DNA from: Candidatus Electrothrix yaqonensis
Lineage (GTDB): Bacteria; Desulfobacterota; Desulfobulbia; Desulfobulbales; Desulfobulbaceae
Assembly (NCBI GenBank): GCA_047651235.1
Contig: CP178758.1
Coordinates: forward strand, 1,020,001 to 1,052,000
Direction of reading: 5' to 3'
Length of the DNA: 32,000 nucleotides
A program made the translations under genes and the position numbers. Below the pieces are notes generated by a model. That model was not told the origin of the DNA. It saw only the letters and a list, made by a program, of their open reading frames with translations, and ran no database searches. Positions 1-32,000 of the stretch are shown one piece after another. The stretch's first letter is position 1; every line of letters starts with the position of its first letter.

Positions 1-789
1 TGCAATTCGGTTGTTTCTCATATGCGAAATCAATCGAAGCTTGCCTCTTTTCATGCCGTTGACAAAGCTGTCTTATAACTTCATCTTCGTTTACATCTCG
101 ACGTGGAAGAATTGACTTGAGTAATGTTGTTATATCAGCGCAACTCAATAACGGGACACCGACTTGATGGTATAATCGTTGCTCGACCATAAACAACATG
201 GCCATCATGACCATAGTCATATGATGATGCCAAGCCAGCCATCCCCGAGCCTTAGCCTTAAGACAACGTTCCTTGTCATCCGTCCAGCTTTTCGGTAAAT
301 ACAGCCGATAGTCGATTGGCGTGGAAAAACGGCCATATCCCAAAGTCGCGAACACTGCTACCTGACAGTTGTCGGTTTTACCAAGCTGCCCGCACCATTG
401 ACGAGAAACCCCAACAGACATTTTACCCTTTTTGGGTATCCCGGATTCATCAATAAAAAGAGCGCTATCTTCCTTTCCTCCAAAAATGTTATCCGCATCT
501 TTAGCTACTTGGTTGTTTACAGGACGCCAATCCCAGTTCGATTCGGAAAGAAAATACTGGAGGGGCTCATATTTAACGCCCGGAACCTTTTCCTCCATAC
601 GTTCCATGTTTTTTTGTCAGACTGGAATAAACCTTTCAAGTATTGGAATGCTTTATCTGACAAACTTACCGTATGTCTCTTAAAAAAGAGATGATATCTT
701 TCGTGAAAAGACGTAAGTTGCCGGGCGATGCCGGTCAACTCAAAGAATTTGTCATGGGGACTTCTTTTTTCGGGGCTGGGAGCGTTCAT
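1..789 (-). pseudogene. IS701-type DDE transposase, frameshifted and internally deleted (copy A)
   Basis: The minus-strand frame 517-789 reads ...FHERYHLFFKRHTVSLSDKAFQYLKGLFQSDKK. A -1 shift at a homopolymer run of 7 (609-615) then leads into MERMEEKVPGVKYEPLQYFLSESNWDW...LFIDESGIPKKGKMSVGVSRQWCGQLGKTDNCQV, which I recognise as the IS701-like signature. The central catalytic region is missing (junction ...DDKERCLKAKA/RGWLAWHHH...). The second frame stays open to the window edge. Confidence 0.7.
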
Positions 790-967
790 AAAAAGAATAA
801 AGTTATAATCAGGGCGATTGACGGGTATTTTTTTGATAGCTGTTATCAGGTGCTAGCTTGATCAAAAAGCGATAAAATCTTCCTAATGAAAGATACAACT
901 TTATCCGGATATTGCAAGAAGTTTTTACAAATAGATCAAAAGGTTATGGTTGACAAAGTAGAAGTAA
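1..967 (-). mobile_element. IS701-family-like insertion sequence, internally deleted non-autonomous copy A (left end off window)
   Basis: Positions 1-967 align with 23940-24905. Divergence is under about 1% outside one 54-bp patch, with one 1-nt indel. The right terminus caaagtagaagtaa (954-967) equals the terminal inverted repeat defined on copy B. A decayed DDE transposase lies on the minus strand. Confidence 0.8.
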
Positions 968-1118
968 GCTCGTTCTTCAGATCATCTATCTTCTCCGCTA
1001 TATCCTCCTGCTCTTCCTTCATTAAGGAATCAAAATTTCCCCGCATTTCATCCAGCTTTCTCTCAATTTTGTTGATTGCATAGACTGAAGGAGCTGCCGC
1101 TCTGATCTTTCTCAGCAT
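936..1118 (-). pseudogene. 5' fragment of an unknown coiled-coil ORF, apparently truncated by the IS right end at 967
   Basis: The 60-aa ORF reads MLRKIRAAAPSVYAINKIERKLDEMRGNFDSLMKEEQEDIAEKIDDLKNEL. It then reads into IS sequence and stops after 9 more codons. I recognise no family. Confidence 0.25.
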
Positions 1119-1145
1119 ATCAAAATAAAGCTCCAGCGAAAGGCG

Positions 1146-1252
1146 TATAGCTGGAGCAGTATAAACTGAATACAGGATCAGCTATCTGAAAGGCGTGAAG
1201 GCAAAACTTATGCCTCTTGTGGGCATATTCAAATTATGTTGCTCCAGCTATA
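1146..1252. repeat. 107-bp element with 12-13 bp terminal inverted repeats (tatagctggagc...gctccagctata), copy 1; MITE-like or small structured RNA
   Basis: A second copy of exactly the same length lies at 14527-14633. The first 30 bp are identical and the interior is more diverged. Both copies can be read as TA|tagctggagc...gctccagcta|TA. An extra right-end-like fragment (gctccagc, 1130-1137) sits just upstream. Confidence 0.7.
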
Positions 1253-1284
1253 CCTGCTCAATCTCGTCCGCTGTAAAATGCAGC

Positions 1285-1521
1285 TCATCCTGTTCCGAAA
1301 ACAGGGAAAAATTCATTGCCTATTATTTCCTTTTTCAGGAAGCTGAATTTTTTTTCAGAAAGATGTGTTTCCAGGGAGGAAATCGCTTCCTTGCTGATTG
1401 TCAGCTTTGTCTTCTGAGTGCTGGGTGCTGTTTCGGCTGGCTCTTCGGCAAAACAAAGAGAGGATGCCGGAAACATCAGAAACATCAGGCAGAAAAAAAA
1501 GAGAAAACTACGTTGCAACAT
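1285..1521 (-). CDS. small exported hypothetical protein
   Basis: Taking the internal Met gives MLQRSFLFFFCLMFLMFPASSLCFAEEP..., an N-terminal hydrophobic signal-peptide-like segment with an A-x-A-like cleavage context. It lies downstream of ruvA on the same strand. I recognise no family. Confidence 0.35.
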   Translation of the reverse strand: MLQRSFLFFFCLMFLMFPASSLCFAEEPAETAPSTQKTKLTISKEAISSLETHLSEKKFSFLKKEIIGNEFFPVFGTG

Positions 1522-1667
1522 CGTGATAATCTTTTTGAGTTGAATAAGCATTTCGGTTGCCGTGACTGTTTGTCACGGCAGTCTCAATCTGATACCCGCC
1601 GGGCAAGGCGGAATAAATAGCAAAATTATAAGTTCGCACAAGATGAAGAGGATACGTCAGCTACCCT

Positions 1668-2297
1668 TTATGCAAGACTCCGCAGAGCATTCCGGATCAG
1701 TTCATCCACCTTCATGGCCGCAGCACGGTCCGGGTCTGCCTGCTGCACGGCACGCAGGGCCTGCCAGGCTGTTTCTGCGGGATAGCCGAGATTGACCAGG
1801 GCCGAGGCCGCATCCTGCAGGGCAAAGCCTTCGCTGCGGGGCGGAGCAGACTTTTTAGTTTGACCCGGTACTTGGGCAGACTGATCTCCGGTAAAGGAGC
1901 CAACCTTGTCGGCCAGTTCCATGCAGAGCCGCTGGGCTGTCTTTTTTCCCACCCCGGACAGGGCGGTCAGCCGGCTCATATCCTTCAGGCTGATTGCACT
2001 GCACAGGTCAGCCGGGTCAATGCCGGAAAGGATGGACAGGGCCAGCTTGGGCCCGACCCCGGACACCCCGGTCAGGAGGAGAAACAGTTTTTTTTGTTCC
2101 ATATCCGTAAACCCGTACAGAGTAATGGCGTCTTCCCGGACATTGGTGTAAATATGCAGTAGGATCGTTTCTCCTGGAGCAGGCAGAGCATCGTACGTAC
2201 GCCCGGAAAGCTGGACCCCATATCCGACCCCCTGCACATCCAGAATGACCGCACCCGGGGTTTTATGAAGAACAGTTCCGGAGAGACTGGCAATCAT
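1668..2297 (-). CDS. ruvA: Holliday junction branch migration complex subunit RuvA
   Basis: The 209-aa product begins MIASLSGTV...VILDVQGVGYGVQLS....TLYGF....E..LF..L..VSGVGPKLALSILSG and contains the helix-hairpin-helix GVGKKTAQRL. This is the canonical RuvA layout and length. Confidence 0.93.
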   Translation of the reverse strand: MIASLSGTVLHKTPGAVILDVQGVGYGVQLSGRTYDALPAPGETILLHIYTNVREDAITLYGFTDMEQKKLFLLLTGVSGVGPKLALSILSGIDPADLCSAISLKDMSRLTALSGVGKKTAQRLCMELADKVGSFTGDQSAQVPGQTKKSAPPRSEGFALQDAASALVNLGYPAETAWQALRAVQQADPDRAAAMKVDELIRNALRSLA

Positions 2298-2602
2298 TTT
2301 CGGTTTCCTCGTTTCTTCGACATCGGCTTTTCTGACGAAACCGATGAAAAGTTCGTTTTTTCCGATTAATTATAACGGGCACTGACAATCCGGCAACGTC
2401 TTTTCTGCAAAGCGCTCCCTCTGCCCGGCCTGATTTCCGGCAGGTGCCTGAACCGCAGAGCTTCATCAGACAGCGGGCAAGAATTATGAATACCTTGACA
2501 TCATGTTTTCTTCCGGGATATTGTTTGTAAAAACTGTATGAATTTCCTTTGGCGGCAATCTCTGTCCGCCCTTGCCTGTCCTGTCATTATTGCCTCAGAC
2601 CG

Positions 2603-4567
2603 ATGAGCCGGATTTGTCTGCACAAAATACTTATCGTTGATGATAAGAAAGAAAATCTCTTCACCCTGAAAAAAGTTCTGGCTGATCTGGAGGTGGAGTT
2701 TGTCCAGGCAACCCGCGGCAATGATGCGCTCAAGGCCACGCTGCATAATGACTTTGCCTTGGCTCTCCTAGATGTCCAGATGCCGGAGATGGACGGATAT
2801 GAGCTGGCTGAACTGCTTCGCTGCGACGCTGCAACCGCAAATCTTCCCATCATCTTCCTTTCTGCTGTTTATCATGATAACTATCATGTGTTTAAAGGGT
2901 ACGAATCGGGAGCAGTTGATTTCATCACCAAGCCGTATGAGCCGAAAATTCTGCTCAGCAAAATAAAATTTTTTCTTCAGCTCCATAGCCAGAAGATCGC
3001 CCTCCAGAAGGCCGTTGAGCTAGAACAGGCGAAAAGTTACCTGGAAAGCATTCTTTTCTCCATGACTGACGCTGTTTTTGTGACTGACCCTGCAGGGAAA
3101 ATTACCACCTGCAACCAAGGCGGTCTGTCTCTTGTCGGTTTTGCGCAGGGTGAGATGACAGGCAGAGCACTCCACGAGCTTCTGGGGGATGCGCTGTGCA
3201 GCGAATGGCTGGATCAGCTGGCATTCGGCAGCAGGCCGGAATCGCTGCGCAATCAGGAAGCCATTCTGCAGACAGCCAGTGATGCGGCAATCCCGGTGCT
3301 TGTCTCTGCCTCCCCGATCTGCCCTGAATCAGAAGATGAACCAGGAAAACTGCGCGGCGCTGTTTTTGTGCTCCGGGATATCCGGGACCGGAAAAAAATG
3401 GAAGAACGGATATACCGGGCGGAAAGGATGGAGTCTATAGGACTGCTGGCTGGCGGGGTGGCCCATGATCTGAACAATATCCTGGCCGGTATTATCGGGT
3501 ACCCGGAACTAATGCTGAAAACTCTGTCCGAAGACAGTCCGCTCCGGGAACCGATTGAAGCCGTTCTGCAGTCCGGGCAGCGGGCGGCAATGGTGGTGGC
3601 GGATCTGCTCACTGTTGCGCGCGGCGTTGCCATGAGCAGAGAGGTCCGCAATCTCAACCGTCTGGTCCGGGAGTATCTGGCTTCGCCGGAATGCAGACAG
3701 CTTCAGTCCCTCTACCCCGGTATTACCTGCAAACAGCAGCTGGCGGCTAAACAGGCTGATATCTTCTGCTCCCCGATTCATATCAAAAAATGCCTCATGA
3801 ACCTGGTCACCAATGCTGCGGAGGCCATTGATGCGGAAGGCACCATCACCGTTTCCACGCAGAATGAACAGGTTGATAAAGATATTGATGCTGAAGGCCC
3901 GGAGGAACATGTGCTCGGCAAAGGTAAGTATATCGTGCTCCGGGTGGAGGATACAGGCTCAGGTATTGCAGAAGAAGATATGCAGCATATTTTTGAGCCC
4001 TTTTATACCAGAAAAGTCATGGGGCGAAGCGGTACCGGGCTCGGTCTGGCCGTGGTCTGGAATACGGTCAAGGACCATGACGGCAGGATATTTGTAACCA
4101 GCAGCGAAACCGGAACCTGCTTCCAGGTCTATTTTCCGCTGAGCACAGAGAAATCCGCCGGCAGCGGGGAAGACTGCCAGCAGGAGATTGTACCATCCGG
4201 CAGCGGAGCTGCTGTTCTGATTATTGATGATGAACCGCAGCTGCGGGATGTTGCGGCCAGGATGCTGCAGACTCTGGGCTACATCGCAGATTCTGTCTGC
4301 TCCGGTGAGATGGCAATCAAATATCTTATGGAAAACCAAGTCGATCTTGTGGTGATAGATATGCAGATGGAACCGGGGATGAACGGATACGAGACCTACC
4401 AGGAAATTCTCTATATCCGTGCCGACCAGAAGGCGCTTATTGTCAGCGGGTTCTCGGATAATGAAAACGTGCAGGCTGCCCTGGACCTGGGTGCTGACGG
4501 TTTTATCAAAAAGCCCTATTCCATGGAGCAGCTGGGCCGGGCCGTCAGGGAAGCGCTGGAAATCTGA
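2603..4567 (+). CDS. hybrid sensor histidine kinase/response regulator (REC-PAS-HisKA-HATPase-REC)
   Basis: The N-terminal receiver reads ILIVDDKKENL...LLDVQMPEMDGYEL. A PAS-like segment follows. The H-box is GGVAHDLNNILAGIIGY. The ATPase motifs are EDTGSGI...GTGLGLAVV. The C-terminal receiver reads VLIIDDEPQLR...DMQMEPGMNGYE...SGF. The start is set at ATG 2603; the track's TTG at 2549 is less likely. Confidence 0.9.
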   Translation: MSRICLHKILIVDDKKENLFTLKKVLADLEVEFVQATRGNDALKATLHNDFALALLDVQMPEMDGYELAELLRCDAATANLPIIFLSAVYHDNYHVFKGYESGAVDFITKPYEPKILLSKIKFFLQLHSQKIALQKAVELEQAKSYLESILFSMTDAVFVTDPAGKITTCNQGGLSLVGFAQGEMTGRALHELLGDALCSEWLDQLAFGSRPESLRNQEAILQTASDAAIPVLVSASPICPESEDEPGKLRGAVFVLRDIRDRKKMEERIYRAERMESIGLLAGGVAHDLNNILAGIIGYPELMLKTLSEDSPLREPIEAVLQSGQRAAMVVADLLTVARGVAMSREVRNLNRLVREYLASPECRQLQSLYPGITCKQQLAAKQADIFCSPIHIKKCLMNLVTNAAEAIDAEGTITVSTQNEQVDKDIDAEGPEEHVLGKGKYIVLRVEDTGSGIAEEDMQHIFEPFYTRKVMGRSGTGLGLAVVWNTVKDHDGRIFVTSSETGTCFQVYFPLSTEKSAGSGEDCQQEIVPSGSGAAVLIIDDEPQLRDVAARMLQTLGYIADSVCSGEMAIKYLMENQVDLVVIDMQMEPGMNGYETYQEILYIRADQKALIVSGFSDNENVQAALDLGADGFIKKPYSMEQLGRAVREALEI

Positions 4568-4690
4568 CCGCCCCACCGCAGGGCAATGCTGCATCGCTGA
4601 CAGCGGTTTGGTGAATTTTCTATTGCAAATTTCCCTGATGCTCACTAAAAGAGGAGTACCGAAAAGAAAGAATAAGCCCGACACAGAATA

Positions 4691-5251
4691 ATGAATTTCA
4701 GAAAAAGATTACAGCCCCGGCAATGCTGTCTCTACGTGATTGATCCGCAGGAACGGCTGATGGCCCATATTCACGAGGCACGGCGGGTGATCAGCAATAT
4801 TGAGCTGATGATCCGGCTGGCCGACACCCTGGATTTTCCCGTGATTGCCAATACCCAGTATACCCAGGGTATCGGGCCGATCGTGGAGGAACTTGTTCCC
4901 CTGCTTGCCGACTGGCCGTGCATCGACAAGGTTGAATTCAACGGCCTGGACAACCCGGCTGTCCGTTCCATGCTTGGTAAGCTGCCCGCAACAGCAGACA
5001 CCCTGCTGCTCTGCGGCGTGGAGAGCCATATCTGCGTGTATCAGACCGCGATAGGGGCGATGCAGGTCGGCTATGATGTGGTGGTGGTTGCAGATGCGGT
5101 TTCCTCCAGGACTCCGGAAAACGATGCCTACGGCAGACAGCGTCTGCAGGAGATCGGCGCGGTTGTCGTTCCGGCAGAACTGATTATCTACGAGCTGCTG
5201 CAGAAAGCCGGAACACCGGCCTTCAAGGCCATGCTGCCCTATCTGAAATGA
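4691..5251 (+). CDS. isochorismatase-family cysteine hydrolase
   Basis: The 186-aa product contains LYVIDPQERL..., the catalytic Cys context LLLCGVESHICVYQTA, and DVVVVADAVSSR. These are typical of the isochorismatase/YcaC-like fold. Confidence 0.8.
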   Translation: MNFRKRLQPRQCCLYVIDPQERLMAHIHEARRVISNIELMIRLADTLDFPVIANTQYTQGIGPIVEELVPLLADWPCIDKVEFNGLDNPAVRSMLGKLPATADTLLLCGVESHICVYQTAIGAMQVGYDVVVVADAVSSRTPENDAYGRQRLQEIGAVVVPAELIIYELLQKAGTPAFKAMLPYLK

Positions 5252-5390
5252 AATAACTAATCTATAAATCTCTGCAATACTCTGCCTGCGGCCTTCCACG
5301 GAGTTCCGAGTTCCGCTGTTTTCCTTCTTCTTTTATTTTTTTATTTGAGCCCGATTCCAGTCAATTTCACATTACGCAATTACGTACAGA

Positions 5391-8048
5391 ATGACCGGCA
5401 ACGAAATACGAACAAAATTTTTCAGCTATTTTGCAGAAAAGGGACATACTGCGGTTGAATCCTCCTCCCTTGTTCCCCAGGACGACCCGACCCTGCTGTT
5501 CACCAATGCAGGCATGTTTCAGTTCAAGCGGGTGTTCATGGGCGAAGAGCAGCGCGAGTACACGCGGGCTGCTTCCTGCCAGCGCTGCGTGCGTGCTGGC
5601 GGCAAACATAACGACCTGGAGAATGTCGGGTATACAGCCCGGCACCACACCTTTTTTGAGATGCTCGGCAACTTTTCGTTCGGCGATTATTTCAAAAAAG
5701 AGGCCATTGCCTTTGCCTGGGAATTTCTGACCAAAGAATTAGGCCTCAACCCGGAACAGCTCTGGGTCTCGATCTTCCGCGAGGATGATGAGGCATATGA
5801 ACTCTGGGAGCAGATTAACGACCTGCCCAAGGGCCGGATTGTCCGGCTGGGTGAGAAAGACAATTTCTGGGCAATGGGCGATACCGGTCCCTGCGGTCCC
5901 TGTTCCGAGATTCATATTGACCAAGGTGCGGAACACGGCTGCGGCCGCGCCGACTGTGCCCTCGGCTGTGACTGCGACCGCTTTCTTGAGCTGTGGAACT
6001 TAGTTTTCATGCAGTTCTACCGGGATGCCGACGGCAGCATGACCCCGCTGCCCAAGCCCTCCATTGACACCGGCATGGGGGTGGAGCGGGTGGCGGCCGT
6101 CCTGCAGGGCAAATACAACAACTTTGACTGCGATCTGTTCACGCCCCTGCTCAGCACAGTGGAGCGCCTGTCCGGCAAAAAGTACAATACCGACAAGGCC
6201 GACGACGTGGCCATGCGGGTCATTGCTGATCATGCCCGCGCCACCGCCTTTCTGGTTGCTGACGGCGTGCTGTCGTCCAACGAAGGCCGGGGCTATGTCC
6301 TGCGCCGGGTGATGCGCCGGGCCATCCGTTTCGGCAGGACGCTCGACTTGCAGGGCGCTTTTTTCGGCGAAGTCTGCCGCGAGGTGGTGCGCACCATGCA
6401 GGATGCTTATCCGCACCTGACCGACTCCGGCCAGTTGCTGGACAAGGTGACGGATCACGAAGAAACCCGTTTCGGCGAGACCCTGGACCACGGTCTGGCC
6501 ATGCTGGACGAGGAGATCAAACGGGTGCTGTCGGAAAATCCGGAGGAACCGGTCATCAGCGGTGATTTTATCTTCAAACTGTATGATACCTACGGGTTCC
6601 CCAGAGATATTGTCCGGGATGTGGCCCTGGAACATGAAATCGCTCTGGATGATGCCGGTTTTGCCGCAGCCATGCAGCAGCAGCGGGATCAGTCCAAGCG
6701 CTCCTGGAAGGGGAAAAATCTCGACCGGTTCTCTGCCGGACTGATTAACCTGCTGGAGCAGGAAAAGACAACGGAATTTCTCGGCTACACCACAACCTCT
6801 GCCGATTCTGTGGTGGAAGGCATTCTGGACAGCCAGGGCCAGCTGGTGCTGGCAGCAGCCGAGGGCGCGGAGGTGCAGGTATACTGCCCACAGACCCCGT
6901 TTTATGCTGAATCCGGCGGCCAAGTCGGCGACACCGGCACGATCAGCTGGTCGGAAGGTTCCTTTACTGTCCAGTCCACCAAAGCGGCTGCCGAGGGCCT
7001 GATTCTGCACAGCGGTACGGTGACGGAAGGAACATTGGCTGCCGGACAGCAAGTCTCCATGCAGGTGGCGGACAGCCGTTTTGCCACAGCCCTGAACCAC
7101 ACGGCTACCCATCTGCTCCACGCGGCCATGAAGCAGATCCTCGGTGCCCATATCAAGCAGGCCGGTTCTTTGGTCCGGTCAGACCGGCTGCGCTTTGACT
7201 TCACCCATTTTTCCCCAGTCACGCCAAAGGAAATCCGGGCCATTGAAGAACTGGTCAACCGGGAAATCCGCAGAAATTCCCCAGTGAAAACAGCAGTCCT
7301 CTCCAAAGAGGCCGCCATTGCCGACGGTGCAACAGCCCTGTTCGGCGAGAAATACGGCGATGAGGTCCGGGTGGTGACAGTACCCGGTTTTTCCAAGGAA
7401 CTCTGCGGTGGTACCCATACCTCGGCCACCGGCAATATCGGTCTGTTCAAGATCATTGCCGAAACCGGAATTGCTGCCGGGGTGCGCCGTATCGAAGCGG
7501 TCACCGGCCAGGCTGCGCTGAGTTGGGTTCAAGATCTTGCTGCTCAGGCCGATGCCCTGGGCAAAGCCCTGTCCGGTTCTTTTGACGATGCCTTTGCCAA
7601 GGTAACGGCCCTGCTGCAGCGGCAGAAGGAGCTGGAAAAAGAGGTGGCAACCCTGAATGCCTCCAGAGCAATGGGTGATCTGGACAGCCTGCTGGCCGGA
7701 GCTGTGGAAGTGGACGGCATCAGGGTGATCAGCGGCCAAGTGCCCCTGGATTCTCCCAAGACTCTGCGCGAGGTCGGCGATAAGGTTCGAGACAAAATGG
7801 GCAGTGCTGTTGCCCTGTTAGGCGGCGAGTTCAACGGCAAGGCTGCCCTGCTGGCCCTGGTCAGCAAGGATCTGACCGGAAAAATCAGGGCTGGTGATCT
7901 TGTCAAAGAAGCAGCAGCTATTGTGGGCGGTAAAGGCGGCGGCAGGCCGGATATGGCCCAGGCAGGCGGTCCCATGCCGGACAAGCTGCCGGAGGCTGTT
8001 CAGGCGGTACCGGCGCTTATCACAAAAATTATAGGAGCAGGCCGATGA
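5391..8048 (+). CDS. alaS: alanine--tRNA ligase
   Basis: The 885-aa product begins MTGNEIRTKFFSYFAEKGHT...SSLVP.DDPTLLFTNAGM.QFK and contains RCVRAGGKHNDLENVG.TARHHTFFEMLGNFSFGDYFK. It also has the editing-domain HTATHLLH motif and a C-terminal DHHA1-like GGKGGGRPDMAQAGG. Confidence 0.98.
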   Translation: MTGNEIRTKFFSYFAEKGHTAVESSSLVPQDDPTLLFTNAGMFQFKRVFMGEEQREYTRAASCQRCVRAGGKHNDLENVGYTARHHTFFEMLGNFSFGDYFKKEAIAFAWEFLTKELGLNPEQLWVSIFREDDEAYELWEQINDLPKGRIVRLGEKDNFWAMGDTGPCGPCSEIHIDQGAEHGCGRADCALGCDCDRFLELWNLVFMQFYRDADGSMTPLPKPSIDTGMGVERVAAVLQGKYNNFDCDLFTPLLSTVERLSGKKYNTDKADDVAMRVIADHARATAFLVADGVLSSNEGRGYVLRRVMRRAIRFGRTLDLQGAFFGEVCREVVRTMQDAYPHLTDSGQLLDKVTDHEETRFGETLDHGLAMLDEEIKRVLSENPEEPVISGDFIFKLYDTYGFPRDIVRDVALEHEIALDDAGFAAAMQQQRDQSKRSWKGKNLDRFSAGLINLLEQEKTTEFLGYTTTSADSVVEGILDSQGQLVLAAAEGAEVQVYCPQTPFYAESGGQVGDTGTISWSEGSFTVQSTKAAAEGLILHSGTVTEGTLAAGQQVSMQVADSRFATALNHTATHLLHAAMKQILGAHIKQAGSLVRSDRLRFDFTHFSPVTPKEIRAIEELVNREIRRNSPVKTAVLSKEAAIADGATALFGEKYGDEVRVVTVPGFSKELCGGTHTSATGNIGLFKIIAETGIAAGVRRIEAVTGQAALSWVQDLAAQADALGKALSGSFDDAFAKVTALLQRQKELEKEVATLNASRAMGDLDSLLAGAVEVDGIRVISGQVPLDSPKTLREVGDKVRDKMGSAVALLGGEFNGKAALLALVSKDLTGKIRAGDLVKEAAAIVGGKGGGRPDMAQAGGPMPDKLPEAVQAVPALITKIIGAGR

Positions 8049-9304
8049 ACAGTACAGCCTTACCGGATTCCGCCCGGATCGTGATCACCGGGGTCGGCCT
8101 GACCGCACCGGGCAATGCCTGTACCCTTGCCGAATTCCGGGAACAGGTTCTTGCCGGGAGGAGCGGTATCTCCACCATTGATCTGCGCTATATGGGCACC
8201 CATCCTGCCGGAATCTGTGAATTCCCGGAAACTAAGCACCGGAAAAAGCGGGAAAACAAGCGGGGTACCAGGGCAGGCTGTATCGGGGTCTACTGCGCAG
8301 GGGAGGCCTTGGCTGATGCCGGGATAGATTTTTCTGAATACGAGCGTAGCCGTACCGGGGTGTACATAGGCCTGACCGAACACGGTACGGTGGAAACAGA
8401 GAACGAAGTCTACAATATCAGTCAGTTTGGCTATAATGTGGACTACTGGACGCATCACCACAATCCGCGCACTGTGCTCAACAACCCGGCCGGGGAGATC
8501 ACCATGACCTTCGGCATCACCGGGCCGCATTACGCGGTAGGCGCAGCTTGTGCAGCCGGGAATGCAGCCCTGATTCACGGCACCCAGATGCTCCGTCTCG
8601 GTGAGGTGGATTTTGCCCTGTGCGGCGGACTTTCCGAATGCATTGGATCTTTCGGCATTTTTGCCAGCTTCCGGGCCCAGGGAGCACTGGCAGAGCACGA
8701 GGATCCGACCAGAGCCAGCCGACCGCTGGATCAGGATCGCAACGGTATTGTGATTTCCGAGGGGGGCTGCATATTCACCTTGGAACGGCTGGATAAGGCT
8801 CTGGCCAGAGGAGCAAAAATATACGGCGAAATTGCCGGGTATGCCATGAACTCGGATGCCCGCGATTTTGTCCTCCCACACGGGCCGCGCCAGGCCGAAT
8901 GCATCCGTCTGGCCCTTGACCGGGCTGGACTCCGCCCGGCAGATATCGATCTCATCAACACCCATGCCACCGGCACCCGCCAGGGCGATGTGGAAGAGTG
9001 CAGAGCGCTGGCCAAGGTCTTTGCCGACTGCCCGGACACGAAAATCAATAATACCAAATCCATTATCGGCCATGCTATGGGAGCCGCCGGGGTGCTGGAG
9101 CTGGCCGCCAATCTGCCCGCCTTTGAAGATAACCTGGTGCATCCCACCATCAATCTGGACAGCCCTGATCCTGACTGCGCCCTGCCCGGTCTGGTCGCCG
9201 GAAGACCGGAGAAAGTCGGGCAGGTGGAAACGATTCTCAACAACTCCTTCGGAATGGTCGGGATAAATTCGGTCGTTATTCTCAAGAGATTTGTGGAAAA
9301 ATAA
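8045..9304 (+). CDS. beta-ketoacyl-[ACP] synthase family protein (KAS I/II-type, Cys-His-His)
   Basis: The 419-aa product has the active-site Cys in YAVGAACAAGNAAL and the two His residues in INTHATGT and IGHAMGAAG. Its start overlaps the alaS stop (ATGA at 8045-8048), with AGGAG just upstream. Confidence 0.88.
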   Translation: MNSTALPDSARIVITGVGLTAPGNACTLAEFREQVLAGRSGISTIDLRYMGTHPAGICEFPETKHRKKRENKRGTRAGCIGVYCAGEALADAGIDFSEYERSRTGVYIGLTEHGTVETENEVYNISQFGYNVDYWTHHHNPRTVLNNPAGEITMTFGITGPHYAVGAACAAGNAALIHGTQMLRLGEVDFALCGGLSECIGSFGIFASFRAQGALAEHEDPTRASRPLDQDRNGIVISEGGCIFTLERLDKALARGAKIYGEIAGYAMNSDARDFVLPHGPRQAECIRLALDRAGLRPADIDLINTHATGTRQGDVEECRALAKVFADCPDTKINNTKSIIGHAMGAAGVLELAANLPAFEDNLVHPTINLDSPDPDCALPGLVAGRPEKVGQVETILNNSFGMVGINSVVILKRFVEK

Positions 9305-9422
9305 AATCTGCTATGGTAAGGTGCTCAGCTTCGTTAAAATGATGACAGCTGCATCGTGGCCGCAGGCAGAATTAGGTGCTTTAAGAAATTGTTACGCGTA
9401 TTTTTTTTATTGAGGAGCAGGC

Positions 9423-9674
9423 ATGACCCGTGATGAAATCAAGGATGTGATTCTTGAAATTATTGAAGATATCGATGAGGATGCGGAGTTTGACAGTCTG
9501 GACGCAGACAAACCTCTCCGGGATCAGCTGGATCTTGACTCCATGGATTTCCTTGATATCGTTATGGAGCTCCGTAAGCGCTACAAACTGCAGATCCCGG
9601 AAGATGATTATCCTGAACTCGCCACCCTGACCAGCTGCGTCAACTATCTTGAGCCCAAGCTGCAAGACGCCTGA
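9423..9674 (+). CDS. acyl carrier protein
   Basis: The 83-aa acidic protein carries the phosphopantetheine-attachment motif LDLDSMDFLDIV. A strong RBS (gaggag) lies upstream. Confidence 0.85.
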   Translation: MTRDEIKDVILEIIEDIDEDAEFDSLDADKPLRDQLDLDSMDFLDIVMELRKRYKLQIPEDDYPELATLTSCVNYLEPKLQDA

Positions 9675-9786
9675 TAGAGTCCCTATCAGCGATATTCCGT
9701 TCTTATGCACACAGGGGAAGGCCGTTCTGAAACAGGAAGAACAGGAACAATAACGCGGCATACTTTTCTTTCCCTGCGTTTTCATC

Positions 9787-11169
9787 ATGGCTGACTACCA
9801 GCTCATCATTCTCGGCGGCGGTCTGGCCGGTCTGGCCGCCGGTATCCGTTCCGCCCGTTTCGGCCGAAAAACTCTGATTGTCGAACAGCATCATCTGCCG
9901 GGCGGCCTGAATTCCTATTACTTTCGCCAAGGGCATCTGCTGGAGACCGGTCTCCATGCGATGACCAATTTTGCCCCGCAGGGCATCAAATACGCGCCGC
10001 TGAACCGGCTCTTCCGCCAGCTCAAACTTTCCCGAAAAAAATTCATCACCCGCGAACAGCTTACCTCCGAGGTCATCTTCCCCCAGACTGTCCTCAGCTT
10101 CTCGAACGATCTGAATCTGCTCTGTGAAGAGGTCGCTGCGTCCTTTCCTGCCGCAATTGACCGCTTTCGGACAATGATCAGGGAAATAGACAGCTATGAT
10201 CCCTTTGCCGATGTGCCTTGGCAGTCTGCCAGGAAATTTCTTCATGAGCGCATAGCGGAACCTCTGCTGGAAGAGATGCTCCTGCTGCCCCTGATGGTCT
10301 ACGGCAATGCGGAAGAGAACGACATGGATCTGGGCCAGTTTGCCATCATGTTCCGGGCGGTCTTTCTGGAAGGCTTTTTCCGGCCGGAGGGCACGATCAA
10401 AGAGCTGATCGATCGGCTCCTGGCCCAGTACGAACAGTTCGGCGGCGAACTCCGGCTGCGCACCCCGGTTGCCCGGATCATCAGCCGAGACAACAGGGTG
10501 CAGGGGGTCCGGCTGGAGAGCGGTGGAGAGCTGACTGCGGATGCCGTCCTATCCACGGTCGGGATTCCCGGTACAGCCCAAATGAGCGGTTGGCCGCTGG
10601 AGATCGAAAAATACATCGGCAGAATGAGCTTTATGGAAACCATTTCCATGCTGCCCGACCTGCAGTTGCCGCCGGATCGGACAGACCGGACCATCATCTT
10701 TTATAATCTGAAGGAGCAGTTGGCCTATCATCGCCCTGCTGCACCCATTGACCCGTCCTGGGGAGTAATTTGCTTTCCGGAGAATTTTCAGGGGTTGGAA
10801 AAAAGTAATCCTGTTCAGGTCCGGGTGACCAATGCGGCAAACTACGATATCTGGCAGCAGGCAGCGGCTGACAGGGAGCAGTACCTGCAGCTCAAAGAAA
10901 AATGCGGGCAGCAGTCAGCCGCAGCAGTCAGCAGCATTCTCGGCGAATACAGACAGGAGGTCGTGTTTCAGGATAGCTTCACGCCCATGACCATTGAACG
11001 CTACACCGGCAAATGCGCCGGAGCTGTGTACGGCAGCCCGATCAAGATCAAGAGCGGCAGAACCCCGTGGGAGAATCTCTTTATCGCCGGGACAGATCAA
11101 GGCTATCTCGGTATTGTCGGCTCCATGCTCAGCGGGGTGACCATTGTGAATCAGCATCTTTTGGGATAA
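9787..11169 (+). CDS. FAD/NAD(P)-dependent oxidoreductase, phytoene-desaturase (CrtI)-like, paralog 1
   Basis: The N-terminal Rossmann motif is LIILGGGLAGLAAG...LIVEQHHLPGGL. At 460 aa, the length and C-terminal region are typical of amine-oxidase/CrtI-like flavoenzymes. Confidence 0.8.
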   Translation: MADYQLIILGGGLAGLAAGIRSARFGRKTLIVEQHHLPGGLNSYYFRQGHLLETGLHAMTNFAPQGIKYAPLNRLFRQLKLSRKKFITREQLTSEVIFPQTVLSFSNDLNLLCEEVAASFPAAIDRFRTMIREIDSYDPFADVPWQSARKFLHERIAEPLLEEMLLLPLMVYGNAEENDMDLGQFAIMFRAVFLEGFFRPEGTIKELIDRLLAQYEQFGGELRLRTPVARIISRDNRVQGVRLESGGELTADAVLSTVGIPGTAQMSGWPLEIEKYIGRMSFMETISMLPDLQLPPDRTDRTIIFYNLKEQLAYHRPAAPIDPSWGVICFPENFQGLEKSNPVQVRVTNAANYDIWQQAAADREQYLQLKEKCGQQSAAAVSSILGEYRQEVVFQDSFTPMTIERYTGKCAGAVYGSPIKIKSGRTPWENLFIAGTDQGYLGIVGSMLSGVTIVNQHLLG

Positions 11170-11184
11170 TAATGAGCTGAGATC

Positions 11185-11826
11185 ATGTATTGTAAAGGAA
11201 AACTGACATCTTGGAACGAGGAGAAAGGGTTCGGCTTTATTACACCTGCTGACGGAGGAAAACGGATCTTTGTCCACGTCACATCTTTTCTCAACCGTGG
11301 GCGACACCCGGAAGCTGACCAGTCCGTAACCTATAAAATATCTTCGGATAATCAGGGACGTCCCTGCGCAGTACAGGTTGCATTGCCCGGTGATAAACGT
11401 AAACGGAAAAGCAGAACCTGCTCCTACGTTATCGCCCTGCTTTTCTTCGCAGCTGTTGCCGGTTCAGTTTTGGCGAATAAAATACCTCCTTTAATTCTCG
11501 GCCTCTATTTTGTGCTCAGTCTGCTCACGTTCCTTGTCTATGCCAAAGATAAATCAGCAGCGAGGAGAGATGCGTGGCGGACTCCTGAAAGCACGCTGCA
11601 CCTGTTCTCACTTATTGGCGGCTGGCCGGGCGCATTGATTGCGCAGCAGCAACTGCGTCACAAGTCAAAAAAGCAGCCGTTCCGCTTTATTTTTTGGACA
11701 ACAGTATTGCTGAACTGCGGTGCATTCTCCCTGCTGTTCATTCCGAAGGTATCTCTTGAGGTTCAGTATTGGATTGATGTCAGGCTTAAATTCTGGATTG
11801 ATAATACGCTAAAGCCGCTTTTCTGA
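11185..11826 (+). CDS. cold-shock domain / DUF1294 membrane fusion protein
   Basis: The N-terminal CSD reads GKLTSWNEEKGFGFITPADGGKRIFVHV. It is followed by hydrophobic helices and the DUF1294-like KSAARRDAWRTPESTLHL.SLIGGWPGALIAQQ.LRHKSKK. Confidence 0.85.
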   Translation: MYCKGKLTSWNEEKGFGFITPADGGKRIFVHVTSFLNRGRHPEADQSVTYKISSDNQGRPCAVQVALPGDKRKRKSRTCSYVIALLFFAAVAGSVLANKIPPLILGLYFVLSLLTFLVYAKDKSAARRDAWRTPESTLHLFSLIGGWPGALIAQQQLRHKSKKQPFRFIFWTTVLLNCGAFSLLFIPKVSLEVQYWIDVRLKFWIDNTLKPLF

Positions 11827-11890
11827 ACGAACTTGGAGCTGACTATTCCAGACTATTTCAACAGCATCTTTTGGGTGATTAACTGTACAA

Positions 11891-12139
11891 ATGCGATGCA
11901 GGATCTGTCAGAGAAAGTTAGATGAATCATCTACATGCTGTCCGGAATGTAATATTTCCTTCTGCCCTTACTGCAATCATTGCAATATATTGCATCAGAA
12001 AGTATCTATAGGGCGTGCTGTAGCGTATTTTTTTACATTCCCTTTTTTCGTGCTGGCAATGCTGCTGATTCCGGAATTGGTTACTCCTCTGCTAACATCC
12101 AAAAAATGTACAAAATGCGGTAAAAGGTATCGGGAATAA
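11891..12139 (+). CDS. small zinc-ribbon membrane protein (hypothetical)
   Basis: The 82-aa product has CxxC...CxxC, CxxCxxC and a C-terminal CxxC, flanking one hydrophobic helix (AVAYFFTFPFFVLAMLLIP). There is no clear RBS. Confidence 0.4.
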   Translation: MRCRICQRKLDESSTCCPECNISFCPYCNHCNILHQKVSIGRAVAYFFTFPFFVLAMLLIPELVTPLLTSKKCTKCGKRYRE

Positions 12140-12169
12140 AGATTATTCAAAAAGCAACATACTGATGCC

Positions 12170-12775
12170 ATGAATGAAAACAGGATGCTCAGGGAGGTTT
12201 TCGACGCCCTTCCCTCAATGGTGTTCGTGGTTGACCGGGATGTGCGGATTCAGGAGTACAACGCGGCTGCCGCTGAACTCATCACGGCTGAACGGGCCAT
12301 TGTCCTGCAGCAGCGGGCTGGTGATATCCTGCGCTGCATTAACGCTTCTAAAATGCCGGGAGGGTGCGGCTGTTCTTCGGCCTGCAAAGTCTGTATTATC
12401 AGGAATTCCGTAACAGAAGCCTTCCGGGGAAACCGGGCGGTCCGGCGCCGCACCAGAATACAGCTTGTGCAGCACGGCGAGAAAATAGAAATCTACGCGC
12501 TGGTCACGGTTTCGCCTTTTTCCTTTCAGGGAAATCCTCACGCCCTGCTGGTGATAGAGGATCTCAATGAAATAGCAGAGCTGTACAATATAATTTTCAT
12601 CTGCCCTATATGCGGTAAAATGCAGGACCAAAAGGACTCGTGGATGCGCGTCGAAGCCTATTTCAAAAACAACTGGGATATTGACTGCTCGCACGGTTAC
12701 TGCCCTGACTGCTTTAAACTGGAGATGGAGAAAGTTAAAGCATACGACCGCTCCCGGTCAGGAAATTCCCGTTGA
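12170..12775 (+). CDS. stand-alone PAS-like sensor protein with Cys cluster and C-terminal zinc-ribbon
   Basis: The PAS-like N-terminus reads LREVFDALPSMVFVVDRDVRIQEYNAAAAEL. A Cys cluster GGCGCSSACKVC follows. The C-terminus is CPICG...SHGYCPDC. Confidence 0.6.
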   Translation: MNENRMLREVFDALPSMVFVVDRDVRIQEYNAAAAELITAERAIVLQQRAGDILRCINASKMPGGCGCSSACKVCIIRNSVTEAFRGNRAVRRRTRIQLVQHGEKIEIYALVTVSPFSFQGNPHALLVIEDLNEIAELYNIIFICPICGKMQDQKDSWMRVEAYFKNNWDIDCSHGYCPDCFKLEMEKVKAYDRSRSGNSR

Positions 12776-12830
12776 AAAGAGAAAGTATCCAGTTAGAAAA
12801 ACAAGAAAATCAGAAATTACAATATATACA

Positions 12831-14240
12831 ATGATGCCCTTTACCCCTCTTGATAAAGTTCAGAACAGCTACGATGTCATCGTGATCGGCTCCGGCCTTG
12901 GTGGCCTGACCTGCGGCAACCGATTGGCCAAGGCAGGCCATACAGTCCTCCTGCTGGAGCACCACACCCAGCTAGGAGGGCTGGCCACCTGGTTCAAGCG
13001 CGGTGGTCATATTTTTGACGTCTCCCTGCACGGCTTTCCGCACGGCATGGTCAAGACCTGCAAAAAATACTGGTCCAAGGAAATCCGGAACTCCATTGTT
13101 CAGCTGAAAAACATCGTTTTTGATAATCCCCAGTTTTCGCTGTCCACCACCTTTTCCAAGGATGATTTTACCCGTATCCTGCATGAGGATTTTAAGATTG
13201 ATCGGACTACTGTGGATGATTTTTTCAGCACGGTCAGGGCCATGAATTTTTATGATGACCAAGGCATGACCACCCGCGAGCTGTTTGAACAGTTCTTTCC
13301 AGGCCGCTCCGATGTCCACCGCCTGCTTATGGAACCCATCACCTATGCCAACGGCTCCACTCTGGATGAACCGGCCATCACCTACGGTATTGTGTTTTCC
13401 AATTTCATGAGCAAGGGCGTGTTCACCTTTGAGGGCGGCACAGACAAGCTGATCGGCATGATGGCAGATGATCTGCAGCGAAACGGGGTGACCATCTGCA
13501 CCAAGGCCAAGGCGGAGCGCATTCTGGTCGATAAGGGCAGGGTCAGGGGCGTGCTCGTCAACGGGCAGGAGATTACAGCCAAGTCCGTAGTCTCCAATTC
13601 CGGCATCACCAACACTATTGATAATCTCGCCGGTCGGGATGCCTTCACCAATGACTTCCTGTCCCGCTTTGATAAGGTGGTGGTGAACAACTCTTCCTGT
13701 CAGGTCTATTTCGGTATCCGTAAGAGTGAGTCCTTCCCTGATGTGGGCGATCTGCTTTTTACGTCAACGGCGAAGGAATTTTCTTCCAAAGAAATGCGTC
13801 GGATGGATACGCAGAGCCGCACCTTTTCTGTCTACTATCCCAAGACCCGGCCGGAATATCCGGATTACACCGTGGTAGCCTCCATGAATGCCAATTACGA
13901 TGACTGGGCCGGGCTTGACCCGCAGACCTATACCCAGAAAAAAGAGGCTATGGTGGAACGTTGCTTTGCTGATCTGGAACGCTACATCCCCGGCATCCGC
14001 GACAAGGTGGACACTATCTCCTCGGCCACACCCAAGACCTTTAACCGTTACACCCTGCACACCAGAGGCACCTCCTTCGGCACCAAGTTTGAGGGCTTGG
14101 ATATCTCCCGCTCCATTTTTAAAGAGGTGGGCGGCCTGTTCCATGTCGGCTCCGTGGGTATTATCATGAGCGGCTGGTTGGGTGCGATCAACTACGGGGT
14201 TATTGTGGCTAATGATGTGGATGCGTATGTGAGGGGGTAA
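12831..14240 (+). CDS. FAD/NAD(P)-dependent oxidoreductase, phytoene-desaturase (CrtI)-like, paralog 2
   Basis: The start is set at ATG 12831 (MMPFTPLDKVQNSYDVIVIGSGLGGLTCG...LLLEHHTQLGGL). It has the same Rossmann and EHH..GGL layout as the 9787-11169 product. Confidence 0.8.
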   Translation: MMPFTPLDKVQNSYDVIVIGSGLGGLTCGNRLAKAGHTVLLLEHHTQLGGLATWFKRGGHIFDVSLHGFPHGMVKTCKKYWSKEIRNSIVQLKNIVFDNPQFSLSTTFSKDDFTRILHEDFKIDRTTVDDFFSTVRAMNFYDDQGMTTRELFEQFFPGRSDVHRLLMEPITYANGSTLDEPAITYGIVFSNFMSKGVFTFEGGTDKLIGMMADDLQRNGVTICTKAKAERILVDKGRVRGVLVNGQEITAKSVVSNSGITNTIDNLAGRDAFTNDFLSRFDKVVVNNSSCQVYFGIRKSESFPDVGDLLFTSTAKEFSSKEMRRMDTQSRTFSVYYPKTRPEYPDYTVVASMNANYDDWAGLDPQTYTQKKEAMVERCFADLERYIPGIRDKVDTISSATPKTFNRYTLHTRGTSFGTKFEGLDISRSIFKEVGGLFHVGSVGIIMSGWLGAINYGVIVANDVDAYVRG

Positions 14241-14252
14241 GCAGAGAATTCC

Positions 14253-14531
14253 ATGATTGTTCTTGAGGGCTATCAACAGCGGATCGCCAGTATCTGCCGA
14301 AAGTATCAGGTAAAAAGTCTGCGTGTATTCGGCAGTGCACTCACGGAAGATTTCAGCGAAAGCAGCGATATCGATTTTCTCATAGAGCTCAACAGCACAG
14401 CAGGCGGTATCACAAGATATTATGAATGTGAAGTTTGAACTTGAAGAACTGTTTGCCCGCCGAGTTGATCCTTCATGCCCAAGGCCATCAGAAACAGCCG
14501 CATCCGGGAATACATATTTGCCAATATATAG
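14253..14531 (+). pseudogene. MntA-like nucleotidyltransferase (type VII antitoxin-like), two frameshifts
   Basis: Frame 1 reads LRVFGSALTEDFSESSDIDFLIEL. Frame 2 reads DIMNVKFELEELFARRVD. Frame 3 reads MPKAIRNSRIREYIFANI*. The stop codon (14529-14531) lies inside the first bases of the 107-bp repeat. There is no HepT partner downstream. Confidence 0.6.
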
Positions 14532-14633
14532 CTGGAGCAGTATAAACTGAATACAGATCCAGCTACCTGAAAGGCGTGAGAGCAAGGCTGATGCCTCTTG
14601 GATGCGCAGTCAAATTATATCGCTCCAGCTATA
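14527..14633. repeat. 107-bp terminal-inverted-repeat element, copy 2
   Basis: It has the same length and termini as 1146-1252 (tatagctggagc...gctccagctata). It sits at the boundary between normal-GC DNA and the AT-rich island. Confidence 0.7.
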
Positions 14634-14745
14634 AGGACTGATTATGCCGCCAATGCCTGTCAGCTAATTCTGCAGTTTTCTCATAAATGAAAAACATTGA
14701 AATTATTATCTACAAAAAAGTGCGCGAAGCTTGTGACCGAAATTA

Positions 14746-15090
14746 TTATATACTTAACGCCTTCCATAAACCTCTGTGGATTATAATCCTCTCATTAGGG
14801 TTGAAAAAAGTATGTCTATCTCTATACTTAAAACAGTAATAATTACGATCAAGATTACCTATTGCACTACAATCAAACAAGTAGTTTAAGACCTTATAAA
14901 GATCGTGGCGAGTTATAAGACTTGTTTTTTGATAGCACTCGGAAATTTCATCTAATGTAAAACGAGTTTTCTTTAAATAAGAAAGACTTTTTAATAGTGC
15001 ATCAACATCATCAATGCTTAAATAACCTACAAGCTCGTCCTTTATCTCAGGCAGAAAGTAATTAAAAGAGTATCTTCTTAACCCTGCCAA
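14746..15090 (-). CDS. C-terminal module of the adjacent P-loop NTPase (probably the same gene split by a frameshift)
   Basis: The 114-aa ORF has only a TTG start, no internal Met and no RBS. Its frame is open back to 15114, which overlaps the end of the upstream ORF. It shares the AT-rich composition of 15099-16046. Confidence 0.45.
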   Translation of the reverse strand: MAGLRRYSFNYFLPEIKDELVGYLSIDDVDALLKSLSYLKKTRFTLDEISECYQKTSLITRHDLYKVLNYLFDCSAIGNLDRNYYCFKYRDRHTFFNPNERIIIHRGLWKALSI

Positions 15091-15098
15091 AACATGAT

Positions 15099-16031
15099 TT
15101 AGCTCAACAGGTCTTTAACTGAGCTGTCTTTCAATTGCGCTCTTTTGTTTACAAGATGCACCAACTTAGAACTCGATGGCTTTCGAGGATTATGATACCA
15201 GTCAAGTTCAACAGATAAATCTTGTCTTATTTTATTTTTATTCGGTCCAGGAATCCTCTCGTATAACTCCGTACGGCATAATACTACTATTTTTATAGGG
15301 ATATCTTTTTCTATAAAAGATATATTTAACCTCGTAGATTCTAATATTAAAGCCGCAATTGATTGATATTGAATTTCTTTTTGTAATAAAATGTCGTCAA
15401 GGCCATCAATAATAATAATATGATTGTTATCAAATTTATCGAAGCTAAGCAATGATTCTTTCAAAGATGAAATAATCCTGATAAAACCAAGATCGTTAAT
15501 TTTCTTTTGATTTGAATCGTACTCTATATCTAGTAGTCCTGGAAGCTTAGCCTTGTACTTGGGCTTAGATGAGGCTATTACAGTCTCTTTTAAATTTTTT
15601 GTTGGCAATAACCCAACTTCACTTAATGCATTAATTGAAGACATTACATTACTGTCAGAATAAATACTTTCATCTCTTGATAATGAATTCAATATACTTA
15701 AAATTAACAGCCATGACCATGCCGAAGGATATCTCGACTCTGGTTCTGCGTCACCAGTTACTATTTTTTCAAAATTTCCATAAGGAAAGTCAGATAAAAA
15801 TAAATTACTAACAAAAAGATTAAATTTTTTTTTCGATAAAAGTCTAAGATGTTCGCCAATTGAAGACTTTCCAGAACCTTTATAACCAAGAAACAGAAAT
15901 TTTGGACTATCGATTATTTTATCAATAACGTCCCACGGATCAAGAAAACCATCTAATAACAAATCAGGGTATAGAGCTCCTTCTAATTCTGCAGTTGCAG
16001 AACCAAACAGTATGTCTTTGAAATAAAGCAT
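15099..16031 (-). CDS. P-loop NTPase (KAP/STAND-like), candidate defence ATPase
   Basis: Walker A is FLFLGYKGSGKSS. Walker B is NHIIIIDGLDD. The start is set at ATG 16031 (MLYFKDILFG...). Composition is strongly AT-rich relative to the flanks. Confidence 0.65.
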   Translation of the reverse strand: MLYFKDILFGSATAELEGALYPDLLLDGFLDPWDVIDKIIDSPKFLFLGYKGSGKSSIGEHLRLLSKKKFNLFVSNLFLSDFPYGNFEKIVTGDAEPESRYPSAWSWLLILSILNSLSRDESIYSDSNVMSSINALSEVGLLPTKNLKETVIASSKPKYKAKLPGLLDIEYDSNQKKINDLGFIRIISSLKESLLSFDKFDNNHIIIIDGLDDILLQKEIQYQSIAALILESTRLNISFIEKDIPIKIVVLCRTELYERIPGPNKNKIRQDLSVELDWYHNPRKPSSSKLVHLVNKRAQLKDSSVKDLLS

Positions 16032-16497
16032 AGAATCGCATGACAAGTTATTAAGGAAAATGCTCTTCTCACGTATCCAGCCTCTAACATTTTCCTGATA
16101 TTTTCATCCGTCAATACAGACAAGCCCTCTCTTCAACTGTGTAATTTCAAATAATAAAATAAACATAATCAACAGAGAAAGTAAATAGTTTTTTTGTAAA
16201 TGTTACACGAAAAGTCCCCCGCCGGTATCACAGCCTTAAATCAGACAGCACATTGACGGGACACAGCAGGGTGCAGATTCGAATACCGAGGCCAATTTAC
16301 ACCTTAGCTCATGTCTCTTGACGCTCGGCTTTTCCTTCTTGCTGTGACAGGGGACAACTCTGCGAACCTGCTTTCAGTCAATCTCTTCACCTTTCCTGCA
16401 TTGCCCGACGCTCTGTGCTGTGGTATCTTTTAACTTCACAATAATTCCTGTTCGCCGACAGGCCGCTTTTACGCAAGAAAATTCCCCAGAGAGCATA

Positions 16498-17718
16498 ATG
16501 AATCGATCTCCGAAGAATATATTAAAAGCAGCGATCTGTGCGTTGCTGCTGATCAGCATCCTACCGATTTCCATCGTATCCGCAGCAGACACCTCTTTCC
16601 GAAACTGGATAGATGCCTTTTATCCGCGCGCGGCAGAGCAGGGGATCAGCAGAACTGTGTATGATCAGGCATTTTCCGGAGTGACGGAGCCGGACAGCGA
16701 AGTACTACGCAAGGCTGCTTATCAGCCGGAGTTCACTGTCGAAATTTGGGATTATATTGATACGGTAGTAAATAAACATACCATTGAACGGGCCCGTGCG
16801 GCAGCAGTGCCGTATGCCGGATGGCTCAAAAAAATTGAGCAGCGCCTCAAAGTGGATGTCCCGGTCCTGCTGGCGATCTGGTCCATTGAAAGCGGCTGCG
16901 GAACCGTGCTGGAGCGTCCGGGCCGAATGCATTATGTGCCCCGTGCCCTGGCCACGCTGGCCTATGCGGATAAAAGCCGTCGGAAATTCGGTGAACAGCA
17001 GCTGATCGCCGCTCTGCAGATTGTTCAGCAGGGCAATGTTTCCCTGCAACAATTCTATGGTTCCTGGGCCGGAGCAATGGGGCACACCCAGTTCATCCCG
17101 ACCAGCTACCAGGCCTACAGCGTGGATATGGACGGCGACGGGCGGCGGGATATCTGGAATTCCGTTCCTGACGCGCTGGCAACCGCAGCAAATCTGCTGC
17201 ATAAAAACGGCTGGCGCACTGGAAAAGCCTGGGGATACGAAGTGCGGGTTCCGGCGCGCGGGGCACAGTATACAGGCAAAACAAAAACACTTGCCCAATG
17301 GCGCGAGCTGGGGTTTACCCGGCCTGACGGGATCTGGTTTCCGGAACCTGCAGCACGGGCGGAATTGCTGCTGCCCGCCGGTGCTGCAGGTCCGGGCTTT
17401 CTTGTGCTGCGCAATTTTTTTATGCTCAAGCGGTATAATAATTCGGATTTTTATGCTCTGGCTGTGGGGCTGCTTGCTGACCGGCTGGCAGGAAAAAAAG
17501 GAATGCGGCAGAACTGGCCCCGACCGCCGGATTCCCTGGTTGTTGCAGAAAAGTTTGAGCTGCAGCAGCTATTGCAGAAAAAAGGCTTTTACGATGGTGT
17601 AATTGACGGGGATCTCGGTTCAAAGACCAGGCAGGGCATCAGGGAATTTCAGCAGAAGCTCGGTCTGCCTTCTGACGGCAAGCCGACCCGAAAAGTTCTG
17701 CAGGCACTGCGGAACTGA
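16498..17718 (+). CDS. lytic murein transglycosylase (MltB/SLT_2 family) with C-terminal peptidoglycan-binding domain
   Basis: The signal peptide is MNRSPKNILKAAICALLLISILPISIVSA. The catalytic region reads LLAIWSIESGCG and GAMGHTQFIPTSY. The C-terminal PG_binding_1-like segment is LQKKGFYDGVIDGDLGSKTRQGIREFQQKLGLPSDG. Confidence 0.88.
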   Translation: MNRSPKNILKAAICALLLISILPISIVSAADTSFRNWIDAFYPRAAEQGISRTVYDQAFSGVTEPDSEVLRKAAYQPEFTVEIWDYIDTVVNKHTIERARAAAVPYAGWLKKIEQRLKVDVPVLLAIWSIESGCGTVLERPGRMHYVPRALATLAYADKSRRKFGEQQLIAALQIVQQGNVSLQQFYGSWAGAMGHTQFIPTSYQAYSVDMDGDGRRDIWNSVPDALATAANLLHKNGWRTGKAWGYEVRVPARGAQYTGKTKTLAQWRELGFTRPDGIWFPEPAARAELLLPAGAAGPGFLVLRNFFMLKRYNNSDFYALAVGLLADRLAGKKGMRQNWPRPPDSLVVAEKFELQQLLQKKGFYDGVIDGDLGSKTRQGIREFQQKLGLPSDGKPTRKVLQALRN

Positions 17719-17915
17719 CCGACCCGACAGCGCATCGTTTTTAATTTCGCTTGTGCATGAATCATTTTTCTTATACAACCAAGGATCGTCTGTTGCAGCT
17801 GCCCCTTGCTGCCGGAAACTTGCCGGAGCCAAGTACAGGCAGCCCTTTATGTTTAAAACAAAACCGACAGATTCCCTGCAGATGCAGGCGGGTCACCCGT
17901 TCAGGAGGAAATATC

Positions 17916-18380
17916 ATGCAGACAAAAAACAGGCTGTACCTTCCAGTTGTTCTTGTTGCAGCCGGAATGATGTTTTTTTCCTGTTTCACTCCAGCAGAGG
18001 CTGTTACAACGACAAAATGGTACACAACAGCATCAGATTACAAAAAAGTATCTGTTGCTGCAGAAAAGGAAAAGAAGCCGTTTATTCTGTTTTTTTACAC
18101 GGACTGGTGCGGATTCTGCAAGAAACTGAACAGCAAGTATCTCAGCAACTCCCAAGTAGAAAGCGTATTGAATCGTTGCTACCGGGTTAAAATAAATCCG
18201 GAAAAGGGCAAGAAGGAATTGGCGTTGGCGCACAAGAAACATGTGCGGGGCTACCCCGACTTCAGAGTCGTCCTGCCGGACGGCAGAAACGTCAAACTCC
18301 ATCCGTTCACAAAACATGGCTCGTGGACTGTAAAAGAATTTACTGCTGCCCTGAAGGATGTGTTGGCGCAGGGCAGCTGA
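17916..18380 (+). CDS. periplasmic thioredoxin-fold protein (WCGFC active site)
   Basis: An AGGAGGA RBS sits 6 nt upstream of ATG 17916. A signal peptide is present. The thioredoxin-like motif is FILFFYTDWCGFCKKL. Confidence 0.75.
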   Translation: MQTKNRLYLPVVLVAAGMMFFSCFTPAEAVTTTKWYTTASDYKKVSVAAEKEKKPFILFFYTDWCGFCKKLNSKYLSNSQVESVLNRCYRVKINPEKGKKELALAHKKHVRGYPDFRVVLPDGRNVKLHPFTKHGSWTVKEFTAALKDVLAQGS

Positions 18381-18507
18381 GAAAAAAGAAAGCGGTAGCA
18401 GGCTTTACTTTTTATTCCAAACCCTTGAGAGGAACCAGAAGTTTTCCCTGATCGAAACTCTATCCTCCTGAAATATTCCCGCCCGACCCCTCCGGGCAAA
18501 TCTCCCG

Positions 18508-18532
18508 AAAAAAATGAGGCGATCGCCTCATT
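18508..18532 (-). terminator. intrinsic terminator-like hairpin, functional orientation minus strand
   Basis: A perfect 20-bp palindrome aatgaggcgatcgcctcatt (18513-18532) is preceded on the plus strand by A7. On the minus strand this reads as a hairpin followed by U7. No convincing minus-strand gene lies immediately upstream. Confidence 0.45.
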
Positions 18533-18631
18533 GCAAGGGCGCCTTCCGTATGTTTTAGTAAAGCATAATCGATAGAAAGATATCTTGTCGGACAGCTTGG
18601 ACGGCGCAAACGAGATAAAAGGGAGCCTTTC

Positions 18632-18868
18632 ATGAAAACACAGCATATTAGTGAAGCATACGACTGTCCTCTGACCAAAAAACATGTCCATGTTCAGCTC
18701 AGGCAGCATTCGAAACATGTCGACAGAGAGCCTGAGGTCTGTTCAAATATCGGTGAATGCGGCTGCGGGGTCGTGCAGATTATTTACGGTATGAGTTATA
18801 CTGTTGACTGGAAAAAATGCTGCTTATATCCTACAATTAAAAAACAAAAACAATATATTGAGAATTAG
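18632..18868 (+). CDS. small Cys-rich hypothetical protein
   Basis: The 78-aa product has an RBS (aaagggag) upstream and a strong terminator downstream. It has 7 Cys, including CGCG and CC pairs. Confidence 0.5.
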   Translation: MKTQHISEAYDCPLTKKHVHVQLRQHSKHVDREPEVCSNIGECGCGVVQIIYGMSYTVDWKKCCLYPTIKKQKQYIEN

Positions 18869-18916
18869 GGGCGGTCGTCAAGTAATAACGCTCTGTTCTC
18901 TCCTGATCTTCCTCTG

Positions 18917-18957
18917 CGGCGGCCGTGCCCCTCATCTCACGGTCGCCGTTTTTTTTT
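18917..18957 (+). terminator. Rho-independent terminator
   Basis: The stem pairs cggcggccgtg (18917-18927) with cacggtcgccg (18938-18948), with one mismatch. A T9 run follows (18949-18957). Confidence 0.7.
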
Positions 18958-19117
18958 GCCGTCGACAGTACAACAGTTCAACAGTTTATCAATTCATTGC
19001 CCGGCCTGCTTTAACCGTATCCTTTCTCTTTTCTCATTCTTTCTGAACATTTCTCCTGTTCAATATACCTCTGAGACGCAGCGTTTTTTGTTTGCAATCT
19101 CAGGCACGCTGTGGTAA

Positions 19118-19351
19118 TTATAACCGTGTTTTTTTACCTACTTCATCTATTCGAAATAACTGCTCAATGTTTATCAAATCTGTTCGACTATGAAATTGCC
19201 ATGACGGCATCCGGCCCGGGTCAGGTCGGTATACAATGTCAGCGGCTTTCATCCTCTCCTGATTTTTCCTTCGGTCTCTTTCGACCTGCATTTCTTTTGC
19301 AGTGGCAATCAGGCGGACAAAAAGCTGTCTGAGCTGATTATTTTTTTTCAA
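19118..19351 (-). CDS. hypothetical protein (weak call)
   Basis: The 77-aa ORF has a TTG start, no evident RBS and no recognisable family. Confidence 0.15.
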   Translation of the reverse strand: MKKNNQLRQLFVRLIATAKEMQVERDRRKNQERMKAADIVYRPDPGRMPSWQFHSRTDLINIEQLFRIDEVGKKTRL

Positions 19352-19524
19352 TTCAAGGGCAACTCGCCTCGATTTGAAACTGCGCGTGATTAGCTGTCAC
19401 GCGGGAAAAGGAATGTCATGTCTTCTGATTTGGTAAAAGAATCAGCAGGACATAGTTCTTTGCGGGGAAGCAATATCTGCAATCCTCGTGTCAACTATTC
19501 CCCTGATAAGGAAGGAGAAAAGGT

Positions 19525-19860
19525 ATGAATAAGGAGAAGTTAAACTGCTGGGAATTTAAAGAATGCGGTCGTGAGCCGGGCGGAAAAAATGCTGCAGAAC
19601 TTGGAGAATGTCCGGCTGCGGCTGAAGAAAGGGCTGACGGCATTCATCATGGTGACAACGGCGGCCGCTCCTGCTGGACCGTTACAGGCTCTCTCTGTAA
19701 AATCGAGAATCCCGGAACGCCTGCAAATGAATTCGGCGATTGCCAGCAATGTAGTTTCTACAACATGGTCAGGCAGGAAGAACACGTTGACTTCAAAGTG
19801 ACGACAATCATTCTGAATGAAATAAGAAAAAGAGCTGCCAGGATTTCTGTGTTTTCCTGA
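19525..19860 (+). CDS. two-CW domain-containing protein (stand-alone)
   Basis: A strong RBS (aaggaggag) is present. The product contains CWEFKECGREPGG....CPAA and then GGRSCWTVTGSLC....C..CSFY, which is the two Cys-Trp motif pattern of the two-CW domain. Confidence 0.7.
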   Translation: MNKEKLNCWEFKECGREPGGKNAAELGECPAAAEERADGIHHGDNGGRSCWTVTGSLCKIENPGTPANEFGDCQQCSFYNMVRQEEHVDFKVTTIILNEIRKRAARISVFS

Positions 19861-20316
19861 CTCTTCCGTACACTGTCCGTGCCGGCGAGCAGCAGGCGGG
19901 TCGATGGTACTGATCCGCCTGTCCGCCCGTTTCTTCCCGTATTCAGGGAGGAAATAGATTTTCCATTCTGTACTGTATCCTGCTTTATCCTGCAGAATCC
20001 CTGTCAGAAGTTGTTGAATTTCTGACCACACCCGGAGCTGTATCCGACCTGATCGGGCTGAAGGTGATTTCATATTTCGCCAGGCACTCGCCTGTACGGA
20101 GAAAAAATTGAAACTGTTTTCAGCTGCATCAGCGGATTCTCCCCAAAGAAGGTTCATACTGCGCACCCCGCGCGGGCGAATGACCACGGCAGCGGTGTAT
20201 GAGATTTCGGCAGGCCGGTGCCGGATGATCCCGGTGTCTCCACTGCAGCCTGATTTTTTATCGAAAATACTGTAGAATACCAGCTCAGTTTCACGTTGAC
20301 AGCAGCGTCTGTTCAT
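19861..20316 (-). pseudogene. possible GyrI-like (SbmC/effector-binding fold) remnant, 5'-truncated and lacking a proper stop
   Basis: From memory, the minus-strand frame resembles the C-terminal two-thirds of GyrI-like proteins. ELVFYSIFDK... parallels WVAVYYDNP..., and VWSEIQQLLTGILQDKAGY...WKIYFLPEY parallels PWYQFFNSLLQDSAY...CFEVY. The N-terminal beta-strand region is missing. The frame only stops at 19540, inside the opposing two-CW gene. Confidence 0.25.
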
Positions 20317-20324
20317 TCTATGTT
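20296..20324 (+). promoter_or_regulatory. sigma70-like promoter candidate (TTGACA-17 nt-TATGTT)
   Basis: The -35 ttgaca is at 20296-20301 and the -10 tatgtt at 20319-20324. This is about 85 bp upstream of the 20410 start. Confidence 0.35.
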
Positions 20325-20409
20325 ACAATCAGTCAACAGGTATCGTGGTTTCTGAAGCAGACCATAAAACAGGAACAGGGGTTAAAACTGAAGAGGAGCT
20401 GATGCGGTT

Positions 20410-20985
20410 ATGAGAAAAAAAATAATGTTCAGTCTGTTATGCGGGATCATGCTGATTCTTCCCGGTTCAGCGTTTGCTGGCGATGCTGCCAAGGTTGCAG
20501 ATTATATCGCCAGATCATCGGTCAGAACAATATACAAGAATATGAGGGCTGAGGGGATCTCTTGGGAGCAGATTCGAGATCAATATATGCCCGGTATTCT
20601 CAACAGATCTTTACGGAGCATCAGGCGTGATTATTCTCGTACTGTGATTCTTGATGAGTTCTTGCCCACCCTAGTCAACTCCTACTACAGCGAGATAGAC
20701 AGAATCAATAGAGAGCACAGTACCACCTGCATGGATTCCGGCTTTATCGTGGCCACAATGGTTCCGTTTATTCAGGCCTGCGAAACAAGCCTCGGCTCCT
20801 GGAGGATTACAGTCACCCAGGTTATTGATGTGCTGCTGGATGTATCCTATCCTTACCAAGTCTGCAAGGTATCCGAGGGGAAATCATGCAGCAGCAGAGT
20901 ACAGGAGGAGTTCACCTCGGCATTCAACTATAATGCTGCCCGTAGGCGATACAGGAATGTCTGTTCTGAACAGGGCTGGCTGTAA
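20410..20985 (+). CDS. secreted hypothetical protein (Cys-containing)
   Basis: The signal peptide is MRKKIMFSLLCGIMLILPGSAFAG. I recognise no family. Confidence 0.55.
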   Translation: MRKKIMFSLLCGIMLILPGSAFAGDAAKVADYIARSSVRTIYKNMRAEGISWEQIRDQYMPGILNRSLRSIRRDYSRTVILDEFLPTLVNSYYSEIDRINREHSTTCMDSGFIVATMVPFIQACETSLGSWRITVTQVIDVLLDVSYPYQVCKVSEGKSCSSRVQEEFTSAFNYNAARRRYRNVCSEQGWL

Positions 20986-21016
20986 ATTTTAACCAGACGT
21001 AACAGGAGAGTATATT

Positions 21017-21613
21017 GTGAGAAAAATATTTTTTGTATCTCTGGCAGTAACGGTGCTGTTCACCGGGATTTCGGTCGATGAGTCTTTAGCCCGCCGCGGC
21101 AGTTTTTACAGTATGGCGAAAAGACAGTCTTCCACCATTGTCCGCAGTTCCTGGAGAAGTCTGGGGGGCGACTGTCACAGGGCGGATCAGCTCATGCAGA
21201 TCATCGGCGATGCAGTGGACCGGGTAACCCGGGATATCCGAAACAGGAAGTTCAGGGGCAGAATGGCGGTGGACTTCGGCAATGGTTATATTGATGGACT
21301 GGTCGGCTCTCTGGATGATATTGTCAATAAATGTTCCGATGAGTGCAGCATGATCGGACAGGCATCCGGTGAGTGGTCCTCCGAAATTTTCTGCGCTGTC
21401 TCGGAAGTCATCGGCTCAACTGCAGAATTTGACGGCTTGACAGATATACCGAATCTGATCTGCGGCGAAGCATACCGGATCAGCTGCGAATCCACCTTTG
21501 TCGGCAAAGCAAAAGGAATGTGCGGCCAATACGCCCGTGATAACGACCCTCGTTTTGATAACTACTATCGGGCGAGCAGCAACGGCTGCTGTGCGTATAA
21601 TCGTCAGGACTGA
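21017..21613 (+). CDS. secreted Cys-rich hypothetical protein
   Basis: A GTG start follows an AGGAGAG RBS. A signal-peptide-like N-terminus is present. The mature part has 12 Cys, including a terminal CC. Confidence 0.55.
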   Translation: MRKIFFVSLAVTVLFTGISVDESLARRGSFYSMAKRQSSTIVRSSWRSLGGDCHRADQLMQIIGDAVDRVTRDIRNRKFRGRMAVDFGNGYIDGLVGSLDDIVNKCSDECSMIGQASGEWSSEIFCAVSEVIGSTAEFDGLTDIPNLICGEAYRISCESTFVGKAKGMCGQYARDNDPRFDNYYRASSNGCCAYNRQD

Positions 21614-21658
21614 TTCTGCTTTCCATATAAGCTAACAGATAGCTGACAGCGATTTTTT

Positions 21659-21700
21659 TAAGGGGGAAGCGGAAGTTTCCCCCTTTTTTATTTTTTTTTA
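21659..21700 (+). terminator. Rho-independent terminator
   Basis: The stem is aaggggga...tccccctt, followed by a long T tract (ttttttattttttttt). Confidence 0.75.
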
Positions 21701-21729
21701 TTCTTATTCAGCAAACGGAGGAAGATACT

Positions 21730-23025
21730 ATGTTGAAAAAAAAAGGTTTGTTTTTTCTGAAATACTGCCCGCTTGCCTGCGGCCTTATGTGTACGGCTGC
21801 CTGGGCCAATCCGCATGGAATAAACAAAGGATATTGGGCACTTCATGTTCCCTTTGATCTGGAACCTGTTGAGGCTATGGACGGCAGATCACTGGGCATG
21901 GGCAATGCAGCAGCAGCTATTGCTGATGAGACAAGTGCGGCGGTCATCAACCCGGCCGGACTGCTGGCCGTACAGGGAATCGAGGTCACCGGCAGCTTGG
22001 GCATGTCGTCCTATGATATTGATTATATTGATACCTACGCCTCTTTAAACAACATAGGGCTTGGTCCGGATATGAACGAAATCAGAACCTTCAGCGACGA
22101 TGTGACCAACCTGCCTTTTTTCGGGGTTACCATTCCGATACTTCCTGAACAGCTCGTCACAGCAGTCTATTATCAAAATACCGGCTTCACCGGTGCGGAT
22201 TCTCAGACTGTCGGCCCATTGCCTGTTCTTGATGAATCACTGAATATTCAGCAGCAAAGTATGTCGGAAAAAAACATTGAGGAATATGATCGGTCCGTCT
22301 ACGGCCTGGCCGGAGCCTTCCGTGTCAATGACATGTTCTCCATCGGAGCTTCCGTCAACATGGAGACCTTTGATGCGGATCTGTATGAACGCTGGAGAAG
22401 CAACACCTTTTCTAATTACATTCTTGACTCGGCTACCGGATATGAAAACCGCATTCAGGGGGATGACACCGACCTTACCTTTGGTCTGGGTGCACAGGTT
22501 GAACTGGATACCGGTTTGTCTGTCGGCCTTGCCTACCGCCAGGGAGGAAGTTTCAGTATTGATTACAGCAGTACAGAGAACAACTGCTCGGCTTCGGGGC
22601 ACTGCACAGCCAATACCGAAACAGATACAGCAGCCTTTGATGTTCCTGATGTCTGGAGTATCGGTGCAGCCTGGAGACCTGCGCAGGATTGGCTCCTCTC
22701 GGTGCAGACTGATCTGGTGGAATACTCTGTGCTCAGTGACAGCACGACCCAGGGGATTACGACGGATGAGGAGATAGAGGACGGCGTTGTTCTCCGTTTC
22801 GGTGCGGAAAAGACGTTCTTTATTTCAAATATACTTGAGTATCAGCTTCGGGCCGGACTGTTTACAGAACCGGATCATGACGGGTTTGAGGCAATTGATT
22901 CGGACAAAATCTACTATACTCTCGGCGGCGGTTTTACCTGGAATCAGCAGATCAAGGTTAATCTCGGCACCGGTTTCTCCGAAGACGTCTTTAACGGTGT
23001 GCTGACATTGTCCTGCAGCATATAA
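21730..23025 (+). CDS. outer-membrane beta-barrel protein, FadL/TodX-like (hydrophobic-compound transport family)
   Basis: It has a signal peptide. An N-terminal plug-like motif reads GRSLGMGNAAAAIADETSAAVINPAGL. The pattern of alternating beta-strands ends with an aromatic/hydrophobic-rich C-terminal strand. An RBS ggagga is present. Confidence 0.65.
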   Translation: MLKKKGLFFLKYCPLACGLMCTAAWANPHGINKGYWALHVPFDLEPVEAMDGRSLGMGNAAAAIADETSAAVINPAGLLAVQGIEVTGSLGMSSYDIDYIDTYASLNNIGLGPDMNEIRTFSDDVTNLPFFGVTIPILPEQLVTAVYYQNTGFTGADSQTVGPLPVLDESLNIQQQSMSEKNIEEYDRSVYGLAGAFRVNDMFSIGASVNMETFDADLYERWRSNTFSNYILDSATGYENRIQGDDTDLTFGLGAQVELDTGLSVGLAYRQGGSFSIDYSSTENNCSASGHCTANTETDTAAFDVPDVWSIGAAWRPAQDWLLSVQTDLVEYSVLSDSTTQGITTDEEIEDGVVLRFGAEKTFFISNILEYQLRAGLFTEPDHDGFEAIDSDKIYYTLGGGFTWNQQIKVNLGTGFSEDVFNGVLTLSCSI

Positions 23026-23042
23026 CCTTCCGCAGTCAGCGA

Positions 23043-23187
23043 GGGGCTTCGGGGAGTTAATGACTGATGTTACGCACGCAAATAAAAGATCAGTAAGTTA
23101 CGAGACACCCAAAGCATAGAATCTGCCGATTTTGCGTTTCGGCTGCGTAACATCAGTTAATGATATTTCCGTCGGAAGCCCTTTTGC
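23043..23187. repeat. long imperfect inverted repeat / about 145-nt hairpin (MITE-like or structured 3' element)
   Basis: The paired segments are ggggcttc/gaagccc, ctgatgttacgca (23064-23076)/tgcgtaacatcag (23144-23156) and cgcaaa/tttgcg. They surround an apical region of about 47 nt and are followed by tttt. Confidence 0.55.
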
Positions 23188-23473
23188 ACCTTCTCCTGAC
23201 CGACCCGGATTCCGATAAAAATCAACAGAAAGTTTCCAGGAGGCTGGGAGAAGAACGGCATGCCTCCTGGGAGGCGGATTCCCAGCCTGCTATGAATCAG
23301 ACACCCAACCTACTGGGAGTTGGATGACATGGGAACAGGAGATAACCCCTTCAGGGCATTCCGGAAAATAACTTGTATTTTCAGACTAAATATGGCAGCG
23401 TACGTTTTAAACAAATTACCTTGCGGCAATCCGGGATCAGGCTCTGCCGCAGCAGACCTGTAAGGAGGATAGG

Positions 23474-23898
23474 ATGAAAAGACAACTGGGGTATTTCTTT
23501 TTCTTCACCGCGTTGTTTATGGTGGCCGCAACAGCCAGTACGGTGCAGGCGGAATGGCAGCAGGTAGGAGCAGCTGGATTTTCCTCCGATGAGATCTGGT
23601 TTCCGAGCCTTGCTCTTGCTGGCGACAGCACGCCCTATGTGGCGTATGAGGATAATGCCAATGGCGGGAGAATCAGCATGATGCGCTTTGACGGCACCAA
23701 CTGGGTTCAGGTAGGTGAGGCCGGATTCTCCGCCGGTAAAGCCGAGTCTCCGAGCCTTGCCTGATACGCCCTATGTATCGTACAGGGATGGTGCCAACGG
23801 CTATAAAGCCAGCGTGATGCGCTTTGACGACACCAACTGGGTTCAGGTGGGCGAGGCTGGGTTTTCCACTGATAAGATCCATTTTCCGCGCCTTGCCT
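23474..23898 (+). pseudogene. secreted tandem-repeat (beta-propeller-like, about 48-aa W-x-x-V-G-x-x-G-F-S...PYV-x-Y repeats) protein, frameshifted and truncated by IS
   Basis: An RBS aaggagga and a signal peptide are present. Repeat 1 is EWQQVGAAGFS...TPYVAYEDNANGGRISMMRFDGT. Repeat 2 is NWVQVGEAGFS...(11-nt deletion causes a frameshift at about 23760)...TPYVSYRDGANGYKASVMRFDDT. Repeat 3 is NWVQVGEAGFS..., which is cut by the IS left end at 23899. Confidence 0.7.
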
Positions 23899-24905
23899 TT
23901 ACTTCTACTTTGGCACTCACAAAGGCTGTGGTAATAATTTGCAATTCCGTTGTTTCTCATATGCGAAATCAATCGAAGCTTGCCTCTTTTCATGCCGTTG
24001 ACAAAGCTGTCTTATAACTTCATCTTCGTTTACATCTCGACGTGGAAAATTGACTTGAGTAATGTTGTTATATCAGCGCAACTCAATAACGGGACACCGA
24101 CTTGATGGTATAATCGTTGCTCGACCATAAACAACATGGCCATCATGACCATAGTCATATGATGATGCCAAGCCAGCCATCCCCGAGCCTTAGCCTTAAG
24201 ACAACGTTCCTTGTCATCCGTCCAGCTTTTCGGTAAATACAGCCGACAGTCGATCGGCGTTGAAAAGCGACCATATCCCAAAGTTGCAAACACTACTACT
24301 TGACAGTTGTCGGTTTTACCAAGCTGCCCGCACCATTGACGAGAAACCCCAACAGACATTTTACCCTTTTTGGGTATCCCGGATTCATCAATAAAAAGAG
24401 CGCTATCTTCCTTTCCTCCAAAAATGTTATCCGCATCTTTAGCTACGTGGTTGTTTACAGGACGCCAATCCCAGTTCGATTCGGAAAGAAAATACTGGAG
24501 GGGCTCATATTTAACGCCCGGAACCTTTTCCTCCATACGTTCCATGTTTTTTTGTCAGACTGGAATAAACCTTTCAAGTATTGGAATGCTTTATCTGACA
24601 AACTTACCGTATGTCTCTTAAAAAAATGATGATATCTTTCGTGAAAAGACGTAAGTTGCCGGGCGATGCCGGTCAACTCAAAGAATTTGTCATGGGGACT
24701 TCTTTTTTCGGGGCTGGGAGCGTTCATAAAAAGAATAAAGTTATAATCAGGGCGATTGACGGGTATTTTTTTGATAGCTGTTATCAGGTGCTATCTTGAT
24801 CAAAAAGCGATAAAATTTTCCTAATGAAAGATACAACTTTATCCGGATATTGCAAGAAGTTTTTACAAATAGATCAAAAGGTTATGGTTGACAAAGTAGA
24901 AGTAA
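23899..24905 (-). mobile_element. IS701-family-like insertion sequence, internally deleted non-autonomous copy B (complete ends, 1007 bp)
   Basis: The 14-bp terminal inverted repeats are ttacttctactttg (23899-23912) and caaagtagaagtaa (24892-24905). The interior is near-identical to 1-967. Confidence 0.85.
24030..24727 (-). pseudogene. IS701-type DDE transposase, frameshifted and internally deleted (copy B)
   Basis: It has the same two frames as copy A (24455-24727 and 24030-24545), joined at the homopolymer run 24547-24553. It has the same internal deletion. An extra 1-nt deletion near 24045 creates a premature end (IFHVEM*). Confidence 0.75.
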
Positions 24906-24939
24906 TAACGCAAAGCTGGCTGACCGGCTGATCTTTTGC

Positions 24940-24968
24940 TTGACAAAGCCCTGCTGCCGTTCTACGCT
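24940..24968 (+). promoter_or_regulatory. sigma70-like promoter candidate (TTGACA-17 nt-TACGCT) for the export-protein gene
   Basis: The -35 ttgaca is at 24940-24945 and the -10 tacgct at 24963-24968. This begins 35 bp beyond the IS end. Confidence 0.3.
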
Positions 24969-25115
24969 GAATTACTCAATTGATTTCACCAAGCCCTGGT
25001 TCAGGACCGCCCGGCCAGACAGTCCGGCGGACGTCCTGAATGTGAACACAGGAAATTGATTCCGTACATTATTTCCTTTTTCGCACACCTTCCTTTCAAG
25101 TTTCTCCGAACAGCA

Positions 25116-26132
25116 ATGGACAAAAAATACGTTTTCCCGCATGTTGTTTTCCTGCTCATCCTGTCCCTGTTTCTCAGCGGATGTGCAGACGAACAGTTTG
25201 CATATACTGCAGCATATGCGCCAACAGTGAGAGAAGAGGTCGAACCTCCGAAGGATCTGTTTGCCGAGAAGACTGTTGAGCAGGATATGTTTGATCCGGC
25301 GCTTGCAGCCCAATCTGATGAAACTGCATCCATGCTGGCGCCGGGATGTCTTGTTGTTGTCAATATCCTTGAATTACAGGAACTGGTCAATACTGAAGCA
25401 CGGGTCAATGCAGACGGGTATATCAGTCTTCCCGTCCTGGGGCAGGTGGATGTGCTCAATCTGACACCTGCCGAGGCTGAAAAGAAAATCGGCCAGCTGC
25501 TGCGGGAACAATCCCCGCAGGATTACCATGTCTCGGTCTTTATAAAGGAAGATGTCAGCGAGCCGATCACTCTTGTCGGCGCCTTTAATGCACCGGGCAG
25601 TTATGAGCATGTTGCCGGAGACCACCTGCTTGATATCATCGCGACAGCGCAGGGCGTGGCAGACAACGCGGCTTTGCTGGCCTACCTGCTCCGTCCAGAT
25701 GAAACTACCGGGCAGCGGCGCGCTTATATTATTGATCTTGATGCCCTGACCAGGCAGGGTGACATGAAGTATAATATACCGATGGCCGGGGGGGATGTCC
25801 TGTTTATCCCGGAAGCAGGGCAATACGTTGTTGACGGCGCAGTCGGAGATCCCGGCGCCTATCCGGTTTACGGCGGCACGACCATTCCGGAAGCCCTTCG
25901 TCTTGCCGGTGGTCTGACAACCGATTTTATGGAGAATGATTCCGTCAAACTGATGCGTTATGCAGGGGACGGCAAACGGGAAACCATCAGCTTCACGCTC
26001 AATGATCTTCAGGAAGGGCAAGGGGACGGCCTCGCTCTGAAAGACCAGGATATTATTTATGTGGAATCCCGCAGCGCCGGTCTGTCTCCAGGCGGACTGG
26101 GCTTTAATCCTGCTGTTATGCGAACGCAGTAA
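25116..26132 (+). CDS. polysaccharide export lipoprotein (Wza-like, Poly_export + SLBB domains)
   Basis: The start is set at ATG 25116. The lipobox is LSLFLSGC. The Poly_export-like segment reads LVVVNILELQELVNTEARVNADGYISLPVLGQVDVLNLTPAEAEKKIGQLL. SLBB-like repeats follow (GDVLFIPE..., DQDIIYVE). Confidence 0.8.
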   Translation: MDKKYVFPHVVFLLILSLFLSGCADEQFAYTAAYAPTVREEVEPPKDLFAEKTVEQDMFDPALAAQSDETASMLAPGCLVVVNILELQELVNTEARVNADGYISLPVLGQVDVLNLTPAEAEKKIGQLLREQSPQDYHVSVFIKEDVSEPITLVGAFNAPGSYEHVAGDHLLDIIATAQGVADNAALLAYLLRPDETTGQRRAYIIDLDALTRQGDMKYNIPMAGGDVLFIPEAGQYVVDGAVGDPGAYPVYGGTTIPEALRLAGGLTTDFMENDSVKLMRYAGDGKRETISFTLNDLQEGQGDGLALKDQDIIYVESRSAGLSPGGLGFNPAVMRTQ

Positions 26133-26143
26133 AGGAAAATACC

Positions 26144-27922
26144 ATGTCAACTACCGGCAATAATGATCTCGGCACCGCCGATGTCCTTTGGAACCTAAAG
26201 GATCTGTACGAATCGCCGGATGATCCGCAGATCACGGATGATCTGGAATTCTGTGAGCAGGAGGCCACGCTGCTGCAGGAAACCGAAGGCCGTCTGGCCG
26301 AACTTGAACCTGCAGTCTTTGCCCGTACAGTCAAGCGGTTGGAGCGCATTCGGACCAATCTCAGCCGGATGCAGACCTATGCCTTTCTGCATTTTGCAAC
26401 CCAGGTCAAGAATGCAGAGGCCGGGGCCTTTCTCCAGAAGATGCAGGAGAAAGACAGCAGGATCAGCCGGAATCTTGTCTTCTTCGCTCTGGAATGGGCC
26501 AAGATGGATCAGGCTGCTGCAGAGCAGTTACTTGCAGATGAAGAGGTCGCTCCGTACCGGTATTATCTGCTCAATCTCCGCCGCTATGCCGATCACCTGC
26601 TTTCCGAGGCAGAAGAGGAACTGCTGGTCGAACTTGAACCGGTGGGCACCGGGAGCTGGCTCAACCTGTTTGAAAAACTGATGGGTCATCTGGAGTTCGG
26701 TGCAGACAGGCGCACTGAGGAGGAGGTACTCTCCGATCTGTACAACAGCGACCGGGAGGTGCGGCGCAGGGCGGCACTGGAGCTGACTCAAGGGCTGCAG
26801 AGCCAGCTGCACATCCTCACCCATATCTTCAACACCATTCTGGCAGAGAAGATGATCACCGACCGGCTGCGCAGATACCCCTCCTGGATCAGGACCAGGA
26901 ATCTATCCAACGAACTGGAAGATACAACAGTTGAGGCCCTGATCTCTGCTGCTGTGGACCGTTATGATCTGGTGCAGCGCTATTACCGTCTGAAAAAGGA
27001 TCTGCTGGGCCTGGATGAGCTGCAGGATTATGACCGATATGCACCGCTGCCTTCTTTGCCGGGCCAGCAGATTTCCTGGCAGGAGTGCCGGGAAATGGTA
27101 CTGGTAGGATTTCGCGAATTTTCTCCGGATATGGCAGACATTGCTGAACTTTTCTTTGAGCGGAACTGGATTCATGCTCCAATCATGGAGGGCAAGCGGG
27201 GAGGGGCTTTTGCTCATCCGGCCGTGCCGGACGCCCATCCCTATGTCCTGGTCAACTACACCGGAAATCTGCGGGATGTCTCCACTGTGGCCCATGAACT
27301 CGGGCACGGGGTGCACCAGTACCTTGCCAGAGAGCAGGAGTATTTCAACAGTGATACGACTCTGGTGCTGGCCGAAACCGCCTCGGTCTTTGCCGAGCTG
27401 CTTATCTTTTACCGTCAGCTGGAGACCCTGAACAGGCCGGAACAGCGGTGGGCCTTTATCTGCCAGAAGCTGGAATCCATCTTTGCCACAGTCTTTCGCC
27501 AGATCTCCATGAACCGCTTTGAAGAGTTGATTCACAATGCCCGCCGGGAAAAAGGCGAATTGTCTGCAGATGCCTTGTCTGATCTGTGGATGCAGAGCCA
27601 GGAGGCCATGTTCGGGGATTCAGTCAACCTGGGCGAACAGTACCGGATCTGGTGGTCCTATATCCCTCATTTTCTCCATTCGCCCGGATATGTTTACTCT
27701 TATGCCTTCGGGGAGTTGCTGGTCCTGGCCTTGTACCGAATTTATCAGAATGAGGGCGCAGCTTCCTTTGTGCCCAAGTATCTCCGTCTGCTGGCTCAGG
27801 GCGGCAGTCAGTCACCGTATGATCTGCTAAAGCCGTTTGATATTGATCTCAACGAGCCGAGCTTCTGGCAGGGCGGTCTGGCAGTGATTGAGGAGATGCT
27901 GGTCGGCGTGGAGAAGGGATAA
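26144..27922 (+). CDS. M3B-family oligoendopeptidase (PepF-like)
   Basis: The 592-aa product has the zinc motif VAHELGHGVHQYL with a downstream E (ETASVFAE). Its overall length is typical of oligoendopeptidase F. Confidence 0.88.
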   Translation: MSTTGNNDLGTADVLWNLKDLYESPDDPQITDDLEFCEQEATLLQETEGRLAELEPAVFARTVKRLERIRTNLSRMQTYAFLHFATQVKNAEAGAFLQKMQEKDSRISRNLVFFALEWAKMDQAAAEQLLADEEVAPYRYYLLNLRRYADHLLSEAEEELLVELEPVGTGSWLNLFEKLMGHLEFGADRRTEEEVLSDLYNSDREVRRRAALELTQGLQSQLHILTHIFNTILAEKMITDRLRRYPSWIRTRNLSNELEDTTVEALISAAVDRYDLVQRYYRLKKDLLGLDELQDYDRYAPLPSLPGQQISWQECREMVLVGFREFSPDMADIAELFFERNWIHAPIMEGKRGGAFAHPAVPDAHPYVLVNYTGNLRDVSTVAHELGHGVHQYLAREQEYFNSDTTLVLAETASVFAELLIFYRQLETLNRPEQRWAFICQKLESIFATVFRQISMNRFEELIHNARREKGELSADALSDLWMQSQEAMFGDSVNLGEQYRIWWSYIPHFLHSPGYVYSYAFGELLVLALYRIYQNEGAASFVPKYLRLLAQGGSQSPYDLLKPFDIDLNEPSFWQGGLAVIEEMLVGVEKG

Positions 27923-27940
27923 ATGGAGAAACGACTGCGG

Positions 27941-27964
27941 GGTAACCGGATAATTTCGGTTACC
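27941..27964. terminator. hairpin between convergent genes (possible bidirectional terminator, no U tract)
   Basis: The stem ggtaaccg (27941-27948) pairs with cggttacc (27957-27964) around an 8-nt loop. It overlaps the stop codon of the minus-strand gene. Confidence 0.25.
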
Positions 27965-29105
27965 TGCAGTGGTACATCAGGCGTATCAGACGGTCCCGCA
28001 GCTGTATAACGCGTTTTTTCTGTCGCGAAAGTTTCATGGCCATCTGATATGCCCTGCTGCTCTGGAGTGTTGCAAGTTCACGTGATTTGTCGATCCATAT
28101 CTCAGAAATAATTCTGGCGACCTGGTCAAGTTCTGAGGCGCTCAAGCTGCAGCTGCCTGTGCGTGAAATCCGCTTTGGTTCGAATAGTTTTTGTCGGGAG
28201 GGAAAATATTCGGACCGCACCCATTCATTGCCTTCTCTGAAGGTATCTTCGTATTGCTGGCGCAGGTCCATCGGCATGGAGTATGTTTCACCGTCTTTCA
28301 GGTTGCTCAGTACATACAAAATAATATTTCCCCGCAGCTCATTCGGCTGCTGATCTTCTGTCAGTGGCGGTATGGCTTTATTTATCCTGCGGATAATCTC
28401 CAGAGCGAGGGTCGGTATGCTTTCATTCTGCCGCATCGGTATAACATACTTTTCCTGTGCCAGAGAAAGTCCGATGATCTCGGCAAAATCATCAAGTATT
28501 GATCCGTTCACCAATTCTATCGTGCTGAAGATGCGCGGGATAACTGTTTCCGTGCCGAACTGATTACGAAATCGCGTGAGGGTAGCGCGGTGGTCGCATA
28601 CATTATGCCAGTATTCGTTCTCCGGTCCTGGAGGATGGGCTTCTGTTCCACCAAATATGACATACGTGGTGTACAACGAGTTGGCAATGTCTGCGGGTGG
28701 CCGGAGATAAACTACAATTGAAATATCATACAATCCCAAATCGTTGAGAATTATTTTCAGCCGGGAGACTTCTTCGTCTGTCTGAAGCCTGGACTGAAAA
28801 TGCTCGGATGAAAAGATGACCGTATGGATTCCTTGTGCCTGCTTAAGCTCGCCTTTCAGAGCCTTGATTGTAGCGTTTTGGTATTGAATTAGGTCCTGCT
28901 CACAGCAGATTCTAAGAGACTTTGTAAAGGCATCACGTCTTTCTGAATCGTAGGCTGCAAGCGACAGCAGCCGGTTGTTGCGCAGTCCGGCTGATTTCGT
29001 ATACAGATATCCGTTTCTGGAGAGAATCTCCCTGTTCTGATGGAAAAACTCCTGCAACGAGGTTGTGCCGGTTTTTTCTGTCCCGATGTGGAGGATGCAT
29101 TTCAT
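27960..29105 (-). CDS. sulfotransferase-fold protein
   Basis: The 5'-PSB-like P-loop is ILHIGTEKTGTTSLQ at the N-terminus. A 3'-PB-like motif VVYLRPPADIANSLY follows. The product is 381 aa. Confidence 0.6.
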   Translation of the reverse strand: MKCILHIGTEKTGTTSLQEFFHQNREILSRNGYLYTKSAGLRNNRLLSLAAYDSERRDAFTKSLRICCEQDLIQYQNATIKALKGELKQAQGIHTVIFSSEHFQSRLQTDEEVSRLKIILNDLGLYDISIVVYLRPPADIANSLYTTYVIFGGTEAHPPGPENEYWHNVCDHRATLTRFRNQFGTETVIPRIFSTIELVNGSILDDFAEIIGLSLAQEKYVIPMRQNESIPTLALEIIRRINKAIPPLTEDQQPNELRGNIILYVLSNLKDGETYSMPMDLRQQYEDTFREGNEWVRSEYFPSRQKLFEPKRISRTGSCSLSASELDQVARIISEIWIDKSRELATLQSSRAYQMAMKLSRQKKRVIQLRDRLIRLMYHCR

Positions 29106-29149
29106 CGTGCAGGATACTGTTGTTCTGTCACCTCTCGGCTCCGCAGATT

Positions 29150-29515
29150 TTAATTATCCAGTTTTCCTTTGTTATACTTGACCGTAAGATTCAGCAGCAA
29201 GCTGTCATGTATCCCGAAATATTTTGCCTGCTTCAGGGCAATAGCAGGGGAACACTTCATTTTTCGCGCTACTTCTGCTATCATTCTGTCAAGTCTGCTT
29301 TTTGGAATCCCGGTTTTTTGGGCTACGTCATCCGGCGTCATGCCGAACGATTCTGTAAATTCCTTTTCCGGGATGTTGAAGGAACGGTTCGGAGGGGTCA
29401 GGGTCATCATTTTTGACAGTTCATCAGAGGTCATACCAAATGACTCTATGAACTTTTTTTCCGAAATACGGGGGAGACGTTTTCGTGATATTTTCCGTGC
29501 TGCCAGACGCGCCAT
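29150..29515 (-). CDS. HigA/VapI-like HTH (XRE-family) protein with an internally duplicated N-terminal segment
   Basis: The C-terminus GIPKSRLDRMIAE....SPAIALKQAKYFGIHDSLLLNLTVKYN resembles the HigA antidote HTH. The N-terminus contains ISEKKFIESFGMTSDEL and IPEKEFTESFGMTPDDV as a direct repeat. Confidence 0.55.
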   Translation of the reverse strand: MARLAARKISRKRLPRISEKKFIESFGMTSDELSKMMTLTPPNRSFNIPEKEFTESFGMTPDDVAQKTGIPKSRLDRMIAEVARKMKCSPAIALKQAKYFGIHDSLLLNLTVKYNKGKLDN

Positions 29516-29582
29516 TGTATCACCCTCCTGCCGGACAATTAATCCGGGATAAATTCCTGCTTTTGACCAAGGTAATATATTA

Positions 29583-29673
29583 TTTTTACTAAATAATATC
29601 TAATTTATGTTGTAACATGTAATTCAGATTTTTGCACTAAAAATGTTTGTATAGTTCTATTTTTTTTACTAAA
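29583..29673. promoter_or_regulatory. AT-rich divergent control region with three copies of a ttttt(gc)actaaa motif
   Basis: The motif occurs as tttttactaaa at 29583-29593 and 29663-29673, and as ttttgcactaaa near 29629-29640. All three lie between the divergent HTH gene and the coiled-coil/vWA/PurA-like operon. Confidence 0.3.
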
Positions 29674-29742
29674 GAAATTGTTTGTGCCGTACTGCACAGC
29701 AGCATATCCTCGGCACAGAACAACAGCAAAAAGGACAACGCA

Positions 29743-30081
29743 ATGGATGATCATTTATCAGGAGCTTTTACCAGCTCTCTGACACGGAATAACAAGGAGA
29801 TCAGAGCTGACAGGGCTGCGGCTATAGCTGAAGATGCGGAGCTGGTCTACAAACGGAAGATCGAGGATCTGGAAATCAGCATCCGGAAGATGAAGCGAGA
29901 GCAGGAGAACATGCTGGATCTGTCGCCGACAACAAGCCAGAGCCTGATTCTGGCCAGTGATTTCAACTGTGATGAATATGTGGCCGGGGATATCGAGCTG
30001 GGAATTAAAATCAGAAATGCCGAGATCACTTTGGAGATCGCGCGGCAGCGTTACGAATATCTGTTCGGAGGCAAAGGATAA
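29743..30081 (+). CDS. small coiled-coil hypothetical protein
   Basis: The start is set at ATG 29743 (MDDHLSGAFTSSL...). The product is 112 aa with heptad-rich charged segments (VYKRKIEDLEISIRKMKREQENML). Its stop is 2 nt before the next start. Confidence 0.55.
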   Translation: MDDHLSGAFTSSLTRNNKEIRADRAAAIAEDAELVYKRKIEDLEISIRKMKREQENMLDLSPTTSQSLILASDFNCDEYVAGDIELGIKIRNAEITLEIARQRYEYLFGGKG

Positions 30082-30083
30082 TT

Positions 30084-30950
30084 ATGGGATGGGGAAGCTA
30101 TTCACTGGACAACCGTGCTGAACGGTCCAAAATCGAGGGATATACCACACGGTCTGTGCAGGAAATTTTTTCGCAGCAGGAAATGAACCGGGCCATGAGT
30201 CCGTATGGCGTCAAGGTACGCGAGGCACGGGACTCGGAGGAACATCCCAACTCAGTGGCCATTATTCTGGCCCTGGATGTCACCGGTTCAATGGGGTCTA
30301 TTCCCCATCATCTGGTCCGGGAAGGGCTGCCGAATATTATGGGCCGGATTATCCAGAGCGGCACCAGAGACCCGCAGCTTATGTTTCTCGCTATCGGTGA
30401 CCATGAGTACGACCGGAGCCCGTTGCAGGTCGGTCAGTTTGAATCCAGCGATGAGCTGCTGGATAAATGGCTGACCAATGTCTATCTGGAAGGCGGAGGC
30501 GGAGGTAATACCGGGGAGAGCTATCTGCTGGCCTGGTATTTTGCCGGATTTCATACCTCTATTGACTGCTTTGAAAAAAGAAAGCAGAAGGGGTTTCTTT
30601 TTACTGTCGGAGATGAACCGACCTTGCCGGACATTCCGGCCAAGAACCTGCAGCATCTTATGGGCGGAGGACAGCAGGTTGCCTGTCATGCTGCCACGCT
30701 GCTGGACAGGGCACGGGAGATGTATCACGTCTATCATCTGCATATCCGGCAGACCTATGCCGGAGGTATTCAGGAAACCATAGACGGATGGAAGCAGCTT
30801 ATGGGGGATCATCTGATTATCCTTGAACATCATGAGGAAGTCTCCAGGATTATTCCGGAGATTGTCGCTGAGGTCACCCATCGTGAATCCGGAAACGGGG
30901 ATTCCTCTGATTCCTCTTCGTCTTCGGAAGGGACAAAGATTATTCTCTGA
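30084..30950 (+). CDS. von Willebrand factor A (vWA) domain protein with complete MIDAS motif
   Basis: The D-x-T-x-S motif is in ILALDVTGSMG. The Thr is in GGGGGNTGESY and the Asp in LFTVGDEP. There is a 60-aa N-terminal extension and an acidic Ser-rich tail (GDSSDSSSSSEG). Confidence 0.8.
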   Translation: MGWGSYSLDNRAERSKIEGYTTRSVQEIFSQQEMNRAMSPYGVKVREARDSEEHPNSVAIILALDVTGSMGSIPHHLVREGLPNIMGRIIQSGTRDPQLMFLAIGDHEYDRSPLQVGQFESSDELLDKWLTNVYLEGGGGGNTGESYLLAWYFAGFHTSIDCFEKRKQKGFLFTVGDEPTLPDIPAKNLQHLMGGGQQVACHAATLLDRAREMYHVYHLHIRQTYAGGIQETIDGWKQLMGDHLIILEHHEEVSRIIPEIVAEVTHRESGNGDSSDSSSSSEGTKIIL

Positions 30951-31002
30951 GTCGATCCGGACAGACTGTTTTGACGAAGACCGGGATCTCTGCAGGGGAT
31001 TC

Positions 31003-32000
31003 ATGCATGGCATGGAAATAACAGCGCGCCATAAGATCGTTCTCGGAGCCGGGTTTGGTGATGAAGGCAAAGGAATGTTTACGGATTACCTGTGCCGAAA
31101 CGCTAAACGCCCTTTGGTTATCCGTTTTTCCGGGGGACAGCAGGCCGGGCATACAGTCGTGAGCGACGGTATCCGGCATGTTTTTTCCAATTTAGGTGCA
31201 GGTACCCTGCAGGGAGCACCGAGCTATTTTGCCCGATTCTGCACGATTGATCCGGTAGGGATTATCAACGAGCTTGAGGCGCTACGTGAAAAAGGAGTAG
31301 AACCGCTGCTCTACATTGACGCCGAATGTCCGGTCACAACGCCCTATGACATCCGCTACAATCAGCAGCATCACCCGCACGGGAGCTGCGGGGTCGGGGT
31401 CGGCGCAACCGTCAATCGGGAAGAGCATTTTTATTCGCTTACCTTTGCGGATCTGTTTTACCCGTGGGTCCTGGAAACCCGTCTTGAACTGCTGAAAAGG
31501 TTCTACAAAGGATATACAGATGTCGATCTGGAGGATTTTCTGGAATGCTGTGCTGTTCTTACCGGTTCCCCCTGGATTCGCAGAACCAGCGGACTGCCTG
31601 CCGATCCGCCTGATAGCCTGTACAGCGACTATATCTACGAAGGTTCCCAGGGCCTGCTGCTTGACCAGCATTACGGTTTTTTCCCCTATGTGACCCGTTC
31701 CGATACTGGAACAAAAAATGCTCTCTCCCTGTGCGGGGAGAACGAACCGGAAATATATCTGATCACCAGGGCGTATCAGACACGGCACGGCAAAGGGCCC
31801 ATGTCCAATGAAGAACTGCCGCACAATATCCGGCGAAATCCTCTGGAAACAAATACCTGCAACCGATTTCAGGGAGAGTTCCGGCGCACTCTGCTGGATC
31901 TTTCTCTGCTTGAATATGCCGTCAGCCGGGATACTCTGCTCCGTTCCTCATCGAAGAAGCATCTTGTTATCAACTGTTTGGATCATATTCGCGATGAATA
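31003..32000 (+). CDS. adenylosuccinate synthetase (PurA/PurZ superfamily)-like protein, divergent, 3'-partial (runs off window)
   Basis: I translated this manually, as it is not in the ORF track. The product starts MHGMEITARHKIVLGAGFGDEGKGMFTDYL (P-loop). It contains RFSGGQQAGHTV, GSCGVGVGATVNRE, YEGSQGLLLDQHYGFFPYVTRSDT and ITRAYQTRHGKGP. An RBS agggga lies upstream of ATG 31003, and an in-frame ATG also occurs at 31012. Confidence 0.8.
   Translation, partial: MHGMEITARHKIVLGAGFGDEGKGMFTDYLCRNAKRPLVIRFSGGQQAGHTVVSDGIRHVFSNLGAGTLQGAPSYFARFCTIDPVGIINELEALREKGVEPLLYIDAECPVTTPYDIRYNQQHHPHGSCGVGVGATVNREEHFYSLTFADLFYPWVLETRLELLKRFYKGYTDVDLEDFLECCAVLTGSPWIRRTSGLPADPPDSLYSDYIYEGSQGLLLDQHYGFFPYVTRSDTGTKNALSLCGENEPEIYLITRAYQTRHGKGPMSNEELPHNIRRNPLETNTCNRFQGEFRRTLLDLSLLEYAVSRDTLLRSSSKKHLVINCLDHIRDE

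Follow-up and report, generated by a model that had tools for sequence, protein, structure and literature searches.

The question raised by this locus is which reaction is catalyzed by an enzyme that carries the core of adenylosuccinate synthetase (PurA) together with altered substrate loops. The enzyme, termed P in the following, is encoded at the end of the window, i.e., the 32,000 nucleotides of Candidatus Electrothrix yaqonensis DNA that were analyzed, and its ORF runs past the window edge with a predicted end about 142 nt beyond. Besides the start listed in Table 1, an in-frame ATG at position 31012 is also a possible start. The full-length protein (P0001, 379 amino acids) is 100% identical to P across all codons inside the window. 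P is the last gene of a module of three genes in the order S, V, P.

Table 1. Features of the S-V-P module; positions refer to the window, residue numbers of retained and exchanged amino acids to E. coli PurA.
Feature	Position	Strand	Remarks
Gene S	29743-30081	+	112 aa, predicted to be helical; first in the module; stop codon 2 nt ahead of V start
Gene V	30084-30950	+	288-aa vWA-fold protein with MIDAS-type motifs (AlphaFold, Foldseek)
V, MG-x-G-x-Y-S	30084-30104	+	Invariant N-terminus
V, DVTGSMG	30276-30296	+	MIDAS-type motif
V, FTVGDEPT (MIDAS-type)	30600-30623	+	
V, TKIIL	30933-30947	+	Hydrophobic C-terminus after Ser-rich linker; relatives often with acidic linker
Gene P	31003-32000	+	PurA-like enzyme; 332 of 379 codons inside the window
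P, GDEGKG	31057-31074	+	P-loop, aa 19-24; E. coli Gly12-Gly17 including catalytic base Asp13 and Lys16, kept
P, GGQQAGHTV	31132-31158	+	aa 44-52; catalytic His41 kept, Asn38 to Gln
P, GSCGVGVGATV	31381-31413	+	Nucleotide 5'-phosphate loop, aa 127-137; Thr129 to Cys, Arg131 to Val
P, EGSQGLLLDQHYGFFPYVTRSDT (EGSQG...PYVTRSDT)	31639-31707	+	aa 213-235; Gln224 and Thr239 kept, Ser240 to Arg (new cis Arg)
P, TRHGKGP	31780-31800	+	aa 260-266; Val273 to His, family-invariant
P, ETNTCNRFQGEFRR	31846-31887	+	Rebuilt amine-substrate loop in place of the PurA Asp loop, about 3 residues longer
P, NRFQGEFRR	31861-31887	+	aa 287-295, part of the rebuilt loop
P, NCLD	31972-31983	+	Guanine-recognition motif, aa 324-327; Lys331 to Cys, Asp333 kept

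P matched the Pfam family PF00709 with an E value of 7e-42 (Pfam search) and PurA chains of the PDB with E values down to 1e-26 (HMMER). The AlphaFold model (pLDDT 86, unreliable at aa 217-234) was assigned to PurA structures of the PDB by Foldseek (E 4e-21, TM 0.7). With these E values the resemblance to PurA is not due to chance, and the database name of P is adenylosuccinate synthase. Taken literally, this name would make P a genuine adenylosuccinate synthetase with divergent loops, encoded by a phage auxiliary metabolic gene that boosts AMP, with V either regulating it or having no connection to it. The retained PurA fold and catalytic residues are in line with this reading, as are Gln224, Thr239 and one Arg persisting in the Asp loop. 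However, P reached only 117 bits against a cut-off of 402 and 101 bits against 395.6 with the curated PurA equivalogs NF002223 and TIGR00184. Moreover, P carries conserved replacements at Thr129, Arg143, Thr300/Thr301 and Arg303, residues that even PurZ and PurZ0 retain. A plain metabolic enzyme would need no vWA neighbor, yet V is present beside P at nearly all loci. In addition, a published tree contains about 330 viral homologs outside the PurA clade (PMC12884076; the number was obtained here by subtraction). Altogether, we regard a genuine PurA as improbable. The P family appears to correspond to those approximately 330 viral PF00709 homologs, which lie outside the PurA and the PurZ clades in that 2026 survey.

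An enzyme of the PurZ/PurZ0 type, which would convert dGMP and aspartate into the 2-aminoadenine precursor of a Z-genome, is an even less credible candidate, and we assign it hardly any weight. P is indeed a phage-associated PurA paralog, and PHROG 1211, a family that also holds PurZ, matched it with an E value of 5e-53. The NCBIfam model of PurZ (NF038379), by contrast, scored 49.7 bits against a cut-off of 300. The Ser at position 13, present in 100% of phage PurZ/PurZ0 (PMC12884076), is absent from the P family, which carries Asp there, and the Asp-loop motif TTVT..RR is missing from P. Genes for DatZ, MazZ/DUF550, DpoZ and DutZ were found neither in the window nor in the annotated phage loci and ORF clusters that were inspected, and the module occurs in bacterial chromosomes too. 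Judged by its sequence, the P family forms a clade within the adenylosuccinate-synthetase superfamily that is distinct from both PurA and PurZ, and its product is probably something other than adenylosuccinate. This suggests that the label adenylosuccinate synthase is wrong for its members. A description of the family or of its link to vWA proteins was not found in the literature searched.

The active site was compared by mapping residues to E. coli PurA with MAFFT and HMMER, and conservation was determined for 263 members of the P family. Every motif quoted in the sequence-only reading (GDEGKG, AGHT, the Q-containing block, TR.G.GP and the altered loops) was found at the mapped positions, and the mapping confirmed its four substitution sites. 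The PurA catalytic set, consisting of the P-loop residues Asp13 and Lys16 as well as His41 and Gln224, is complete in P0001 and conserved to 99% at each position. Likewise, Thr239 (98%), Arg272 (98%) and Asp333 (97%) are kept. The new residues are also characteristic of the family: Gln38 (97%), Cys/Val129 (96%), His273 (100%), Cys331 (96%) and Arg240 (87%). The trans-subunit Arg143 is lost, and position 143 is occupied by His, Phe or Tyr. The proposal that the chemistry was kept and the substrate loops were rewritten is borne out by the conserved catalytic set, by the family-wide conservation of the new residues and by the fact that PurZ and PurZ0 retain the sites changed in P. In the guanine motif, which had been described as NCLD in place of (S/T)KLD, only the Lys is lost and Asp333 is retained. 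The exchanges of Val273 for His and of Ser240 for Arg and the loss of the trans-subunit Arg143 were absent from that reading.

According to the crystal contacts of the Helicobacter pylori enzyme, residues equivalent to E. coli Asn38, Thr129, Thr239 and Arg143 (the latter from the other subunit) bind the IMP phosphate, Val273 and Arg303 the ribose, and Arg303 and Arg305 the anion in the Asp site (PMC11571797). Arg303 additionally contacts Asp (PMC8342488). Of the four phosphate ligands only Thr239 is identical in the P family. PurA, the PurZ enzymes of phiVC8 and S-2L and PurZ0, on the other hand, all keep (S/T)T-G at positions 128-130 and TT..RR in the Asp loop. The 5'-phosphate cradle of P may be rewired rather than deleted, since the cis Arg at position 240, beside Thr239, could stand in for the lost trans Arg143.

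A further alteration concerns the Asp loop. The family consensus ETNxxNx(Y/F)QGxFR replaces G-x-T-T-G-R-x-R-R of PurA (Thr300, Thr301, Arg303 and Arg305). Within the rebuilt loop Glu282, Asn284, Gln290 and Gly291 are invariant, the Thr-Thr dyad is absent and a single near-invariant Arg (aa 294) is present. The alignment of P with PurA by hhalign ends just ahead of this loop, and three methods yielded three registers, none of which preserves the Thr-Thr dyad together with Arg303. Of the claimed exchange of GATTGRRRR for NRFQGEFRR, the loss of the joint dyad and Arg303 stands and the residue-by-residue register is ambiguous. The strong conservation of the rebuilt loop argues for a specific ligand.

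A new substrate pair, as had been proposed, can be upheld to different degrees for the two substrates. An amine other than aspartate is a well-founded reading of these sequences, because the changed sites are kept in all characterized aspartate-using relatives, the replacements are conserved and the scores lie below the PurA and PurZ cut-offs. A nucleotide different from IMP is less certain, as P retains Asp13 and Gln224, which contact the base, as well as Thr239, a ligand of the phosphate, and this leaves room for an IMP-like 5'-monophosphate. Since one Arg survives in the loop, the amine may carry a carboxylate, and it is even conceivable that Asp is bound in a different manner.

The most informative evidence, which did not feature in the sequence-only reading, comes from the vWA gene beside P and from the occurrence of the module mainly in phages. 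In 92 of 97 loci V immediately precedes P; of the remaining five, four are truncated at the end of a contig, and V is missing from one. The AlphaFold model of V reached a pLDDT of only 69, and Foldseek returned integrin I-domains, complement factor B and collagen vWA domains (E about 1e-5, probability 1.0). At least 7762 homologs were detected, some of which carry a vWA name in the source databases. DVTGS (DxTxS) and GDEP are invariant, while the middle Thr of the MIDAS has no clear equivalent (GGGGGNxGES). The N-terminal MG is invariant as well, among sequences that are only about 35% identical. In phage Sauce an intein is inserted directly ahead of the GDE(K/P)P motif of V, which is therefore read as a functionally critical site. 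We take the gene linkage as a sign of functional coupling, in which V could also be a regulator.

Typical partners of vWA proteins are P-loop NTPases encoded next to them, as in the MoxR-vWA, CbbQO and NorQD systems. By analogy, P may have lost its ligase function and serve V as a GTP-dependent switch, kinase or pseudoenzyme. The amine site, which hhalign could not recognize, would agree with such a role. However, the residues for the purine substrate and phosphoryl transfer, Asp13, His41 and Gln224, would hardly be expected to persist in 99% of the family, and the strongly conserved rebuilt loop itself points to a specific ligand. We therefore consider a loss of the ligase function quite unlikely.

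The first gene of the module is exchangeable. In 53 of the 97 loci the gene immediately preceding V is a homolog of S. S has no match in Pfam, NCBIfam, PHROG or the PDB; the best hit of a PDB profile search, prefoldin beta with an E value of 2.5, is noise. In one lineage a J-domain/kinase-like protein takes the place of S, and in these J-type modules as well as in those of cluster C phages a kinase-like gene is located directly upstream of V. The HPD motif is invariant in 19 J partner sequences. Pfam DnaJ matched with an E value of 0.0017, below the gathering score, and hhalign against the J-domain of E. coli DnaJ gave 1e-3. The consensus of the J-type kinase-like domain contains SHxG instead of HxD in the catalytic loop, so that this domain may be inactive. 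Homology between S and J was rejected (hhalign E 0.12). None of the PADLOC defense-system models matched S, V or P, and PADLOC and Pfam together gave no hint of an effector in the module. A promoter and terminator scan of the locus was uninformative.

Most carriers of the module are large phages, including the cluster C mycobacteriophages and myophages of Rhizobium and Vibrio. In cluster C the phage Catera encodes the V and P homologs gp250 and gp252, and among the Vibrio phages Va1 is a carrier. Among isolated phages 219 records contain V and 238 a PurA homolog, and both sets come from the same phages of Mycobacterium, Rhizobium and Vibrio. The V-less "phage" PurA matches in INPHARED are tiny unannotated records that resemble bacterial purA and are unusable as a contrast set. 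The P family comprises 2806 clusters at 50% identity (E<=1e-30), is present on at least 536 IMG/VR contigs and was found in every cluster C mycobacteriophage record retrieved. The copy in the window is chromosomal and compositionally ameliorated, in a cable bacterium; as most carriers are phages, it was presumably acquired. ORF clustering of the 97 loci revealed no fourth conserved module gene, and the other neighbors are lineage-specific replication or RNA-repair genes. A phosphatidylserine decarboxylase gene was treated as synteny, since apart from Electrothrix it neighbors the module on just one phage-like contig. A role in counter-defense by way of Kongming and dITP was also discarded; the Kongming paper does not mention PurA.

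The neighborhoods bear on a further explanation, namely that P acts on a purine within RNA (tRNA or tmRNA) or DNA and serves repair or modification among the translation-maintenance genes of phages. tRNA arrays lie beside the module in 18 of 54 viral loci, a raw fraction uncorrected for the base rate. An Rfam-confirmed tmRNA is located nearby in five loci, and in one of them (L033) it begins 4 nt after the stop codon of P; tmRNA is also known from cluster C phages (PMC13014143). Genes for polynucleotide kinase, HAD_SAK_2, R2K ATP-grasp, ligase and Thg1-like proteins occur near the J-type and cluster C modules. Moreover, two of the four ligands of a mononucleotide 5'-phosphate are replaced by non-bonding residues. 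On the other hand, many S-type loci are situated among replication genes with no RNA genes, and the bacterial copies have no tRNA, tmRNA or RNA-repair neighbors. The proximity may just reflect the accessory region of large phage genomes, and a nucleic-acid-binding domain was not detected in S, V or P. A polynucleotide substrate is thus unlikely, although we keep it in mind.

Taking the observed fold, the retained and lost motifs, the family-wide conservation, the gene linkage and the distribution together, we give about an even chance to P being a GTP-dependent ligase that activates a 6-oxopurine nucleotide and couples it, with a vWA partner, to an amine other than free aspartate. The catalytic steps, the acceptor and the part of V that we infer would be as follows. 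P would bind GTP via the P-loop and Asp333, and with the help of Asp13, His41 and Gln224 the 6-oxo group of a purine nucleotide of the hypoxanthine type would receive the gamma-phosphate, which would then be displaced by an amine. This amine would not be free L-aspartate, since the loop offers one Arg in place of the Arg303/Arg305 pair and lacks the Thr-Thr dyad. V would act as an adaptor which presents or selects the acceptor or tethers P to its target. The third, exchangeable partner would be the small helical protein or the J-domain/kinase-like protein.

A more specific and rather speculative version, which we hold to be doubtful, is N6-purinylation: P would link GTP-activated IMP via N6 to a protein amine, the acceptor being either the N-terminal Gly of V or a target recruited by its MIDAS. 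The idea is suggested by the invariant MG of V, the loss of Arg303 as ligand of the Asp alpha-carboxylate and the strict V-P linkage. The N-terminal glycine of V would be exposed once Met is removed. If true, this would be a previously unknown protein-nucleotide conjugation in large phages, perhaps aimed at the chaperone or translation machinery.

The lesson from PurZ is that a phage PurA paralog with one altered specificity can rewrite DNA chemistry. With about 2800 clusters and its viral contigs, the P family is at least as abundant as PurZ. From the rebuilt amine pocket and the vWA partner we would expect a purine-amine product of a new kind, which may be a small molecule or an adduct on a macromolecule, and resolving it would correct thousands of annotations.

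Among known systems, PurA (EC 6.3.4.4; E. coli 1ADE/1CG0, H. pylori 6ZXQ, Thermus thermophilus 6JRQ) has the same fold and provides the best structure and sequence matches of P. Both share the P-loop, Asp13, Lys16, His41, Gln224, Thr239, Arg272 and Asp333, and because of these identical residues GTP-driven activation of a 6-oxopurine is probably common to both. P differs from PurA in the exchanges of Asn38, Thr129, Arg131, Val273 and Lys331, the loss of the trans Arg143 and of Arg303, the absent Thr300/Thr301 dyad and the longer Asp loop. Its helical and C-terminal parts are about 50 amino acids shorter, it scores under the curated thresholds, and it has the vWA neighbor. The succino-2-amino-deoxyadenylate synthetases PurZ and PurZ0 of Z-genome phages (6FM1, 7ODX, 7VF6) already exemplify a phage paralog of PurA with altered specificity, and like P they are shorter than bacterial PurA. 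PurZ changed the nucleotide (dGMP, with Asp13 exchanged for Ser) and kept aspartate together with its loop, whereas P shows the reverse, with Asp13 kept and the amine loop rebuilt. The structure of P is nearer to bacterial PurA than to PurZ.

With regard to the partner gene, MoxR-vWA, the CbbQ-CbbO Rubisco activase, NorQ-NorD and the Mg-chelatase BchI-BchD likewise have a vWA protein fixed beside a P-loop NTPase, and in these systems the vWA domain serves as an adaptor whose MIDAS binds to an acidic residue on the target. The module resembles them in that a gene for a MIDAS-type vWA protein lies beside that of a P-loop nucleotide-using enzyme. Their NTPases, however, are AAA+ ATPases, whereas P is a predicted PurA-like ligase of the SIMIBI class, and V is distinguished by its family-specific invariant N-terminus and hydrophobic C-terminal tail. 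CTP synthase and the agmatidine synthetase TiaS use an NTP to O-phosphorylate a lactam carbonyl, which is then attacked by an amine. They show that ammonia or a polyamine can serve as the amine and that the base may be part of a tRNA. The chemical logic is the same as that proposed for P, on folds that are unrelated or distantly related. Finally, the TerY-P triad reportedly described by Anantharaman et al. in 2012 consists of the vWA protein TerY, a Ser/Thr kinase and a PP2C phosphatase. In this triad a vWA protein is fixed genomically to a protein-kinase-like partner in contexts of conflict or stress. The J-type and cluster C modules similarly combine a vWA gene with a kinase-like gene, but they contain the PurA-like enzyme in place of a phosphatase.

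The reading frame starting at position 31003 is open to the window end with zero stop codons, and its product is 100% identical to a database protein of 379 aa (P0001), so that the 47 C-terminal residues of this PurA-like enzyme, P, lie outside the window. P was assigned to the adenylosuccinate synthetase family PF00709 by Pfam (E 7e-42), and its closest relatives with solved structures are bacterial PurA proteins (Thermus 1e-26, E. coli 1e-21). An AlphaFold model built with 32 family sequences as input (pLDDT 86, pTM 0.88) matched bacterial PurA best (E 4e-21), followed by archaeal PurA and then PurZ/PurZ0 (E 1e-13). Near kin with 65-82% identity derive from Candidatus Electrothrix, Electronema and Desulfamplus, in line with a cable bacterium as host. 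An exhaustive phmmer search (E<=1e-30) yielded 2806 clusters at 50% identity, and relatives are encoded on at least 536 IMG/VR viral contigs, many of them 100-420 kb long.

For the residue comparison, P0001, family members, phage homologs, E. coli PurA (from MG1655) and phiVC8 PurZ were aligned and the E. coli numbering of the literature was mapped on. The sequence-only reading had described an intact GTP core with rewritten substrate loops, and every motif it quoted was recovered at its position. P keeps Gly12-Asp13-Glu14-Gly15-Lys16-Gly17, His41, Gln224, Thr239, Arg272, Gly274 and Asp333. Replaced are Asn38 by Gln, Thr128 by Ser, Thr129 by Cys, Arg131 by Val, Arg143 by Phe, Ser240 by Arg, Val273 by His and Lys331 by Cys, together with the entire aspartate loop. 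Among 263 family members the replacing residues are themselves conserved (Gln38 97%, Cys/Val129 96%, His273 100%, Cys331 96%, Arg240 87%), Asp333 is present in 97%, and either His, Phe or Tyr occupies position 143. According to crystal contacts of H. pylori AdSS, Asn38, Thr129, Thr239 and Arg143* hold the IMP phosphate; the ribose is bound by Arg303 together with the Val273 carbonyl, and the anion in the aspartate site by Arg303 and Arg305 (PMC11571797). The S-2L PurZ paper pairs the phosphate with the trans Arg and has Arg303 touching O2' and free aspartate (PMC8342488). P has the PurA fold with intact GTP/phosphoryl-transfer residues, and the nucleotide-phosphate and aspartate contacts of PurA are replaced in a conserved fashion. 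That the ligase function was lost and the remnant serves as a GTP switch appears quite improbable beside this pattern.

The aspartate loop was placed in three different registers by HMMER, a 9-sequence MAFFT and a 264-sequence MAFFT alignment, and the hhalign profile comparison ends at P0001 residue 273, immediately ahead of it. Because of the Gly and Thr anchors and a predicted strand at 293-297 (P0001 numbering), we prefer the register in which Arg294 would correspond to Arg305 and the variable residue 292 to Arg303. Whichever of the three registers is taken, the Thr-Thr dyad and Arg303 are not both conserved. The loop exceeds that of PurA by about three residues and carries invariant positions of its own, namely Glu282, Asn284, Gln290 and Gly291. 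Unlike P, the aspartate-using relatives examined by sequence keep the motif, namely E. coli PurA (phosphate loop GTTGRG, aspartate loop GATTGRRRR), phiVC8 PurZ (GSTGQG, ELTTVTKKVRRVF), S-2L PurZ (GSTRSG, EYTTVTKLPRRIF) and PurZ0 (GSTSKG, ERTTVTNKIRRVG). A true but divergent AdSS is unlikely.

P is the third of three genes in the same orientation, preceded by a small predicted helical protein, S, and a vWA/MIDAS-type protein, V. The module has a GC content of 0.519, close to the 0.502 of the window. The order S-V-P also occurs in other Electrothrix genomes, Desulfamplus, a Methylococcaceae MAG, a Bacteroides MAG and phage-like metagenome contigs. ORFs were called and clustered for 97 loci, 92 of which carry V directly upstream of P; in four of the other five a contig end truncates the locus, and the fifth is a short Electrothrix contig without V. 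S was present in 53 of the 97 loci. Its position is taken in 25 by J. This protein is about 294 aa long; its HPD motif is invariant, it resembles J-domains weakly (E 0.0017 with Pfam DnaJ, 1e-3 with hhalign), and it also has a kinase-like domain (PHROG 3043 'kinase'). S and J never occur in one locus, and no homology between them was detectable. V and P are also found together in phage isolates, namely about 200 cluster C mycobacteriophages, 10 Rhizobium phages and six Vibrio phages; in Catera, gp249 is a Ser/Thr kinase, gp250 is V and gp252 is P, with gp251 between the last two. These data establish a fixed linkage of V and P.

Several loci deviate in detail. GIY-YIG homing endonuclease ORFs of about 245-300 aa often separate V from P. 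The insert at this place in Desulfamplus magnetovallimortis is a PIN-domain toxin-antitoxin pair; HicB, BrxC/BrxD-like ATPases and a helicase of 2150 aa come after the locus, which gives the region the look of a defence island. The sole informative locus in which V does not precede P, on an uncultured Electrothrix MAG contig, carries a CobD/CbiB-like ORF and a 316-aa ORF upstream of P and may represent a rearrangement or a chimeric contig.

Coordinates of the module, its neighbours and related loci (L numbers denote loci of other genomes, contigs or phages)
Feature	Location	Strand	Remarks
S	window 29743-30081	+	112 aa; stop 2 nt ahead of V start
V	window 30084-30950	+	288 aa; between S and P
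V, equivalent of intein site	window 30600-30623		
P	window 31003 to beyond 32000	+	379 aa
Truncated DDE_5 transposase ORF	window 24030-24545	-	171 aa; Pfam E 4.5e-33, profile positions 31-151 of 272
381-aa ORF	window 27960-29105	-	between M3 oligoendopeptidase and HigA-like gene
HigA-family antitoxin-like HTH protein	window 29150-29515	-	TIGR02607 E 7e-8; divergent from module
GIY-YIG ORFs (cluster c14)	L029, L036, L051, L075, L076, L084, L085, L089		V-P gap
PIN toxin-antitoxin pair	L004:7180-7886		D. magnetovallimortis
Contig with P not preceded by V	L019:1-3202		Electrothrix MAG
DnaJ-domain protein	L002:9134-10756; also L011-L015, L017	-	Electrothrix
V split by frameshift	L012:7069-7922		Ca. 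Electrothrix aarhusensis MCF
V with intein	L102:2610-4394		Sauce gp259
Protein upstream of V	L006:5222-5935		Vibrio Va1
Protein upstream of V	L007:4777-5568		Rhizobium RHph_Y65
tmRNA	L033:9114-9525		starts 4 nt past P stop, within array of ~30 tRNAs
tmRNA	L100:9472-9861		starts 338 nt past P stop
tmRNA	L020:10780-11155		
tmRNA	L023:9192-9580		
tmRNA	L101:1624-1921		

V gave zero Pfam matches. At least 7762 homologs exist, some of which their sources name vWA, and the predicted structure of V (pLDDT 69) resembles vWA domains, those of integrins (I-domains) among them (E about 1e-5); the invariant DVTGS and GDEP would correspond to the first and last MIDAS elements. At only about 35% identity, the V proteins of both architectures share an N-terminus that is invariably MG-x-(G/S)-x-(Y/W)-S and a disordered, often acidic C-terminal linker, after which the protein closes with two hydrophobic residues and Leu. 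V of phage Sauce comprises 595 aa, including a 254-aa intein (beginning Cys-Asn-Thr, finishing Ser-Ser-Asn|Cys) inserted exactly before the conserved GDE(K/P)P motif (FIGDEKP/FTVGDEPT). Inteins tend to occupy sites that are critical in important proteins. Related phages, Quasimodo among them, carry the same insertion of about 770 bp, annotated as HNH endonuclease. The frameshift dividing V of Ca. Electrothrix aarhusensis MCF into two ORFs is probably an assembly error and not a pseudogene, since an intact 284-aa V of the same species exists (database protein P0134).

The remaining window is ordinary chromosome with alaS, a fabF-like gene, a lytic transglycosylase, polysaccharide export and an M3 peptidase. 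The DDE_5 ORF, located a few kb upstream of the module, is what remains of an IS element. The HigA-like protein has an internal repeat in its N-terminal half (EKKFIESFGMTSDE / EKEFTESFGMTPDD), and no ORF that is clearly a HigB partner accompanies its gene. The sole match of the 381-aa ORF is a sulfotransferase domain below the cut-off (E 0.005). Just downstream of P, past the window end, Electrothrix genomes encode a convergent DnaJ-domain protein of 530-570 aa (Pfam DnaJ E 8e-12) with a SnoaL/DUF4440-like C-terminus; it echoes J of the phage architecture J-V-P and may reflect mere synteny among close relatives.

Phage neighbours beyond the module are variable, with a recurring flavour of translation and RNA repair. 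J-type loci carry HAD_SAK_2, R2K ATP-grasp, ligases and a Thg1-like gene, and cluster C phages a polynucleotide kinase three genes upstream. tRNA genes lie inside 18 of the 54 viral loci, and five diverse viral loci encode a tmRNA (Rfam RF00023 or permuted RF04321) about 0-4 kb from the module. A tmRNA is likewise encoded by cluster C phages (PMC13014143). These counts, made without base-rate control, offer only a lead to a tie with translation or RNA repair; that the substrate of P is a base within tRNA, tmRNA or DNA is rather unlikely. The proteins encoded upstream of V in the phages Vibrio Va1 and Rhizobium RHph_Y65 have about 240-260 aa; the RHph_Y65 protein has a Met/Gly-rich C-terminus recalling chaperonin GGM tails, and in this phage a HIRAN-domain gene (Pfam E 2.7e-7) lies directly upstream of V.

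Our general model, which we put at an even chance, is a GTP-driven purine activation with a rewired phosphate cradle, a non-aspartate amine and V as adaptor or acceptor. P would still use GTP to phosphorylate a hypoxanthine-type nucleotide at its 6-oxo group, and the cradle would be altered rather than lost, with trans Arg143 out and cis Arg240 in. The nucleophile would be an amine other than free aspartate, perhaps with at most one carboxylate, because a single loop Arg survives. Other P-loop NTPases have vWA partners, and by this analogy V may be adaptor or acceptor. A further reading, in which the purine nucleotide is N6-linked to a protein amine, e.g., the invariant N-terminal glycine of V, is improbable.

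No description of the P family or its vWA link was found in the searchable full-text literature, where matches comprised 'PurA-like' genome announcements and one survey. The latter registered 481 PF00709 homologs among NCBI viruses and assigned 251 (246 prokaryotic) of 767 tree sequences to a PurA clade and 151 to a PurZ clade (PMC12884076). By subtraction, about 365 sequences, some 330 of them viral, fall in neither clade and are undiscussed; we infer that the P family makes up most of them. The family appears misannotated, and its enzymes are abundant and experimentally testable. Against the PurA equivalog cut-offs P scores 117 bits versus 402 and 101 versus 395.6, and against the PurZ cut-off 49.7 versus 300. 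All phage PurZ/PurZ0 have Ser at position 13 (PMC12884076), whereas P retains Asp13, and a PurZ-like enzyme is very unlikely. Because of the scores below the cut-offs and the retained Asp13, P is by sequence a superfamily member that belongs to neither of the characterised families, PurA and PurZ.
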